Both the position numbers and the translations under genes were made by a program. This document shows, piece after piece, positions 1 through 64,000 of a stretch of DNA of 64,000 nucleotides (within the stretch, counting starts at the first letter, position 1; the number at the start of each line of letters is the position of its first letter). A model generated the notes under the pieces. It was not told the origin of the DNA and ran no database searches. It saw nothing but the letters and a program-made list of their open reading frames with translations. Source of the stretch: a virus; the IMG/VR virus record IMGVR_UViG_3300028377_000004, positions 63,575-127,574 of that record; one strand, written 5' to 3'.

Positions 1-2
1 GA

Positions 3-1160
3 AGCGAGAGCCTGTTTGTACGAATCTAATTCGTCTACTACTAATAGAGTTGCAAAGGACTGGGATCTACGAACGAAATCTGCAATAAAATAAAGCCGCT
101 CTGCTTCCGTAGCAAAAGGATCAATAAAAACGTCTTTTACCACGGACCCTGGCATAACTGATATTTCATTATCATAGTTAATTACACGGTCGATATAGTC
201 TTCTGTAACATCAAACCTTGTGCGCCTGGGGACATCTCGAAGTTGCGTGTCTATTTCCAAAGGATATCCAACTAATTCAGAACTATAAGCAGATTCAATT
301 TCCTGGTTGGTTGTTTGATTATAAACTACCGTCGTCATTACATAATAAAGAGGCTCATCATCTGGAATGTCAGCAAAAACCTCATTATTAATGAAACCAT
401 CCTGCTCTGTTCCTGACCTGTTGTGGATGAATGAGAAATAAGTGTCAGTAACCACACTCTCTACTTTTGTGGTTACTTTTATTTCGGGTCCCGAAAGCGA
501 CGTGTCGATAAAAGAGTCTTGAACGGTCTGAATAGTCCCTCCATTAAAATCCTCTTCTGTCAAGAATAAACGTAGCTGCCCGAAATTATTATTATAGAAG
601 GTAGAATCCTCAGTAATTTCGGTAAGGTTCTCTTCTTCAAATGAAGCTTCCGTTATGAGGTCCCTATTGATACGGACATATCCTTCCTGCCCTCCACCTG
701 GTTCTGAGGAAGCATAAATATGATATCCCCTGACATTTGGAATATCTGTATCTACCCAGACTAATTCTACACTGTCTCTTCGCCTACGAACTCGAAGTCC
801 TGATGGGGCAGATGAGATAAGGTCCAATTCACCGGGCCTAAGAATTCGTATCGTAGCCCTAGCTGCGGTCGAAACTGCACCCGTAACTCCAATGGATCTT
901 ATTTCAATGGTATTGACTCCAAAGTCCAACGTTAATCCCTCTGGATACACGTTTTGATTGGGGACAGAAAATTCGTTTTGATCAAACTCTACTAATGAAG
1001 GATCAGAAACGAAACCTTGTCCGTTTACGTTGACCTGGACATCTACCACATTCCCAGAAAGAATGCCGGTCAATGCTTGTTTGCGGATCGTTGATACAAA
1101 TTCTAGGTTCGATATAGGAGATCCCTGAGGAGTATTAAATTGTGGAGTTTGTAAGCTCAT
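3..1160 (-). CDS. Baseplate wedge / baseplate J-like protein, N-terminal part (runs off window edge)
   Basis: Not in the ORF track. Read by hand from ATG at 1160, which overlaps the TAA of the gp25-like gene: MSLQTPQFNTPQGSPISNLEF..., an FN3-like segment (SGLRVRRRRDSVELVW...RGYHIYAS), then RTRFDVTEDYI...MPGSVVKDVFIDPFATEAERLYF, resembling a baseplate J/gp6 N-terminus. The frame is open to the window edge. Confidence 0.65.
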   Translation of the reverse strand, partial: MSLQTPQFNTPQGSPISNLEFVSTIRKQALTGILSGNVVDVQVNVNGQGFVSDPSLVEFDQNEFSVPNQNVYPEGLTLDFGVNTIEIRSIGVTGAVSTAARATIRILRPGELDLISSAPSGLRVRRRRDSVELVWVDTDIPNVRGYHIYASSEPGGGQEGYVRINRDLITEASFEEENLTEITEDSTFYNNNFGQLRLFLTEEDFNGGTIQTVQDSFIDTSLSGPEIKVTTKVESVVTDTYFSFIHNRSGTEQDGFINNEVFADIPDDEPLYYVMTTVVYNQTTNQEIESAYSSELVGYPLEIDTQLRDVPRRTRFDVTEDYIDRVINYDNEISVMPGSVVKDVFIDPFATEAERLYFIADFVRRSQSFATLLVVDELDSYKQALA

Positions 1161-2227
1161 TATTGCATCCTCTCGAATCCGTCGATATTATTAATAATCA
1201 ATGTTTTTTGAATTTGATCTACCTGATCTGATCTATTTTGAAGATCGACTCTAATTCTAAAAATGGTGGGATCTACATCATCCTGACGTACCTCAATATT
1301 TTTGATACGCATCAAAAATTCTTGATCGGTTACGGGTTGGAGTTTCGACTGTTGGATTTTAACATCCCTATATCGATTCAAAGTAAGAGCAATTTCCGTA
1401 ACCAATTGTGACTCCACTAATTGTCCACTTCCTACAATTTTCTGTCCTACCAAATCCGAAAGTGTTGTCCCATACCATGAGTAGAAAATATTAGATCCTC
1501 TAATTGTGAATACGATTTTCTCAACCTCCTGAACTAGAAGGTCTACTCCCCTCACAAATATGGGATTGCCCCTAGAATCGTATCGAAAATCATTTTCTAT
1601 ACCGATGCCCGCACACCTTCGACACTCACGTCTCTGGGTAAAATAGGACACTTCAAATACGTCATCTGCGGATTGTAGTGGTCTTTCAAATACGATTTTC
1701 TTAGAACGGACTCCAAAAGTGTTGGTTTCCTTTATTAAATTCCAGGGAGGAATGATCTCTCTACCTTGGTAAAACCTATGGAAAGGGAAACCTAATGCTT
1801 CGTGTCCAGATCCTTTTTGGAGAAAAATCGTCTCGTCTACGCCCCCTCTTACAGTTTCTAAACGAATTTTCCCTGCATTGGCTTTTGCTAGGACACCGGA
1901 TCCCTGTTCATTAATAGCATTTACTACACGGGAAGCAGATACTTGATTACCGGAAGGTAAGGCTATTGTTTGGAGTACACCGTTATTAGTCTGGAACCTG
2001 AGTTCTGCGTCTTTCTCAATTTCAAAAGGTTGTGCTTTCCTACTAGAAAAAGAAACTTTGGAACCAATTCCTTCTTGCGGTATTTCCATTCCATTCTTTT
2101 TGATTCGAACATTGCTGGAAGAAGGATCTCTAACGGTTTTGAGGGTTTTTCTATCCTCATCTAAGGCAAGCCATTCATCTATCACTAGATGGGGACATTT
2201 TTGTTTGATCTGTAAATCTTTTGCCAT
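1160..2227 (-). CDS. Baseplate wedge protein with C-terminal gp25/GPW-like domain
   Basis: C-terminus GVDLLVQEVEKIVFTIRGSNIFYSWYGTTL...IEVRQDDVDPTIFRIRVDLQN has a gp25-like pattern; there is also a CRRC motif. Start moved to MAKDL (2227) to avoid a 50-nt overlap with the upstream gene. Confidence 0.65.
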   Translation of the reverse strand: MAKDLQIKQKCPHLVIDEWLALDEDRKTLKTVRDPSSSNVRIKKNGMEIPQEGIGSKVSFSSRKAQPFEIEKDAELRFQTNNGVLQTIALPSGNQVSASRVVNAINEQGSGVLAKANAGKIRLETVRGGVDETIFLQKGSGHEALGFPFHRFYQGREIIPPWNLIKETNTFGVRSKKIVFERPLQSADDVFEVSYFTQRRECRRCAGIGIENDFRYDSRGNPIFVRGVDLLVQEVEKIVFTIRGSNIFYSWYGTTLSDLVGQKIVGSGQLVESQLVTEIALTLNRYRDVKIQQSKLQPVTDQEFLMRIKNIEVRQDDVDPTIFRIRVDLQNRSDQVDQIQKTLIINNIDGFERMQ

Positions 2228-2231
2228 AGTA

Positions 2232-2873
2232 TCAGTTTCCGTTGTTGTTTCGATGTCCTTGGCCTGCACCAATAAATTCATCAGAGTTTAGATAATAGTT
2301 GATCTGTGATCTTAAATCCTCTATAGTATCTACTCCTGTTGATCGTTGTACCAATAGAATAATTTCTTCCAAATATTGATCTACCAGATCAATGGACTTT
2401 TTGATTTTGAATTCCCAATGCTCACGTTTTGTCTGGATAGCAGGTATCATCCAGTCTTTTACTTTTGCTACAGTAGCACTTTCGACCATATCATCCTTAT
2501 GAACATTGGGAGCATAATAGTCATCACTTCCCTGAATACGACCTCCCTGAAACTGTTGCTGGCTATCCATACTAGGTTCGCCCTGAGAGAGTGATAGCCA
2601 CTCACCTCTGCTTAGAATAGGAAGCTCTAGAAGATTCCCTCCCCAAAACTGGTACGATCGGATATATTTAGATAAGACAGAATTAGAAGGAGTAACTTCG
2701 TAAGAAATTGTCCTACCATCTTCGTCTCTTTCAAAAGTAATCCATCCGTTTTTTTCAATACAGGATCGAAGATACGAAATCCGATCTTGAATATCTTCTA
2801 ATTGGTCTTCAGCAAAATCTAGAAGACCTGCTATTTCGGTTTCAGAAAAAGTCCCTAAAAAATTAAAAGCCAT
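2232..2873 (-). CDS. Hypothetical virion/baseplate protein (213 aa)
   Basis: Long ORF tightly packed in the baseplate operon. Confidence 0.55.
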   Translation of the reverse strand: MAFNFLGTFSETEIAGLLDFAEDQLEDIQDRISYLRSCIEKNGWITFERDEDGRTISYEVTPSNSVLSKYIRSYQFWGGNLLELPILSRGEWLSLSQGEPSMDSQQQFQGGRIQGSDDYYAPNVHKDDMVESATVAKVKDWMIPAIQTKREHWEFKIKKSIDLVDQYLEEIILLVQRSTGVDTIEDLRSQINYYLNSDEFIGAGQGHRNNNGN

Positions 2874-2876
2874 TTT

Positions 2877-5051
2877 TTATACTCCGAAAAGAAACTGAAA
2901 AGCGTTTTGGATAGCAAGAACATCGGCAGGTCCCGCCCCTCCAAAAACAAATACAAGGGAAGCCATGTATTCATCACTCACCTGCTCGGGAGGATTATCG
3001 GCGCTTCGCAATTCTGAAATAAGGTGCCCGTTCCCGCCTGTATCGGGGGGTATCCAAAGAAGACGAAGGTTCGTAGCCATATCTGAAAATTCTTCTATGA
3101 GAACAATGGCTTCGGATACCACATCCAAAAGAGACGTGAGAACTTCGAGCCTGTCCTGCAATGACTCCAAAGTAGCTTCAAAATCATCAAGTGTGCTTTG
3201 TAATACATTTGATAAAGAGAAAATTAGATCTGAGAGTTGATTGGTGATTTTATTAACAAAAGGAAAATAGTCATTTAGAACCTGAGTAGATTCCCAGTTT
3301 GGGGGAATGCCCTGGGTATCCCCTGAATTAATCAGTTGCAGAATGGAAAAAATATCATTGCGGATTTCCGTTTCTTCGGAAAGGTCTAGGAAATGCACGC
3401 CCTCAGTGAGAAGTGTGAGGATAGCATTCTCGTTTTCAGTATATAAAGTTTGAAAAATGAGAAGTAATTCGTCATTCGCTGCCAAATAAGGGACAAGTGC
3501 TTTTATTTTGGTATCTATAATTTTATCAATTGCAAGCCTCAAACGAACATTGGGAGGAAGGTTTAGTCTAGGCTCTAAAAATTCGTCGACTCCACCAAAA
3601 GGATCAAAAGTGTCTGCATCAATTACTAGCGCAGCATTAATACTGTCCCGCATATTGGTATAATCCATTTCTTCTGGAGCCTCATTATCGCTAAAAAGAG
3701 GCTCTTCAAAAAATGGCAGAATTTCAGTAATAGTATCTCCTTCGGGATCCGTGTCCAAATAGTCATATTCTTGGGCACCAACCTGTTCATAAAGAGATGC
3801 TTTTACCGAAGGTGTCATTAGAGAGGGTCCCAAAGCCTCAATTCCAAACTGTGTTTTGTAGTTAGCATCAAAGCGAAGAAGATAGGCGGCTCTATAGGTA
3901 TTTAGTAGCGCAGTAGGTAGATCAAAAGAGGTATCCAAATCTGGTAGATATCCAAAAGCAGGAACGCTAGGTCGGGATACCGGACCTATATTGTCATTTC
4001 CTAAGACCAAGTTATAGACCTCTTTTTCTACTTCTTCCCCCTGAGAATTTCTTACCATTTTTGTAGCAGGAACTAATCCTGTATTTTTAGGAACGGATCT
4101 AACTCGATAATAGTAGCCATTATCTGATCCCTTTTCCACGTCAGTAATGATATGAGCATAAGAACCCGCAAGGAAATTGATCCTGCTATTCTTAATATCT
4201 AAAGTATCCACCAAATCAATAAAAGGGTCGTTAGGATCAAGGGGTTCCCAATGATAAATCAAGTCTCCAAATTCATCACGAGCGGGGATATGTTTTATTT
4301 CGCTGTTATCTCTTCTTCGTTCCTGGGGTGACCTCCTCGTAACAGGTATTTGTTCTGTCAATTCGAGATCTCCTTGACTGCTTTTAGAACGTTCAATGTA
4401 AAATTTATTTTCCGCAAAAATGTCGAGTAAGACATCATTGCTTGTACGAGGTTCTTGCCATTCAATACGAAGACGATCTAGCTCTCTTCCTTCTTCTGTA
4501 AAGACATTCAACAATTGGTCTTCAGGAAGTCCTAATTGACCCGCAGGTTTGACTTTGACATTGACAGGGGATGGGTACCTCAGGTCAAAAGGTTTATCAA
4601 AAAAAGAAAACAGACGGTATAAAGATTCGATAAAGCGACTTGGGTTAGGTTCTGTCACTAATAAGAAGAGAGCCCCTGTTGTGGATCCCGAGGAGAACTG
4701 AGGTCTGTTGGGATCCTCTGTGTCATAGAGACTCTGATAAAACAATTGCTTAAATTTTCCATAACCTCCTTGGTATCGCTCCAATTCCTCGGTTGTAGTA
4801 GGAAGCATAGCTAGAGAATGAACTCCCGTCTCAGAAAGACTAGCCAATAAGTCTTGAATTTCTGTGAGAAGTGCTTGAACTGCCGCCATTACAGGACTAT
4901 CAGATACTACCAAAAAAGAAGACAGTAACTCCAATATTGAAATTCCGGTCCCTACTATTGTCGCAAGGGCTTGAACCGCAGTATCTAAACCATCTCCAAT
5001 TGGTTCTATTTGGTCCACAATACTTATTTCCAGTTCCTGCCATTCAGCCAT
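2877..5051 (-). CDS. Hypothetical virion/baseplate protein (724 aa)
   Basis: Long acidic ORF in the baseplate operon; its N- and C-terminal regions resemble each other. Confidence 0.55.
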   Translation of the reverse strand: MAEWQELEISIVDQIEPIGDGLDTAVQALATIVGTGISILELLSSFLVVSDSPVMAAVQALLTEIQDLLASLSETGVHSLAMLPTTTEELERYQGGYGKFKQLFYQSLYDTEDPNRPQFSSGSTTGALFLLVTEPNPSRFIESLYRLFSFFDKPFDLRYPSPVNVKVKPAGQLGLPEDQLLNVFTEEGRELDRLRIEWQEPRTSNDVLLDIFAENKFYIERSKSSQGDLELTEQIPVTRRSPQERRRDNSEIKHIPARDEFGDLIYHWEPLDPNDPFIDLVDTLDIKNSRINFLAGSYAHIITDVEKGSDNGYYYRVRSVPKNTGLVPATKMVRNSQGEEVEKEVYNLVLGNDNIGPVSRPSVPAFGYLPDLDTSFDLPTALLNTYRAAYLLRFDANYKTQFGIEALGPSLMTPSVKASLYEQVGAQEYDYLDTDPEGDTITEILPFFEEPLFSDNEAPEEMDYTNMRDSINAALVIDADTFDPFGGVDEFLEPRLNLPPNVRLRLAIDKIIDTKIKALVPYLAANDELLLIFQTLYTENENAILTLLTEGVHFLDLSEETEIRNDIFSILQLINSGDTQGIPPNWESTQVLNDYFPFVNKITNQLSDLIFSLSNVLQSTLDDFEATLESLQDRLEVLTSLLDVVSEAIVLIEEFSDMATNLRLLWIPPDTGGNGHLISELRSADNPPEQVSDEYMASLVFVFGGAGPADVLAIQNAFQFLFGV

Positions 5052-5208
5052 TCTTATTACCTTCTTCCTCTATCTGGAATTCAATACGCTCTTTTTCTTT
5101 TTCCAACTCTTCTTTTAAACGAATAAATTTCTCTTTCAAAAGAACTAGTGAGCTTTTTTCAGGCTGGGCTTCTTGCCATTCTACATTTTTTTTATCATCG
5201 TCAGTCAT
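5044..5208 (-). CDS. Small coiled-coil protein (54 aa)
   Basis: MTDDDKKNVEWQEAQPEKSSLVLLKEKFIRLKEELEKEKERIEFQIEEEGNKNG; AAGGAG RBS; fills the gap between flanking genes and overlaps the next start. Confidence 0.6.
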   Translation of the reverse strand: MTDDDKKNVEWQEAQPEKSSLVLLKEKFIRLKEELEKEKERIEFQIEEEGNKNG

Positions 5209-5221
5209 GAGGGTAATCTCC

Positions 5222-8200
5222 TTATTGCATCGAAGCTAACTTGATTAACTCTTTCAAAAGTTTATTTTTCTTCTTTGTCTTAGTTTTTTTGAACCTATTA
5301 ATAGCAGGTAACAGACCATCTTCCAGATTGATTCTGAAATCGATCCATGCGAATCGAAGATCGTATAAGGACTCGGTGCCCTTTAGTATAGCTTCCAACT
5401 CATTTCTTAAAGACGGTTCATCTACGATCCAGTTTTTCCTAGCATCAATGGGGTTCAAGTGAATTGTTTGGATCAACGTATCAGCGGGGTCGCCCGGCCT
5501 TACAATACTGGGATCCTCAGATATCAGTTCGTTCAGATCGTGAATGGTCGCCCTTATTCCCGCATCAATACGATCTATCTCGTCTAGTACATTGTAATAC
5601 TCATACAGTATTAATTCATAAGTACGTTCTGAGAAACTAGACACCTCAAAAACCTCAAACTCTAGGTTTGTCTCATCTTCAAGGGATCCTTGAACGAAAT
5701 TAGAACCATCAACCAAGTCAATCGTATCATTGGTAAAGGAAGCTACCCGATAGAAACCCCTGGAGTCCTCATTATTGATCATGACATAGGCATTATCTTC
5801 ATTTTCAAGATCACTGAAAGATCCCGCACTAGTGAGAGTGTTTCCTACTATTTGACCATTTGTCTCAGACACAGAAGGAGTACCAAACATCTCTGTCACC
5901 AGGCTTCTCAGAACGTCCAGAGAAGGCGTAGAAGGATTTGAGGAAGTTACGCTGTTTACATAAGGTTCTATGTCTACGGGAGCCTCAGAATCGTCCTGAT
6001 AGATTATTCTTCTCTGGGCCAACTCATCTCTCAGGTCGTTTAATTGGTTACTAAATCTACGCGGTCGATAAGTTTTCCAAGGTACCTCAAGGTCCACAGA
6101 ATTACTTTCGTTTTCTCTGGTATCTGGACTGACAACAACATGATCTACTTCAATGTTTTGAATCTCATACAGTCCTCCATTAGGACTTGTGCCTGAAACA
6201 ATGAGTTGGTCCCCTACATCTATATCCAGACCTTGAGGGTCGAAGAAAATCCTATTAGGGAGTTCAACATAAGCATTTCCAGTCTCTCTTTCTCCCTTTA
6301 AAATAGCGAGGTTAAGAGGAAAAGACAGAAGAGACGGGTCTAGAGTTGAGGGTAAAACATTGATCAGTCCATTCTCTCCAGAAGCGATATCATAGGTAAT
6401 ACCTACATCAACTCCCCTATCTCCCGAAGTAATAGTCAGAGTTCCGGTGACCCCCGAGAAATCGGTGCCCACATTTTTCAATGAATGAAGATCATCTACA
6501 ATAGTGCCGGTGCCTACCATAGTACCTCCTCCTGTCAGGTTTATTTCATAACCTACGTTCGTATCCTCTACTGAAAAAGCAGCTAATATAATGTCATTTC
6601 CGTCTATTTGGGATAGATGAAAAGTTGGGACCACGCCTTCTAAGATAACCTCATTATATTGCGAGTGACCCGAAGGAATAACAACTCCAGGATCCAGACG
6701 AAAGATATGATCATCAACCAGTGAAATAGCTGTCTCTACAATTCCTTCGTCAGTTTCGTTGATCACATCTTCCCATGCTTTGATCTCAGCTTGGAAGGAT
6801 ACGATCTCCGAATCCGTAATAGGATAGGAATAAGGCAATCCCGTGAGTCCCCCATCGTCAGAAGGTTCACCGTCCAGGGCGGGGAAACGATAGGGTTCTG
6901 TTCTCTGGTTTTTATGAACAACAGTAGCATCCAAAAACGTAAAAGGCTCGGGAGCTTCCTGTCCTATGACAGAAGCAATAAAACTAGGTAGGGTTGCATT
7001 GACCAATTCTCCCTCAGAAGAATCCATACCATAGTCGAAATTCTGCCGGAAATACCCTTGGCTCTGGACAAAAAGGGTATCATTTTTTAGGGGAGGATTA
7101 TTTAGAAGGTCCGCAGGATCATCTCCGTCTACAGGAAAACCTTCGATATCATCTGCTATTTTAAGGTAAATCCGATCGGAGCCTGCTGTAGGAGATTGAG
7201 CTATCTCCATATTAGAAGCATAAACATCTATTTCTAGGGTTACTGCCCCACTTGTAGGATCTTTGCTGAAGTTGACCCTACCCAAACTTACGATATCTCC
7301 CTCTTTGAAACCGGGAATCAAACGGCTAGGATCCCCATCTTCGAGGTTAGGAGGATCATTTGGATCGTTAGTCGCCTCACTAGTACCCAAAGGAAAAGAC
7401 ATTCCTACTTCCACATAAACGCCTCCATCATCGGTTGCTCCATCTTTTTTAAGCCATCCTCTAGCAGGTCTTGCAGATAGTTCCGTTACAGAGAGAACAT
7501 TTTCCACTTTAAGATCCCCTAATATCTCTTGGAAATCTCGGAGGAAAGTGTATTCATTTTCAGGGGCTCCAGTGCTAGGAGGTGTGACGGTAGCAATTTT
7601 GGATAATTGTGGGTAAAAACGAGATAGCCGATGAGGTTCCCATGCTTGTTTGAATGTTCCTTCAAATTCTAGGGAAGGGGGAATGTCAAACTGAAACTCA
7701 TAAGGCTTTTTTGAAGTAAGAACAAGGTCGTCTATAGAATTTCTTATGTACCCACTCTGTGCCTGTAAATTCATGTTTTGAATGGCAGTAGATGTGGGTT
7801 TATTACCACTACCGTCAGGGTTAGCATAATAGGGAATTAGATCCCCCGTCACAGGGTCTTCTCCTCCAGATTCCCCATCATCGCCTAAGAAGAATGAGAA
7901 TTGTCCATCCCGATCCCCAACGACTCGTCCATCAAGAATCTGGAAATAGGATTCAATGCCCTGCGCTATCTGGTTATAATACCTGACAAATCTTCGAGCC
8001 ACTCTATCTCTATCCCTGAGATCTCCCCCTTCCCAAATGAGTGTTTCGGATCCTCTATCCTGATTGTCTTGACTTAAACCAAAAGATAGGGTAGGCCCGT
8101 TGGACGAAGAAAGAGAAGAGGCACTAGCACCAATGGAGTCTGAGACTTCCTGCGAAAATTCCTCCAAGGGAAGTGCTCTGAAATAAAAGGAGTCGGGGCT

Positions 8201-11200
8201 TCGGAAACTATAAGATGCAACCAGTCGAGAACCCTCAATACCATTGTCTGTGGTAGCACTAACAAATCGAGTATAAGAAGCTTTGACCCTTGGGAAGATC
8301 ACCTGAGAGGGTAAAGATCCTATTGGTTTTAATTCTCTTCTGCCTAGATATCCTAGATGCCATACTTCTCCCGATTTAGGAAGTGAAGTTGCAACAGGAT
8401 CCAAAATAATCGATCCGTTATTGATCAGGCGATAATCAATACCATCTTCTAGGAAATGTCCTTTATCATCCTCATCAAATCGAACCAAATAATGGGGTTC
8501 TGTTATAAAAGGAAGAATATCAGTTTGCAGTATGGAAGGGTTAGGAGGATAGACAGGGAATTCTGATACTTGCACATCAGGACCCGTGTATTCCCTCAAG
8601 AGGTCACTTCGAACTCCTACCTTGGTCATACCCTTGCCCTCATCAAAAGAGGATGAGTCTATGTGGTAGGGAGCGCCATCGAGGGTTAGGATATATGAAG
8701 TAGGGAATAGATCCGCAACATCTCCAAAAAATCCAATTTCCTGATCTCCAGAACTGTTGGAGTCCGCTACTACCTGGATCAGATCAAATTCAGTTACAGG
8801 ATCCGAAGTCCCCTGGATTGCGGGAGATACTAGAGACTCGGGAACCGAAGGGATAAAACCTACAGAAGTAATATCAGAATTTGGATCATAAGTGGGTGTG
8901 CCATCTATTCTGAATGCCTGATCATCAACGAAAATCACAGTATCTTCCTGAAGTACCGATCTATGATCCCCATAAAACGTCTGGTTCAGCCCTTGATCCA
9001 CAACGATGTCAGGAAAGAAAGGCTTTTGTAAAAGACGAACTAATTTCTCCCCACCACCAGCCTCAGTCACATGATAGTTGACCTGTACTAAACGGTTTCC
9101 CGAAATGGGAGAAAAAGATAGAGTCTTCCCATTTCGAGTAGAAGGTGTTGGAGATCCATTTACGAAAAGAGTAACATCCCTTTGATCGTCTAGTTCTATA
9201 GGTCCTGCAGCAAAAGTTGCACTACTCTGGCCCGACGATACTGAAAGGGTTTCTTTTCTCTGAAAACCCACATCCTCTATAATTTCGGTGTCCCCGTCTG
9301 TATAATACCTAACTCGTAAACGAGTTCCTTCTTTTATTTGAGAATCGAAAAAGATAGATCCATTTGCTTTCTGGACGGTGTATTGAGTTTCTTCTAAAAG
9401 AACTACCACCTTCACGTTATCTAGAGAGGAAGGGATGCCTACGGTACGATTTTTAGAAAGGACTTCGATTAAAGAATCAGGATGTCCGTCATCTGAAAGA
9501 GAAGGTTCTAAAATCACTTGGGCATCTGGAAAAGCTTCAATGTCATCTACATTAAAAGTGAGTTCGCCGTTGCTGGGGTCTATATAGAACTCACCCTCAT
9601 CAGGTACAGGATTGGCAGTCTCTGTCATCTCAAATGTATTTCTCAGAAGCGTATAATTAGCTTCGGATTCTCGATAATAAACAGGAATTTCCAGAGTATC
9701 TTCAATGAGTCCCAACTTTTGAGACTCCAATACTATATGGTCTACTTCATTTCCTTCTGACAAGAATGAGAAACTTTCACCATCGGGAATATATTCACCG
9801 TCTGAAAGAGGATAGATAAACTCGGGATAGATCCATCTCCGATTTAGATTCAAATCTCGAAGGGCATAATTGAATACTACCTCAGAGGTATCTATCACTC
9901 GAAAAGGGATCGAATCCTCACTATCTTCTGCTATAGGGATATGAGTAGTAAGAGTGTTAATAGTTGCCTGTTCTATTCGATATACAGATGATCCTATAAT
10001 CAATAGAGGCTGCTTCAACGGATCTGACGGGATAGGGTCGAAATCAAATTCGGTATTGTCCGCAGAAAATTGAGTAGCACCTGTAGTAAAAGAACCTATT
10101 CCTTCATATAGAAGCCGTCCCCGGTCTTCCGAAAAGAATAGCTGGCCTCCATCAAAATCAATGAGGACATCCTGACCCGGTTCAATTATCTGAGGACCAG
10201 CCCCTTCATCCAATGTAAATTCAAAATCCGAAGCCAAAATAACTTCATTATTCAGCTTCAGGGAAGCGCTCGGGGATCTAATATCATGAACTTCATTAGT
10301 AACGGGGCTTGCCCATCTTATCTGTCTACTATCAAAATCATAGACCACATCTTTATTGGGTTCCAGAACTCTTCTTATAGCTCCATCTTCCAGACGGAAA
10401 AAGGTATTATCGTCGTAACCAGGGATGTCCTGTAACGGGATTTGAGTAAGCGCCGAAAAAGTTCCCGCATTTACAGAGTCCGAAATGACTTCATTTTCTA
10501 GGGCCACTAGATTTTGAGCGTCAGGGATCTCTTTTGTATTAGAGGGGTCCAGTAGCGACGGAAACATACGAAACGTAATTCCATTTTCTAGGTAGTAATC
10601 TCCGGTCCCTACTGCCAGCGTATTTCCGTCATTGGCAGCTACAAACTGGGAAGACAGACGGACCAATAGGTTGGTTCCTGTAAGGATAGCCTCTGCCCTG
10701 CTTTCGGGAATGGCATAAGGTCTCGAAAATTCTTCTACGATCCTAACATCTTCGATAATTAGACCCGTCTCTTTGACATAGAGTATTAAACCGCCTACAT
10801 CATAAATGGTCGTGTCAATCGAAACCTCTACGGGAGTTAAAAAAGTAGCAGGTTTAGAAAGCACTGCTAGATCTGTAGATTCATAAGGATCTATAAGATC
10901 CAGTGAGCTATAGACGCCGTCATAATAGATCGGTTCGCCTTCATAGTCCGAATTAAGGAAGGTAAGTTCACCCGTATTTGTATCCCAACTGATATCAGAG
11001 GTATCCAAATAGGACCCATACTTGGATCGAATAAGGGGTCTTTCTGTTGCAGACGGAATTGGATTTAAAAACAAGTCTTCGCCCGCTATTCCAATGACAC
11101 CTGTCACGTCTTTTCTGTTGAAAAAATTATTACGGAATTGATAGACGGGCATTCCAAAGGACCCTGCTACAATATCAGATGCAAAATAAATCTCACCAGT

Positions 11201-11716
11201 ACTAATAAGTGCTATTGCTTCTCCTGGCGGAATAGCGGGAGGAGGCCAGTTTTGGTCATCGTCCTCCCACTCTACAGGGATGGGAGTTTCTGAGGGACTT
11301 CCAATAGTAATTCTAGGTTCTCCCAGATCCGACTCCACTACTTTCAGATTTAACTGCCCACTTTCAGGTAGAAGTCCCAAATTATCAGGCTTAGAACCTG
11401 GTTTCGGTTTCCATCTATTTTCCGAAGGATCAAAACCGAAACGATCTATCTCATCATTTTTTGTATAGAACACGGACAGATGATCTTCGCCAGGCTTGGC
11501 AATAATATTGCCCGTATTCGCAGGGATCACCAAGAACTCAACAGCTTTGGCATCTTCGTCATTGACAAAGGTTGCCAGATATTCATCCCGATCAGACGTA
11601 CCACTACTATCTGAGTCCCTAGAGAGAACAAGGGTGTCAGGCTCCGAAGTGAAAGGAGAATTTGAAGAGGCTACTTTTGGCTTGCGTAGTACAAAGCCAT
11701 CAAAACTAGTGGACAT
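5222..11716 (-). CDS. Very large virion structural protein (baseplate/tail, 2164 aa)
   Basis: Acidic, beta-rich ORF in the baseplate module with recurring D-x-x-x-G-x-I/L-x-F motifs; AGGAAGG RBS. Confidence 0.65.
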   Translation of the reverse strand: MSTSFDGFVLRKPKVASSNSPFTSEPDTLVLSRDSDSSGTSDRDEYLATFVNDEDAKAVEFLVIPANTGNIIAKPGEDHLSVFYTKNDEIDRFGFDPSENRWKPKPGSKPDNLGLLPESGQLNLKVVESDLGEPRITIGSPSETPIPVEWEDDDQNWPPPAIPPGEAIALISTGEIYFASDIVAGSFGMPVYQFRNNFFNRKDVTGVIGIAGEDLFLNPIPSATERPLIRSKYGSYLDTSDISWDTNTGELTFLNSDYEGEPIYYDGVYSSLDLIDPYESTDLAVLSKPATFLTPVEVSIDTTIYDVGGLILYVKETGLIIEDVRIVEEFSRPYAIPESRAEAILTGTNLLVRLSSQFVAANDGNTLAVGTGDYYLENGITFRMFPSLLDPSNTKEIPDAQNLVALENEVISDSVNAGTFSALTQIPLQDIPGYDDNTFFRLEDGAIRRVLEPNKDVVYDFDSRQIRWASPVTNEVHDIRSPSASLKLNNEVILASDFEFTLDEGAGPQIIEPGQDVLIDFDGGQLFFSEDRGRLLYEGIGSFTTGATQFSADNTEFDFDPIPSDPLKQPLLIIGSSVYRIEQATINTLTTHIPIAEDSEDSIPFRVIDTSEVVFNYALRDLNLNRRWIYPEFIYPLSDGEYIPDGESFSFLSEGNEVDHIVLESQKLGLIEDTLEIPVYYRESEANYTLLRNTFEMTETANPVPDEGEFYIDPSNGELTFNVDDIEAFPDAQVILEPSLSDDGHPDSLIEVLSKNRTVGIPSSLDNVKVVVLLEETQYTVQKANGSIFFDSQIKEGTRLRVRYYTDGDTEIIEDVGFQRKETLSVSSGQSSATFAAGPIELDDQRDVTLFVNGSPTPSTRNGKTLSFSPISGNRLVQVNYHVTEAGGGEKLVRLLQKPFFPDIVVDQGLNQTFYGDHRSVLQEDTVIFVDDQAFRIDGTPTYDPNSDITSVGFIPSVPESLVSPAIQGTSDPVTEFDLIQVVADSNSSGDQEIGFFGDVADLFPTSYILTLDGAPYHIDSSSFDEGKGMTKVGVRSDLLREYTGPDVQVSEFPVYPPNPSILQTDILPFITEPHYLVRFDEDDKGHFLEDGIDYRLINNGSIILDPVATSLPKSGEVWHLGYLGRRELKPIGSLPSQVIFPRVKASYTRFVSATTDNGIEGSRLVASYSFRSPDSFYFRALPLEEFSQEVSDSIGASASSLSSSNGPTLSFGLSQDNQDRGSETLIWEGGDLRDRDRVARRFVRYYNQIAQGIESYFQILDGRVVGDRDGQFSFFLGDDGESGGEDPVTGDLIPYYANPDGSGNKPTSTAIQNMNLQAQSGYIRNSIDDLVLTSKKPYEFQFDIPPSLEFEGTFKQAWEPHRLSRFYPQLSKIATVTPPSTGAPENEYTFLRDFQEILGDLKVENVLSVTELSARPARGWLKKDGATDDGGVYVEVGMSFPLGTSEATNDPNDPPNLEDGDPSRLIPGFKEGDIVSLGRVNFSKDPTSGAVTLEIDVYASNMEIAQSPTAGSDRIYLKIADDIEGFPVDGDDPADLLNNPPLKNDTLFVQSQGYFRQNFDYGMDSSEGELVNATLPSFIASVIGQEAPEPFTFLDATVVHKNQRTEPYRFPALDGEPSDDGGLTGLPYSYPITDSEIVSFQAEIKAWEDVINETDEGIVETAISLVDDHIFRLDPGVVIPSGHSQYNEVILEGVVPTFHLSQIDGNDIILAAFSVEDTNVGYEINLTGGGTMVGTGTIVDDLHSLKNVGTDFSGVTGTLTITSGDRGVDVGITYDIASGENGLINVLPSTLDPSLLSFPLNLAILKGERETGNAYVELPNRIFFDPQGLDIDVGDQLIVSGTSPNGGLYEIQNIEVDHVVVSPDTRENESNSVDLEVPWKTYRPRRFSNQLNDLRDELAQRRIIYQDDSEAPVDIEPYVNSVTSSNPSTPSLDVLRSLVTEMFGTPSVSETNGQIVGNTLTSAGSFSDLENEDNAYVMINNEDSRGFYRVASFTNDTIDLVDGSNFVQGSLEDETNLEFEVFEVSSFSERTYELILYEYYNVLDEIDRIDAGIRATIHDLNELISEDPSIVRPGDPADTLIQTIHLNPIDARKNWIVDEPSLRNELEAILKGTESLYDLRFAWIDFRINLEDGLLPAINRFKKTKTKKKNKLLKELIKLASMQ

Positions 11717-11952
11717 TACAGACGTACCTTCCTAGAGGGGAGGGAGTTACAAGCTAATTGTTTGAGTACCTACCTAGAATAAAGATGGAATCTCAAAATT
11801 ATTCAAACTGATGAGAGAGATAATCGTATTAAGATAGCGAATCTCTCCGTCTAAAAATTCCTTTTCAGGTCTTCTATAGAGAATCCTTTTATTTAGAACT
11901 TATGTAGAACTAAACAGGCTTACCCTTATCACTACTTCTTCGGAGATTCCAA

Positions 11953-12390
11953 ATGAAGCTGAAAGACACCCTCATTAAACTAGGACATAGCAATCCAGAG
12001 CTTAGAGATGATCTAAGACCTATCCTTCGCCACATAGACTCTTCTCACACTAGGTCTAAAAAAGCGGGGAGTAGAAGGATTGAAAACGTAACTGGAGGGG
12101 GATGGATCTTAGGGCCTACTCTTTTTGCTGCGGGAATGATCAATGATGAGCTTCATAATGCCCGACTGCTACCTTTCGAGGCCAGCACTCTAATTGACGG
12201 AGGCACTGCATCTCTACTAATTGCAGTGGAATCTGGAGATAATCATGATCCTACTGATCAAGAATTAGATCAAGTAGCACAGACAATAGCCAAAAGACTG
12301 TCAGGTGTGGGGCATCCGAACGTAAAAGGAGAAGGCTTTCATATTGGAGGACCGCCTTCTGCAAGAATTATTCTCAAACAGAAATTCTAA
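11953..12390 (+). CDS. Putative virion-packaged protein with N-terminal LIxLGxxNPELR motif (145 aa)
   Basis: Lone + strand gene inside the minus-strand tail module; GGAG RBS; N-terminus MKLKDTLIKLGHSNPELRDDLRPIL is shared with three other ORFs. Confidence 0.55.
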   Translation: MKLKDTLIKLGHSNPELRDDLRPILRHIDSSHTRSKKAGSRRIENVTGGGWILGPTLFAAGMINDELHNARLLPFEASTLIDGGTASLLIAVESGDNHDPTDQELDQVAQTIAKRLSGVGHPNVKGEGFHIGGPPSARIILKQKF

Positions 12391-12974
12391 AATACTTTTC
12401 CAATCCCAACTCCGGTCGAGTTGTTAAAAGGTGGTGAAGGGGTTCCTGTATCTACCGTGTTGATAATAGCAAAAGATAGCCAGTTCGCAACTCCTTCTCC
12501 AATAGCATTGGCGAGGGAGTTTGCTTTTGGTCCTACTATTCCGGCTCCTCCAAAAGAAGCGGTTAGTATTTGAGTGAACGTTGCTCCTACTCCCCCTGAC
12601 AGAGTTCCTACCCCCGCCCCCACCGAAGTTCCTATAATTCCTACCTGTACAATAGCAGTAGTATTGATTTCTTGAGCCAAAGCTGTTATAATACCCGAAG
12701 CCATCTGAGGGGCGGATGGACCTACAATTCCATTGGCAGCTAAGGTACCGGTAAGTATTGCAATTCCCGAAGCGGGTTCTATAGCTACTTTCCCCGTACC
12801 TGTTCCTACCCCCAGGACGCCGACATGATTAGTCGTTACAGGGATAGTAGCAAGAAAAGAAGGGAATGCAGTACCAATAGCTCCCGCTAATTGTGGTACT
12901 GAGGGTCCTTGTATGGCAACTCCAGTTAGAGAACCAATTAATGAGGGAGTTAATGTTGCAGGGGTCACAGGCAT
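12387..12974 (-). CDS. Gly/Ala-rich protein with three internal ~63-aa repeats; putative spike-tip protein
   Basis: Directly downstream of the spike gene; repeats centred on G(I/A)xGPx(A/V)xxLAxAI...G(V/A)GxGK/T. Confidence 0.45.
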   Translation of the reverse strand: MPVTPATLTPSLIGSLTGVAIQGPSVPQLAGAIGTAFPSFLATIPVTTNHVGVLGVGTGTGKVAIEPASGIAILTGTLAANGIVGPSAPQMASGIITALAQEINTTAIVQVGIIGTSVGAGVGTLSGGVGATFTQILTASFGGAGIVGPKANSLANAIGEGVANWLSFAIINTVDTGTPSPPFNNSTGVGIGKVF

Positions 12975-12981
12975 TATAAGA

Positions 12982-15135
12982 TCACATCGTTTTGACTATA
13001 GGATTTCCAGTCAAGGGAAGTCCTGTTATATGATCGACATGAGGACTTGGACCGGGGATACCTCCTACAACAGCGTTAGGTGCTGTACTTGTTCCCAAGG
13101 ACACAGACCCCACCAGATTGATGGAGGGACCGCGAACATCCACACCGGATGTAGATATCTCGACGGAACCTGCTCCGGCTGTGAGGGTTACTGAACCGGT
13201 TGCAAGGGTTACTGAATAGGATCCTGTAGGGGCTTCAAAGGAATAATTACCTGAAAGAGAAGCAGATCTTTCTATAGTGAGTGAACCACCTGCTTGGATT
13301 TCATGGGTACCCGCAGCCAAGAACTCTAAACTTCTAGTAGCAGGGGCCGTAAAACTGGTTTTGCTATCTCCTTTTAGGATGTTCGTCTCTTCCCCTCCGG
13401 TTAGGATCGTAGTTTCAGTTCCCGACCCAACCGTCATGGTCTTCTCCCCTTGAATATTCATATCATGGTCAGAAGCTACGGTAGTAGTAAAGTTCCCTTG
13501 TCCCACTTGTTGCGCAATCGAGTCTGCTCTAACTTCTTTCTTGCCAGTAATCTCTTCAATGGAATCCCCTGTCGTAAACATACCATGAGTTCCTTCTACT
13601 GCTACACCAAAATCCCCTGTCATTTTGAGGTCAAGGCCGGTTCCATTGGAGTCAGATCCTCGTATGTCAACTGAGACTCCTCCAGAGGTTAATAGATCCA
13701 GTGATCTCTTAGAAGCAGTAGCAGACCCAAGGGACCATTTTAAACCACCTTTGGTAGCTAAGTCAAAAGAAACGTTATCTCCTTTTTCAGCTCCCATTAC
13801 TAACTTAGTAGACCCTTTCAAGTCTGCTTCCAAAGACCGTCCGGCTCCTAAGTTACTTTTCTTGGAGGTAGAAGAAGGAATAGAAAGAAATACATGTCCT
13901 TCTTTATCGTGACTAAGGAAAAGCTCCCCAAGTCCGTCAGGTCGCTTCATTCGATACAGCCCTGCCCCTACCAAACTTTTTTCGGTTTCGCTTTCGGAGT
14001 TTTCAACAACTTCTAATCTAGGCTGACCTTGCGTAGAGCTAGGAGTATCAAATAATACAGGTTTTAACAATTGTCCGTATTTAACTCTGCCCGATGCGGA
14101 ATAAGGATCATTGCCTACAACGGTTCCTTGCACACTTTCAATGAACGGGCTATAATGCGGATCGGGAGCAACTGAGTCAGGATCAAATCCCATATTATCC
14201 GATCCAGGAATCATACCATCGCTAAATTCCTGAATCTCTTTACGATTTTCAGTATACAATCGAGTCTGAATATCGTTGGGATCTGCCATATTTTCTGTTA
14301 TGACAGTATGTTTTCTACCATCGGGTAGTGTAACCGAAGGAAAACCATTCATATCTGAAACGGGAGTTCCATCTGCAAAGAGAAAACCTGCATCCAATAG
14401 ATCCTCAAAAAGAGGATGGTCCACAGGAAATACACCCTCAGGATCTAGGAAATCAGAAGGTAAGTTCAGAGCGTTGCGAACTATTCTACCAGACCTTGAC
14501 CTTCCCGCAGCAGTGGTAGAATACATATCCATTGTGGTCAAAACTCCCGCCTGATCAAAATCCCTTAAAAGAAACTCTGAGCCTGCCCGATCCATTAAAT
14601 GAACACCCGAGTCTAAAATCAATTCAGACCCCGCTTCTGACATGCCATAGACAGTTCCAGGATAGATCTTTCGGAATTTCCTACGACTAGGTCCGTAGAT
14701 CCCTTTTAGTTCTTTAAAAGCCACCTCGGGAGGGAGGTCCATCTCTTCTGCATCTCGGGGAACCGCCCCAAAAGGATCAAATCTAAGAGCAGTCTTGATG
14801 CCATTAGGTAAAAATGCTAGAATAAAAGGTCGGGTCGCTCTGTCTTGGTGTACCGCACTATAGCCTACAATACAGATAGCACCTTCTTCTGGCATGGCAC
14901 CAAGAAAAGATCTTTTGGACCAATAAGCAGCCGAAATAGGAACCTCTTCTGCGGGAGGAGTGTCCCCTTGAAGAAACGCGAGGTCACATACCATTCCCTC
15001 GTAGTCTACTCGAATGATCTCTGCCATTCGTAAAGAGAAACGTAGGTCGTTATTTCGACCAAACATTTTACTTTGAGCTGGTTTTGATCCTATAGGAGCC
15101 GGAGGACCATATCTTTTTGGAATATTATTAGACAT
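12982..15135 (-). CDS. Baseplate central spike (gp5/gpV/VgrG-like: N-terminal OB fold, C-terminal beta-helix)
   Basis: N-terminal MAEIIRVDYEGMVCDL...SFLGAMPEEGAICIVGY is an OB-fold pattern; Gly/Thr/Ser-rich beta-repeat C-terminus; terminal HVDH; follows the hub gene. Confidence 0.7.
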   Translation of the reverse strand: MSNNIPKRYGPPAPIGSKPAQSKMFGRNNDLRFSLRMAEIIRVDYEGMVCDLAFLQGDTPPAEEVPISAAYWSKRSFLGAMPEEGAICIVGYSAVHQDRATRPFILAFLPNGIKTALRFDPFGAVPRDAEEMDLPPEVAFKELKGIYGPSRRKFRKIYPGTVYGMSEAGSELILDSGVHLMDRAGSEFLLRDFDQAGVLTTMDMYSTTAAGRSRSGRIVRNALNLPSDFLDPEGVFPVDHPLFEDLLDAGFLFADGTPVSDMNGFPSVTLPDGRKHTVITENMADPNDIQTRLYTENRKEIQEFSDGMIPGSDNMGFDPDSVAPDPHYSPFIESVQGTVVGNDPYSASGRVKYGQLLKPVLFDTPSSTQGQPRLEVVENSESETEKSLVGAGLYRMKRPDGLGELFLSHDKEGHVFLSIPSSTSKKSNLGAGRSLEADLKGSTKLVMGAEKGDNVSFDLATKGGLKWSLGSATASKRSLDLLTSGGVSVDIRGSDSNGTGLDLKMTGDFGVAVEGTHGMFTTGDSIEEITGKKEVRADSIAQQVGQGNFTTTVASDHDMNIQGEKTMTVGSGTETTILTGGEETNILKGDSKTSFTAPATRSLEFLAAGTHEIQAGGSLTIERSASLSGNYSFEAPTGSYSVTLATGSVTLTAGAGSVEISTSGVDVRGPSINLVGSVSLGTSTAPNAVVGGIPGPSPHVDHITGLPLTGNPIVKTM

Positions 15136-18100
15136 TAACTGTCCTCCTCAGCATCATCATCATCATCCTCAACATCAGCGTCTACATTTCCATTAACATC
15201 CGTACCTGAAGTGTCAGCAACGTCTCTAAAAGTGGACTTAGCTTGCCCCCATTGTTCCTGTACCTGTTGCCATTCCCCTCCAGGACCAAAAACCTCCGAA
15301 GGAGTTTGTCCAGAAGCTAATGCGTCCTGTACTTCGGGTCTTCCTAGAGAAGTGTCCACTAAGCGGTCTTGCTCTGTTTGAACTCCTGGCCGGACTGGAG
15401 AATTTCTATTAGGGATTTTAGTCTCCCCTCTTAGCTTTCTTTCCAACTCTTTTTCTAAGGCAAATCCTTCTGCATAAATAGCTTGCAAGAAAGAGGTAAT
15501 ATGGACCATAAGTCCGGGATCCCTGACGGGTCTAATACCTGAAGGGAGAGAGTTAATTCCTTGATCCCTGTTGGCTGCCAACGCATTTCCAAACAGTGTG
15601 TTAGACGCTCTCCTAGCTTCAAGGTCATCCCCGGTTTCCGGGGGAATACCATCGGTATTAACGTCTTCTACTGAGGGTAAAGGCTCTTCTACTACAGTTC
15701 CATTGGGATCCGACCAAACCGACATTGCCAAACGTACTCTGGCAACATAAACATCTGTGCCGTTTTTTGCACTAAGGATCCCTACCGCAGTAGTAGGGGA
15801 CTCTTCCATTGCAGCATTAAATCGATCCAAAGTAGTACCCCCACCTTTCCAGAGGATTGCCATCCTATCGGGATCATGATTGTGTCTGCTTCGGTATCTC
15901 TGGGTATATTCAATCATATGATTTAGCGAGTCGATAGCAACTTCTCTATCATTCGGACCATTTCCTAAAAAATCTGTATTCTCTCTACCTAAATCCCCCG
16001 AGTTGCCAACCCCCGATTGAACAAGTCCACAATACTGACTTAGGCGACCGTCGTCATTTGTTCTTCGAGCATCGGTTCTTCCATTTGATTCAGTATGAAT
16101 AATTGCTAGTAAATAGGTATCAGGATATTCTTCCGCAGAAACACCGCTCTGGGATCTTACTTCATCAAAAACTTCTCTCCATTGACCTACTTGTGTATTT
16201 CGAGTGAAGGGTTTATCCGAAGGACCTACTTCAAAATCATAATCACCAGGGGTTGAGGAAGGTAAAGTCCTCTCTATTTCCTGAAAAGTACGCCCTTTAA
16301 TTAGATTGCGCGCGTCCTGTGCAAAGTTAAAAGAGTCGGGTCCTGAAGGTCTGAGATCCAATAACCTTCTGCCATAGTTATTTGGATCTAATTTGGCAAC
16401 CCGATCCTCGTCACTCATGGCAGCATTGGAAGCGAATTGCTCGTCATTCATATCCTCATTAGTTTGATTAGTGGTGGTTCTTTCTGGACTCAGATTAGCT
16501 AATTCAGACGCCCTCCGGTTGGTCTGCCGACTAAAATCCATGCCATTCCTAGTAAGTCGCACTGTTCGACCATACTCATATCCACCAATAACTTCATACC
16601 CGCGTTCATCGGAGACGGGGAAAGTAGGAAGGATACGGTTTTCCCCTCCCACCTCTTTTCTCTCTACTTTTAAAGAAGTTAAGGGACCCGATGTTTTTCT
16701 ACCCTGTTCATCATAACGGAGAGTTTCATCTCTAGTAGGATCTATGGTATACATGAAATCATTATTCCCAATAACCCTGAATTGTGACCTCATCGAAACT
16801 AGATCTGTAGCAACTGACTCTGCCCTTGTCTGTTCCCCTTCCACCGCAGAAAAAGTATCATTTTCAACGTTTTCCCTGTCGGTAGCTTCTTTCTCAACTG
16901 CGGTCAAAATAACGTTACGATCCGGAACAGGATCGCCGCTCTGTGCTGAGACAGGTCTGCGGTATAGATTATTAGGATAATCCCCTGGATCCGCAGTGTC
17001 TCCTAGGGAAGGTTGAAATTCTTGATTAGACCTAGAACCAAACTGATCGGGGTCCTGCACTTCTTGCTCCGAACCATTAATGCCATTCCAATAAGGGAAA
17101 GCTGCATAGAACTTAGCCCTTTTAGCCATAAGGTTTAGGGTAGTGGTACACTGTCCCCCATAAGAGAATTGATGCGCAATATTATCTACATAGTAGAAAG
17201 CATCTTGGTCCTCATAGTAGATCGGGTATCCTAATCGAAGCTCGGGCCTCAAAGGAATCGTAACAGAGCCGGTGTGAATTCTTGAATTTTGCTTGTCTAA
17301 TTGGTCGACCAAGTGGTAGAATAAATTCCGGGGGGCATCTCCTCCAAGACCTGAACCAAAGAATTCAGAGTTATAAGAACCTGGTTTCCAACCGTATTTT
17401 TGTACCAATCGGTAGTCGATATAAGTGGCCTTTGGTTTTGTTATCTCCTCGGCCCCAACATCTAAGTTCCTAATTAAACTACCTGTACCTTCCAAGAAAG
17501 TGACGTCAGGGATGTTCTCTGCAAAGTTCTCATTGATGATATCAACGGGTCGAATCCAGGACACCGGCTTATTAGACATAACATCCAAATTATAGAAAGG
17601 CGGCTTGAATATTATTTCACCTGTCATATCCAGAAAAAATTCATAGCCAATAGATTCCTTAACAGTATCCGCAATTTCTTTTTTCGTTTGATGTTCCGAA
17701 GTGTGGAGGTCAATCGATCCCAATCTAGAAAGGACCTCGGAGAAAGCAGAGACATCTTCTAAGTTAACCTCATCATTGAACTGAAACTGAGGTTGACGAT
17801 TTCTTCTTGCCAATCCAACTCTTCCGAAAAGAGCACTTTGCTTATTAGAGTCAGAAAGTACCGATGACAGTAAATCTCCTTGAAGAAGATCTCCCCTTGG
17901 ACCGTACATACGAAGGGCAAAAGCAATTCGTCCCCACTGCTTAGTCCAGTACCACATTAGTCTTTTATTATCTACAGGATTTGGCTCATTTGTATTCTGC
18001 TTGATTCCTAGATAGAATTCTTGAAGGACTGCGTCTCCATAAGCATGTCTTGCCAGTGAATAGATCGTATCAAAAGGATTCATATTAGTGAAAACACCAC

Positions 18101-18605
18101 TACCTTTCAGGTTAAAAGCTCCCTGTGCAGGAGCATCAGCTCCCATGTAGGAAGCATTCGTGACAATTCGTTGAATAGTCCACCAATAAAGAACGTCCTG
18201 ACAACTTAATTCTACGGTTCTTTCTCCTCCAGACCATGAATGACTAACAGAAGTAACTACTCCCCAAAAAACTGGATAGTAACGGGGAACCCCGCCCACC
18301 AAAAAATGGCCTTTCATGTAAATACGAACTTCCATCATGTTGGTCAGAATAAGCTGCCCACCCCGGAAAAAATCCTCTTCATGATGGGTTGGTATGTGCA
18401 AAGATAGCTGTGCGGTCCCAGGGCTTTGCTCTACGCCTCCATTAGCACTAATACTAGTAACCAAAGGTTGAATGTTAACTCTACGTCCAGGCGCAGCACC
18501 AGAGGGGAGAGATAGCTCTCCATTGATATAGACCAGTGCGTCAGGCGCAGTCGTGATCACGGGTCTTTTATTGTCTGAGAACGTTCCTCTTAATCCGGTT
18601 GCCAT
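15135..18605 (-). CDS. Baseplate hub (gp27/gpD-like) with C-terminal lytic transglycosylase (SLT) domain
   Basis: Hub-like N-terminus (YPVFWGVVTSVSHSWSGGERTVELSCQD; GSVTIPLRPELRLGYPI...FYYVDNIAHQF); SLT motifs LLAIIHTESNG and YCGLVQ at about 16.0-16.1 kb. Confidence 0.75.
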   Translation of the reverse strand: MATGLRGTFSDNKRPVITTAPDALVYINGELSLPSGAAPGRRVNIQPLVTSISANGGVEQSPGTAQLSLHIPTHHEEDFFRGGQLILTNMMEVRIYMKGHFLVGGVPRYYPVFWGVVTSVSHSWSGGERTVELSCQDVLYWWTIQRIVTNASYMGADAPAQGAFNLKGSGVFTNMNPFDTIYSLARHAYGDAVLQEFYLGIKQNTNEPNPVDNKRLMWYWTKQWGRIAFALRMYGPRGDLLQGDLLSSVLSDSNKQSALFGRVGLARRNRQPQFQFNDEVNLEDVSAFSEVLSRLGSIDLHTSEHQTKKEIADTVKESIGYEFFLDMTGEIIFKPPFYNLDVMSNKPVSWIRPVDIINENFAENIPDVTFLEGTGSLIRNLDVGAEEITKPKATYIDYRLVQKYGWKPGSYNSEFFGSGLGGDAPRNLFYHLVDQLDKQNSRIHTGSVTIPLRPELRLGYPIYYEDQDAFYYVDNIAHQFSYGGQCTTTLNLMAKRAKFYAAFPYWNGINGSEQEVQDPDQFGSRSNQEFQPSLGDTADPGDYPNNLYRRPVSAQSGDPVPDRNVILTAVEKEATDRENVENDTFSAVEGEQTRAESVATDLVSMRSQFRVIGNNDFMYTIDPTRDETLRYDEQGRKTSGPLTSLKVERKEVGGENRILPTFPVSDERGYEVIGGYEYGRTVRLTRNGMDFSRQTNRRASELANLSPERTTTNQTNEDMNDEQFASNAAMSDEDRVAKLDPNNYGRRLLDLRPSGPDSFNFAQDARNLIKGRTFQEIERTLPSSTPGDYDFEVGPSDKPFTRNTQVGQWREVFDEVRSQSGVSAEEYPDTYLLAIIHTESNGRTDARRTNDDGRLSQYCGLVQSGVGNSGDLGRENTDFLGNGPNDREVAIDSLNHMIEYTQRYRSRHNHDPDRMAILWKGGGTTLDRFNAAMEESPTTAVGILSAKNGTDVYVARVRLAMSVWSDPNGTVVEEPLPSVEDVNTDGIPPETGDDLEARRASNTLFGNALAANRDQGINSLPSGIRPVRDPGLMVHITSFLQAIYAEGFALEKELERKLRGETKIPNRNSPVRPGVQTEQDRLVDTSLGRPEVQDALASGQTPSEVFGPGGEWQQVQEQWGQAKSTFRDVADTSGTDVNGNVDADVEDDDDDAEEDS

Positions 18606-18627
18606 AATAATTCAAGCTCTTTTGGTG

Positions 18628-19968
18628 TTATTCATTATCTAATTCTGCTAATTCTTCGGGACTCAGTTCGGTTTCATCAGGGCTGAAAGTCATCGCATCT
18701 CCTCCATCATCAAAATCAGGATCCGTAGGAAAGAAAAACATCTCATCCTCATCTCCTCCATCATCAAAATCAGGATCGTCGGGAGAAAAAATCATCTCAT
18801 TTGCGGAAGCCTCTTCCTCAGTGAAAAACATATCATCGTTTAATCCTCCACCACCTGTGAAATTATTCTCAGAAATGGAGGAAATCGAGTCCTGAAACCG
18901 GACTGTAAAATCAAATTTATACTCCAGAGTAAAAGGTGTTGCTTCGGATTCTGTAATAGAAAACGAGTCAAAAGACCCCGTATAAATAGTTCCATCATAG
19001 AAAATTTTTACGCTCCCCAAGACAGAAATTCGACGGTCTAAATTGTAGATATATGAGTTGTTCTGGTAAATCTGGAACAGGTTCATAAAATTCTGATATG
19101 CGGCAGACGATTGTCTATTGATCTGAGTAAGACCTCCAGTCCCTTGTCCCCTTCGATTAGTGGAATGGATATAGGTAGCTCCAATCGTACCCCCAGCACT
19201 GATAGTAGGCTGTTGTAAACCCCAGTGTTCAACTATGTAGCCATTTCTTCCTTTATTACCATCACTTATGACATGGTTATACGATATACTAAACTCCGAA
19301 GGGTTTACATACATGATAAGTGGGGGGAGATCTTTCATGGCTAATATTTGTGCCCTTATGAACCCTTCGTTGTCCTCTTCTTGTCTGGCTTGTCTTATTT
19401 CTTCACTTCTTGCTGCAAAGGTATCTCGTATTTCTTCTCGATTGGCCACTAGACTTCTACTTTGATTAAGAAGATCCCGATCAACTCTCCCTTTTTGGTT
19501 TTGGAAATTGCGATATCTTTCTATCTGTGTATTCAGGTAGTTCCCTATGTCCAATTCTTTAGGTTCAAAAACTACAGACTCATTGGGATTACCTGCTACT
19601 CTGGATCCTGTTGCTTCTGCCTCAAAGTTCCCGTCTAATTGTCGGGACTTAATGGGGCGTATCTCTAATTCCTGTGGGGCATTGATAGGGACGCTCCGGC
19701 TTTCTGTACTTGGATAGGTATCTGGGGGAACCAAAGCTATCATAACGGGTATGAGAGGCTTCTGAGTAGTTCCTACCGCAGCGTGTGGCGCAGGTTGTCC
19801 GTGAAACTCTACCCCTTTCTGACTATTCAGGATTCCATACTCAGATAAATTAGATCTGGTAATTTGAAAGGTCCTTTTAATAGTGTTGGCCTGTTGGTCA
19901 TTAACACTAAGATCTTCCTCTTCATCAAGAAAACCCGCGACCGGATCTATTTCTACAATTCCTGCCAT
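18628..19968 (-). CDS. Tail tube initiator / baseplate-tube junction protein (gp48/gp54-like tube-fold domain in C-terminal half)
   Basis: LIMYVNPSEFSISY...GYIVEHWG..QPTISAGGTIG...YDGTIYTGSFDSFSITESEATPFTLEYKFDF; paralogous to the next gene; acidic DDPDFDDGGD repeat in the tail. Confidence 0.6.
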   Translation of the reverse strand: MAGIVEIDPVAGFLDEEEDLSVNDQQANTIKRTFQITRSNLSEYGILNSQKGVEFHGQPAPHAAVGTTQKPLIPVMIALVPPDTYPSTESRSVPINAPQELEIRPIKSRQLDGNFEAEATGSRVAGNPNESVVFEPKELDIGNYLNTQIERYRNFQNQKGRVDRDLLNQSRSLVANREEIRDTFAARSEEIRQARQEEDNEGFIRAQILAMKDLPPLIMYVNPSEFSISYNHVISDGNKGRNGYIVEHWGLQQPTISAGGTIGATYIHSTNRRGQGTGGLTQINRQSSAAYQNFMNLFQIYQNNSYIYNLDRRISVLGSVKIFYDGTIYTGSFDSFSITESEATPFTLEYKFDFTVRFQDSISSISENNFTGGGGLNDDMFFTEEEASANEMIFSPDDPDFDDGGDEDEMFFFPTDPDFDDGGDAMTFSPDETELSPEELAELDNE

Positions 19969-19983
19969 ATTGAGATCTCTTAG

Positions 19984-20538
19984 TTAGTAGACAAAAGTAT
20001 AACGCTCTTTTTGAGCCTTGAAAGACCAATCTACGGTAAAAGAAAAAGGCTGCTCCGCAGTTTCATTTTCATTAAATGAGGTGAAGTATCCATCATAAAT
20101 ACCTCCTCCAAATAGAAGCCTAATTCTTCCTCTGAATTGGACATTCCCTTTGTCGTCATAGACCGAACCATTATTCTTATAAACGTCTAAAAGTTGCTTT
20201 ATCTTTCGATGTGCAATCGTATTACGGCGGTCATAAGTGGTCACTCCATTTTCCACAGACACAAAAGCTCCGGTTGAACCAGAAGCGGATATATCAGTTA
20301 GTTCCTTACCAAAATGCTGCTCTACAAATCCACCTTTCGTTTGGACTCTATTTACGTTCTGTGAATAGGAAAAATCCAGGTTCTGAGGGTTAACATGAAG
20401 ATACAGATAATCCGGTAGAAGAGGCGTATTTAGGTCGGGAGCTAGGACTTGAAATAAGACAGGCATGGCTCCTTTGGCATTCCTACCCCCTTCAAAAGCA
20501 GATGGAATACTGAAACGACTATTATTCTGATTGGGCAT
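19984..20538 (-). CDS. Tail tube initiator / tube-fold baseplate protein (184 aa)
   Basis: LYLHVNPQNLDFSY...GGFVEQHFG...ISASGSTG...GGIYDGYFTSFNENETAEQPFSFTVDWSF; start reassigned to MPNQ (20538) behind a GGAGGAG RBS. Confidence 0.6.
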   Translation of the reverse strand: MPNQNNSRFSIPSAFEGGRNAKGAMPVLFQVLAPDLNTPLLPDYLYLHVNPQNLDFSYSQNVNRVQTKGGFVEQHFGKELTDISASGSTGAFVSVENGVTTYDRRNTIAHRKIKQLLDVYKNNGSVYDDKGNVQFRGRIRLLFGGGIYDGYFTSFNENETAEQPFSFTVDWSFKAQKERYTFVY

Positions 20539-21550
20539 AACTAAACTCCTCCCCTCGAATGATATATTTCTCAAAAACTTCTTCATGTTCCGAAGGAAGA
20601 ACGCCCAAACAATACATAGAAAACGCTTCACAGAAATGTTCTTCTTCGTTTACGGAAGAATACCTAGTAGGATATGAAAAATATTGTGTATAAGCATCTA
20701 AGATTTTTCGGGCGGATAAATAACCTCCACCCTCCAAAAAGAATTTGTCTCCTTCGATCTTGGTAATAAGAGGCTCGTCATTCCCTTGGATTGGAAACCC
20801 TAAAGGATCTCCAACATCTGGGAGGGGCATATTAGAACTACCAATACTTCGATGGTATCTGCCCCATTGTCTTTTTATTTCCTTATCTAGTTTTCTATTC
20901 CAGAGACGATGACCAAATTCATGTATAAGAGCTTGAACTGCATCCGCATCTACTTTTTTACGGATACGAAGGCTGATATTATCATTCTCCACATTGTACC
21001 ATGCGTTAGCATGTGCCTGTAATAATTGCCCGGTTAAAAGAACGTCTCCATACAAAAGACTTTTTGCTGAGGGAACTGAACTTGAAGAAATAGACTTGTG
21101 TGATTTTCTAATTAGGTCTTTGATAAACTCTAGCTCTTTCCCTTCTGCTCCTACCGTGTTATGTACAGTAAAAGGACCTACCTTAAACATCTCGTCAGAA
21201 CCTAAAGACTTTTCGGGAAGGTCAATGGTGGACCTAAGGAAATCAATACGTCTTTTATTTTTCTTAATCCAAGCCTTAGGCTTAGAGGGAGCCCTTTTTA
21301 CTTTCATAAAAATTCGAGTAGCCATCTCCATATCTTTTTTAGAACGGGCGGGAATGGATTTATTATGCAAAACGTACTTAGCCAGTTTGATTCCCGCATT
21401 GATAAAAGGTATCAAAATACGCTTTGACACCATCTTAGAATTGTGAGAAGGTTCAGTATCGACCAATTTCAAGCCTTTAATTAGTGCCTCATAAACTCTA
21501 TCGAAATCCTTATAAAGTTGTCTTCCATCCTCTGCTGAAAATTTAAGCAT
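20522..21550 (-). CDS. Zincin metallopeptidase-domain protein (ATLF/MPTase-like)
   Basis: ALIHEFGHRLW zinc motif plus downstream PTRYSSVNEEEHFCEAF; translationally coupled to the tape measure gene. Confidence 0.6.
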   Translation of the reverse strand: MLKFSAEDGRQLYKDFDRVYEALIKGLKLVDTEPSHNSKMVSKRILIPFINAGIKLAKYVLHNKSIPARSKKDMEMATRIFMKVKRAPSKPKAWIKKNKRRIDFLRSTIDLPEKSLGSDEMFKVGPFTVHNTVGAEGKELEFIKDLIRKSHKSISSSSVPSAKSLLYGDVLLTGQLLQAHANAWYNVENDNISLRIRKKVDADAVQALIHEFGHRLWNRKLDKEIKRQWGRYHRSIGSSNMPLPDVGDPLGFPIQGNDEPLITKIEGDKFFLEGGGYLSARKILDAYTQYFSYPTRYSSVNEEEHFCEAFSMYCLGVLPSEHEEVFEKYIIRGEEFSYAQSE

Positions 21551-24500
21551 TAACTTTCTCCATATCTTTTGCGTTCGGCCATTTCAAGAACTCTCAAAAT
21601 AGTGTTTTCCACTTCTTGCAAATTCCCGCCATTAATATTAAAAGTGTTGTGCATTGCCATATTAGAAGATCCCCGGCCACTGCCGCCTGCTCCCAGAGCA
21701 TTAAAAAGATCTGGTACAAACTGCCCAGATCTACCTGTCACTGTGTCAGCGATCTCATTGCTTTTGATAATCATATCTCCAGGGGCAAACAAGTGCGGAG
21801 CGAACCCTCCACTTAGGATCTGGGCATCCTGAGCATCGGACAAATACCCTTGGTCCGTTAGAATTCTTCTAGCCTCATCCGCCTTAGGTCCTGCTATTGA
21901 AGAAGGATTATTGATGGCGAGGTTCGCATTTCCCTCAGAATAACCTATGTCCCTAAGTTGACTTATAGTTTCCCTCTTCTTTTTCTCATCTTCAATAGCT
22001 GTTGCAGTTTCTCTTGCCATCCTTAGGGTGGTTTCCCCATCTAGTATGGTGTCATTAGACACTTCGGTAGCAATCGTGGCTAGTCTATCTTCCATTTCGG
22101 CTTCAGTTAATACCCCTTCCTCCATAAGATCTGCTACTCGTGAATCTAGCCTTTCTTTCGCTCTGGCACGGGCACGGCGACCTCTGTTATCCTCCCGACC
22201 TTGATACATCTTCTGGTCAACTTCTGACTCTAAACCTTCAGGTAGTTCAGGAGTCCCACCCCCGGGTCCCACAAAACTCGCGTACGGTCCATACTTTGCG
22301 AAGGCCACGACGTTTTCAATTATAGAATTTACTGCCATTTCAACTGGATGCTCATCAATGACCTCTGCGGTCCTCTCCGCAGTAGTCCCTCCCGTTTCCG
22401 CTATTTCTTGTTCTTCTATTGATCCAACTCTAGAACCTTCTACAGTTTCTATTGAGGCTCCCAGTCGTAGCTGTTCAATAGTACCTTTCTCTGTTTCTAT
22501 AGTTTCGTTAAGACTTTCAATATCCTGTGCTATATTTCTCGCAGCATCAATGTCTTCGTTCTGGTTTGCTTCCCTCAATTCCTCTTCTTTTTGATGCATT
22601 TGGTCTTGCAATTGCTGAACTTCCCTTCTTCTTTCTGCTTCATACATGGTTCTATCGGCTTTTAGGATCGCTTCGTCATCTTTTAGAAGCCTAGCCACAA
22701 ATGTTGAAATCATAGCAGTGTAATACCCAATCGTATTAAGGGCATCATAAATCAGGTATTGAAGGATATCCGCAACGCTTTGTGTAGCCTCTACCTGCAA
22801 TTCTGCTACATCTTTTTGCATATTAGCTTGCTGTCCAATTCTATCTTTTTCCTCATCAGACATGGCTTTGATAATATCATGCTGGTCTTCGATAGCCTGG
22901 TTTGTCTCTGCATTGATTAGTTGACCATTCTCAACGCGAACATCCAGACCTCTATCTCTAGCCCAGGCCATGATTTCATTTTCATCCATTCCCTCTTCTA
23001 CAGCTCTTTCCAAATAGGATAACTGACCCTCACTTACCACAGAAAGTCGCTGCAAAGCAATGAGTTCTTTTTCATTGACGCCAACCTGTTCTGCATAGAT
23101 GAGAGGGATGTCAGCAATCGGACCAAAAAGTTGTTCGAGGCCCGCAGTTTTGATTTCCATTTGGTCGAGGCCCCCCAAGTTTCTCATAGCATCTGCTACG
23201 TGAACTCCACCCTTATCAATACTCTCAATCATTTCAGCACTTTGCTGTAAATTTCGTAGCTGATCTTCTGAAACAGAGTCAATTCCTTTCGCATGAGCAA
23301 TGAACTCCCCATAGGCATCACCATCTTTATCTCTAAGCTCTTGAAGTGCCGCCCCTAACTCTTCTCCACTGGAGACTGCATTAACTCCAAACTCTGATAG
23401 AGCAGTATTGATCCCGCTGAACCCTCCTTCCATTTCTCCGAGATTATTAAGCATTTCCCTAGAGGTTTCAGTCAACATCTCTTGAACTCTTCCTGTACCT
23501 GCTAATAGACCTGCTCGTATCCTTTCCTGTGCATTCATATTCTGAATACCGGTGGACATAGCGGTTGCAAACTCCTTGGCAGTGTCAGCGTCTAGGTGTT
23601 GACTCATCTCCCCAAGAATGAAAGAAGTCTCTTCGATCTTATAGTTGTAAAGACCCATTTGACCTGTAATTTGAGATACCGTGCTGAAAAAATTCTTTGT
23701 GGACATACTTGCTTTTTCCGCTGCACCCACAACGTGCTGTAACTTCTCTTGGATCTGAGGCAACTCCATTGCATGTAAATCGGACAGTTTACCCACAAAC
23801 TCCGAAACTGTCCCCATGTCAGTGGCTAAATTAAGAGAGGCTTCCCGCACCATGGTAACTACACTAGTAGCTGCATATCCAAAATCTGCATACCCGTCTC
23901 CTAGATCTGTTAAGCTTGCATTATGGTCTTCAAGAGCGCCGATAACTTCATAATGCTGTTTGGGATCAAGACCCAATCGAACATTGGTTCTAAAATCAGT
24001 AGCAGCTTCACTCAAAGCCTCCATTCTTTCTTTAGCTAAGGCAACGTTACCTTCTCCCAATTTCATTAGGGATACAGAAGAGGTTAACGCTTTATTTAAT
24101 TCAATAACTTGAGCTTCGGAATCAATAAGAAGCTTTACTAACATGCTGACGCCGCCGACAGCCATCATGATGGGACCTAGCATTTTTACCAGACCTCCCA
24201 GCATTTTAGTAATCCCTCCAATGCCCTTTCCAACGACGGGAAGATTACCTGCTCTCTCCATCATTGAAGGACCCATAGAAGAGTTATGTTTTCGTTTAGA
24301 TGCTCTCCTCTGACGATCATGTGAGAATTTCTTGGCCCCCGCTGTAATAGCTCCTCCCATAATTCCTGATAAAGAATTTAGGATCCCTGCAGCGTCCCCC
24401 TCAATAGCCCCTTTAATAGAGCCTCCAATGCCCTTTCCTAACTTGTCAGGGAGATCTTTTTTCAGGTACTCACTTAGGTCCTCCCGATTATCAATGAAGG

Positions 24501-24957
24501 CTTTTTTGAGGTCCTTCCCCTGTTCCTGTGCATTTTTAAGGAAGTCTACCTGTTTTTTCGATACCTCTTGATAAAAACTGTCGTAAGCTGCTTGTTTCTT
24601 AGCTAAAACTTTTTCATTACCAGATGCTTCTGCTTTTTTTAACTCATTCTCTAATTTAGCTAATTCCTTAATGGATTTTTGCATCTCATCGATGCCTTTC
24701 TGATTTTGTTCAAAAATCTGTTTGAAGGATCCTTTACCTTCAAACGATTTTAGCATTTCTTTATGAGAATCCCCAATTTCCGATATGGATTTCTGGAGAT
24801 TTTTAAACTGCTTGACACCCTCCGATTGAGATTTATTTATCCCCTTCTGGACTTTGTCGTAATGATTCCCCATCTGATCGATCAGATCAATAAGACCCCG
24901 AACACTGGAGTCATCTACGACCATCTCCATTTCAGTTGTAATTTTCTCATTAGCCAT
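21550..24957 (-). CDS. Tail tape measure protein (1135 aa)
   Basis: Long helical Ala/Gly/Met/Lys-rich ORF after two chaperone-like genes and before the tube initiators and hub; ends in TFNINGGNLQEV. Confidence 0.8.
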   Translation of the reverse strand: MANEKITTEMEMVVDDSSVRGLIDLIDQMGNHYDKVQKGINKSQSEGVKQFKNLQKSISEIGDSHKEMLKSFEGKGSFKQIFEQNQKGIDEMQKSIKELAKLENELKKAEASGNEKVLAKKQAAYDSFYQEVSKKQVDFLKNAQEQGKDLKKAFIDNREDLSEYLKKDLPDKLGKGIGGSIKGAIEGDAAGILNSLSGIMGGAITAGAKKFSHDRQRRASKRKHNSSMGPSMMERAGNLPVVGKGIGGITKMLGGLVKMLGPIMMAVGGVSMLVKLLIDSEAQVIELNKALTSSVSLMKLGEGNVALAKERMEALSEAATDFRTNVRLGLDPKQHYEVIGALEDHNASLTDLGDGYADFGYAATSVVTMVREASLNLATDMGTVSEFVGKLSDLHAMELPQIQEKLQHVVGAAEKASMSTKNFFSTVSQITGQMGLYNYKIEETSFILGEMSQHLDADTAKEFATAMSTGIQNMNAQERIRAGLLAGTGRVQEMLTETSREMLNNLGEMEGGFSGINTALSEFGVNAVSSGEELGAALQELRDKDGDAYGEFIAHAKGIDSVSEDQLRNLQQSAEMIESIDKGGVHVADAMRNLGGLDQMEIKTAGLEQLFGPIADIPLIYAEQVGVNEKELIALQRLSVVSEGQLSYLERAVEEGMDENEIMAWARDRGLDVRVENGQLINAETNQAIEDQHDIIKAMSDEEKDRIGQQANMQKDVAELQVEATQSVADILQYLIYDALNTIGYYTAMISTFVARLLKDDEAILKADRTMYEAERRREVQQLQDQMHQKEEELREANQNEDIDAARNIAQDIESLNETIETEKGTIEQLRLGASIETVEGSRVGSIEEQEIAETGGTTAERTAEVIDEHPVEMAVNSIIENVVAFAKYGPYASFVGPGGGTPELPEGLESEVDQKMYQGREDNRGRRARARAKERLDSRVADLMEEGVLTEAEMEDRLATIATEVSNDTILDGETTLRMARETATAIEDEKKKRETISQLRDIGYSEGNANLAINNPSSIAGPKADEARRILTDQGYLSDAQDAQILSGGFAPHLFAPGDMIIKSNEIADTVTGRSGQFVPDLFNALGAGGSGRGSSNMAMHNTFNINGGNLQEVENTILRVLEMAERKRYGES

Positions 24958-24974
24958 GAGCTAGTTCCTCATTA

Positions 24975-26195
24975 TTAATCTTTATTGGGATCATCATCGC
25001 CAATAATATCGGGATAATCTAAAGCATCGGGATAGGATAAGTCTTCTTCTGATACACGGTAGTAGTCATCCATTATGGTTCCACTTCTACTTTTCGTCTT
25101 TTTTCCGTGATTGCTTTCGTTTTCGCTTTTAATAATGCCCCATTTTTCAAGCCTTTCTCTGTTTTCTGCAAAGTCTCTATCTGTTCTATAAGAACCATCT
25201 TTCAAATGTTGGGCTTTTCTTATGTTTTGAGCGCGTACCTGTTCTTCTACTTCTCCCTCTTCATAGAATATGAAAGGATCTTCACTAGCATCGGTTCCTT
25301 TAAAAACCTTTTCCCTATTTTTTCGAGCTTCTTCCCTTTTAGCTTGTATTCTAGCCTGTTCTCTAAGATAATTTTCTTGAACCCGGTTTTCATGATCTTC
25401 AATTACACTATCATGGAAGTCTTTTTGACCTTTCAAAGACCTATTCATCTGTGTGAGAAGGTCATCCACGGACTCATTGGAGACTTTGATTTCGCCTTTA
25501 ATATTTTCAGTAGCTTTATTGAAACCCGCAGATTTGAAAGCTTCTTCTCGTCTTCTACTTTCTTGACGCTGTTTATCTGCATCTTTTGCATCAATTTTTT
25601 TCAAAGCTTTTGGATTATGAACCGAAGCTTGAAATTTGGTGAGAGACCACTGACGATCATTTTCTTCTTTAATGTCATCAATGCTATTAAAAAAAGTCCA
25701 TATTTTTTGATGCATATTAAGTCCTAGAGACGAAGTTCCTGAAATACCCGTAATTCTGGAATCATTTAGAGGGTGTCCCCGATAGGAATACCACCGTTGG
25801 CGAGAGAGGTACCCATAAGTATAAGGCTGAACCTTATGCATTTCCTTGGTAGCTTGTATGTTGAGGAATTTAAGCCGTCTTAGGATCCGATCTATGACGG
25901 GAGTTGGCAGGTCTAGAATCACGTCTACAAGTTTTGGAATATAAAAATCCCTATCAGATAGCACGTTAACCTGATCAAATAGGAAAACACTATAGGCTAT
26001 CATATAAGCCGATCTCTGTTTTTGCCTTTTTTGATAAGGTAAGTTGAAAGGGAGATAGACTTCCAGAAGATTATTTTCAAAGGTATTAATTGTTTTGAAG
26101 ACGACTGGAGTTCCCCCCAAATCTGCGTGCAAAACTAAAAATCCTCGAAATAAGAGTTGTTCCAGATTGTCATATTTTGATCCTGTTGATATCAT
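24975..26195 (-). CDS. Tail assembly chaperone-like protein (406 aa)
   Basis: Position directly upstream of the tape measure gene; helical and charged. Confidence 0.45.
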   Translation of the reverse strand: MISTGSKYDNLEQLLFRGFLVLHADLGGTPVVFKTINTFENNLLEVYLPFNLPYQKRQKQRSAYMIAYSVFLFDQVNVLSDRDFYIPKLVDVILDLPTPVIDRILRRLKFLNIQATKEMHKVQPYTYGYLSRQRWYSYRGHPLNDSRITGISGTSSLGLNMHQKIWTFFNSIDDIKEENDRQWSLTKFQASVHNPKALKKIDAKDADKQRQESRRREEAFKSAGFNKATENIKGEIKVSNESVDDLLTQMNRSLKGQKDFHDSVIEDHENRVQENYLREQARIQAKREEARKNREKVFKGTDASEDPFIFYEEGEVEEQVRAQNIRKAQHLKDGSYRTDRDFAENRERLEKWGIIKSENESNHGKKTKSRSGTIMDDYYRVSEEDLSYPDALDYPDIIGDDDPNKD

Positions 26196-26219
26196 TGTGA
26201 GCTAGACCTACAACAAGAA

Positions 26220-27353
26220 TCATTTATTTCGCTTATTAGGAGGTCGAAAATTTGGGTTTACGTTGGGATCCGGACCTTCATTAATTTTAGGATTACCCCT
26301 TTCAATGGGTTTTCTTGGGGTCAGGACTTCTACATCATCGGAAAGAGAGGGATCTACTTTCATGTCGCCAGTATCATTCTTCCTTTTATTAGCATTCACA
26401 GTATTTTGAGGCCCGTCATGACCTCCTAATACCTGTGCATCTACCTGATTAAGAGGTTGCCTACCTTCATGTTGCTGGTCTTGTGCCTGGGTGTTATGAC
26501 GACCTTGTCTCTGCATAAGCAATCGATCCTGCGCCTCCGCAGCTGCTAATTCATCTCCCGCTAGAGGTTCACCATGTTCATTGTAATATAAAGGTTCCTC
26601 TCCTGTATTGGCAGGATGTTCCACTCTTTCAGGATGGTTTTGTGGTGGTGTTTCTTTTCTCGCAGGTTCCCTTTGTGGAGCGTTTTCATACATGAAGTCC
26701 TCTGAAACATGTGGCGGCTGTGAATCTTCATCCACTTCGCTAAACATCTGTTTCTTTAAAACTTCTTTATTTACAGAACTGTCTTCTTCTTCGATATCTG
26801 AAGAAGGCGCTTTATTTTTTTGAACCTTGGCTCTAAGCTCTCGCAATTCTTGTTCTAATTCTTCTATTCGTACTTCGGGGTCATTTTTAGCAAACTCAAC
26901 CCCCTCCAAAGCTTTTTCCTGTGCCCTTTCAGTTAGTTCATTGAACTTCTTGAAAACGGTATCAATAACTGAATCTTCCCATTCAGAAACAATACCTCGT
27001 ACAAAAACATGCTTTTGCACCTTAATTGGATGTCCGGTTTGATCATCAATTTTATCTGTGGTAATATAGTCTACCCCATGAAAATCAATGGAGTCTAATT
27101 CCATAACAGCATAAGTTAATGTCTCTATTTTCATTGCCTGAATCCAGTTAGAAAATGAAAAAGAATCTTCACTTTCTTGGGACAAATCAAACAGGGGTTG
27201 ACACACTTGATTAGCTGCTTCGAGTTCCCGTCTTAAAACGGTTCGTAAAGTAATAGACCTCCCGATGATATCGAAAGTATCTTCTAGGTGGCCTAGTCTG
27301 CGGACTTTTTTGAGTCCTTGTTCGATTTGACTGACGTGGAGAGTTTTTGACAT
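26220..27353 (-). CDS. Tail assembly chaperone-like protein (377 aa)
   Basis: EDTFDIIGRSITLRTV...IETLTYAVMELD pattern followed by a disordered tail; lies between tube and tape measure; AGAGG RBS. Confidence 0.5.
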   Translation of the reverse strand: MSKTLHVSQIEQGLKKVRRLGHLEDTFDIIGRSITLRTVLRRELEAANQVCQPLFDLSQESEDSFSFSNWIQAMKIETLTYAVMELDSIDFHGVDYITTDKIDDQTGHPIKVQKHVFVRGIVSEWEDSVIDTVFKKFNELTERAQEKALEGVEFAKNDPEVRIEELEQELRELRAKVQKNKAPSSDIEEEDSSVNKEVLKKQMFSEVDEDSQPPHVSEDFMYENAPQREPARKETPPQNHPERVEHPANTGEEPLYYNEHGEPLAGDELAAAEAQDRLLMQRQGRHNTQAQDQQHEGRQPLNQVDAQVLGGHDGPQNTVNANKRKNDTGDMKVDPSLSDDVEVLTPRKPIERGNPKINEGPDPNVNPNFRPPNKRNK

Positions 27354-27459
27354 TTTTAGTCCTCTAATTTAGATACAAATGTACTAGGGTTCGATCTTTT
27401 GGGACCGAATAATTTGATGAACAATGATGTGGTTTATTATGTAAAGTATAGACGGAATA

Positions 27460-28116
27460 TTAGAGCACGTCGTTTTCGCGCATCCATTCAATATCGTCTT
27501 CTTCGGACCTGCCGGGGAATAGAAATCCACAGCCTTGAAGTCTCATTTCATAACCCGCGCCGCCGTGACTAAGGGCATAAGGTCCATAAACGTAGGATGT
27601 TAACTTTCTTCCGGGAAAAGTAAGACCTACCATTCTCTCAGGGGGAACTCTATCTAGAGGATCATAAGGTCTTTCATCTTTTATAACGAGTCGAACCCCT
27701 TTAAAAAGGGTAGCAGGATCAAAATCTACGACATTAGAAAACGAGTCAAATACTTCTTGCAGGAAAGGACCCATAACGGAAGAAGGGACATAGTATTTAG
27801 TGGACTCAAATTCAACTTTAACGCCCTTTACCTCGTAGAAAGGTTGAAAGTTGGACAAACCATGCCAATAAGTGGCCCAAGTCCCAATAAGCGCAAGAGG
27901 GACTAGCACAAGCCCAATCAAGGCTACGGTTCCCGAAGTAAAACCATTAGTTACTACCAGAAAGATAGTAGCTATAACCGCCAATACAAGAAAGAGGGGG
28001 AGTGGCCAATTTCGGAGTAAAACAAACTTCCATCGCATCGACATAGGAGGTTCCTCATAAGTATGAGGCTCTAGTAACCCTTTGTCATTTAGTATTCTCT
28101 GTACTTCATTTCTCAT
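27460..28116 (-). CDS. Membrane protein with two N-terminal TM segments (218 aa)
   Basis: Hydrophobic stretches LPLFLVLAVIATIFLVV and VALIGLVLVPLALIGTW. Confidence 0.55.
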   Translation of the reverse strand: MRNEVQRILNDKGLLEPHTYEEPPMSMRWKFVLLRNWPLPLFLVLAVIATIFLVVTNGFTSGTVALIGLVLVPLALIGTWATYWHGLSNFQPFYEVKGVKVEFESTKYYVPSSVMGPFLQEVFDSFSNVVDFDPATLFKGVRLVIKDERPYDPLDRVPPERMVGLTFPGRKLTSYVYGPYALSHGGAGYEMRLQGCGFLFPGRSEEDDIEWMRENDVL

Positions 28117-28129
28117 AATAGTTACCTTT

Positions 28130-29848
28130 TTACATGTCCAAATATTGAGCGAGATTTTTAAGTAATTCTTTTCCCGAAAGAGGTTTAGGTTTAGCTCCAG
28201 GTTTTAATATGATCTCTTTTTCAAAACTCCACCTTCCATCCCCTAATGGGTTTCTAGGAGTTCCATAATGAATTAAAACATCGTCTACTTTTACCTTATA
28301 CCCTTGTATGGTATTTTTTATTTCCCATTCAGAAGGATCATTATATTTTGCTTGACTAAGCGGCTCCCCTCTTCTAACATCATAAAGATTTTTTATGAAA
28401 TCAGTAACCCTTCCCCTTTCAAGGGAGTCGTGCATAGAATAACCTCCGAAGTCCGTAGGAAAATTCCCTGAACTTTCCACTCTCCACATAATTGAGGAGG
28501 ACCCCATTGCCTTCCTATTTGCTGTATTCAATGCCTCTTTTAATTCGGGATGTAAGTTCTGCCAAATGTCTACAATCTCATCTTTAAGAGATCTGGAAGG
28601 AAATTCAGTCCAACGTGCTAAAGGTTCCCGAAGCGCCATCATGGCATGGTCATAAGGATCTTCCTCCATAAATTTCCAGGGGACTTCTCGACGTTGGTCA
28701 AAATAATCCATATTCATAGCCTCTTTAACATAACGAGAAGCTATTCTAGTTATTGAGGCTTTTATGAAGTCCCCGGGCACCGTAAAATGATCCACCGATT
28801 CCATAAAATTGGCGAAACTTTCAGGTACAGGTAGGATGGAAAATTCTTCTCCATCATCCAGCACCCCTTCCACCTGAGTCACCCCATTCTCATTCCTACC
28901 GAACTCTATCTCTACTTTTCGTTTATCATCAGAGAGCGCATCAATCTTCTTATTTAACTCTTTTCTCCTTTGTATTTCAGAAGGAGATTCTTCTTGTTTT
29001 TCATAAATATTTCCGGTTTTCAAATAGGAAGAGAAAATAAGATCAATCTGGTCGGAAGCTAAGGGCAATTCCACTTTTGCTTGTGACGAAATAGTCTGCA
29101 AAACCTGTTGAGCCTCCCACTCTTCAAGTCCAATCTTTATGAGAAGTCTGATAGCATGTTTCTGAGCTCTCTCTGGTCCGGTAGCGGTATCCTCAGCCAA
29201 CCCATTAGCCATGTCATCAATCATGGAGTTAAATCGTTCTAGCATCCTCTGAGGGATTTCCAAAGAATAACCCACTTCTTGAATAGCACTTGCAATAATA
29301 GAAGGTGTCACTTCTACCTTTGCCTCTCTAACAAGATCTCTCACAAATTTATGAGCATCTTCGACGGACAGGGATTGGCCTCTTAAATATTCAGACATTT
29401 CGTGTCTAATTTCCTTAGCCAGTATAGACTCTAGTCTTTGAGGGTCTATCGTGGGGAAAGGAGAAATCCCTTCCTTTATAAAGGTTTTTAACGATCTCTT
29501 AATACCTTCCACTAATTGTGAAGGTAAATTAATCATAAGAGCTTGCTTATTATAATAACGAGAAGCAACCCTGATAGCAGCTTCTTTATACTCTTTACCT
29601 TCGGAGATTTTCTTTACTATTTGCTCTATACGGCTTGAAGATTTTTTACCCTCAAAATAATTATCTTTTTTACAATGAGGACTATTGGGATACTTGTACT
29701 TACAGTACCTAGACCATGCTAAAGCGTATGCTTTCCCCTCATCATTGCCCTGTTCTAGATGCTCTTCCACATAGCGCTTGACTGTTTTGGGGACATTATC
29801 AGCGGTTTTGGATAGATATCGTAAAGCTATTTTCTTTGAGTTAGTCAT
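28130..29848 (-). CDS. Multidomain putative head-packaged protein: ChaB-like N-terminus, C-terminal ADP-ribosyltransferase-like domain
   Basis: VPKTVKRYVEE...KAYALAWSRY resembles ChaB; the C-terminus has an R-S-ExE pattern (MWRV, GYSM, FEKEI); three (R/K)(I/V)AxRY-x1-2-KxA motifs. Confidence 0.5.
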   Translation of the reverse strand: MTNSKKIALRYLSKTADNVPKTVKRYVEEHLEQGNDEGKAYALAWSRYCKYKYPNSPHCKKDNYFEGKKSSSRIEQIVKKISEGKEYKEAAIRVASRYYNKQALMINLPSQLVEGIKRSLKTFIKEGISPFPTIDPQRLESILAKEIRHEMSEYLRGQSLSVEDAHKFVRDLVREAKVEVTPSIIASAIQEVGYSLEIPQRMLERFNSMIDDMANGLAEDTATGPERAQKHAIRLLIKIGLEEWEAQQVLQTISSQAKVELPLASDQIDLIFSSYLKTGNIYEKQEESPSEIQRRKELNKKIDALSDDKRKVEIEFGRNENGVTQVEGVLDDGEEFSILPVPESFANFMESVDHFTVPGDFIKASITRIASRYVKEAMNMDYFDQRREVPWKFMEEDPYDHAMMALREPLARWTEFPSRSLKDEIVDIWQNLHPELKEALNTANRKAMGSSSIMWRVESSGNFPTDFGGYSMHDSLERGRVTDFIKNLYDVRRGEPLSQAKYNDPSEWEIKNTIQGYKVKVDDVLIHYGTPRNPLGDGRWSFEKEIILKPGAKPKPLSGKELLKNLAQYLDM

Positions 29849-29988
29849 AAATATCTCAGTAGGGGAGAAACTGTTTTAGTTCAATGTCCTTAAAAACAAA
29901 AACTTTAATAAAACTAGCGTCAAACAAAAAAAACTTCCTCCCCATTTACAAGGATAAGGAAGCCCGTTTCGATCTAATACTATAATAA

Positions 29989-30378
29989 TCAGATAGCGCC
30001 CAAATAAGTGAGAACTTTTCCGATCAGTTTTACTCCACTTTCATCCGAGGACACACTGAATGTTTTGGGAGCAACTGATACGGGAACCTCCCTAGATTCT
30101 TTCATGGAGAAATTGCTACCACGTTCTACGGTAGCAAAGATATGAGCTTTATCCTGTAAGTAGAAAAACTTAATGTTTAAATCTGGCATAACCAAATCAA
30201 CTTGCATACCTTGACTGGTTCTATTATGCTGAATGTCAACACCCGACTGAAAATGGCCAGGCAATTTTCTCAAACATAGTAGAGCAATGTCAGACAGATA
30301 TTCTTCCGCGACGGATTCTAAAGACCCATGTTGGAATAATAGATTTGCATATTTTCTAGCCATAACAATATTTCTCAC
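29989..30378 (-). CDS. Hypothetical protein (129 aa)
   Basis: ORF between the tube terminator and the 572-aa gene. Confidence 0.5.
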   Translation of the reverse strand: MRNIVMARKYANLLFQHGSLESVAEEYLSDIALLCLRKLPGHFQSGVDIQHNRTSQGMQVDLVMPDLNIKFFYLQDKAHIFATVERGSNFSMKESREVPVSVAPKTFSVSSDESGVKLIGKVLTYLGAI

Positions 30379-30380
30379 AT

Positions 30381-30412
30381 AAAAAACCCGCCCCCTTTTT
30401 AAAGAGGACGGG
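30381..30412 (-). terminator. Rho-independent terminator after the tail tube gene
   Basis: Minus strand CCCGTCCTCTTTAAAAAGGGGGCGGG followed by TTTTTT. Confidence 0.7.
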
Positions 30413-30424
30413 CCATTAAATCAT

Positions 30425-31093
30425 TTAAATAGTAGGGCTTCCTGTTCCTGACCCGAATCTGAAGGATCCTCCAGTAGAGTCAGAGAAAGGATTATTACCG
30501 GTAGACTCACTGTCAGAGCTTAACGACCCGTAAGTGCTTGTTCCGTCAATGATATCGGAAACCATTGCACTTACACTTTCAGCAACCATCGCACCATCTG
30601 CGGCGAAGTCATAGGAATAATCATTCAACCAGCAAGCCTCGAAGAACGTCAGAAGCGCTTCGTTGGCACCATCACTAGCAGGACTTACCTGCTTGGGGAC
30701 GTTAGCCTGTGTAGCGATTCTAGAGAACACAAGTTCTTGCTTGATATCAAAAGGCCACTGGTGATGCTTTAGAGAACGTACTAGACCGTCAACACCACCG
30801 GCGTATCCAAATCGTTGGTGAGCATTTGCTAAATAAAGCAACTGACGTTCAATGGAAAGGGAAATTGGATCCGTAACACCAGGAACCAACTCTGCTACTT
30901 GATCCCCATAACCAATACCACGAACGGCTTCAACCGATCGAGATTCAGATACAGAGAAAGACGACATAACGCCGACCTGAGAGAAAGTGCTGTTGTCATA
31001 AGACACCGAATAAATCTTGTTCTTTTGGGAAACTACAACCCTTGTGTTGGGCGTAGTACCTTTTCTATAAATATAGCTGTCGTTGTCTTGCAC
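30425..31093 (-). CDS. Tail tube protein
   Basis: QVGVMSSFSVSESRSVEAVRGIGYGDQVAELVPG...FDIKQE...FFEACWLNDYSYDFAADGAMVAESVSAMVSDI is a tube-fold pattern; GTG start with GGAGG RBS; followed by its own terminator. Confidence 0.8.
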   Translation of the reverse strand: MQDNDSYIYRKGTTPNTRVVVSQKNKIYSVSYDNSTFSQVGVMSSFSVSESRSVEAVRGIGYGDQVAELVPGVTDPISLSIERQLLYLANAHQRFGYAGGVDGLVRSLKHHQWPFDIKQELVFSRIATQANVPKQVSPASDGANEALLTFFEACWLNDYSYDFAADGAMVAESVSAMVSDIIDGTSTYGSLSSDSESTGNNPFSDSTGGSFRFGSGTGSPTI

Positions 31094-31161
31094 AGCGAGC
31101 CTCCGGTAAAGAGTTAAGTTGGTGAGGGTATATTACTATCTATTATGAAAGGATTATTAAA

Positions 31162-32493
31162 TTACTTCAGTGAATCCAGTACAGATCGTAAATGCTCTCG
31201 AAGTTCGGGATTAGTATGTCCCAAATGAATCAGTGAGCCTCGCAAGCTATTGAGATTGCCTCTTGCTTCATCGCGATCTTCAATGACGTGGGGAGCTTGA
31301 TGAGGAGCAGGAGAGCCCCCTAAATCGCCATGTCCTCCTTCATATTGTTCGACTCGGGGAGCTTTCATATCCACTCTTTGATCCCAAGTATCGAACTCAC
31401 CTTGGGTAAAATACCCAGGCTCATTGGCAGGTTGCATGGATTCTTTATATTCAGGGAAGTCGCGAGGTCCGTTAAGAGAAGGTTCCACATCATGATATTT
31501 AGGATCATATCCTGTGTCGGTCACTCCTTCCATGGGGGAAGGAACTCCTACCCCTGGTTCTGCTACCCTGTCGTTTCTACTCTCTTCCCAATCTGTATCT
31601 TTCAGACGGTATTGGTCTGGTGAGATATCATAAGCTTCGACATAAGGGTCATCCTCAAGCCCATCTCCATCCCCGAAATCTAACCAGTCTACTTCACCTA
31701 CGTCCTCTCTTACATCTTCGCTGTTACGAGAAGGATACCAAGTTTCGTTTTTGGATTGGTCGCCCCAAAAATCATCATGTTCTTTTTCAATTTCATGGAG
31801 GGGTCTATCAGCTACATGAGTGGAAGCTGATTTTCGTCCGGGATAGAACGTTTGGTTTTTGGATTGATCCCCATAAAGACCATCCATCTCTTTTTCTACA
31901 TCTTCCAGAGACATATCATACCATGAAGAACCTTCTACTGTTGCTCCAGGTTGTTCAGAGGCAGCCTGTCTACGAAAAGAATTACGGGAAGGATACCAGG
32001 TATCGTTCTTGGACTGATCCCCATAAAGTTCGTCCATTTCCCTTTCCACTTCTTCCAAAGTCATATGAGAAGAAGCATTTTTTCTGCCTGGATAAAATGT
32101 CTCGTTTTTAGACTGGTCTCCATAGGTCTTATCCATGACCTTTTCTGCTTGCTCCAGCGTAAGAGCAGACCAGTGAGGGACTTTAACGGAAGCATTTCTA
32201 TTCTTCCGGTTAAAATAGTACGTTTCGTTTTTGGACTGATCCCCATAAATAGCATCGACTTCTTTCTCAACTTTTTCTAGGGTCAGATCTGTAGACTTGG
32301 TAGAAAGAATAGAAGCCAACTTTCTTCGGAGGCGAAGTTTACCTTGGGGAGAAGCTACTTTTTCCGCAAATAAGATAAGAGACGCGATCTTTCTTTTGAC
32401 ACGGCTCTCTCTCTTTTGATTGGTAATTTGTAAAGAAGAAACTTTGGATTCCATTTCGGAGATCCAAATGTCAAGTTCATTTTTATAAGACAT
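31162..32493 (-). CDS. Repeat-containing putative internal head protein (5 x GDQSKN repeat, C-terminal LIHLGHTNPELR motif)
   Basis: Five ~35-aa repeats TLExVEKEMDxxYGDQSKNETxYPxR; start reassigned to MSYK (32493) with AGAGG RBS. Confidence 0.6.
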   Translation of the reverse strand: MSYKNELDIWISEMESKVSSLQITNQKRESRVKRKIASLILFAEKVASPQGKLRLRRKLASILSTKSTDLTLEKVEKEVDAIYGDQSKNETYYFNRKNRNASVKVPHWSALTLEQAEKVMDKTYGDQSKNETFYPGRKNASSHMTLEEVEREMDELYGDQSKNDTWYPSRNSFRRQAASEQPGATVEGSSWYDMSLEDVEKEMDGLYGDQSKNQTFYPGRKSASTHVADRPLHEIEKEHDDFWGDQSKNETWYPSRNSEDVREDVGEVDWLDFGDGDGLEDDPYVEAYDISPDQYRLKDTDWEESRNDRVAEPGVGVPSPMEGVTDTGYDPKYHDVEPSLNGPRDFPEYKESMQPANEPGYFTQGEFDTWDQRVDMKAPRVEQYEGGHGDLGGSPAPHQAPHVIEDRDEARGNLNSLRGSLIHLGHTNPELREHLRSVLDSLK

Positions 32494-32635
32494 GATATGA
32501 TAACCTCTAAGGAGGGGCATAGAAGGGTAAAGAATAATTTTAGACCCAACCAAGGACCGTTGGTTTAACTATCCTGGTAGGATATAAAAAGATCCTTGCC
32601 TTCTTAGTGATTACCCCCGTAATTTTAGAGGTTTT

Positions 32636-33148
32636 TTATCCTTCTGCTACGGGTTCTGCCCATTCAGATCGATAGGTCGATCTATAGGTTCTAAACCTTC
32701 GCAAGTAAACACAAGCAGAGTCAGATTCGTCTACACAGACTGCATCCCCGAAAGAGGTGTTACCCTCCATCCGGTCCAAAATTTCCTGAAAAGCTACGGG
32801 ACCTGTTTTATGGAGAACAGCTATTCTCTCTACATTCCAATTGTGGAGAAAAGAATATCTCTGCATATACCAATAAAAAATCTGGATTGATCTTGGACCA
32901 TCTCCGATAAGAGTAGACGCGGGTTCAACGGGTTGTCCTGCATAAACCAGTGCATCTTCCATATAGTCGTTGGAAATTTGTAAAAGACCGTGGTATCTTG
33001 AACCGGGTCTACGAGCTTCATCACATCCGGTAGACTCGACATGAATGATAGCCATCATTTCGTAAGGCTCGATTTCTTCTATATATTCAACTTCGGTTCC
33101 CCAGGATAAAACCTGCATAGAGAACATTATAGCCATTATCAAATTCAT
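32636..33148 (-). CDS. Lytic transglycosylase (SLT family), probable endolysin with hydrophobic N-terminus
   Basis: MMAIIHVESTG (catalytic Glu) and YHGLLQIS; N-terminal MNLIMAIMFSMQVLSWG resembles a signal or SAR segment. Confidence 0.7.
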   Translation of the reverse strand: MNLIMAIMFSMQVLSWGTEVEYIEEIEPYEMMAIIHVESTGCDEARRPGSRYHGLLQISNDYMEDALVYAGQPVEPASTLIGDGPRSIQIFYWYMQRYSFLHNWNVERIAVLHKTGPVAFQEILDRMEGNTSFGDAVCVDESDSACVYLRRFRTYRSTYRSEWAEPVAEG

Positions 33149-34032
33149 TACTTCTTCCTCTTTTTACTTATTATCAGTTTAGTATTTTTCCAAATTACTT
33201 CTAGGGATAGAGAAGTTCCTTCCATAGTTTCCCCCTTAGTAGGACTAACAGTTGGGTATAATAGAATGTTAGGATCTTTGCAACTTAACCATCCAACCCC
33301 TTGTTTCCCCTTTATAGAGAACTCATCTGCATTCAAAGATCGTCCCAATTCTTGCAGATCAAAAGAAACAAATGAAGATTTTCTAAAGATAACGGGACGT
33401 TCTAATCCTTGGGATGAGGGTGATAACCAAATGCCACAGAGAAATCCATGTTTATAAAACTCTCCCCACCTAGGAGTCTCAGAGCGATACATCGCTAGGG
33501 GACCTTCTTCTTTTAGAAAGGTTATTTCTCCGTTTTCTTCCTCCTCCATATCAAAAGAGAGAATGCCAAAGGAAAGATAAGACTCAATAATGGTAGATGC
33601 ATTTCCTAAACGACGAAGTTGTGCTTCTAACGTATCTTTATTATTTCCCACCTCTTCCAGTGTTTTTATCACTTCTTGAATGATCTGCAAGTGAACTTTA
33701 GGGATATGAGCATGAGACACGTCTGCCCATTTATGAAAAAGATCAAAAGAACTAATAAGGGATAAACATTCTTGTGTCAATACCAATGACGGATCGGTGA
33801 ATAATGCTGCGGCAAAAGCATGATTAGGAGTGCTGATTCCATTAATAATCATCTCTGGCGGGAATGTAGACCCTAAACAGATTCGTTCGTAAAACAATCG
33901 GAGGGCCGTTCCTTGGATACTGTCTTCAAAAGTAAAATTAGTTGAGTCATTTTGACCAGTTAGAGTCATAAAGCAGACCGCTCCTTTTTTACTGCCCCGA
34001 AACCCGTGGATAATACGAATATGACGTTCCAT
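33148..34032 (-). CDS. Hypothetical protein, possibly a degenerate DHH-like fold (294 aa)
   Basis: Weak resemblance only (ALRLFYERICLG; RKSSFVSFDL..L...LN..E...GW); no intact DHH motif. Confidence 0.3.
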   Translation of the reverse strand: MERHIRIIHGFRGSKKGAVCFMTLTGQNDSTNFTFEDSIQGTALRLFYERICLGSTFPPEMIINGISTPNHAFAAALFTDPSLVLTQECLSLISSFDLFHKWADVSHAHIPKVHLQIIQEVIKTLEEVGNNKDTLEAQLRRLGNASTIIESYLSFGILSFDMEEEENGEITFLKEEGPLAMYRSETPRWGEFYKHGFLCGIWLSPSSQGLERPVIFRKSSFVSFDLQELGRSLNADEFSIKGKQGVGWLSCKDPNILLYPTVSPTKGETMEGTSLSLEVIWKNTKLIISKKRKK

Positions 34033-34203
34033 TATAACGATCCTTTTTACGAAATGAACTTAAACGCTGGCGATATGGTTATTTTTAGTATGAAAACGCC
34101 GCGTTTTGAGCGTCAACGTCGGTATTCTCTTAGTGTAACGCCTAAGTGAGCCAAAGAGTTCCATAATCTTATCCTTTACTTAACCCAATGACGGAGATAT
34201 TTC

Positions 34204-35166
34204 GTGAAAAAGTGGACAAAAGAGAAAATTCAAAAAGCAGTAGAAATTCTGCAAAATAATACAGATTATCAAAAAGCTCTGGATGAATTAGGTGAGACAC
34301 CAGATGCTCTATATAACGGTTTCAAACGGCAGGGAATGTCAAGCCCAACCGAATACCTAGCAGATGATAACGAGGATGTCCAGAGAAGACAGAGCTTGAC
34401 AAAGCCTAAAACAAGTAGTGGCATTAAGACGATGGTAATCTTTAATGATGTCCATATTCCTTTTCATAACGAAGCAGCGTGTAGAAACGTACTTCGATTT
34501 TGCAAAGACATGCAGCCTGATAATATCGTCATTAACGGCGACCTTCTCGACTGCTATTCTCTTTCCTCTTTTCCTAAAGCACCAGGTATGCCCGATTTAC
34601 AAGGGGAGCTTGATATTGCAGCAGAAATGCTCCATGAGCTTAGGAATAACAACCCTACTGCCACTATTGATTATCTGGAAGGCAATCATGAAGAGAGACT
34701 AAAAAGAGTTGTACTGGAAAAGAGAGCTTTCTTTGGTCTCAAAGCCTTAACAATTCCTTCTCTTCTTGACCTAGACTCACTGGACATTGCCTATCATGCG
34801 TATAAGCATCCCGTTGATTTTAATGGAAAGGTACTGTCTATTGTACATGGTCATAGAGTTCGTAAACATGCAGGTTCTACTGCCAAAGCGCAATTGGTTG
34901 ACAGTGGTTTCTGGAACGTAATCATCGGACACACTCACCGGATGGGATCTTATTTCCATAGTGGACATTATGGTAGAAGAAGGGCCTATGAGAACGGCGG
35001 GCTTTTCTGTAAAGAGAAACTGGAGTATATTGTTGAACCAAATTGGCAGAATGGCTTCTGCGTCGTATATTTGATGGAAGATGATCCTGATTTTATTCAG
35101 ATCATTCCCATCGAAATGACGGATGAGGGTTCCTTCATCTGGAAAGGAATGCTTTACGAGAGCTAA
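34204..35166 (+). CDS. Calcineurin-like metallophosphoesterase
   Basis: Motifs NDVH, NGDLLD, LEGNHE, VHGH and IGHTHR all present; GGAG RBS with GTG start. Confidence 0.9.
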   Translation: MKKWTKEKIQKAVEILQNNTDYQKALDELGETPDALYNGFKRQGMSSPTEYLADDNEDVQRRQSLTKPKTSSGIKTMVIFNDVHIPFHNEAACRNVLRFCKDMQPDNIVINGDLLDCYSLSSFPKAPGMPDLQGELDIAAEMLHELRNNNPTATIDYLEGNHEERLKRVVLEKRAFFGLKALTIPSLLDLDSLDIAYHAYKHPVDFNGKVLSIVHGHRVRKHAGSTAKAQLVDSGFWNVIIGHTHRMGSYFHSGHYGRRRAYENGGLFCKEKLEYIVEPNWQNGFCVVYLMEDDPDFIQIIPIEMTDEGSFIWKGMLYES

Positions 35167-35184
35167 TTAGTAAGAAACTAATCT

Positions 35185-35222
35185 AAAAGCCCCAGCTCCC
35201 TATTAGTGGGTTGGGGTTTTTT
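35185..35222 (+). terminator. Rho-independent terminator
   Basis: AAAAGCCCCAGCTC..GGGTTGGGGTTTTTT hairpin right after the stop codon. Confidence 0.6.
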
Positions 35223-35236
35223 CATGGAGAATACAC

Positions 35237-35881
35237 ATGTCTTATAATGAAACGAAAAAAATAGAGCACTTTCAAAATAGGGTCGATGAGGATCCTGAGA
35301 ATGGTAAAAAAAGAGCGGAACTTATCTGCGTCCTATTGGCAGAAGGTCTGAGATCCGAAGCTATTGAGGCTATCAATCTTGCCTGTCAAGAACTCCCTAA
35401 GAAGTTACGACTTCCCGAGTTTTTCCACAAACCTGTGATCGCGGAGCTTGGAAAAATGGGAGAGGTTGAGCCGATCGAAATGCTTTGTGTTGATCTGGAA
35501 ACTCATTATGATCCTGACGATGACGAGACGATCAAACGAATGATCCGTAAGGGAAGGAAATTCATTTCAGAAAAATATGATTTTTTTCCACCCAAGATCA
35601 ATGAAGAAGATTGGTGGCGGGGAGGGCCAAGGCTTCTGGACGAGTCAGAAATAGTAGCATGGTTAGCGGGGAATATAACCTTTAGAGAGGACACAGTAGG
35701 GCTTCAACTGGCTTCATTAGATGATAAGAACTGTCTGGAAGGAGAGTTTCTAGAAATGGACCTAGATGATTTTCAGAGGGCCTTTAAAGAACCTTTGAAT
35801 TTGTCTAAAGCACCTAAGAAAGCTATCATCGAATTCGGGGTCTTGCCTGACGATTCATTTATCATCAAAATCTACACATAA
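35237..35881 (+). CDS. Hypothetical protein (214 aa)
   Basis: GGAG RBS; ORF precedes the kinase gene. Confidence 0.6.
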   Translation: MSYNETKKIEHFQNRVDEDPENGKKRAELICVLLAEGLRSEAIEAINLACQELPKKLRLPEFFHKPVIAELGKMGEVEPIEMLCVDLETHYDPDDDETIKRMIRKGRKFISEKYDFFPPKINEEDWWRGGPRLLDESEIVAWLAGNITFREDTVGLQLASLDDKNCLEGEFLEMDLDDFQRAFKEPLNLSKAPKKAIIEFGVLPDDSFIIKIYT

Positions 35882-35891
35882 GGAAGTAACA

Positions 35892-36593
35892 ATGCATATC
35901 ATCATTATCGAAGGAGTCGACGGCACGGGAAAAAGCACTTTTGCTAAACTATTACAGGAAAAGAGAGAAGGAGTTATCTTAAAATTCCCCCCTTCCCTAC
36001 CCGAACCCTCAGATCTTTCCGATCCGGTAACGGAATCCCTTTTCTACATTAATGGGATGGCTTCCTGCCCATACTTTAGGAGAAGTGAAGAAGACCTTCT
36101 CTTTTCCCCTTATGCCCGAGAAAGTAACTTGATATGTGACCGCTCTTTTATTACCACCATGGTCTATCAGGGGTATGTAGAAGAAAGTACCGAAAGGAGT
36201 TTCTTTTTTGATCCTATCTTTCGTATAGGATCCGCAGCGTTATTTTCTAGGTTTAAGAAGACCTTTGACGTTACTTTCGTAAAACTTCACTGTGAACTAG
36301 AAGAATCATTGCGAAGAATGGACATAAGGAATTCAATAAAAGAAGAGAAAGACCTTGATAGGGTAGACCGACTTTCCTTAAAAGAAAAACGATCTAAACT
36401 AGAAACCCTGTCTTCCCGATTTGAAGATGCTCTTTCTTATATGAAAGAGGAAACCCAAAACACTCTAGATAGGTATCAGCCCCATTTACAAACGTTGAAT
36501 TTCCTGGAAGTGGATACCACTAATTCAACGCCAGAAGAAGCAGTAGAATCTATTCTTCATCATCCGCATCCTCATCATCATCTTCTTAGGTAG
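35892..36593 (+). CDS. tmk: Thymidylate/dNMP kinase-like P-loop protein
   Basis: IIIEGVDGTGKST P-loop and ICDRSFITTMVYQG, the dTMP kinase DR..S...YQG motif. Confidence 0.8.
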   Translation: MHIIIIEGVDGTGKSTFAKLLQEKREGVILKFPPSLPEPSDLSDPVTESLFYINGMASCPYFRRSEEDLLFSPYARESNLICDRSFITTMVYQGYVEESTERSFFFDPIFRIGSAALFSRFKKTFDVTFVKLHCELEESLRRMDIRNSIKEEKDLDRVDRLSLKEKRSKLETLSSRFEDALSYMKEETQNTLDRYQPHLQTLNFLEVDTTNSTPEEAVESILHHPHPHHHLLR

Positions 36594-37854
36594 TATCCGA
36601 ACCCGAATGTACAAAACTGATAGCAGAGATCTTCTCATTGGTAACTCCCGGACATCCAATTACCAGTGGTTTCCCAGACTTGGCATCCCCCTGTAATTGA
36701 AGCAATAGAGCGTCAGTGTTTAGACCTTCAATTACATAGCTTAGTTCCTCAGAATTCAGATATCGTTTACAACTCTGAAAATTCTTAGCAGTTGGGACTA
36801 ATAAATCATACGAGGAATGCTCTGTTCCTACCGTAAGCACGCCTGCAAGATCTTGGTCTGCTAATTGAGGATACGTTTTCTCGATGCAGCTTTTTCCATG
36901 ACCCAAAGGATTCAACTCCAAATAACAGACAGGTTCCATCGTGTCTTTGGACATTGAAAGGGCTGCGTTTACTGCATCCTGAAAATCATCTCGGGGAATC
37001 AACATCAGGATAGAGTCAGAACGATCTACTTCCAGTGCCTTGGCAAAATCATAAAATTTCAGTACACTTGTCTGTGTGCCTAGCTTAAGGCCAGTTTTCT
37101 CAGAAGTAAGGACAAAATTACCTAGCGTCTCTGAGAAAGGAGGCATCTCGTACTCTCTAGGCTCTTCACTGGCATGGAGACAAATTTCTTCCCCTTCTCT
37201 CACCATATGACTCGCAGCTTCCAAGACGGGCGCAGGAACCAAATGAAGAGAATCTTTCTTATGAAAAGAGGAAGGGAGGGGACACTGCGAAAGAACCCCT
37301 TGTCCATCCGTTACCTGCAAGAATAGCGAATCTTCCCCACTTCGGAAAGCTACATACCCTTTTAGGGGATAAAGCTCATCGATATCACCCTTAATAGCGC
37401 GCCGGACATGCTCCCATGCATCAATAAAATCTTCTTGCTGGAAGCGAGCAACTTCTTCCTTATTTGAAGTCTTAATGACGGTAGGGGAATTATGATAATC
37501 AGAGACATGATAAGACGTGATAGAAAACGCGCCAATATCAAACTTGATCTTGACCACTCCCATTTCAGAGTCAGAAACAAAACGGTAAGTACCCGCCTGA
37601 CCTCTAGTAGGTTCTATGAGTTCATGAATAAGGGGAAATCGTATTTCTAGAGCCCCTGCTTGCTCCACTCGGGCTTTGAACACTGCTTGAGCAGCAACCT
37701 CGTGATTTGCCATAATAGACAGTAGGATTTCATTGTCCCCCAAGCTGGCGATAAGAAGACGGTCACTTAGGCTTCTTTGGTTAGAAATTTTAGACATGGG
37801 ATAAATCGCATCCAATGCCCGATGAAATTCTTCCTCTACCGTTTCAAAAATCAT
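36586..37854 (-). CDS. Protein with C-terminal DNA polymerase III beta (sliding clamp)-like region
   Basis: LIPRDDFQDAVNAALSMS...YLNSEELSYVIEGLNTDALLLQL...KPLVI resembles clamp domain III; the N-terminus is divergent. Confidence 0.4.
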   Translation of the reverse strand: MIFETVEEEFHRALDAIYPMSKISNQRSLSDRLLIASLGDNEILLSIMANHEVAAQAVFKARVEQAGALEIRFPLIHELIEPTRGQAGTYRFVSDSEMGVVKIKFDIGAFSITSYHVSDYHNSPTVIKTSNKEEVARFQQEDFIDAWEHVRRAIKGDIDELYPLKGYVAFRSGEDSLFLQVTDGQGVLSQCPLPSSFHKKDSLHLVPAPVLEAASHMVREGEEICLHASEEPREYEMPPFSETLGNFVLTSEKTGLKLGTQTSVLKFYDFAKALEVDRSDSILMLIPRDDFQDAVNAALSMSKDTMEPVCYLELNPLGHGKSCIEKTYPQLADQDLAGVLTVGTEHSSYDLLVPTAKNFQSCKRYLNSEELSYVIEGLNTDALLLQLQGDAKSGKPLVIGCPGVTNEKISAISFVHSGSDTT

Positions 37855-37915
37855 GGAATAATCCTCTCTTCATTAGGTTCGTGTCTTAGTCATAAATAGA
37901 ACAACGGGAAAAACC

Positions 37916-38476
37916 TTAACACGAAAGGAGACGATTAATCAAGTGAAGAATTTTCTTATGACCGCCTCTTTCTAAATATCCAAAAAGCTGATCGATATTT
38001 GGAAACATTTTCATTGCCTTATCTACTTCGGAAGCAGGAAGATCACTTTCTAAAAGAGCCATCTCTATTTCATTTCGATAGAGGTGTGGTCTTTTCTTGG
38101 GAGTATCTGTATTCAAAAAAGCATACATGGAATCTGCGACTCCCACAGGCATACGATCTTGAAGCATTAAAATTTGGGGAGCAGCTCCATCTAGAGCGGC
38201 GGGACCATATTTATGAGGAAACCATTCTTCTGTAGGACGTCCAGGATAATTAGAAAGCACTTTCCTTGAAGAGATCACTTCTCCCCTTTTACCAATTTTG
38301 GCACTATAGAGGTCGAAGTTAAAAGGACCTCTCAGACCCTCATTAGCAGCATCTCTAAGGCTTTCGTGATGATTGGCAGTCCTAGTGCTAACCTTATGCG
38401 CAAGAATGTCCCTACGTCCCTTCAGTACCTTAGAAGAGGAAGGCTTTACGATCCATACGGTTTTTTCTTTTGTCAT
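37916..38476 (-). CDS. Hypothetical protein
   Basis: Start reassigned to MTKEK behind a GGAG RBS. Confidence 0.55.
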   Translation of the reverse strand: MTKEKTVWIVKPSSSKVLKGRRDILAHKVSTRTANHHESLRDAANEGLRGPFNFDLYSAKIGKRGEVISSRKVLSNYPGRPTEEWFPHKYGPAALDGAAPQILMLQDRMPVGVADSMYAFLNTDTPKKRPHLYRNEIEMALLESDLPASEVDKAMKMFPNIDQLFGYLERGGHKKILHLINRLLSC

Positions 38477-38498
38477 GAAAATCTCCAGTTCAAAGCAA

Positions 38499-38547
38499 AA
38501 CATCCTTTCCCTTACTACTAAAACAAAAGCAATAGGGAAAGGATGTT
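38499..38547 (-). terminator. 14-bp perfect inverted repeat, possible terminator
   Basis: AACATCCTTTCCCT-N21-AGGGAAAGGATGTT followed by TT on the minus strand, between two genes. Confidence 0.45.
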
Positions 38548-38571
38548 ATATTTTACTATGGATGGTGGGGT

Positions 38572-38751
38572 TTACATCTGGAAGGTGATGACTCCTCTTT
38601 TTTCAGAAGGTTCGTCTTCCTTTTCTTGTGAGTGCAGTCGTCTAACTGGTTGTGGGGCGTAAAGACGGGGGCGTTCATTTCGTACTTGACTCTCGTTCTC
38701 CAAATATTCACTAATAAGTACATCTTCAGGTACGGTCTCTTGATTCGACAT
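38572..38751 (-). CDS. Small hypothetical protein (59 aa)
   Basis: MSNQETVPEDVLISEYLENESQVRNERPRLYAPQPVRRLHSQEKEDEPSEKRGVITFQM; AGGAG RBS; not in the ORF track. Confidence 0.55.
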   Translation of the reverse strand: MSNQETVPEDVLISEYLENESQVRNERPRLYAPQPVRRLHSQEKEDEPSEKRGVITFQM

Positions 38752-38829
38752 TACATCTCCTGTACTGATTAAGTATTAACATCTCCTACACCCAATATAC
38801 ACTGGAGATCATCTTTTTACAAGAGAAAA

Positions 38830-39051
38830 CTAGAAATCTTTGACCTGGATCGTAGACACTAGAAGCTGAGGATGAATTTCTTTGACTTTTTCTTTAAGAG
38901 AAGAAAGGTGATCTCTATTAAAAGAGGGTGTTCTTCTGAGAAAGACCATTTTTAAAGTTCGGTCAAAATGATCAAAAGCAATGTTCTCCTGAAATTCTCT
39001 TTTCAGGTCAAGTTGCCATTCCAGAAAAGCGGTTTCGATATCTTCTTGCAT
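38830..39051 (-). CDS. Hypothetical protein (73 aa)
   Basis: GGAG RBS; fits operon packing. Confidence 0.5.
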   Translation of the reverse strand: MQEDIETAFLEWQLDLKREFQENIAFDHFDRTLKMVFLRRTPSFNRDHLSSLKEKVKEIHPQLLVSTIQVKDF

Positions 39052-39072
39052 GGAGGTATCTCCTAGGGTCTG

Positions 39073-39288
39073 TTATTGGTAATTTTTCTTGTTTACATCC
39101 GTCTGATAAAAGCCATCCCCTTTATAATGAATCAAATAGGATCCAGAAATGACCTTACACATTTCGCCTTCACATTTAGAACAAATGGGTCGCTCTTCGG
39201 CTTCCCTACTAACTGAAGAAATAAGAACATCTTCTTCGACGTGTCCACATTCTTCTTCGTCTTTACATTTATAAGTATAAATCGGCAT
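39073..39288 (-). CDS. FmdB-family zinc-ribbon protein
   Basis: MPIYTYKC..CGH...CSKC...M.KVIS...YKGDGFYQTD is the classic family pattern. Confidence 0.85.
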   Translation of the reverse strand: MPIYTYKCKDEEECGHVEEDVLISSVSREAEERPICSKCEGEMCKVISGSYLIHYKGDGFYQTDVNKKNYQ

Positions 39289-39312
39289 TACAATTATTCT
39301 CTTGGATAAGTG

Positions 39313-39885
39313 TTAGTCTTCTTCCATCGACAAATGAACAGCTTCTACGTCTTCCACGAAAATAGAACTGTCTCTTTCATAAAAAACTGTCCCATCATGA
39401 TAAGCTTGCCGGGCAAGGATGGAAATAACCATAGGGGTTTTGATTCTCCTTCGCTTTCCGTCAGCTATTGCTGCTCCAAAGTCATCAAAAATTTCTGTAT
39501 ATTTTCGACGCATAGGTTGAATCCCATATTCAGAAAGGGACCTATAATGCCTACGACTCTCCACCCGAAAAAGGACTTGGGAGGGAGGCTCAATAACTTT
39601 GTACCGAACTTTTTCTGTGGTGTGACCCACCAAGGCTCTGAGGGCAGTCTCATCATCTGAGATATCAAACCGACCCCTATTGGCGTTTGTAACTGCATCC
39701 AGAATCTCTTCTAATGTAATCTGATACGGCGTCATCTTCTCAAATCCCGTAAGAAGACTCTCCATAGGAACCCAGCCATCATCATTCATAACGAGATCAA
39801 GTCGCTCGGGTTCATGACGAAGGATCAATGCAATTTCACGAGCTAATTCAGTCTTCGTCAGTTTCATCATTATTTTCCGGGGCAT
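39313..39885 (-). CDS. kptA: RNA 2'-phosphotransferase (KptA/Tpt1 family)
   Basis: ILRHEP, DDGWV, RF.I...LRALVGHT and GIQPMRR; the usual HGT and VHL motifs are replaced by RVE and TEI. Confidence 0.8.
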   Translation of the reverse strand: MPRKIMMKLTKTELAREIALILRHEPERLDLVMNDDGWVPMESLLTGFEKMTPYQITLEEILDAVTNANRGRFDISDDETALRALVGHTTEKVRYKVIEPPSQVLFRVESRRHYRSLSEYGIQPMRRKYTEIFDDFGAAIADGKRRRIKTPMVISILARQAYHDGTVFYERDSSIFVEDVEAVHLSMEED

Positions 39886-40183
39886 TATTTGGAGAAATTA
39901 AAACAGAGATAGTGCCTACCCTTTCAACATCTAAAATAGAACTACAAGGAGCCTCACTACTATCATCATCATCATCATCATTTGTATTGGGCCAACTTTG
40001 AGGGATAGGAGGAGTCACTTTATAACGCCACCACCCTTTACCACTTCTAGTGAGTACTACTTCTCGATCAGGAAAACAGGAAGTAGCAACTTCTTCATGG
40101 ATAGTAGCCGCCACATAAATTCCCGTTCTTCCATAGTTGCGATAAGGAGCTACGCGAAATTTCGTCATCTCTTCTTTTTTCAT
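39848..40183 (-). CDS. Hypothetical acidic protein (111 aa)
   Basis: ORF with a poly-Asp tract, adjacent to kptA. Confidence 0.45.
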   Translation of the reverse strand: MKKEEMTKFRVAPYRNYGRTGIYVAATIHEEVATSCFPDREVVLTRSGKGWWRYKVTPPIPQSWPNTNDDDDDDSSEAPCSSILDVERVGTISVLISPNNAPENNDETDED

Positions 40184-40244
40184 TTTACTATCCCTAACGT
40201 TGTCCAGAATATATCAATACTTTCTACATAAAGAAAACCATATT

Positions 40245-40469
40245 CTAAGGAAGTAAATCCTCAACAGGAATAAAGATGAAATTGCCATCTTCCCCTTCGG
40301 CCACATTCCACCCTAGTTTCCTATATTCGTTTAACAGGTAATGTGGAACGGGCGCAGGAACTGTTACTTCGGGTTCCTCAGTGTCCCAATTATGATGGTA
40401 CAGAATATGATCAATTCGTTCTTCTTGAAGACGCAATTTAGCATTTGAGGCGCGATAAGGAGACAACAT
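40245..40469 (-). CDS. Hypothetical protein (74 aa)
   Basis: AAGGA RBS; GTG/TTG-type start. Confidence 0.5.
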   Translation of the reverse strand: MLSPYRASNAKLRLQEERIDHILYHHNWDTEEPEVTVPAPVPHYLLNEYRKLGWNVAEGEDGNFIFIPVEDLLP

Positions 40470-40480
40470 ACTTCCATCCT

Positions 40481-40669
40481 TTAGATAAAGCAGGGGTTAA
40501 AAATTCTTTGGAGTAATTTTTCGTCTTTTTGTGTTCTTTCCGAAGATACCACATCTCCCTCAAATGACAAGCTAATTTAGGCGTTACGGTTCAAATCCAC
40601 ATGTTGAATATAGGGAGAAAAAAGGGCCATCGTTCCATTTTCCAAAACTATATATTTTACATCGTTCAT
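40481..40669 (-). pseudogene. Small gene interrupted by an in-frame TAA (40577-40579)
   Basis: AAGGAG RBS, then MNDVKYIVLENGTMALFSPYIQHVDLNRNA*ISLSFEGDVVSSERTQKDEKLLQRIFNPCFI*, ending just before the next RBS. Confidence 0.35.
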
Positions 40670-40706
40670 AATACTCCTTTTGAGAAAGAACCCTCCCCTC
40701 TCCGCT

Positions 40707-40737
40707 CTATATACCCGGGTCTTTACTAAATTACAAA
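40707..40737 (-). promoter_or_regulatory. Conserved promoter-like motif, copy A (TTTGTAATT-N9-CCCGGGTATATAG)
   Basis: One of three identically spaced intergenic copies; TTGTAA-17bp-TATATA geometry. Confidence 0.6.
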
Positions 40738-40778
40738 AAGACTTTAGGAATAGATCCTATCAAGGGGAGTCTCTGGTG

Positions 40779-41297
40779 TCAATCCAAAAGGCTACCAAAG
40801 AGATCCTTGAAAGAAACCTCATCGGGGAACTTAGCCGGATGCTCTTTTGAGATTTCTCCCTCAAATAAGATATCAGGTCTTTGGTGTGGGGGCAATTCAT
40901 CTAATAGAGCCTCTTTTTGACCATGAAGACGCCCTTCAATGATATTCCGATACACATCATCTTCGTCCAGATCAATCAGTGAGCAGGACCTTCCTTGGCG
41001 CATGGCAGCAATTCCGGTAGTGCCAGAGCCGCAAAAAGGGTCTAGAATATGGTCACCTTCCTGGCTAAGGGTAGATACCAACCATTCCATAACTTCGATG
41101 GGCTTGACTGTTGGATGAATATTTCCAGTTGTAACCTGGGGACCCTTATCTTTTTGCTCTAAATGGTCATATTCATTTTTTTCTATACGGATCCATTTTC
41201 CCTCTTCTTGCGTCCAATATAAATGCTCACATCCCAAATCCCGTTCGGATCTAGAAGCTTTTGCAGCATAGCGAAATGGTACTTCTTTGTCAGTCAT
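40779..41297 (-). CDS. DNA methyltransferase, C-terminal (SAM-binding) half of a split N4/N6-MTase
   Basis: FRYAAKASRSERDLG, HPTVKPIEVMEWLV and ILDPFCGSGTTGIAA; has its own RBS (AAGGGA). Confidence 0.85.
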   Translation of the reverse strand: MTDKEVPFRYAAKASRSERDLGCEHLYWTQEEGKWIRIEKNEYDHLEQKDKGPQVTTGNIHPTVKPIEVMEWLVSTLSQEGDHILDPFCGSGTTGIAAMRQGRSCSLIDLDEDDVYRNIIEGRLHGQKEALLDELPPHQRPDILFEGEISKEHPAKFPDEVSFKDLFGSLLD

Positions 41298-41315
41298 TTT
41301 AGTGTATCCCTTTAG

Positions 41316-43070
41316 TCATTCTTTTGGAGGTGTCATTATATACTCGATTTGATCCTCAGAGCATCCATAGTTAGCAAGCAATGCGGGCAAGTCTAATTGT
41401 ATAGGCAATTCGGGCTTCCTAACTATTAAACATGGTTCCCAGGCGGGCTTAAGGGCTGTGCCTAGTCCGTTAATGCTTTCTACATATTGATCGTCAGGAA
41501 GAAGGCACCACGAGCATACACGGCAAGTTAGATCATGGTCCTCATAGTCATCAAGGATCAATTTTCGATCTTGCTCTTTGTTGGAGTCTGGTCCCGCATT
41601 GATATCAAATAGGGAGTCGTCATAAATATAATTATCCTTTTCAGAGCCACACTGGCAGCGTGCGTTTCCTTCGGGACCGTACCTGCCATCTTTCTTGAGC
41701 TTCTTCTTCAAAATTTTGAAAACATTTTGACTTTTTGGGAAGCCGCTATTTCCACTAATGAAAATCCTTCCGTTACGACGAACCATTACAGCGCCAGTCT
41801 CTACTGTGACACACCACACGTCTCCTTCATAATGTTGTTTGTGATGAGCTTTTAAATGTTTACCCTGTAGTTGAGTCTTAGGATTATCGTGGAGTGATAC
41901 GCAGATAGCTTTTTCATTAATCCTACCCTGCAACCCAATCATGTGTGCAAGAGTTTGCATCTTTTCCAGATCCTCTAAGCTTTTTTGATAGAAATCAAAA
42001 CTGCCACGAGCAGTGCATCCATCCCCTCTCATAGCTGCATCAAAGAAAGCCAGCTTTTCTTTTTGAGTCATTTGCCATAAAAGATCCCAGGAAGGACTTT
42101 TATCTGGCAGAATTTCCCGAATCTGTAGTGCAGGATCTCCAGACATAAACCACATACATTCTCTTTCCCTACTATATTCCTTATGGTCAATGCTCATGCG
42201 AACAAGAAGATCCCTTATGGAATCTACATGTTCTTGATTGGTACAGGTCTGATAAATACGAACTCCTGTTCCAGAATTGTCATAACCCCCTTCTGTCCAA
42301 ATCCAACCAAGTAACGAAGCAAAGTCTTTCCCTCCAATGCCGGGACCTTCGTGGCGTCCTGATAATGGTAAGTTTACCGTATTCCACCGATTAATTTCAC
42401 CTGCTTCTTTAACCTCCCATTGATCCTCGAATGAGGTTTTACGGATACCATCGGTTTGTTTCCTGTGCAGAGGTTTAGCATAAACCCTATGGTTAGGGGT
42501 CAGAAGTTGGTCTGTATTGTCGTTTTTGAAATGGATCATATCTCCCTTATAAGGGGCTAGGATCTTTCGTTGTACGGGAACAAAACGAATTTCTTCTGTT
42601 TCAGGATCCCATGCTGCTACCTTATCGCCTTCCAAAACCTCTGTACCCTTTTTCCATCCTTCCGGAGTCAGGATATCTGTGTCATCACTATAGCATCCGT
42701 AGGCCCAGGCAAATATTTTTTCTACAGAAAATCCTGAAATTCGTAGGGATGCAGTCATAAGATCTAAAGTTCTTGTCCCTGAAAATACCGCTCCACGAGC
42801 ACCCGGTTTTAATACCCTCAACACTTCACGCCAGATCTCTGGGCCAGGCACAATTGAGTCCCAATTTGCGTTCATAAAACCTCCCCCTTTACCTGCATGA
42901 TCCCCTTCCTGAATCCAACTTCTTAAAAGTTCAACAGGATCAGGTTCTTGTCCAAGTCCGTAAGGTGGATCAGTAATTAAAACATCTACTGAGTTTTCCT
43001 CAAAATTTTCTCGAAGCACCTTAGCGGAATCTCCAATAGATAAATCAATCTTCAATTTTTTAGTCTTCAT
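41316..43070 (-). CDS. DNA methyltransferase, N-terminal (catalytic DPPY) half, containing an intein
   Basis: VDVLITDPPYGLG, REVLRVLKPG, AWAYG|intein|SGFPKSQNV and GTALKPAWEP. Confidence 0.85.
   Translation of the reverse strand: MKTKKLKIDLSIGDSAKVLRENFEENSVDVLITDPPYGLGQEPDPVELLRSWIQEGDHAGKGGGFMNANWDSIVPGPEIWREVLRVLKPGARGAVFSGTRTLDLMTASLRISGFSVEKIFAWAYGCYSDDTDILTPEGWKKGTEVLEGDKVAAWDPETEEIRFVPVQRKILAPYKGDMIHFKNDNTDQLLTPNHRVYAKPLHRKQTDGIRKTSFEDQWEVKEAGEINRWNTVNLPLSGRHEGPGIGGKDFASLLGWIWTEGGYDNSGTGVRIYQTCTNQEHVDSIRDLLVRMSIDHKEYSRERECMWFMSGDPALQIREILPDKSPSWDLLWQMTQKEKLAFFDAAMRGDGCTARGSFDFYQKSLEDLEKMQTLAHMIGLQGRINEKAICVSLHDNPKTQLQGKHLKAHHKQHYEGDVWCVTVETGAVMVRRNGRIFISGNSGFPKSQNVFKILKKKLKKDGRYGPEGNARCQCGSEKDNYIYDDSLFDINAGPDSNKEQDRKLILDDYEDHDLTCRVCSWCLLPDDQYVESINGLGTALKPAWEPCLIVRKPELPIQLDLPALLANYGCSEDQIEYIMTPPKE
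41748..42695 (-). mobile_element. Intein (316 aa) with LAGLIDADG-type homing endonuclease
   Basis: Starts CYSDDTDILTPEGWK; block B LLTPNHRV; LAGLIDADG-like LLGWIWTEG and DAAMRGDG; ends VWCVTVETGAVMVRRNGRIFISGN followed by +1 Ser. Confidence 0.9.
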
Positions 43071-43138
43071 TTTCTAATTCCTCCAACCTTATCACAATTG
43101 ACCGATCCTCTGGCGTCAACATTCCCTTCTATATTTCC

Positions 43139-43369
43139 TTAATGTAATTCATTTTCCACTTCTTCTTTTTCGTTTACATTTTGGGATAATTCAACGCCGG
43201 ATTCGGAACTACAGGTCATCTTATAATGGGTACCACTTACGGTAACTCCAAAAATCAATGCCCAGACCAAAATAAAAAATATGATAATGGAAGTACAACC
43301 ACAGCCTCCACCTCCGATGGTAGCACTTGCTGAGGCTCCAGATGATGATGATGATGATGATGATGACAT
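43139..43369 (-). CDS. Small membrane protein with poly-Ser N-terminus (76 aa)
   Basis: TM segment IIIFFILVWALIFGV; GGAG RBS. Confidence 0.55.
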   Translation of the reverse strand: MSSSSSSSSSGASASATIGGGGCGCTSIIIFFILVWALIFGVTVSGTHYKMTCSSESGVELSQNVNEKEEVENELH

Positions 43370-43370
43370 T

Positions 43371-43691
43371 TTATTCTCCTCCGTCTTCTTTCATGTCTTT
43401 TTTAATTCGGTCTTTCAGGACAATTTTTGTGGATTTATCGCTGGAATAGAAATTAGGTTTAGGTTTGGCTTGCTCACGAAAAGGATACCATCCAATGAAC
43501 TCCAAGATCTCTTTTTGTGTAGCCCATATCCTATGTCCAGGAATTTCCAAAGCATATTCCATTTCAGGAATATTAGGATCATTATATTTAGTATTATTTT
43601 TCTCGTCTTTGGTCATGGGGCGGATATTCCACTTGACTTCGGGACTGAGAGCTATCAATTGAACGATCGAATTGTCTTTTAAACTACTCAC
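43371..43691 (-). CDS. Hypothetical protein (106 aa)
   Basis: Operon packing. Confidence 0.5.
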   Translation of the reverse strand: MSSLKDNSIVQLIALSPEVKWNIRPMTKDEKNNTKYNDPNIPEMEYALEIPGHRIWATQKEILEFIGWYPFREQAKPKPNFYSSDKSTKIVLKDRIKKDMKEDGGE

Positions 43692-43700
43692 TATTTATCT

Positions 43701-43916
43701 CTACATTTCGCTTGCTATTTTACGGATTCTGGAGTCAATTAATGCAATGCTGGCTTCCAGAGTATTCTCTTCAATAAAAACCAACATGGAATCTACAAGT
43801 CCATCCACTTTCAGGTCTAAATCAGGACGGTCTGGACTTGTTGTAAAAACTTCATACGCAGTTTCTGCTATTTGCTTGATATTACTCATAGGAACGTAAC
43901 TCATCTTCGCACTCAT
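43701..43916 (-). CDS. Hypothetical protein (71 aa)
   Basis: Operon packing. Confidence 0.5.
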   Translation of the reverse strand: MSAKMSYVPMSNIKQIAETAYEVFTTSPDRPDLDLKVDGLVDSMLVFIEENTLEASIALIDSRIRKIASEM

Positions 43917-44301
43917 TGAAAGTTTGAATCAACGCTTCCATTTCGTTTTCGAGAACAAACAGGGTTCCCACCAATGAATCTCCCTCTTTAAGATCTACAC
44001 CTTTGGGAGCAAGAAGATCATAGCCATATTCCCCATTGTTCTCTTCATCACAGAAAAGACTTGTTCCGAAATAATAGAGAGTTTTCTCGGTATCTGAGGC
44101 AACGCTCAGGGAAAGGTTAAGTTCCTGTCTCAACCAACCTATTGGTTCTAGGTCAAAGGTAGGATCAATTTCCTTTAGAATACCAAAGAACTCCGTAAGA
44201 GCTTGTTTTTCATCGGAAGGTAGAGGTCTTATTTCATCGATCATTTTATATCCATTGTTTGTAGTCAAACGAATAGTATCATTTTCTAGGTGGAGACGCA
44301 A
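43882..44301 (-). CDS. Hypothetical protein
   Basis: Acidic ORF; exact start uncertain. Confidence 0.5.
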   Translation of the reverse strand: MRLHLENDTIRLTTNNGYKMIDEIRPLPSDEKQALTEFFGILKEIDPTFDLEPIGWLRQELNLSLSVASDTEKTLYYFGTSLFCDEENNGEYGYDLLAPKGVDLKEGDSLVGTLFVLENEMEALIQTFNECEDELRSYE

Positions 44302-44304
44302 CCC

Positions 44305-44596
44305 TTACTTAGAAAGGAAACTTTCAAACACGGTATTAGAGTCAGAAGAAGGGTCAAAGCAGTGGGGACTAAACCAGATCCGTTCTCGGGATCTATTTTC
44401 ATGCCCCCTACTCTCTTTTTCTTTGTTAATTTGACAGAAACCACCGCCCGCTTTCCACGATATCTCAGACCAACCTTGCATTTTTGGACCCTCATATCCG
44501 CAAAGGGCTATTCTAAAATTAGGATCTTCCCCATTCTCTAAACACCACTCTCGTACATCCTCGAAAATAAGGGAAAGGTGCTTGTAATTTACTCAT
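44305..44596 (-). pseudogene. Internally deleted DNA adenine methyltransferase remnant
   Basis: GGAGG RBS and MSKLQAPFPYF, then in another frame EDVREWCLENGEDPNFRIALCGYEG...GW...WKAGGG...NRSRERIWFSPHC. These match the two ends of a phage Dam-like (D12-class) MTase, with the core missing. Confidence 0.6.
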
Positions 44597-44834
44597 TATC
44601 CTTAACCTCCTCATTAGCCTCTGAGAATGAAGAATTTTTAAAGATCTCCAATGCCATAGGGAGGATATATTGAGGGTTTGCAGCAGCTTCTGCTCCCATC
44701 TGATTGGAGATAATCTCAATACTGGCAGAAACACAGTCCGCCATTCTTTCCATACTCTTCGCCACCTCGGGATGGTCTTTTTCAATCGCGGTCTTAACTG
44801 TTTGAAATGATTGATCTCTACTTAAATGATTCAT
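44589..44834 (-). CDS. Hypothetical protein (81 aa)
   Basis: AGAGGA RBS; operon packing. Confidence 0.55.
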   Translation of the reverse strand: MNHLSRDQSFQTVKTAIEKDHPEVAKSMERMADCVSASIEIISNQMGAEAAANPQYILPMALEIFKNSSFSEANEEVKDNE

Positions 44835-44836
44835 AT

Positions 44837-44962
44837 TTAGTCCTCTCTATCACCAAACGAGAAATATTCATAAATCTTTCCGGGGTATCCACAATTGGGA
44901 CTAAACCAGATCCGTTCTCTAGAGATTCTAGATCGCGAGTCTACTATATCATTAAATTTCAT
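44837..44962 (-). pseudogene. 41-codon ORF carrying a second copy of the MTase C-terminal RERIWFSP motif
   Basis: [41 protein letters not shown]; ATGA-coupled to the upstream gene; 23 bp identical to 44365-44387. Confidence 0.45.
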
Positions 44963-45453
44963 AGTCTAAATACCTTTTCTTTTATTGCAGTAATAATTTT
45001 CCGTACCCAATGATCATTTGCCCTAGGGTCATAGGCATCCACTTTGCTGATAGGATATTCATTAGGCTCAGGGTAATCGTCTAAGATCACGATGAATGCA
45101 TATCCTTGGCGGAAAATTTCAATTACATCCTGTGGATCCCCTTCAAAACCAAAAGCAATCCTACAAGGTTTTTCGGGGTCCGTTACTTTCCGCAAGAATT
45201 TTAGAGCAGATGGGATGAAGAAAACGTTATGGAGTATCTTTCTACTAGCAGGTCCGATCTCACTGCTAATAACGTCCTCGGTTCCCAAGTAGATAATATT
45301 ATCCTTGGTATCATAACTCAAATGAGTAACGTCACCACCCACATTAGAACTAGGACATAGGATTCTCCAACCTCTATTACATCCGGTTCTGGCCGCAGAC
45401 AAAGGTTTCTCACCTAAGGTCTGGACCCTTTCAATAAATTCTTCATTTGTCAT
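44959..45453 (-). CDS. Hypothetical protein
   Basis: ATGA overlap with the topoisomerase stop codon (MTNEEF). Confidence 0.55.
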
Positions 45454-47816
45454 TTCATTTCCACCGTTTCTCGAAGCCATTTAACATAAGTTCCTCTCTT
45501 GAGGGCACGAGTTCCTAGTTGACCACGGGCACCAATTCCATGTGTGGTGTGCCTCAAGTCATGGGTCGCTCCCCTATTCGTTTCAACGCTTAGGGACCCT
45601 CCTCTAGTCCCGCTAGACATTCCGAAAGCAAGGATAGAATCCCCTTTGGAGAGGGTGATCGTATTGACTCCTTTGCCGACTCCCTTGACATGCCTAATCT
45701 CTTCTGGCTCAAAGGACAAACAACGACCATCTCTAGTTACCAGAACTACATGGTCATCCTCGGACATTATAGCTTCTACATTCACAATTCTTTGGTCATC
45801 CTCTAGCCGCATAAAAGTACGCCCAACCGAAGTAGAGGGTTCGATATATTTAGAAACATCAAACCGGACTCCCGAACCATCCGTAGAGATAGCTACCATC
45901 TCTTCTTCTCCAGTGAGACAAGTTTTGTGCTGTGTGAAAGCAGCTATCACTTTTTCGCCGTTGTCAAAAGAGAAAAGACTTTGAATAGGCTCACCATAAC
46001 CCGTGGTATCGGGCAACTCATCTACCCTTTCTGTATAGACTTTCCCTTTGTTCGTAAAGAAAATAGCAACGTCACGGGTAGAAGCTGAGAGGACCCAGCC
46101 CAACTCATCATTATCCCGGACTCGCAGGGTAGAAAGGTCCGTATAGGATTTCTGACGGCGAATCCAACCCTGGCGAGACAAAACACAGTGAACATCTACT
46201 TCTTCGATGTAAAGAGACTCGTCATACTCGAAAGTACGCAGGTCTTCTGCGATGGTAGTCCTTCTGCCATCCCCATATTCCTTTTTCAACGTCTTTAATT
46301 CATCAATCAAAACCTGTTTCAGTGAATCATCGTCCGCTAAAAGATCTTCGATTTCTTTGGACCGTGCTTTCTTTTCTTTTAGTTCTTCTTTGACACCTTC
46401 GATCTCATAAGAAGCAAGACGATAGATTTTCGTGTCCAAAACATGATTTGCCTGATCCTCATCGATCTTAAAGTGATCCATCAGAAGAGTACAAGCTTCT
46501 CCCTTGGACTTGGAGATCATAACCAAATCTACTGCTTTTTGCGCGTCGCTTAGTACCGTGATAAATCCATCCAGAATATGGATCCTCTCTTTTAGTCCTC
46601 CCAGTTCATACTCCAACCTTCGGGTGATGACACTAACTCGAAAGTCCAGAAACTCTTGAAGCATTTCTTTAAGGCTTAAACGCTTCGGAATTACCCTGCC
46701 CTCATTGTCGGGGTCGGGAATTAAACAGGTCATATTAACATGAAACCCGCTCTGTAATGGAGTGTATTTGAGAAGATAGGCCATTACCGCATCAATATTG
46801 GAACCTTTTTTCAGTTCGAGTACCACCCTAATTTCTTTGGTAGACTCATCTCTGATATCAACAACCTGGGGAATCTCCCCATCCACTATATGCTGTGCGA
46901 TTTTCTCGACTAAGTTTTGTTTGGCCACTGCATAAGGGATCTCAGTGATTACCAGATAGGATGTTCGACCTTTCTTTTCGGTGTGCCACTTGGACCGAAT
47001 CGTTACTGTACCTTTTCCTGTTTCATAGATCTCTTCTATTTCTTCGGGGCCCTCCATGATGTTGCCACCCGTTGGGAAGTCGGGACCAATAAGATGGTTT
47101 CTAACCAGTGTTGCATCCCTTCTAGAAGGGTTTCTAAGAAGGTCTACAGCAGCGTCGCACACGTTATCTATGTTATGGGGAGGAATATTCGTAGCCATCC
47201 CCACAGCGATTCCTGTGGCACCATTAATAAGAAGCAAGGGCAGTGAGAAAGGCAAGACCTCGGGTTCCATCGCAGTATTGTCAAAAGTAGGTCCAAAATG
47301 AACCGCCTCTTTTCTAATATCTTCCATTAGGTCGCTCATTACAGGCTGCAACCTAGCTTCTGTATATCGGTATGCCGCTGCATTATCCCCGTCTACTGAC
47401 CCAAAGTTGCCATGACCATCGACCAGTGGTAAACGAACCGACCATGGTTGCGCCATCCTAACCATTGCTTCATAGCACGCACTATCACCGTGAGGATGGT
47501 ACTTCGCTAGGACGGCTCCCACGACAGCAGCACTTTTTCTGTGCTTTTTATTAGAGGTCAATCTCAAGTCTTCGTGCATCGCATAAAGGATGCGACGTTG
47601 CACAGGTTTCAGGCCATCCCTCACATCGGGCAGGGCTCTACTAGTGATCACGCTCATCGCATAGTTGAGATAACGAGAGGTCGCTAACTCGTGAAGGGGC
47701 TTCTTCAAGTCTTTAGATTTCTTTGACAATTTTACAGCCTTTTGGGTCTGGGAATCTTTAGAGATTTTTGTTTCTTCGTTAGATTTTTTTTCTGAAAACT
47801 GGTCTAACAGGGACAT
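45450..47816 (-). CDS. gyrA: Type IIA DNA topoisomerase subunit A (GyrA/ParC family; no GyrA-box, so ParC-like)
   Basis: [49 protein letters not shown] (catalytic Tyr), [14 protein letters not shown], and C-terminal beta-pinwheel blades. Confidence 0.93.
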
Positions 47817-47893
47817 AAGAGGCTCCAGCCTGAAATTTATTTGGTAATCTTATAATAATTACAGGATCTTGGAGTCCTGTAAAACACACTACT

Positions 47894-48667
47894 ATGAGGT
47901 ATCAACTGATGGATAGGAAAAAGAATTTCATAAAAACACTAGGAACACTCGTCATAACAGCATTTATTTTTACTTCATGTGCGTATGTTCCGCAAGAAGA
48001 AACTCCCTGTTGTGAGACAGAGAATCCGGCTTTTGCAGAGTCTCAATATCCTCTTTCATCCTTTGTAAAATTGAACCTTTATCTAGATGAAACTCTCATT
48101 AGTTCGGGATCTGGATCTGTCATCGACCAAGACGACGAAGCTTCTTATGTGCTCACCGCTGCCCATGTATGCCAAAACCGAAGATTCCTGATGGGAGCTT
48201 TACTAGAAAACAAAGAATTAAACCTCGAAGTTGCAGATGTCGACGGGGAATTATACCAAGCCAATCCTTATTCTGTCAACCATAAAGAGGATCTTTGTAT
48301 TATGAGAGTTCCCGGAATGGAGCGTCCTCCCCTCAAAATGGCTTCGAGTGGACCAATAGTTGGAGACACCTATCATAATATGGCAAGTCCTCTAGGTATT
48401 GCACAGAAAAAAGCAATTCCGATTTTTACAGGTATCTATTCTGGAGAGTTTCAGTTCACTAAAGAACATCCCATTCATGATCTATACACCATTCCTGCGG
48501 AAGGAGGATCTTCTGGATCCGCTATCATGAATGAGAATAATGAAGTAGTAGGTATAATAGTTATCGGATTTAGATCCCTTGAAACAGCTTCAATAAGCCC
48601 TACTTATATACAGACCAAGACCTTTGTGGAGGAAACCCTTGCTCATCTCCATGAAGAGGGAGAGTGA
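47894..48667 (+). CDS. Trypsin-like serine protease with lipoprotein signal
   Basis: VLTAAHVC (His), EDLC (Asp), GGSSGS (Ser); hydrophobic leader ending FTSC. Confidence 0.85.
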   Translation: MRYQLMDRKKNFIKTLGTLVITAFIFTSCAYVPQEETPCCETENPAFAESQYPLSSFVKLNLYLDETLISSGSGSVIDQDDEASYVLTAAHVCQNRRFLMGALLENKELNLEVADVDGELYQANPYSVNHKEDLCIMRVPGMERPPLKMASSGPIVGDTYHNMASPLGIAQKKAIPIFTGIYSGEFQFTKEHPIHDLYTIPAEGGSSGSAIMNENNEVVGIIVIGFRSLETASISPTYIQTKTFVEETLAHLHEEGE

Positions 48668-48684
48668 AAATAGACCTGTAAAAG

Positions 48685-48728
48685 AAAAAGCCACACTCAC
48701 CCTCAGTTACGGAAAGTGTGGCTTTTTT
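48685..48728. terminator. Bidirectional rho-independent terminator
   Basis: AAAAAGCCACACT...AGTGTGGCTTTTTT between convergent genes. Confidence 0.75.
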
Positions 48729-48730
48729 CG

Positions 48731-49282
48731 TTAACCCCTCACATCTCTGCGAACATAGTCAATATAGGTATGGGTTTCGTGTGGCTCTACGCACGAAGCC
48801 GCCCAAGTATCATCATCAATCTCAGGATAGAAAGTGTCACCATCTTTTACTTCTTTATGTACTAGGGTTAGTCGAAGTTCATCTGTAATATCAAGGGTTT
48901 CCTCATAGATACCCCCTCCACCAATAATATAAACCTCATTGGCATCCTCACAGAGAGATATTGCTTCTCCGATCTCATTGGCAATTGCCAGTTCAGTGAG
49001 ATGTCCTTTGGTCCGACTAACGTTTTTAATTCCGTCCCGTTTATTGCAGAGAGTGAAACCATCCCGTGTTAAAGAAGAGGATGAAGTTAGGATAATATTA
49101 CGACGGTTAGGAAGGGGGGCATATTTTCCCATAGATTCAAAAGTAAGACGTCCCATGATTACCGCATGTCCTACCGTAATTTCTTTGAACCTTCTTAAAT
49201 CCTCTCGTATTTGCCAGGGGATTTTTCCTTTACGGCCAATAACGTGATTTTCCGATAGAGCAGCAACGTGATAAATTTTCAT
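48731..49282 (-). CDS. folA: Dihydrofolate reductase
   Basis: VIGRKGKIPW.IREDLRRFKEIT.GHAVIMGRLTFESM..PLPNRRNIILT, VYIIGGGGIY and GDTFYPEID. Confidence 0.95.
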   Translation of the reverse strand: MKIYHVAALSENHVIGRKGKIPWQIREDLRRFKEITVGHAVIMGRLTFESMGKYAPLPNRRNIILTSSSSLTRDGFTLCNKRDGIKNVSRTKGHLTELAIANEIGEAISLCEDANEVYIIGGGGIYEETLDITDELRLTLVHKEVKDGDTFYPEIDDDTWAASCVEPHETHTYIDYVRRDVRG

Positions 49283-49294
49283 AATTATACTTCC

Positions 49295-49765
49295 TTAATT
49301 GAGATAATCTTCGGATGAGAAAAGAGATGACGGTGGCGGCAGATCAACACCTTCCGTTTCATCTTTCAAGACTCGCCCTCCTTCTTCTTCACTTTCCTTC
49401 TTTTCATTCGGATTGGATCTACCCACCATCTCCCCACGACCGCCCTTTTTATTAGGGTTATTAGACCTCCCTTTCGTAGAGAAAGGGATTAGATCCGAAG
49501 CGTCTAAATCTCCTCCCAAGGCTTCCTCCATCGCAGTTCTCAAAGTATCTTTGAGGTCTTCCCCATCTTCCGCTACCATCAACCCTTCTTCGATCTGGAA
49601 GTCTATACTTTGTAAGAATCCAGTGATCAAATCCTCGGTGAACATGGCCAAGAAAGCTTCTCGATATGTCTCAGTATCGGGGAGACCATAAGTTTTCAAT
49701 CCTTCTTGGTACAGAGCTTCCATGTAAATTGCGGCTGCTATTGAAGCTAACTCATTCATTTTCAA
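49295..49765 (-). CDS. Hypothetical acidic protein (156 aa)
   Basis: AGAGG RBS; downstream of a TTGACA promoter. Confidence 0.55.
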   Translation of the reverse strand: MKMNELASIAAAIYMEALYQEGLKTYGLPDTETYREAFLAMFTEDLITGFLQSIDFQIEEGLMVAEDGEDLKDTLRTAMEEALGGDLDASDLIPFSTKGRSNNPNKKGGRGEMVGRSNPNEKKESEEEGGRVLKDETEGVDLPPPSSLFSSEDYLN

Positions 49766-49806
49766 TCCTCTACTACGTTAAATTAATTATCACCATCATC
49801 TAAGTA

Positions 49807-49835
49807 TTCTTACCCTAGATGATTTAAAATGTCAA
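49807..49835 (-). promoter_or_regulatory. Sigma70-like promoter (TTGACA-17-TAAGAA)
   Basis: Perfect -35 element, 17-bp spacer, weak -10. Confidence 0.4.
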
Positions 49836-49981
49836 TCCTCTTCCATTCGTTTTAGAAGCTCTTTACAAAGTCTGATCTTATCCTGATCCGCTAGTAGACC
49901 TGTTAGAGTATTCACTAGTTCTTCTTTTTTTAAAATCTCTTTGATCTCTTGTTTACTAATTAGGGGGATTCTATCACTCAT
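49832..49981 (-). CDS. Small hypothetical protein (49 aa)
   Basis: MSDRIPLISKQEIKEILKKEELVNTLTGLLADQDKIRLCKELLKRMEED; AAGGA RBS. Confidence 0.5.
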   Translation of the reverse strand: MSDRIPLISKQEIKEILKKEELVNTLTGLLADQDKIRLCKELLKRMEED

Positions 49982-50004
49982 TATTTAATGTTCCTTTTTA
50001 AAAA

Positions 50005-50937
50005 TTAGACTGCAATTGGGGCTTTTATTCCGGGATGGTATTTATAATCTACTAACTCTATATCCTCGGAGGTAAGATCATCTATCGTTTTGATCGAACT
50101 ATTCAACTGGAGGGTAGGCAAAGCCATAGGCTCTCTACTCAGTTGCTCTTTGACCTGGTCAAAATGATTCTGGTAGATATGAAGGTCTCCAAAAGAATGT
50201 ACTAGTTCTCCAGGTTGGAATCCACATATTTGCGCCATTACGTGCGTAAACAGAGAATAGAAACTAATATTAAAGGGAACTCCCAAAAAAACGTCCGCAC
50301 TTCTTTGATACATTTGACAATCTAAATACTCAAGGGGGATACCATAGAGTGAAGAGGCTTTCTGTCTTATTGAAGCATTTTCAGGACACGTTACTGCATT
50401 CTGACCGCGCTTCTTTTTCCTCGCCTCATCCATCATTGAGAGAAGCGTATGATCGGGAATAGGTCTGACATAAAATTGAATTACAGTGCCATGACAGCAA
50501 GGCAGGGTCGTTCTTCGCATGTCTGCGGGGTTCCACAAGGACAGAACATGACGGCGGCTATCTGGATTAGTCTGAAGAGTCTCAATCACTTCCTGGACCT
50601 GATCTATCGTGTTATTACCCTCATGATCCAAATGTGATCGGAACTGACGACCATACCCTTCCCCAATGGTACCATCATCCCCCTTCCAAGCCGACCAGAA
50701 ATTTACTCCCCGATCTTCAAGTTCCCTAACGTCTGTAGACCCCCTTACTACCATCCAGAGAAATTCTTCGACAACTCCTTTCCAGTATATCCGTTTCGTA
50801 GTTACAATGGGAAAGCCTTTCTGCAAATCATACCGGTTCTGATACCCGAAAACGCTACGAGTGCCTGTGCCGGTCCTGTCGCCCCCGTCAGTGCCCGTCT
50901 CTAACACATGTTCTAACATTTCTAAATACGTTTTCAT
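50005..50937 (-). CDS. thyA: Thymidylate synthase
   Basis: DRTGTGT, FPIVTTKR, YGRQFR, PDSRRHVLSLWNP, LPCCH (catalytic Cys), YQRSADVFLGVPFNI and GDLHIYQNH. Confidence 0.97.
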   Translation of the reverse strand: MKTYLEMLEHVLETGTDGGDRTGTGTRSVFGYQNRYDLQKGFPIVTTKRIYWKGVVEEFLWMVVRGSTDVRELEDRGVNFWSAWKGDDGTIGEGYGRQFRSHLDHEGNNTIDQVQEVIETLQTNPDSRRHVLSLWNPADMRRTTLPCCHGTVIQFYVRPIPDHTLLSMMDEARKKKRGQNAVTCPENASIRQKASSLYGIPLEYLDCQMYQRSADVFLGVPFNISFYSLFTHVMAQICGFQPGELVHSFGDLHIYQNHFDQVKEQLSREPMALPTLQLNSSIKTIDDLTSEDIELVDYKYHPGIKAPIAV

Positions 50938-51011
50938 TATACACTCTTCAAAGTAAAAGGGTCTTGGACTTTATGAACATTTGAAAGGAAAAACATAATT
51001 CCTACTCACAC

Positions 51012-51042
51012 AAAAACCGCCTCTCCCTTTCGAGAGAAGCGG
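51012..51042 (-). terminator. Rho-independent terminator
   Basis: Minus strand CCGCTTCTCTCGAAAGGGAGAGGCGG followed by TTTTT. Confidence 0.7.
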
Positions 51043-51081
51043 CTAGTTTCAACCTAATGAAAAATATTGGGTTCTACCTTC

Positions 51082-51456
51082 TTATTTATCCTTATCTTCA
51101 TCCTCTGCGCCGAAATCCAAAAGGGAATCAGACTCGCATCTAGGACATAAGTAGAACGCAGGTTCACTATCCTGATATTCATACAGACAGTGAATTTTTT
51201 CATGCTCTTCTATATGCCGATGGCATTGTAAGCAAGTGCCATCTTGTAAAGACTCTGAAGTTTCATCAAATTTTAAATTGGTTTCAAAAAAAGAATTCGC
51301 ATCAAATGGATCTTCAAATCCAACATATTCCTGAGAAGAGATCTCTCCAACTAAAACATTAGCCCATAGGAGACCTTTGCTCTCTCTAATGGCATCGTGT
51401 ACTAGACGATGAACGTCTGGGGTCAAAGTGTCTATATTCAAAGATCTAGCTGACAT
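51082..51456 (-). CDS. Zinc-finger protein (CxxC...CxxC)
   Basis: CLQC...CPRC; start reassigned to MSARSL behind AAGGAG. Confidence 0.6.
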   Translation of the reverse strand: MSARSLNIDTLTPDVHRLVHDAIRESKGLLWANVLVGEISSQEYVGFEDPFDANSFFETNLKFDETSESLQDGTCLQCHRHIEEHEKIHCLYEYQDSEPAFYLCPRCESDSLLDFGAEDEDKDK

Positions 51457-51530
51457 AGAATTCTCCTTAAGAGTAGATAGTGGTCCTAAAATGGATCCAA
51501 TTAGTATGAAATACAAAAAGGTTATCCATT

Positions 51531-51692
51531 TTAAGAAGCATCTTCTCTCTTAGACGGGTTCTCTGCCCCCTCTTCTCGTCTTTTGTGGAGTTTCTGTAAA
51601 ATAATACGAGCAGCATGGCGTAGTTCTGCGTCTTCTACGCCAAGTCGGATAAGTTTTAAAAAGAACTCATCACTAAGAAAATCGTCAGACAT
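51531..51692 (-). CDS. 53-aa mini-protein consisting mainly of the LIxLG..ELR motif
   Basis: MSDDFLSDEFFLKLIRLGVEDAELRHAARIILQKLHKRREEGAENPSKREDAS; GGAG RBS; not in the ORF track. Confidence 0.6.
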   Translation of the reverse strand: MSDDFLSDEFFLKLIRLGVEDAELRHAARIILQKLHKRREEGAENPSKREDAS

Positions 51693-51735
51693 AATAAAAC
51701 TCCGTTAGATGGTAAATATCTAATAGAGCTAATTA

Positions 51736-52182
51736 TCAAAACTTTACGGATTCAGAAACCAGATCCCAAAGCTTTTTAACATAGGATGTTTGTGGATAGT
51801 GCGATCTTCGGAGTGCGGATTCCAGAAATATATCAGACCAATCACTAGGTATTTTTTCTAGGTGTGGAGCCGCTGCTTCTAGGAAATCTTCTGCTTCATT
51901 TCCAATTTCTAGCAAAGGCGCTAGTGCCAATAGAGTTTCAGATCGATATAAAGAATACTCCAGGTCCTCGGGCCTGTCGTCGTGAACACCATTCTTAATG
52001 TCGGTTAGGATACCTTTCCAGTCAAAGGCTTGTGAGAGAGCTAGGACTATAGATGGGTCTACCTGTTGAAAAACACTTTCAGCCCTTAATAGACTTTTTT
52101 CTAAATCAGAAATAGCCTCTACTTCTAGCCGTCCAAAAGAAATAGCCCTTGCTAACCACCATAACTTATGGTCTCCGCATCG
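51736..52182 (-). CDS. Hypothetical protein; 149-codon open frame without a canonical start, possibly frameshifted
   Basis: Frame is open from 52182, but the first TTG start is only at 51930. Confidence 0.4.
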   Translation of the reverse strand, partial: RCGDHKLWWLARAISFGRLEVEAISDLEKSLLRAESVFQQVDPSIVLALSQAFDWKGILTDIKNGVHDDRPEDLEYSLYRSETLLALAPLLEIGNEAEDFLEAAAPHLEKIPSDWSDIFLESALRRSHYPQTSYVKKLWDLVSESVKF

Positions 52183-52370
52183 TCATAGGAAATACCTAGG
52201 TCGGGGTGTTCTTGTCTTTCCATAATATCTGCAAGGTCGGGATTTAGGGATCGAAGTTTTCCCATATCTAAAAGAGAAATAGAAGCTGAGTCGTTGTCAA
52301 CTCCAGTCAAAATTTCTTGAATGGCCCAGACTTCCCCTACTGCACTAGTTGTAATTTTGGTTTCCGTCAT
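52152..52370 (-). CDS. Hypothetical protein (72 aa)
   Basis: ORF track; operon packing. Confidence 0.45.
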   Translation of the reverse strand: MTETKITTSAVGEVWAIQEILTGVDNDSASISLLDMGKLRSLNPDLADIMERQEHPDLGISYDDAETISYGG

Positions 52371-52384
52371 ATCGTTGCCCGTGT

Positions 52385-52588
52385 TTAGTAATCGCAGTTG
52401 TCCGAAAATTCAGAAGACCAACCTTCCTCGTCTGAAAGGTCATCGTATAAATTGACCTCTTCACGATACCGATCCAGCGCTTCTTCATTCCTCTGCGGCT
52501 TCGGTTGAGACTTCAACTTTCTTATAGCTCTGATAGCGAATCTCAGTCGTCCCAGCTTTTCTTCGAGTTCTTCTTGTGTTATTTTCAT
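52385..52588 (-). CDS. Hypothetical protein (67 aa)
   Basis: AAAGGA RBS; operon packing. Confidence 0.55.
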   Translation of the reverse strand: MKITQEELEEKLGRLRFAIRAIRKLKSQPKPQRNEEALDRYREEVNLYDDLSDEEGWSSEFSDNCDY

Positions 52589-52591
52589 TTT

Positions 52592-52978
52592 TCAGTTTCC
52601 TTTCTTGATAGAATTTCGAGCTTCGTCAAATGAGATCTTTCGGAACCCTTGGTGGGCTTTCATTTTATCAAGAAGAAGGGACAGAGTTTCCAGGCCCTCT
52701 TCAGAGAACTCATCAAGGAATGGAATTCGGAGGACAGCATCCTCTTCATTTTCAAGAGTCATTCCAATGGCAGGTTCATCTTGAAAATAAAACGAACAAT
52801 GGATTTTATCCATTTCGGGAGCATACGCATGGAAATTATAAATTCCCATTCTATGCCAGTAATTTCCCGCTCGCAGATTCTCATCGATCTCCGGCAGACC
52901 CGAGTCGGTTTTGACAGAGTTACCGGGAACATCCATAACTCCAGTTAAATACTGCATGAGGGGGTGCATGTGATTCAT
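52592..52978 (-). CDS. Hypothetical protein (128 aa)
   Basis: AGGAG RBS; ATGA-coupled to the upstream small ORF. Confidence 0.55.
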   Translation of the reverse strand: MNHMHPLMQYLTGVMDVPGNSVKTDSGLPEIDENLRAGNYWHRMGIYNFHAYAPEMDKIHCSFYFQDEPAIGMTLENEEDAVLRIPFLDEFSEEGLETLSLLLDKMKAHQGFRKISFDEARNSIKKGN

Positions 52979-53091
52979 CGTCCACTCCTTTCGTTCTCAA
53001 TCATTTGGTCGCCAAGGCGCTCAATAGCGCTTCCTACATGCCAGAGAATAAATCCTCCAACTATAAAAGTCAAGCACAGTAGATAACACAT
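52975..53091 (-). CDS. Small membrane peptide (38 aa)
   Basis: MCYLLCLTFIVGGFILWHVGSAIERLGDQMIENERSGR; AAGGA RBS; first gene after promoter copy B. Confidence 0.45.
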   Translation of the reverse strand: MCYLLCLTFIVGGFILWHVGSAIERLGDQMIENERSGR

Positions 53092-53130
53092 GAGGGTTCC
53101 TTTTGAAAGTGTTTCTTCTCTTCTTACACT

Positions 53131-53161
53131 CTATATACCCTGGTTGATCAGGAATTACAAA
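53131..53161 (-). promoter_or_regulatory. Conserved promoter-like motif, copy B (TTTGTAATT-N9-CCAGGGTATATAG)
   Basis: Identical spacing to copies A and C. Confidence 0.6.
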
Positions 53162-53274
53162 AGTTTTTCAATTATTCTTTTATTTTCTCTAGCACGTTAG
53201 CTTTATCACCTTTCTACCAATGAGGTTTTTTGAGATGACTCAAAACCCTATTTTAACGTACTGGAGATTATATT

Positions 53275-53688
53275 ATGAACACCGAAAAAACCTGCTATTT
53301 AACACGTCTTAGTCACACCGATCATGACGATCTTTTTCAAGGACTTTCCATGTCCCTTTCTGATATGGGAGTGACCCCCACGGGAATTTACCTAAATGGA
53401 AACCGTGAACTTATCTTTGATTTTGAATACAAAGGAAACATTACCGCTATATGTTTCCAAGCCATTCTGGACCTGAGATGGCGAAGGTTTTACTTTCTCA
53501 AACAAATATCGGCTCCCCTTACCTTTGGAACATCCTCGTTCCTAGAATCTCCTTTTCTCACTGAAAGGGAATTCATTACTGAAATAAAAACCCTAGAAGA
53601 TACCTCAGATTTCTCTAAAATTTCGACAGAAAAAATCGAAATTAATGAAGAAGATTTTCGATACGTGCTCAGTCGTATTGGAGCGTAG
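53275..53688 (+). CDS. Hypothetical protein (137 aa)
   Basis: GGAG RBS; lone + strand gene. Confidence 0.55.
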   Translation: MNTEKTCYLTRLSHTDHDDLFQGLSMSLSDMGVTPTGIYLNGNRELIFDFEYKGNITAICFQAILDLRWRRFYFLKQISAPLTFGTSSFLESPFLTEREFITEIKTLEDTSDFSKISTEKIEINEEDFRYVLSRIGA

Positions 53689-54097
53689 AACTACGACTCA
53701 GCATAGTGTGAAATTCCTCTATATTATGGTCTGCATAGATGAAAGATACCAGACCATAAACCGCTTCCTTAAGAGTATCTGCAAAGAAAGCCGGGGGCTC
53801 TTCCATAAATTCTGAATAGGAATACATCAAAAGGGTAAGAGATGAACATCTATCCTCATAAGACTGATCCTCTACGGGGTAATCCAGAGGAATGCAATTC
53901 GCGGAGAATGTACCCTTATCTCTTCTAGAACTTATCACATATTGATAATTCTTATAGTCGAAAACGATACCCCACTGTTTAGATATCACAACAGATCCAG
54001 GTAAGTATTTTTTGATAAATCCAGTGGGGGAGATATTAGAGAGGGTATGAGAAACGTCGGGGTGAAGAATATGTTTAGTAGCTAGAATAGAAGACAT
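53669..54097 (-). CDS. Hypothetical protein (142 aa)
   Basis: Abuts the upstream gene. Confidence 0.5.
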   Translation of the reverse strand: MSSILATKHILHPDVSHTLSNISPTGFIKKYLPGSVVISKQWGIVFDYKNYQYVISSRRDKGTFSANCIPLDYPVEDQSYEDRCSSLTLLMYSYSEFMEEPPAFFADTLKEAVYGLVSFIYADHNIEEFHTMLSRSSTLQYD

Positions 54098-54706
54098 CTA
54101 AAAGTATCCGTAAAAAATCTGCTTTAAGGCCATTCCTGCGCCTGTAAGGGTCTTTGAATAAGAATCGGAGTCCTCGGTCCACGTTCGTCCTTTAAACCCT
54201 ACACGAGCAATATAACGTCCTTCTGCGAAGTTATATCCAATTACGGCTAGAGGATTTGAGGTACTTTTAGTGTGACCTTCAAACTTTAACCCCATAACTG
54301 CCACTTCCTCGATCTCATTCCATCGCCAAAAGCTAGGAATAGCTACTATGGGTTTCTCTGCAAATATCCGTTTACACTGTCCTAAAAAATCCTCGTGCAT
54401 ATTGCCAAGGACATATTTACGGTATAAAAAGATAGCCTCTTTAAAAAGATCATTGGGATCGTCTATTTTGGGTCCATTCAAACGATCCCAACCTTGATTT
54501 CCAAGGACGATAGAAGTATCTAACTCTATCGTAAAAGTTTGGTTTTTCATGGATTTGACTATAAAAGTCTGTACGCCATATCCAATACAAAACCGTTCTT
54601 CCCAACACGGGTCATTGACCTCTTTTTTGAACTCTATTATCCTGAGATAAGGAACATCAAAAAGGCTATTAGTTTTTGTTATGTTTTGGAGGGTCACTTT
54701 ATTCAT
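54098..54706 (-). CDS. Hypothetical protein, paralog family member (202 aa)
   Basis: Shares N- and C-terminal patterns with 57200..57790 and 57783..58457. Confidence 0.55.
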   Translation of the reverse strand: MNKVTLQNITKTNSLFDVPYLRIIEFKKEVNDPCWEERFCIGYGVQTFIVKSMKNQTFTIELDTSIVLGNQGWDRLNGPKIDDPNDLFKEAIFLYRKYVLGNMHEDFLGQCKRIFAEKPIVAIPSFWRWNEIEEVAVMGLKFEGHTKSTSNPLAVIGYNFAEGRYIARVGFKGRTWTEDSDSYSKTLTGAGMALKQIFYGYF

Positions 54707-54736
54707 ATCGTCATCGTCGAAGGCGAAATCGTTAGT

Positions 54737-55270
54737 TTAGCTTTCCAGTATTAGAGAAGGAATGAGACAGGATCCAAAACCCTTGGTAGGGCCACTTGAC
54801 TTAATGTCAAAACCTAACGTCCCCATCGACTCATAAAATCTTTTGTTTGCTGCGGAAGGTGGTACTTCAAAAGAGAGCCTGATAGGAACGCTACTCATTT
54901 CAGTGTCCACTACTACAACACTGGACTCGAAATTTGAAGAGTTGCCCCCATGCCCTAATTTACAGATCAACCAGGAAATAGCCATGGCAGGTGTTTTATA
55001 GATATAACCCTCTTCCATAGGCGTGTCAGGATCGATGTCATGGATCATAATTCCACCGCCCCTCTCAATCTGGATCATTCGCCCCTGCGCATATCCTACT
55101 GCATAGGATCCGCCCCTCCCTATCCCGTCATCCCTGCTTGGAATGATGATTCCAAAAGGTAGAGTTTCGAGGATATCACAGATCGCATCTAATGTATCTT
55201 CTTCGGTTTCTAGCCCATCAAGGGAGGCAATGGGATTGGTGTAAATGTCGGGGATAAGTTCATCACTCAC
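54737..55270 (-). CDS. Hypothetical protein (177 aa)
   Basis: AGGAG RBS. Confidence 0.55.
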   Translation of the reverse strand: MSDELIPDIYTNPIASLDGLETEEDTLDAICDILETLPFGIIIPSRDDGIGRGGSYAVGYAQGRMIQIERGGGIMIHDIDPDTPMEEGYIYKTPAMAISWLICKLGHGGNSSNFESSVVVVDTEMSSVPIRLSFEVPPSAANKRFYESMGTLGFDIKSSGPTKGFGSCLIPSLILES

Positions 55271-55286
55271 GGTATACTCCTTTTTG

Positions 55287-55949
55287 TTATAAAGTTAACG
55301 CTCCAAAAAATTCATCATAAAACTTGTCTAAGTCATAATTAGCATAGACATAATTGATACCTGCCCATATTAGGAAAGAAGGATCTTCCCCATATAAAAT
55401 TCGGTTGGAGGATTCTCTAGTTTCAACTACAAGTACAAAGGTATATGGAACCTCTTGCGGAGACCACGTAGGTCCTGCCCCTTGCCAGTTCTCCTCTACG
55501 CCAATATCATGGCCCTCTATCGAGAAAGAAGGGAGTCCTATATTGGAATGTGTATTTTTAGCTTCGGGCAAATACTCCTCAACCAAAGTATCTGCTAATA
55601 TGTCCCTTTTGTCAATGGAAGATTCATAAGCATGATCCCCCATTTCAAGGGTACCAACCTTGGGAATGCCGATAAATCGATCTCCAAACGTCAGGCGAAG
55701 TCCTAACCTGTCAGGATCTGGATTCTTGGAGGTAGATAAGATTTCTAAAATTTTAGGGTCTTGTGAATTTCCCTTCAAGTCCTTAAAAATATCTGTACTA
55801 CCAGGATTATAGCAATCTTTCCAGACCCCCTGCTTAGAGGGAGGATCCTGCTTTTCCTGCACAGATTCTAAGATATCAAAAAACTTCTGATTTTCATGCT
55901 TGATAATCTGACGCCTTAAATACTCCCGCAGTTCTTTCAGTTTTGCCAT
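55287..55949 (-). CDS. Hypothetical protein
   Basis: AGGAG RBS; start at MAKLK. Confidence 0.55.
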   Translation of the reverse strand: MAKLKELREYLRRQIIKHENQKFFDILESVQEKQDPPSKQGVWKDCYNPGSTDIFKDLKGNSQDPKILEILSTSKNPDPDRLGLRLTFGDRFIGIPKVGTLEMGDHAYESSIDKRDILADTLVEEYLPEAKNTHSNIGLPSFSIEGHDIGVEENWQGAGPTWSPQEVPYTFVLVVETRESSNRILYGEDPSFLIWAGINYVYANYDLDKFYDEFFGALTL

Positions 55950-56056
55950 AAACAATCTCCTAATCATCCTTGCACTTTTAAACTACAGGTCCAATAATTA
56001 AATTACTGACCAAAAATGCAGGTACTACTTAAACGAAAAGGAAATGTTTTCTATTC

Positions 56057-56620
56057 TTATTTCAACGGATTATCTAGATAGTCAGAAGGATCTGCTAAAG
56101 GATTGATAATTTTGAGGGAAGCAGGCTTGCCGCTTTTCCTAGAGATGAAACCTTCTTCTACCAATTGAGCATACAGTCTAGAAAGGTCTACACTGGAAAA
56201 CCCCAGATTTGAATGAATAGCTGAACTACCAGGTATTGAGCCTGTACCATGTTTTTCTTTATAAAATTGGATGAAAGCTAGAAGCCGGAGATGATCATTA
56301 TTGGGATGAGGATGTCTATCCAATTCCTCTCGAAGGTGCTCGTCACCTTCCTCTATTTTGGCGTAGGCGTCTTCTTGTTCCGTATGGGAGGAAACTATAT
56401 AGTCAACATCAAACTCTTCCGCTAACTCTGCCAGAGAGCTTTCTAGAGCCTCATTAAGCATTGTTTCCAGTCTACTCTTTAAAGTTTTCTCAATAAAAGC
56501 CTGTCCCATAGGAAGTAGAACGTCTTCAATAGCAGTTGCCATTTTATCTTTAATAACGGATTCTACCTTGGTTTCGATATAGGTATCTATTTGTTCTCGT
56601 AGGGCCTGTAATGATTTCAT
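56057..56620 (-). CDS. Protein with C-terminal LexA-like winged helix-turn-helix
   Basis: IQFYKEKHGTGSIPGSSAIHSNLGFSSVDLSRLYAQLVEEGFISRKSGKPASLKI resembles the LexA DNA-binding domain; no peptidase domain. Confidence 0.5.
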   Translation of the reverse strand: MKSLQALREQIDTYIETKVESVIKDKMATAIEDVLLPMGQAFIEKTLKSRLETMLNEALESSLAELAEEFDVDYIVSSHTEQEDAYAKIEEGDEHLREELDRHPHPNNDHLRLLAFIQFYKEKHGTGSIPGSSAIHSNLGFSSVDLSRLYAQLVEEGFISRKSGKPASLKIINPLADPSDYLDNPLK

Positions 56621-56630
56621 AATTTTTACC

Positions 56631-57134
56631 TTAGAAAGTGGCAGAAATGAGCGTGAAAATAGAAAATAGAAAGGCAATAAGGGCTAAATAGAAAGCTCCC
56701 CACATCATCTGGTCTTTTTTATTAGGTGCGGTTAAATTAGAAGGCGGCTTATTATTTTTCAGGTAAGCCTTTACATCTGCCCTGTGAATCTTAATAGGGC
56801 CTCTAGTATACTCCAAAGGATTCCCTTCGATGTCTGTAGCAGTAACCAGAAAAACGATGTTATCACCCTCTCGGGCGAACTCGATGATGTCTTCTGACGA
56901 AGATAACAGTTTCATTGATCGGGCGCTGGTGGTTAGAAGCCCGCGATGAGTTTCTAATCGCACGGGTTTATTGTGAATAGTGCCCAAGGTCACTAGTTTT
57001 TCTTTGTGAACATAAAAAGACGTGATCTTATTGGGGACGCTTTCGGGAACATATAGTTCCATGAGAAGATCCTTCAATTGCTCTTTAGTTTGAACTAGAC
57101 GTCTAGTTCTTGGTATTTTTACGTTTTTCTTCAT
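56631..57134 (-). CDS. Hypothetical protein with C-terminal TM helix
   Basis: AGGAG RBS at MKKNVK; TM segment GAFYLALIAFLFSIFTLISA. Confidence 0.55.
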   Translation of the reverse strand: MKKNVKIPRTRRLVQTKEQLKDLLMELYVPESVPNKITSFYVHKEKLVTLGTIHNKPVRLETHRGLLTTSARSMKLLSSSEDIIEFAREGDNIVFLVTATDIEGNPLEYTRGPIKIHRADVKAYLKNNKPPSNLTAPNKKDQMMWGAFYLALIAFLFSIFTLISATF

Positions 57135-57199
57135 TAGTGATCCGTGACTCCTAAAGTTATCTTCTTTTAGAACCGATATGCAACGGGCTTTCTTCAATT

Positions 57200-57790
57200 C
57201 TATTTCCCGAAAACAGCATATTGCAAGGCATCCGATACACACCCTACCCAGTCTTCAGTAGCTATTATCTTGCTTTGATCAAGATATTGTGTCCCATCAA
57301 ATTCAAATAAGTACATTGATCTGGCATAGTCATATCCAAACCAGATATTGTATTTTCGGAAAAATTCCACCCTAAGTAGAACCTGTCCCTCATCCCCCAA
57401 ATATACCTGTTCTCTTTTAACAAAATTGTCAGGTTCCCTTGACAAATATTTCCTAGCTTGAAATTGAAAACTATTCATCAAAACATTAAGACCTTCCCTA
57501 TGAACGATCTTTATACACTGTCGAAAAAGATGTAGCCCTTGTTCCCAAGGAAATCCTAGAATCATCTTAGGGTAAACTTGGCGATTAGAAATAGGATTAA
57601 AATATTTTTCTAAGATATAATAGCCAGCAGCGGACATTTCAATATCCATCTTATTTCCAAAATATTCTATCTCTAAATCAGTAGGAAATTTCTCGAATTC
57701 CCGTTTACAGTTTGTAAGTATTTTAAAGCCCTTTGGCAATGAAAACAAGTCTGTATGATAAGAATTATTTTCCAAGCTCACTCTATTCAT
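57200..57790 (-). CDS. Hypothetical protein, paralog family member
   Basis: MNRVSLEN...FSLPKGFKI...FGYDYARSMYLF. Confidence 0.55.
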   Translation of the reverse strand: MNRVSLENNSYHTDLFSLPKGFKILTNCKREFEKFPTDLEIEYFGNKMDIEMSAAGYYILEKYFNPISNRQVYPKMILGFPWEQGLHLFRQCIKIVHREGLNVLMNSFQFQARKYLSREPDNFVKREQVYLGDEGQVLLRVEFFRKYNIWFGYDYARSMYLFEFDGTQYLDQSKIIATEDWVGCVSDALQYAVFGK

Positions 57791-58457
57791 CTTCATCACA
57801 TGAGGACCAAGGGCTTGACCATGGGTTGGTTCCCCTCTTAATCCTTTTTATTGCCCTAACCATGGGGGTAACTGCCCCTTTCCAAGTATCAGCGTCCAAG
57901 GTCTTCATACCGTCTCCAGTATCCATTCTGGCCAATATTTTCTTATCTCGAAAATGGTATCCAAGGGCACATTTAACCTGAACATACTGACGGTTAATTC
58001 TTGGTTGTAGAATAAACCCTCCTAAACAAAAACTTTTATCGGGCATACTCAGATTTACAAAATTCTGAACATCAGGAAAAAACTCAGAATTTGACTCCCT
58101 ATTTGAGAGACATTCTGACATGTGTGCCGCAGTGTGATGATGGAGTTCTTCTACCAGTGACTGGAGACGTTCCATAAAATCCGAAGGATTTGAGCTTACC
58201 TCAATCTGACAATTCCCCTGTGTAAAAACATTATTCATAGTAGCAAAAGGCCATTTAAATTCAGCTTTCGTATGTCCATACGCATCAATTTTTATGAACA
58301 TAGGAATACCAAAATACGATATCTCTAGTCTCCCTCCACTAGCCGTTCCAATAATCCCCATTTTACCCATGTCTATTTGATAAATCTTTAGACCTTGCGG
58401 AAGGGTAAAAGGTTGGAATCTAGTTTCGATAGCTCCTTTTAATGAAACATTTGCCAT
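57783..58457 (-). CDS. Hypothetical protein, paralog family member
   Basis: MANVSLKG...FTLPQGLKI...LGYHFRDKKILARM; TAAGGA RBS. Confidence 0.55.
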   Translation of the reverse strand: MANVSLKGAIETRFQPFTLPQGLKIYQIDMGKMGIIGTASGGRLEISYFGIPMFIKIDAYGHTKAEFKWPFATMNNVFTQGNCQIEVSSNPSDFMERLQSLVEELHHHTAAHMSECLSNRESNSEFFPDVQNFVNLSMPDKSFCLGGFILQPRINRQYVQVKCALGYHFRDKKILARMDTGDGMKTLDADTWKGAVTPMVRAIKRIKRGTNPWSSPWSSCDEDE

Positions 58458-58486
58458 AATTATTAGGTCCTTATTTAGAATGAAAA

Positions 58487-58612
58487 TGGGCACGGTGGGA
58501 CTCGAACCCACAACCGATCCGTTATTCGCCTTTCTGGGATTCGAACCCTAACTACCGATCCATATCGGGAGAGACGTGAGCGGATGGCTCTAACCAATTG
58601 AGCTACGTGCCC
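58487..58612 (-). tRNA. tRNA-Ile2/Met (CAU) interrupted by a 52-nt insertion/intron in the anticodon
   Basis: Acceptor stem GGGCACG/CGTGCCC-A73; D-arm GCTC AATTGGTTA GAGC; anticodon stem ATCCG/CGGAT; T-arm GTGGG TTCGAGT CCCAC. Removing 58525-58576 restores a CT-CAT-AA loop. C4:G69, U12:A23 and C29:G41 are Ile identity pairs. No encoded CCA. Confidence 0.85.
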
Positions 58613-58626
58613 TAACTTTTTACAGT

Positions 58627-58881
58627 CTAGCAAACTTCTTCGACGGAGTCCAGGGTCCATTTTCTTTGTGATACCTTATACCACGCCTTTTCCAGAGATT
58701 CCATTCCTTCTGACACTAATGAAACTCTTTTAATCTCAGTAAGTTGATCTTCTACTTCTTCTTGAAAATTTCCTTGTTTGTTTTTTGTCTTGGGGTCATC
58801 TGTCGAATTTCTCCAAATTGTACATCTTATCATCAGGTTAGATTCCTTAGTAATCCCATCGATCGCGCTGATTGGGGTCAA
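58627..58881 (-). CDS. Hypothetical protein (84 aa)
   Basis: Fills the gap before the tRNA; start uncertain. Confidence 0.35.
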   Translation of the reverse strand: MTPISAIDGITKESNLMIRCTIWRNSTDDPKTKNKQGNFQEEVEDQLTEIKRVSLVSEGMESLEKAWYKVSQRKWTLDSVEEVC

Positions 58882-59479
58882 TTAAATCTTCTAATATTGT
58901 CGCACATTTTGCTTTGAGATTTGGGATAGCATGGTCTTTAGTTTTAGCTGCCAATTCAAAGATTTCCATTACTATTTCAGACCGTAGTTTAAGTTCGGGA
59001 TTTACTTTAAAATGCCAGTATCCGTGTGAGGAAGCATGCTCCCTGATATTATTTAGGGATATCTTATGAGTAGTAGGGTAACTGACGGAACCTTGTTTAA
59101 GTTCCTTTTTCATATCCAGGAAAAAAGGTGTTCCAGATAGGGGGAAATCGTTACCGTTATACTCAACTACAAAGGAAGTTAGGTCCCTCTCACTAGAGAC
59201 AGAACCTTCAAAGAATTCCTCCCAGATGCGGAAATAATATTGACCACCTTTTTTATTTTTCAGGCTATATTCTAGGAGAACAATGCCGTGTCCAAAAATG
59301 AGGTAGGGATACCAGCCCTTTTTATGGAGAGCATAAAGAATAGGATGCTTGGCCCATTTCACCAAAATATCAAAAGGGTTTCTAACCCCATTCTTTATGA
59401 CGACTTGTCTTTTCTTAGGAGTATTGGACTCATCTTTTTCGAGAGCGGGTTGAAATGAAATATCGTTTGGAGAAGCCAT
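58847..59479 (-). CDS. Hypothetical protein (210 aa)
   Basis: First gene after a sigma70-like promoter. Confidence 0.55.
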   Translation of the reverse strand: MASPNDISFQPALEKDESNTPKKRQVVIKNGVRNPFDILVKWAKHPILYALHKKGWYPYLIFGHGIVLLEYSLKNKKGGQYYFRIWEEFFEGSVSSERDLTSFVVEYNGNDFPLSGTPFFLDMKKELKQGSVSYPTTHKISLNNIREHASSHGYWHFKVNPELKLRSEIVMEIFELAAKTKDHAIPNLKAKCATILEDLIDPNQRDRWDY

Positions 59480-59513
59480 ATTAGTATCTATTTAGTAGAA
59501 GCCATTTTCGTGA

Positions 59514-59542
59514 ATCTTAAAACCTAGAGACTAAGATGTCAA
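59514..59542 (-). promoter_or_regulatory. Sigma70-like promoter (TTGACA-17-TAAGAT)
   Basis: Perfect -35 element, 17-bp spacer, TAnnnT -10; would drive the unit that includes the tRNA. Confidence 0.65.
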
Positions 59543-59598
59543 GCCCGTTTTTCTTTTTGTCAAAGAAGTTATTAACCCCACACAAATAAGAGGTTTTA

Positions 59599-60090
59599 AT
59601 GCTACATCTAAATAAACTAGAAGTCCAAGGTCCAGGCGCTGCTTTTGTAGCAGATAAAATCAATGATGGAATTTTAATCATTGACCCTGAATCTGAGAAA
59701 GGAAATCTAGGTCTGTCCCGAGATCAAATGCCTCAATTAGATGAGGACACAACCTGGAGATTCATTAAAGACCTCCAGAAAGTAGGGGTTGCGACCACTG
59801 CAGAGGACATGTTAGTTGCAGAACTAAGGGCTACTCAGAGCGAAATTAGCACAGAGAAAATTGCCTCCATTCTGAAGGAAATTAGTTGCGGCAAAAAGAC
59901 TGTCAGAGAGCTTGGAAAAAAGATCATTATCTCCAATGACAATTACATTCTGGACGGCCACCACAGATGGGCCGCTCTTTTGATTCATGATCCTCAGAAT
60001 ACCATGTCATGTTTGAAGGTAGACCTGAAAATGAAGAAGCTCCTACGAATAGCTAAATCCTACGCAGGCGTAACCTCAGAAAGTCTATAA
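59599..60090 (+). CDS. ParB/Sulfiredoxin-like domain protein
   Basis: RDQMPQL, ELRATQSEI..EKI and IIISNDNYILDGHHRWAAL; AGAGG RBS. Confidence 0.75.
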   Translation: MLHLNKLEVQGPGAAFVADKINDGILIIDPESEKGNLGLSRDQMPQLDEDTTWRFIKDLQKVGVATTAEDMLVAELRATQSEISTEKIASILKEISCGKKTVRELGKKIIISNDNYILDGHHRWAALLIHDPQNTMSCLKVDLKMKKLLRIAKSYAGVTSESL

Positions 60091-60191
60091 TAAAAGGTCA
60101 TCAGCACTAAAAAGGGAATTAGTCTTCCGAGGGATTTTTGTTTCCAAATATTTCTCAGAAAAATATAATATAATAGAAAAGAACAGAAAGA

Positions 60192-60491
60192 TCAAGTCCA
60201 GACTGCGTAGAGGATCCCGCCAATGCTGGAGTATAACTTAGGGTCGCCGTCCTCATTAAATATGAGAGCACCTTCATACTGATTACGGAACCCCATCGCC
60301 CCTTGAAATTCAGAATAGCTTTCAAAGCCCAAAGGCACTTCATTTTTGTCGGATGGAAAAAGGATATAGGATATGGTAGGACCTAAAGGTACGATTTCAT
60401 CCGCTATTCTAACTTTTTTCGTTTCCAAAAAAAGGTCAAAAGCGTCTGATAATGAAGCGGTAAGTAGGTTTTTGTTTAAGGTATTACCCAT
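60192..60491 (-). CDS. Hypothetical protein (99 aa)
   Basis: Operon packing. Confidence 0.5.
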   Translation of the reverse strand: MGNTLNKNLLTASLSDAFDLFLETKKVRIADEIVPLGPTISYILFPSDKNEVPLGFESYSEFQGAMGFRNQYEGALIFNEDGDPKLYSSIGGILYAVWT

Positions 60492-60500
60492 AAGAGTATA

Positions 60501-61088
60501 TCAACCTAAAATACCTGGAATTAACTGAAGGTCTAAAAATACGGATCCCCCACTTCTGCACTCACACCTAGAGATCATATCAATATAGTGCTTGACCGCA
60601 GGGGAACCCTCCCCTTTATCTAGAGAGAGTACCAGAAACTCTACCCCACCGTCATACGACCAGAGGGAAGTTACCGAATCTCCTTTCACAAAAGTCCAAC
60701 TAGGATGTGATCCTAGATACTGTAGGAAATCTGACGGAAATTGAATTTCTGCAAGTCCCTTATCACTGGGAGTAATACAAGATCCCGTCTTCAAAGGTAT
60801 AGGATAAGACTTCTCAACCAGAGGATGCTGGTGCGGGGGAATATCCGAGGGTTCAGACACACCCTCAGAAGCCTCAGACAAAGCGTCAAGCACTGCGCTG
60901 GATACTCTGAGGGTACGGTCAAAGAACTCGTTATTCTCATCTTCAGTGTCAGGTTCCGCCTTCACAGTAATGACGGTTTCTTCCTGTTTCTTGACTTTTG
61001 GTTTTTTTATGACCTGACTCAGCGGGGCAGAAGATTCCGCAGAAAAACTTGTTACCTCAGAATGATCTCTGGGAAATTTTTTTGACAT
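60501..61088 (-). CDS. Hypothetical protein (195 aa)
   Basis: Operon packing. Confidence 0.5.
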   Translation of the reverse strand: MSKKFPRDHSEVTSFSAESSAPLSQVIKKPKVKKQEETVITVKAEPDTEDENNEFFDRTLRVSSAVLDALSEASEGVSEPSDIPPHQHPLVEKSYPIPLKTGSCITPSDKGLAEIQFPSDFLQYLGSHPSWTFVKGDSVTSLWSYDGGVEFLVLSLDKGEGSPAVKHYIDMISRCECRSGGSVFLDLQLIPGILG

Positions 61089-61096
61089 TATACAAC

Positions 61097-61555
61097 CTAC
61101 TCCATAAACAATTTTATGTCCTCATACCATAACGCATAAGATCCTTTCGCTGTTCCCAGTACAGCTTTACTCAAAGCCAGCCAAAAGGCAATCTCCAAAT
61201 TATCAGAGGTAAACAGAATCTTTCTAGCTTGAGGGCGAATCCTAAAAGAATTTTCGGTGCCCATCCATATGTCATCATTTTTGAACAAGCCATATTCAAA
61301 CCCACCACCTAGTCCCTCATCGCAGGCAACTCGAAAAAAATTAACGACAAAAGTTTTCTTTGTCCTAGGAATCCAAGCCTCCGGTAGATACTCAGAGAGG
61401 AATAGTTTCATATTTTCAGTAGAATTTGAAACATCTCTCAAATTACTCTGGACTAGATTCCAAAACGTACCATTCACCAACCCTTCAATCTCGGGAAATT
61501 CTTCATTACCAAAAATTTTCACGTACCTATGACTATTAGTATTTACTGCTGTCAT
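61097..61555 (-). CDS. Hypothetical protein (152 aa)
   Basis: Operon packing. Confidence 0.5.
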   Translation of the reverse strand: MTAVNTNSHRYVKIFGNEEFPEIEGLVNGTFWNLVQSNLRDVSNSTENMKLFLSEYLPEAWIPRTKKTFVVNFFRVACDEGLGGGFEYGLFKNDDIWMGTENSFRIRPQARKILFTSDNLEIAFWLALSKAVLGTAKGSYALWYEDIKLFME

Positions 61556-61561
61556 TTAATG

Positions 61562-62044
61562 TTACTCTCTTTTCAAAAATCCATTTGGATCTGACTCTTC
61601 TGCATAGAAATATCCCCACTGCTCATCATCTTTATTGCTACCGAAATAATAAAAAGGGGGTGCTTCCATGTTCAGAAGTTCCAATAGGTCTTCCATTAAA
61701 TAGTCAGCCTGATCTGAAGACCCCCAGTCCGCATCGTCATTCTCCCAAATATGGGAAGGTAGGGACTGAGAAATCTGAACGTACTCTGGACCCGCATCGG
61801 AAACCAGACGGAACAGGTCTAGGAACCCTTCTAGGACAGAAGGTAGCTTCTCAGGGTCAACGCTAAGAGGTCCTAGCACCTTTTCCTTGTGCAAGTACGT
61901 GGTAATAGACAGGAACTCATCTCGACATAGCCGGTGAAGTTCTGGTGGGTTCTCTGTAGCCTGTCCTTCATACGCAAGTTCCCGAAGACGTTCAAGAATC
62001 TGGGGATATGTACTCTCTTCATTATTGAGAATTAACTTTGCCAT
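61562..62044 (-). CDS. Hypothetical phage protein (160 aa)
   Basis: C-terminal LLELLNMEAPPFYYFGS...WGYF pattern. Confidence 0.5.
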   Translation of the reverse strand: MAKLILNNEESTYPQILERLRELAYEGQATENPPELHRLCRDEFLSITTYLHKEKVLGPLSVDPEKLPSVLEGFLDLFRLVSDAGPEYVQISQSLPSHIWENDDADWGSSDQADYLMEDLLELLNMEAPPFYYFGSNKDDEQWGYFYAEESDPNGFLKRE

Positions 62045-62045
62045 A

Positions 62046-62366
62046 TTAGGGCCTCGATATGAAATGAGAAGTCAGGTACTCCCGTTGAACTTCCAGAGCG
62101 GTTTTGCGCATGATTCGCCTCCAGGTAGGGGTCAAAACCAGAGAAGGCAATTGCTCCAGGAAGTAAGTAATCCGAAGGGTAGCACCTGCCAAATTAGCAA
62201 GGTCTTTCTCGTCTTTCACCATGAGCATGACTGCAATACGGAAGTCCATAAGAGCATTTTTTATTTCGTGAGCATGAGCATAGTTCCCATCAATATGAGA
62301 ATTATGTCCCATCGTTTCGTAGGAAGGACCCCAGTCTTCTTTGATCTTTTGAGTTTCCATCATCAT
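62046..62366 (-). CDS. Hypothetical protein (106 aa)
   Basis: AAGGA RBS; downstream of a promoter. Confidence 0.5.
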   Translation of the reverse strand: MMMETQKIKEDWGPSYETMGHNSHIDGNYAHAHEIKNALMDFRIAVMLMVKDEKDLANLAGATLRITYFLEQLPSLVLTPTWRRIMRKTALEVQREYLTSHFISRP

Positions 62367-62396
62367 TATTTCCTTTTTGTGTGATTACCGGAAGGA

Positions 62397-62426
62397 ACCT
62401 TATCAGATCCTTCCGGCTTATGTCAA
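62397..62426 (-). promoter_or_regulatory. Sigma70-like promoter (TTGACA-18-TAAGGT) overlapped by a 9-bp inverted repeat
   Basis: Perfect -35 element; CCGGAAGGA/TCCTTCCGG arms at 62388-62396 and 62408-62416. Confidence 0.5.
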
Positions 62427-62432
62427 GGTTCT

Positions 62433-63533
62433 TTATCGTTTCTCACTTCGATTCGGAGCGTACTTTACCCCTTCTCGACGATATCCCTTGAGCAACTGGT
62501 CATAGGCATCCTCTCCGATATAGTGTCGCACGAAGTCCAGATAGATGGCACAGAACAGTCGACCATGGCCCGCATGTGGCTTAGGGGTAAGAGCGTGTAC
62601 TAATTCATGAAGAATGACACGCTCATTCAGGTGTTGTGGAAGCATTCGCAACAGACCTTCGGTTCTGCGACAGTAACTCTTAGTCCAGCCTTGCGTCATT
62701 TCCATCTTGACTTCAACCTTTCCGAAACGTCGCTGGAACCATGAGGATTCAAGTACCTTATTCAAGAACTTGGCAGCTTGATGAAGGTTCTTGAATTGAC
62801 TTCCTTTCGAGACACCACGTTCGGAGTCATAGAGCTTTTGCTTTCGAGAGTCATGTTCACAACCAAACTCACTCAGAGAATGCCCGTCGAGATAGCGTCG
62901 GCTGCTCTTGATATAGGTGGGAGGGTCGGACAGGTCACAATTCTCGGAGAGGCTTAGAGCACCTTCCTCAGCGTCTTGAGCAGCTTTTTCATCAAGGTCT
63001 TTCGTGTCAAAAACTTCCGGTGGCAGAACTTCATTGGCATGTGCTTTTTCAACCCGTTCGCATCCTCGGGGGTCCACGGAATAGATAGCGCCTGGTGGTC
63101 TTACTTTACGAACCCCTCGATTTTCTAGGGTTCGCACCTTGATTCGTTTCGTATTGATCTTGGTGACTACTGCGAGGGTACGTTCCCCTTGTCGGCTTCC
63201 GAATCGAAGGATGTCTCCGACTTCTACCGTTTCCATCGTAAGAGTTCCTGACGGGGATGAAGTAGGGACTCTTTTACGAACTTTCCTTCGGGAAAGGGGA
63301 GGAGTATCATCAAGGCGTTTGAAAGCCTTTTTATCTTCGACTTTCTCACAAAGACTGGGAGGTACACCCCAGATGGATCCTACCTGATGAGACTTTTTAC
63401 GTCCGCGCTCTTCTAATTGCTGTACCTTGAGTTTTTTGCGATTGACCTTGACTACTTTACCAAGGGTCTTTTCGCCTTGCCCTCGTCCGAAACGGACGAT
63501 ATCGCCTTTATTGAAATCGCTGATAGTATTCAT
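62433..63533 (-). CDS. Tandem KOW/SH3-like repeats fused to a HExxH metallopeptidase-like domain
   Basis: Two copies of GDI(V/L)RFG..QGE.TL..V.K.N.K..KV..LE.RG; C-terminal VILHELVHAL...HGRLFCAIY. Confidence 0.6.
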   Translation of the reverse strand: MNTISDFNKGDIVRFGRGQGEKTLGKVVKVNRKKLKVQQLEERGRKKSHQVGSIWGVPPSLCEKVEDKKAFKRLDDTPPLSRRKVRKRVPTSSPSGTLTMETVEVGDILRFGSRQGERTLAVVTKINTKRIKVRTLENRGVRKVRPPGAIYSVDPRGCERVEKAHANEVLPPEVFDTKDLDEKAAQDAEEGALSLSENCDLSDPPTYIKSSRRYLDGHSLSEFGCEHDSRKQKLYDSERGVSKGSQFKNLHQAAKFLNKVLESSWFQRRFGKVEVKMEMTQGWTKSYCRRTEGLLRMLPQHLNERVILHELVHALTPKPHAGHGRLFCAIYLDFVRHYIGEDAYDQLLKGYRREGVKYAPNRSEKR

Positions 63534-63582
63534 GAGCTACTTCCTTTTCTCAGGGTTCTTAGTATTTTCTCTCTCTTACACC

Positions 63583-63613
63583 CTATATACCCTGGCCTCA
63601 TCCAAATTACAAA
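63583..63613 (-). promoter_or_regulatory. Conserved promoter-like motif, copy C (TTTGTAATT-N9-CCAGGGTATATAG)
   Basis: Identical spacing to copies A and B; upstream of the 366-aa gene. Confidence 0.6.
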
Positions 63614-63678
63614 TGTTTCTCAAATAAAGTTTTTGTGAAACCTAGAAACTGACTATCCTCTTACCTGAGAAATCCAAA

Positions 63679-64000
63679 ATGAAAAAAGAATTGATCAGAT
63701 TAGGTTATCAAAATCCCGAACTAAGAGTTCATCTTCGTCCAATCTTGGATGCGGTGTCTAATAAAATTGGTGCTCGTTCTAGTTCTGAGAATATAGCCCT
63801 ATTAGTAGGGCAGGGCAGTATGACCAGCTTCATTTTATATGACATTTCCAAAGTAGAAGAAATGGTACAGGACGAGGACAGATTTTGGGAGGAATTTGAA
63901 GACGTGATCGTAGCTTTCGGAGAGTTAAAAAAGGCTAATTGTAAAGCGGGTCTTTACCAAGTGTCTCGAACTGCTGCCCGGAAAGGCTACGGACCTCTTC
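63679..64000 (+). CDS. Partial protein with N-terminal LIRLGYQNPELR motif and a possible GNAT-like domain
   Basis: MKKELIRLGYQNPELRVHLRPILDAVSNKIGARSS...YQVSRTAARKGYGPL; runs off the window edge. Confidence 0.6.
   Translation, partial: MKKELIRLGYQNPELRVHLRPILDAVSNKIGARSSSENIALLVGQGSMTSFILYDISKVEEMVQDEDRFWEEFEDVIVAFGELKKANCKAGLYQVSRTAARKGYGPL

Follow-up and report, generated by a model that had tools for sequence, protein, structure and literature searches.

According to textbooks, the tRNA introns of bacteria are group I RNAs that splice themselves, and tRNA splicing that depends on proteins is a feature of archaea and eukaryotes; to our knowledge, no introns other than group I are established for bacterial tRNA genes. 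The described introns that most resemble the one analyzed here are those of Lak megaphages, whose tRNAs carry introns described as "enigmatic"; of one of them it is said that it "may encode a tRNA" (Devoto et al. 2019, PMC6784885, Table S6). In this intron, that of a tRNA-Thr TGT gene, Rfam places a tRNA at positions 31 to 113 of the 114-nt predicted intron, and alignments with intron-less sequences are reported to put the excised stretch one nucleotide off the prediction (PMC6784885), which we read as a 3' junction lying directly after the inner tRNA. A survey of jumbo phages from 2026 repeats the remark on the Lak introns (PMC13037316), and no paper proposing a mechanism for the nested tRNA introns of phages was found.

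The interrupted tRNA gene described here lies in a 64,000-nt stretch of viral DNA, referred to as the window (positions 63,575 to 127,574 of IMG/VR record IMGVR_UViG_3300028377_000004); positions below are those of the window, except where the prefix G000 marks positions on the whole contig. The 127.6-kb contig, with a completeness of 28% (CheckV; IMG/VR record), derives from a standard-code tailed phage of lake water; most of its genes are orphans, and the others include ThyA, DHFR, topoisomerase II, and a baseplate-hub/lysozyme hit. A single tRNA gene was seen on it, the interrupted tRNA(CAU), a 126-nt gene on the minus strand (58487..58612; Rfam RF00005, ARAGORN -i) that consists of an outer tRNA and a nested insert and occupies a 170-nt gap separating two co-oriented genes. 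The complete cloverleaf reported by the earlier note, with the loop CTCA-[insert]-TAA, was recovered by the Rfam search, in which RF00005 matched 58612..58487 (minus strand) over the full model (1-71) with 55.7 bits against a threshold of 29 and with a single 55-nt insertion in the anticodon loop. The 5' exon (58577..58612, minus strand) supplies the acceptor strand GGGCACG, the D arm GCTC-AATTGGTTA-GAGC, the anticodon stem strand ATCCG, and the loop residues CUCA (nucleotides 32 to 35), its end moving to 58578 if the cut falls after C34. The 3' exon (58487..58524, minus strand) supplies UAA (nucleotides 36 to 38), the anticodon stem strand CGGAT, the variable region CGGTT, the T arm GTGGG-TTCGAGT-CCCAC, the acceptor strand CGTGCCC, and A73, so that the anticodon region reads ATCCG-CTCA-[52 nt]-TAA-CGGAT. 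All outer stems are paired (7/7, 4/4, 5/5, and 5/5), and the 21 stem pairs and the conserved residues are without defect. The outer gene has no encoded CCA, and TTTT follows directly 3' of A73.

The genes around the tRNA are mostly orphans, the flanking open reading frames (ORFs) matched no Pfam or PHROG family, and no homing or other nuclease adjoins the gene. The 224-aa gene directly downstream (57783-58457, minus strand) found only itself among 5.8 billion proteins. Upstream of a 210-aa ORF, a promoter-like TTGACA-17-TAAGAT (10/12) occurs at 59514-59542 (minus strand), which, judged by its sequence, could drive a transcript across an 84-aa ORF and the tRNA; promoter-like sites are no commoner on this DNA than in shuffled sequences. 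Elsewhere in the window, a 584-aa ORF (41316-43070, minus strand) combines a DNA-methylase N-terminus with a LAGLIDADG-like domain and has PHROG hits across unrelated enzymes, a pattern typical of what would be an intein or homing-endonuclease insertion.

The insert shares its place in the anticodon loop with the group I introns of bacterial, plastid, and phage tRNAs (e.g., cyanobacterial tRNA-Leu(UAA)), but those introns are ∼200 nt or longer and contain the catalytic core P3-P9, whereas the insert has 52 nt and no Rfam intron or ribozyme match and is too short for a ribozyme of this kind. With the introns of archaea and eukaryotes, which are removed by EndA/Sen at a bulge-helix-bulge (BHB) and joined by RtcB or by Trl1 plus Tpt1, it has in common that it is short, ribozyme-free, located in the anticodon loop, and in need of an endonuclease and a ligase, and the phage also encodes a Tpt1. 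However, inspection revealed no 4-bp helix with 3-nt bulges on either side; a 4x5 internal loop lies opposite the junctions instead, and the interruption falls at 34/35 or 35/36 rather than at 37/38. Moreover, EndA (PF01974) was not found on the contig, which covers 28% of the genome, the host is presumably bacterial, and the ends expected here are 3'-OH and 5'-phosphate, in contrast to the cyclic phosphate and 5'-OH of archaeal and eukaryal splicing. The earlier statement that the insert is too short for group I and shows no canonical BHB therefore holds. Beyond the fact that the anticodon loop is interrupted, nothing speaks for a BHB intron of the archaeal or eukaryal type, for self-splicing by a ribozyme, or for an artifact of assembly, and we give these explanations almost no credence.

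An artifact is contradicted by independent data. The same DNA is present in lake-water metagenomes from 2017 and in one salt-lake metagenome from 2019, and the insert is contained unchanged in three contigs whose runs are not the likely source of the record: X3 (532 nt, 58198-58729), with one difference outside the tRNA; X4 (151 nt, 58449-58599); and X5, from the 2019 salt lake (151 nt, 58433-58583). Because the same sequence recurs in independent assemblies, a misassembly of two tRNA genes, the failure that had been feared beforehand, is excluded. Among the metagenome contigs covering the locus, there was no contig skipping the insert, no intron-less allele, and no joined exons. Likewise, no orthologue of the locus was returned by blastn against the INPHARED phages or by pattern scans of IMG/VR and the JGI metagenomes; loci with relatives of the ParB-like neighbor carry no such tRNA, and a generic D-arm/T-arm pattern matched unrelated tRNAs only. 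A separate observation concerns a 202-nt salt-lake contig ("record 12" of run X5, compared with 58496-58605), on which lies another tRNA-like gene, whose anticodon arm is His-like. This gene is identical to the window tRNA over the D arm (19 nt) and over the variable region plus T arm (20 nt). Its acceptor strands show no in-register pairing, and the sequence at its 3' end, TTATTCGCCTTT, matches exactly the reverse complement of the 12 nt AAAGGCGAATAA, which span the 3' end of the window insert and the first exon bases. No longer copy of this gene was detected in the IMG/VR or JGI metagenome pattern scans.

Sliding the 52-nt deletion along the loop yields the anticodon CAU, CAC, or AAU, in agreement with the initial remark that other junction choices would give CAC or AAT; the frames 58525-58576 and 58526-58577 lead to the same CAU product, with the loop CUCAUAA. 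In intron mode, ARAGORN called the locus as Val(CAC) with a 52-nt intron. To choose among the anticodons, ATCCGCTCAYAACGGAT was scanned over one genome per prokaryote species. The T version of the arm, ATCCG-CTCATAA-CGGAT, had 92 sampled hits, which lie in genuine bacterial tRNA genes, mostly of Alphaproteobacteria and Elusimicrobia, with an identity to the joined exons of at most 63/74, and the bacterial tRNAs sharing the identical anticodon arm have GGGCC-type acceptors. The C version (CAC) had 22 hits, none of them in a tRNA, and Val(CAC) was accordingly rejected. Since the T version falls in tRNAs and the CAC version never does, tRNA(CAU) is the sole natural product. The exons carry C4-G69, U12-A23, C29-G41, A37, A38, and A73, which together with CAU make up the identity set of Escherichia coli IleRS, and the proposed CAU anticodon with Ile identity pairs is thus backed by the exon sequence and the 92 tRNA hits. 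By the E. coli rule, TilS, which places lysidine at C34, relies on C4-G69 and C5-G68; one of these two acceptor determinants is present (C4-G69), while position 5-68 is A-U. Judged by these residues, the product is probably a tRNA-Ile2 reading AUA and possibly an elongator tRNA-Met. AUA makes up 13.7 per thousand codons of the phage and 22% of its Ile codons, and an AUA-reading tRNA would therefore be useful.

In the frame first proposed (58525..58576, minus strand; sequence, ARAGORN -i, and minimum-free-energy [MFE] fold), the insert can be laid out as a shrunken tRNA. It begins with an "acceptor" 5' strand, CGUCUCU (58570..58576), that pairs at six of seven positions with 58527-58533 (C-G, G-C, U-G, C-G, U-A, a C/A mismatch, and U-A). 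After one linking C, the hairpin CCGAU-AUGG-AUCGG (58555..58568; MFE fold) replaces the D and anticodon arms, and the linker UAGU leads to an inner T arm, UAGGG-UUCGAAU-CCCAG (58534..58550). The "acceptor" 3' strand AAAGGCG with the discriminator-like A58526 (58526..58533) follows, and an extra A (58525) separates this residue from the 3' exon; all of these elements are on the minus strand. The MFE fold, with the closing stem CGUCU/AGGCG, the CCGAU-AUGG-AUCGG hairpin, and GGG-UUCGAAU-CCC, bears out the claim that the insert folds on itself. The second T arm, which had been called perfect, is so over its three G-C pairs, while its 5-bp stem also includes one U-G pair and an A/A mismatch. The 7-position closing stem is stacked on the T arm at tRNA spacing, and 10 of the 12 stacked positions pair, as counted by the script used for the stem pairs of inner units. 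The stability of the fold is unexceptional (z = -0.38; 72 of 200 shuffles fold as well), and the significance of the insert is therefore geometric rather than thermodynamic. By our own calculation, the chance of meeting the exact 13-mer T-arm consensus within 52 nt is about one in a million, and pairing of 6/7 between the 7 nt after the T stem and the 7 nt that open the insert, at exact tRNA spacing, would have a chance of ∼0.013. In an Rfam search of the insert alone (58522-58579, E ≤ 10), no tRNA match was obtained, and the matches touch only the 13-nt T arm, including mascRNA at an E value of 6. The T-arm consensus and the spacing of the closing stem are evidence that the insert is a degenerate, putatively tRNA-derived "minihelix."

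Such degeneracy is also what would be expected of a dead or dying gene, in which a nested tRNA copy, or a duplication of the 3' half of a related tRNA, sits in the loop, is never rejoined, and decays, the locus yielding at most tRNA halves and a small tRNA-like fragment. The mismatches, the missing Rfam tRNA hit, and the ordinary fold fit this explanation, as do a junction one nucleotide off the canonical RNase P and RNase Z sites, the lack of an orthologue that could show conservation in the sequence and pattern searches, and the resemblance of the insert's 3' part to the 3' half of the gene itself (GGATCGGT, GGGTTCGA, and TCCCA), as a duplication would leave. However, the acceptor strand of the insert differs from that of the outer gene and has its own complementary 5' partner, which a simple duplication of the 3' half would not provide and which suggests descent from a related tRNA. 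In addition, a dead gene should decay throughout, whereas here the outer tRNA is flawless around a decayed insert, and removal of exactly 52 nt restores the natural 17-nt anticodon arm. Considering these points and the covariation found in related loci (see below), we regard a dead gene as a serious rival, though an unlikely one.

To find comparable loci, IMG/VR was scanned for paired T-arm motifs lying nearer to each other than two separate tRNAs permit, and the resulting 168 loci (1.45 Mb) were tested. They were judged by our own cloverleaf test, the calls of ARAGORN in intron mode being often chimeric or ambiguous. Twelve further nested units that begin directly with the closing stem were recovered from the 168 loci. 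In 11 of them (L061, L064, two in L098, L261, L262, L267, L269, L270, L282, and L285), removal of the stretch from inner position +1 to the discriminator plus exactly 3 nt gives a canonical loop of 7 nt that has U33 and, at position 37, a purine; the extra 3 nt are CCA in seven units, CAA in two, and CCC and CGA in one each, and CCA is encoded by the majority of the outer genes. The remaining unit, L085, has an outer gene without CCA, the removed stretch runs from +1 to the discriminator with no further nucleotide, and its product is Asn(GUU), which fits G73, rather than the His called by ARAGORN. At the CCA-less window locus, the corresponding stretch is +1 to the discriminator plus 1 nt (unit of 51 nt, removal of 52 nt). 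By Rfam, seven outer tRNAs are full length with insertions of roughly 40 to 80 nt, and four inner units score as tRNAs (those of L061, L285, and L098 among them), the unit of L061 being a complete tRNA-Phe. The inner minihelices of L064 and L261 have the linker and the T loop in common, while all seven acceptor pairs and three T-stem pairs differ on both sides with pairing kept; these compensatory changes show that the stems are under selection there, and such structure-preserving covariation elsewhere in the class is a further argument against a dead gene. The outer anticodons in the class are Lys UUU, Asn GUU, Arg UCU, and Ile UAU/CAU. The window insert lies inside the anticodon loop of a complete tRNA and has a T arm and a 7-position closing stem, and no inner unit in the class is more degraded than its own, which has two non-pairs among the 12 stem positions. 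Going by these sequence features, we are fairly confident that it belongs to this class of nested tRNA-like introns of large phages, a recurring class that the earlier note overlooked, together with the position of the insert ends at or next to tRNA end-processing sites.

Several loci lie at the margin of the class. L021 (5027-5099) and L111 (6656-6727) look nested without giving a clean 7-nt outer loop and were left out of the count; like L047 (7914-8098, minus strand), they show complete or nearly complete tRNAs within tRNA-like flanks and may have decayed or been interrupted twice. The tRNA clusters with nested tRNAs also contain RAGATH-33, skipping-rope, and abiF RNAs (L282 6133-6245; L061 1708-1777; L085 2089-2125, minus strand).

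A second subfamily (L014, L090, and L114) is of the Lak type. Lak introns and the window insert are alike in being short, ORF-less insertions in the anticodon loop that combine a T arm with a closing stem resembling an acceptor stem and that have the 3' junction at or next to the 3' end of the inner unit. They differ in that Lak-type inserts carry an extra conserved 5' hairpin (ACAGRGUAAACUGU-like) and an A-rich linker, together ∼30 nt long, in front of the tRNA-like part, whereas the window insert starts directly with the closing stem and is shorter (52 nt) and more degenerate; in addition, Lak phages are gut phages with an alternative code. Thus, what is new in this instance is the absence of a 5' module, the CCA-less outer gene, the junction within the anticodon, the strongly reduced inner unit, and the occurrence in a standard-code phage from lake water. 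As a separate matter, the gene at L090 3284-3499, listed as "Tyr(GTA)" in Lak Table S6 and called "Ser(GCU)" by ARAGORN, becomes Asn(GUU) if the junction follows the inner 3' end, which would resolve the case of a class I tRNA with G73, and the published anticodons of intron-bearing phage tRNAs may need revision.

The phage encodes several enzymes of RNA repair. A homologue of the RNA 2'-phosphotransferase Tpt1/KptA (PF01885, 80 bits) is located at 39313..39885 (minus strand), and two further genes precede the start of the window: an AAA_33 polynucleotide-kinase-like protein (G000:40747-41886, plus strand; 86.7 bits) and a 708-aa fusion of a metallophosphoesterase with an RNA ligase (G000:55612-57738, minus strand). 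The phosphoesterase part of the fusion matches the solved metallophosphoesterase 4J6O (E = 1.3e-48), which we take to be the phosphatase domain of Clostridium thermocellum Pnkp, and its RNA_ligase domain scores 26.3 bits, just below the Pfam cutoff of 27. Among the complete genomes with nested tRNAs, G004 (170 kb) has a ligase of PF09414 and G005 (213 kb) has an Rnl1 (PF09511), and Tpt1, RtcB, and EndA are absent from both. An ATP-dependent RNA ligase thus accompanies nested tRNAs in three genomes, which is an association only, and ligases are in any case frequent in large phages rich in tRNAs. Given their absence from both complete genomes, Tpt1 and likewise RtcB were rejected as a requirement of the class.

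The acceptor stem and T arm form the minimal substrate of RNase P and RNase Z, both enzymes leave 3'-OH and 5'-phosphate ends, and ends of this kind need no healing before an ATP-dependent RNA ligase can seal them. In the mechanism that we propose, the gene would be transcribed together with its neighbors, and host RNase P would cut the 5' end and RNase Z the 3' end of the nested unit, leaving a 5' half with a 3'-OH and a 3' half with a 5'-phosphate. The outer acceptor, D, and T arms would keep the halves from separating, and the phage ATP-dependent RNA ligase (the Pnkp-type fusion) would seal the loop to CUCAUAA, with the interruption point of the anticodon lying at 34/35 or 35/36. In CCA-less precursors, the cut of some RNase Z enzymes directly follows the discriminator, in CCA-containing ones it directly follows the CCA, and the acceptor stem is all that these enzymes need (PMC7479834). 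These two cut modes match the two junction classes (+0, CCA-less; +3, CCA-like). As the reduced units keep the acceptor stem and the T arm and both complete genomes have a ligase, excision by RNase P and RNase Z followed by ligation is favored, and we hold it at just under even confidence that these nucleases excise the nested unit and the phage ligase seals the halves.

The window locus fits this scheme with an offset. With canonical cuts, 51 nt would be lost and the loop would have 8 nt; hence one cut must shift by one nucleotide, the options being a 5' cut one base upstream (CUC|A...A|AUAA, 34/35) or a 3' cut one base downstream (CUCA|...AA|UAA, 35/36). With its degraded inner unit, its ordinary fold, and no Rfam tRNA match, the insert may also be a poor substrate for RNase P and RNase Z. 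For the window tRNA, it is therefore narrowly probable, going by the gene's structure, that splicing occurs at all, and the RNase P/RNase Z/ligase route in particular is a tentative reading that stays a little below probable. For the class, this route cannot be a complete account, since RNase P and RNase Z alone are unable to remove the Lak-type 5' module of ∼30 nt. Two known situations resemble parts of the scheme. In mascRNA release from MALAT1 and in mitochondrial "tRNA punctuation," a tRNA-shaped module within a longer transcript is likewise cut by RNase P and RNase Z, but the flanks are never rejoined, whereas those of the window unit would need ligation into a second tRNA. In the repair by T4 Pnkp/Rnl1 after PrrC cleavage and in the bacterial Pnkp/Hen1 system, an RNA ligase, in the former case from the phage, seals a break in the anticodon loop, and the window phage, with its Pnkp-type phosphoesterase-ligase and kinase, is similarly equipped; such repair answers a host attack on mature tRNA, whereas the ligation proposed here would be the routine maturation of an encoded interruption.

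Option (a) of the earlier note, a protein-spliced intron served by the phage Tpt1/KptA, leads to a different chemistry: a dedicated endonuclease of phage or host would leave a 2',3'-cyclic phosphate and a 5'-OH, the kinase and phosphoesterase would heal these ends, the ligase would seal them, and Tpt1 would finish by removing the 2'-phosphate at the junction, as in a fungal- or plant-like pathway. The phage encodes all of the healing and sealing parts plus Tpt1, and the one-nucleotide offset from the RNase P and RNase Z sites poses no problem for such an enzyme. Nevertheless, no candidate endonuclease was found, EndA being absent on the contig and no nuclease lying beside the tRNA; the two complete nested-tRNA genomes manage without Tpt1 and RtcB; and the rule of the class, by which the unit is a whole tRNA from +1 to the 3' end, is left unexplained. 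The repair kit also has an ordinary role in countering anticodon nucleases (PMC7824862). We consider a dedicated endonuclease distinctly unlikely. Enzyme-mediated splicing without a ribozyme, as first suggested, is still most likely, while the tie to Tpt1/KptA is unsupported at the level of the class, where G004 and G005 have a ligase and none of Tpt1, RtcB, and EndA.

Anticodon nucleases also figure in the remaining explanation, which takes in options (b) and (c) of the earlier note: an unspliced double-T-arm decoy or a pro-tRNA that is immune to these enzymes until it is processed. An interrupted loop cannot be recognized by anticodon nucleases, and the outer anticodons of the class (see above) include typical targets of such enzymes. 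However, the insert of a decoy would not have to be of just the length that brings back a perfect natural anticodon arm, and complete, functional-looking nested tRNAs such as that of L061 point to processing, so that both forms of this explanation appear very unlikely.

Extending the RNase P/RNase Z/ligase scheme, we may be dealing with a third, ribozyme-free pathway of tRNA splicing in bacteria infected by large phages, whose nested units may have been born at the RNA level, an idea that we regard as doubtful. After an anticodon nuclease had opened the loop of one tRNA, a repair ligase would have inserted another, complete and mature tRNA there, and the product would have been copied into DNA; the CCA-less, worn unit of the window would then be the minimal structure still supporting excision.

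The class of nested tRNA-like introns is barely described, the literature consisting of unexplained remarks only (Lak megaphages in 2019 and jumbo phages in 2026). Standard tRNA finders miss such genes or misname their anticodons: ARAGORN in default mode reported zero tRNAs in the window and across the whole contig, and where genes were called, Val was given for CAU here and His for Asn at L085. As a consequence of missed and misnamed nested tRNA genes, phage tRNA inventories and arguments from codon usage are biased. With the most degraded inner unit and a CCA-less outer gene, the window locus is a stress test for the model. If the model is true, ordinary RNase P and RNase Z together with a "repair" ligase would constitute a tRNA splicing pathway, and phage RNA ligases would gain a routine job beyond repair in defense.
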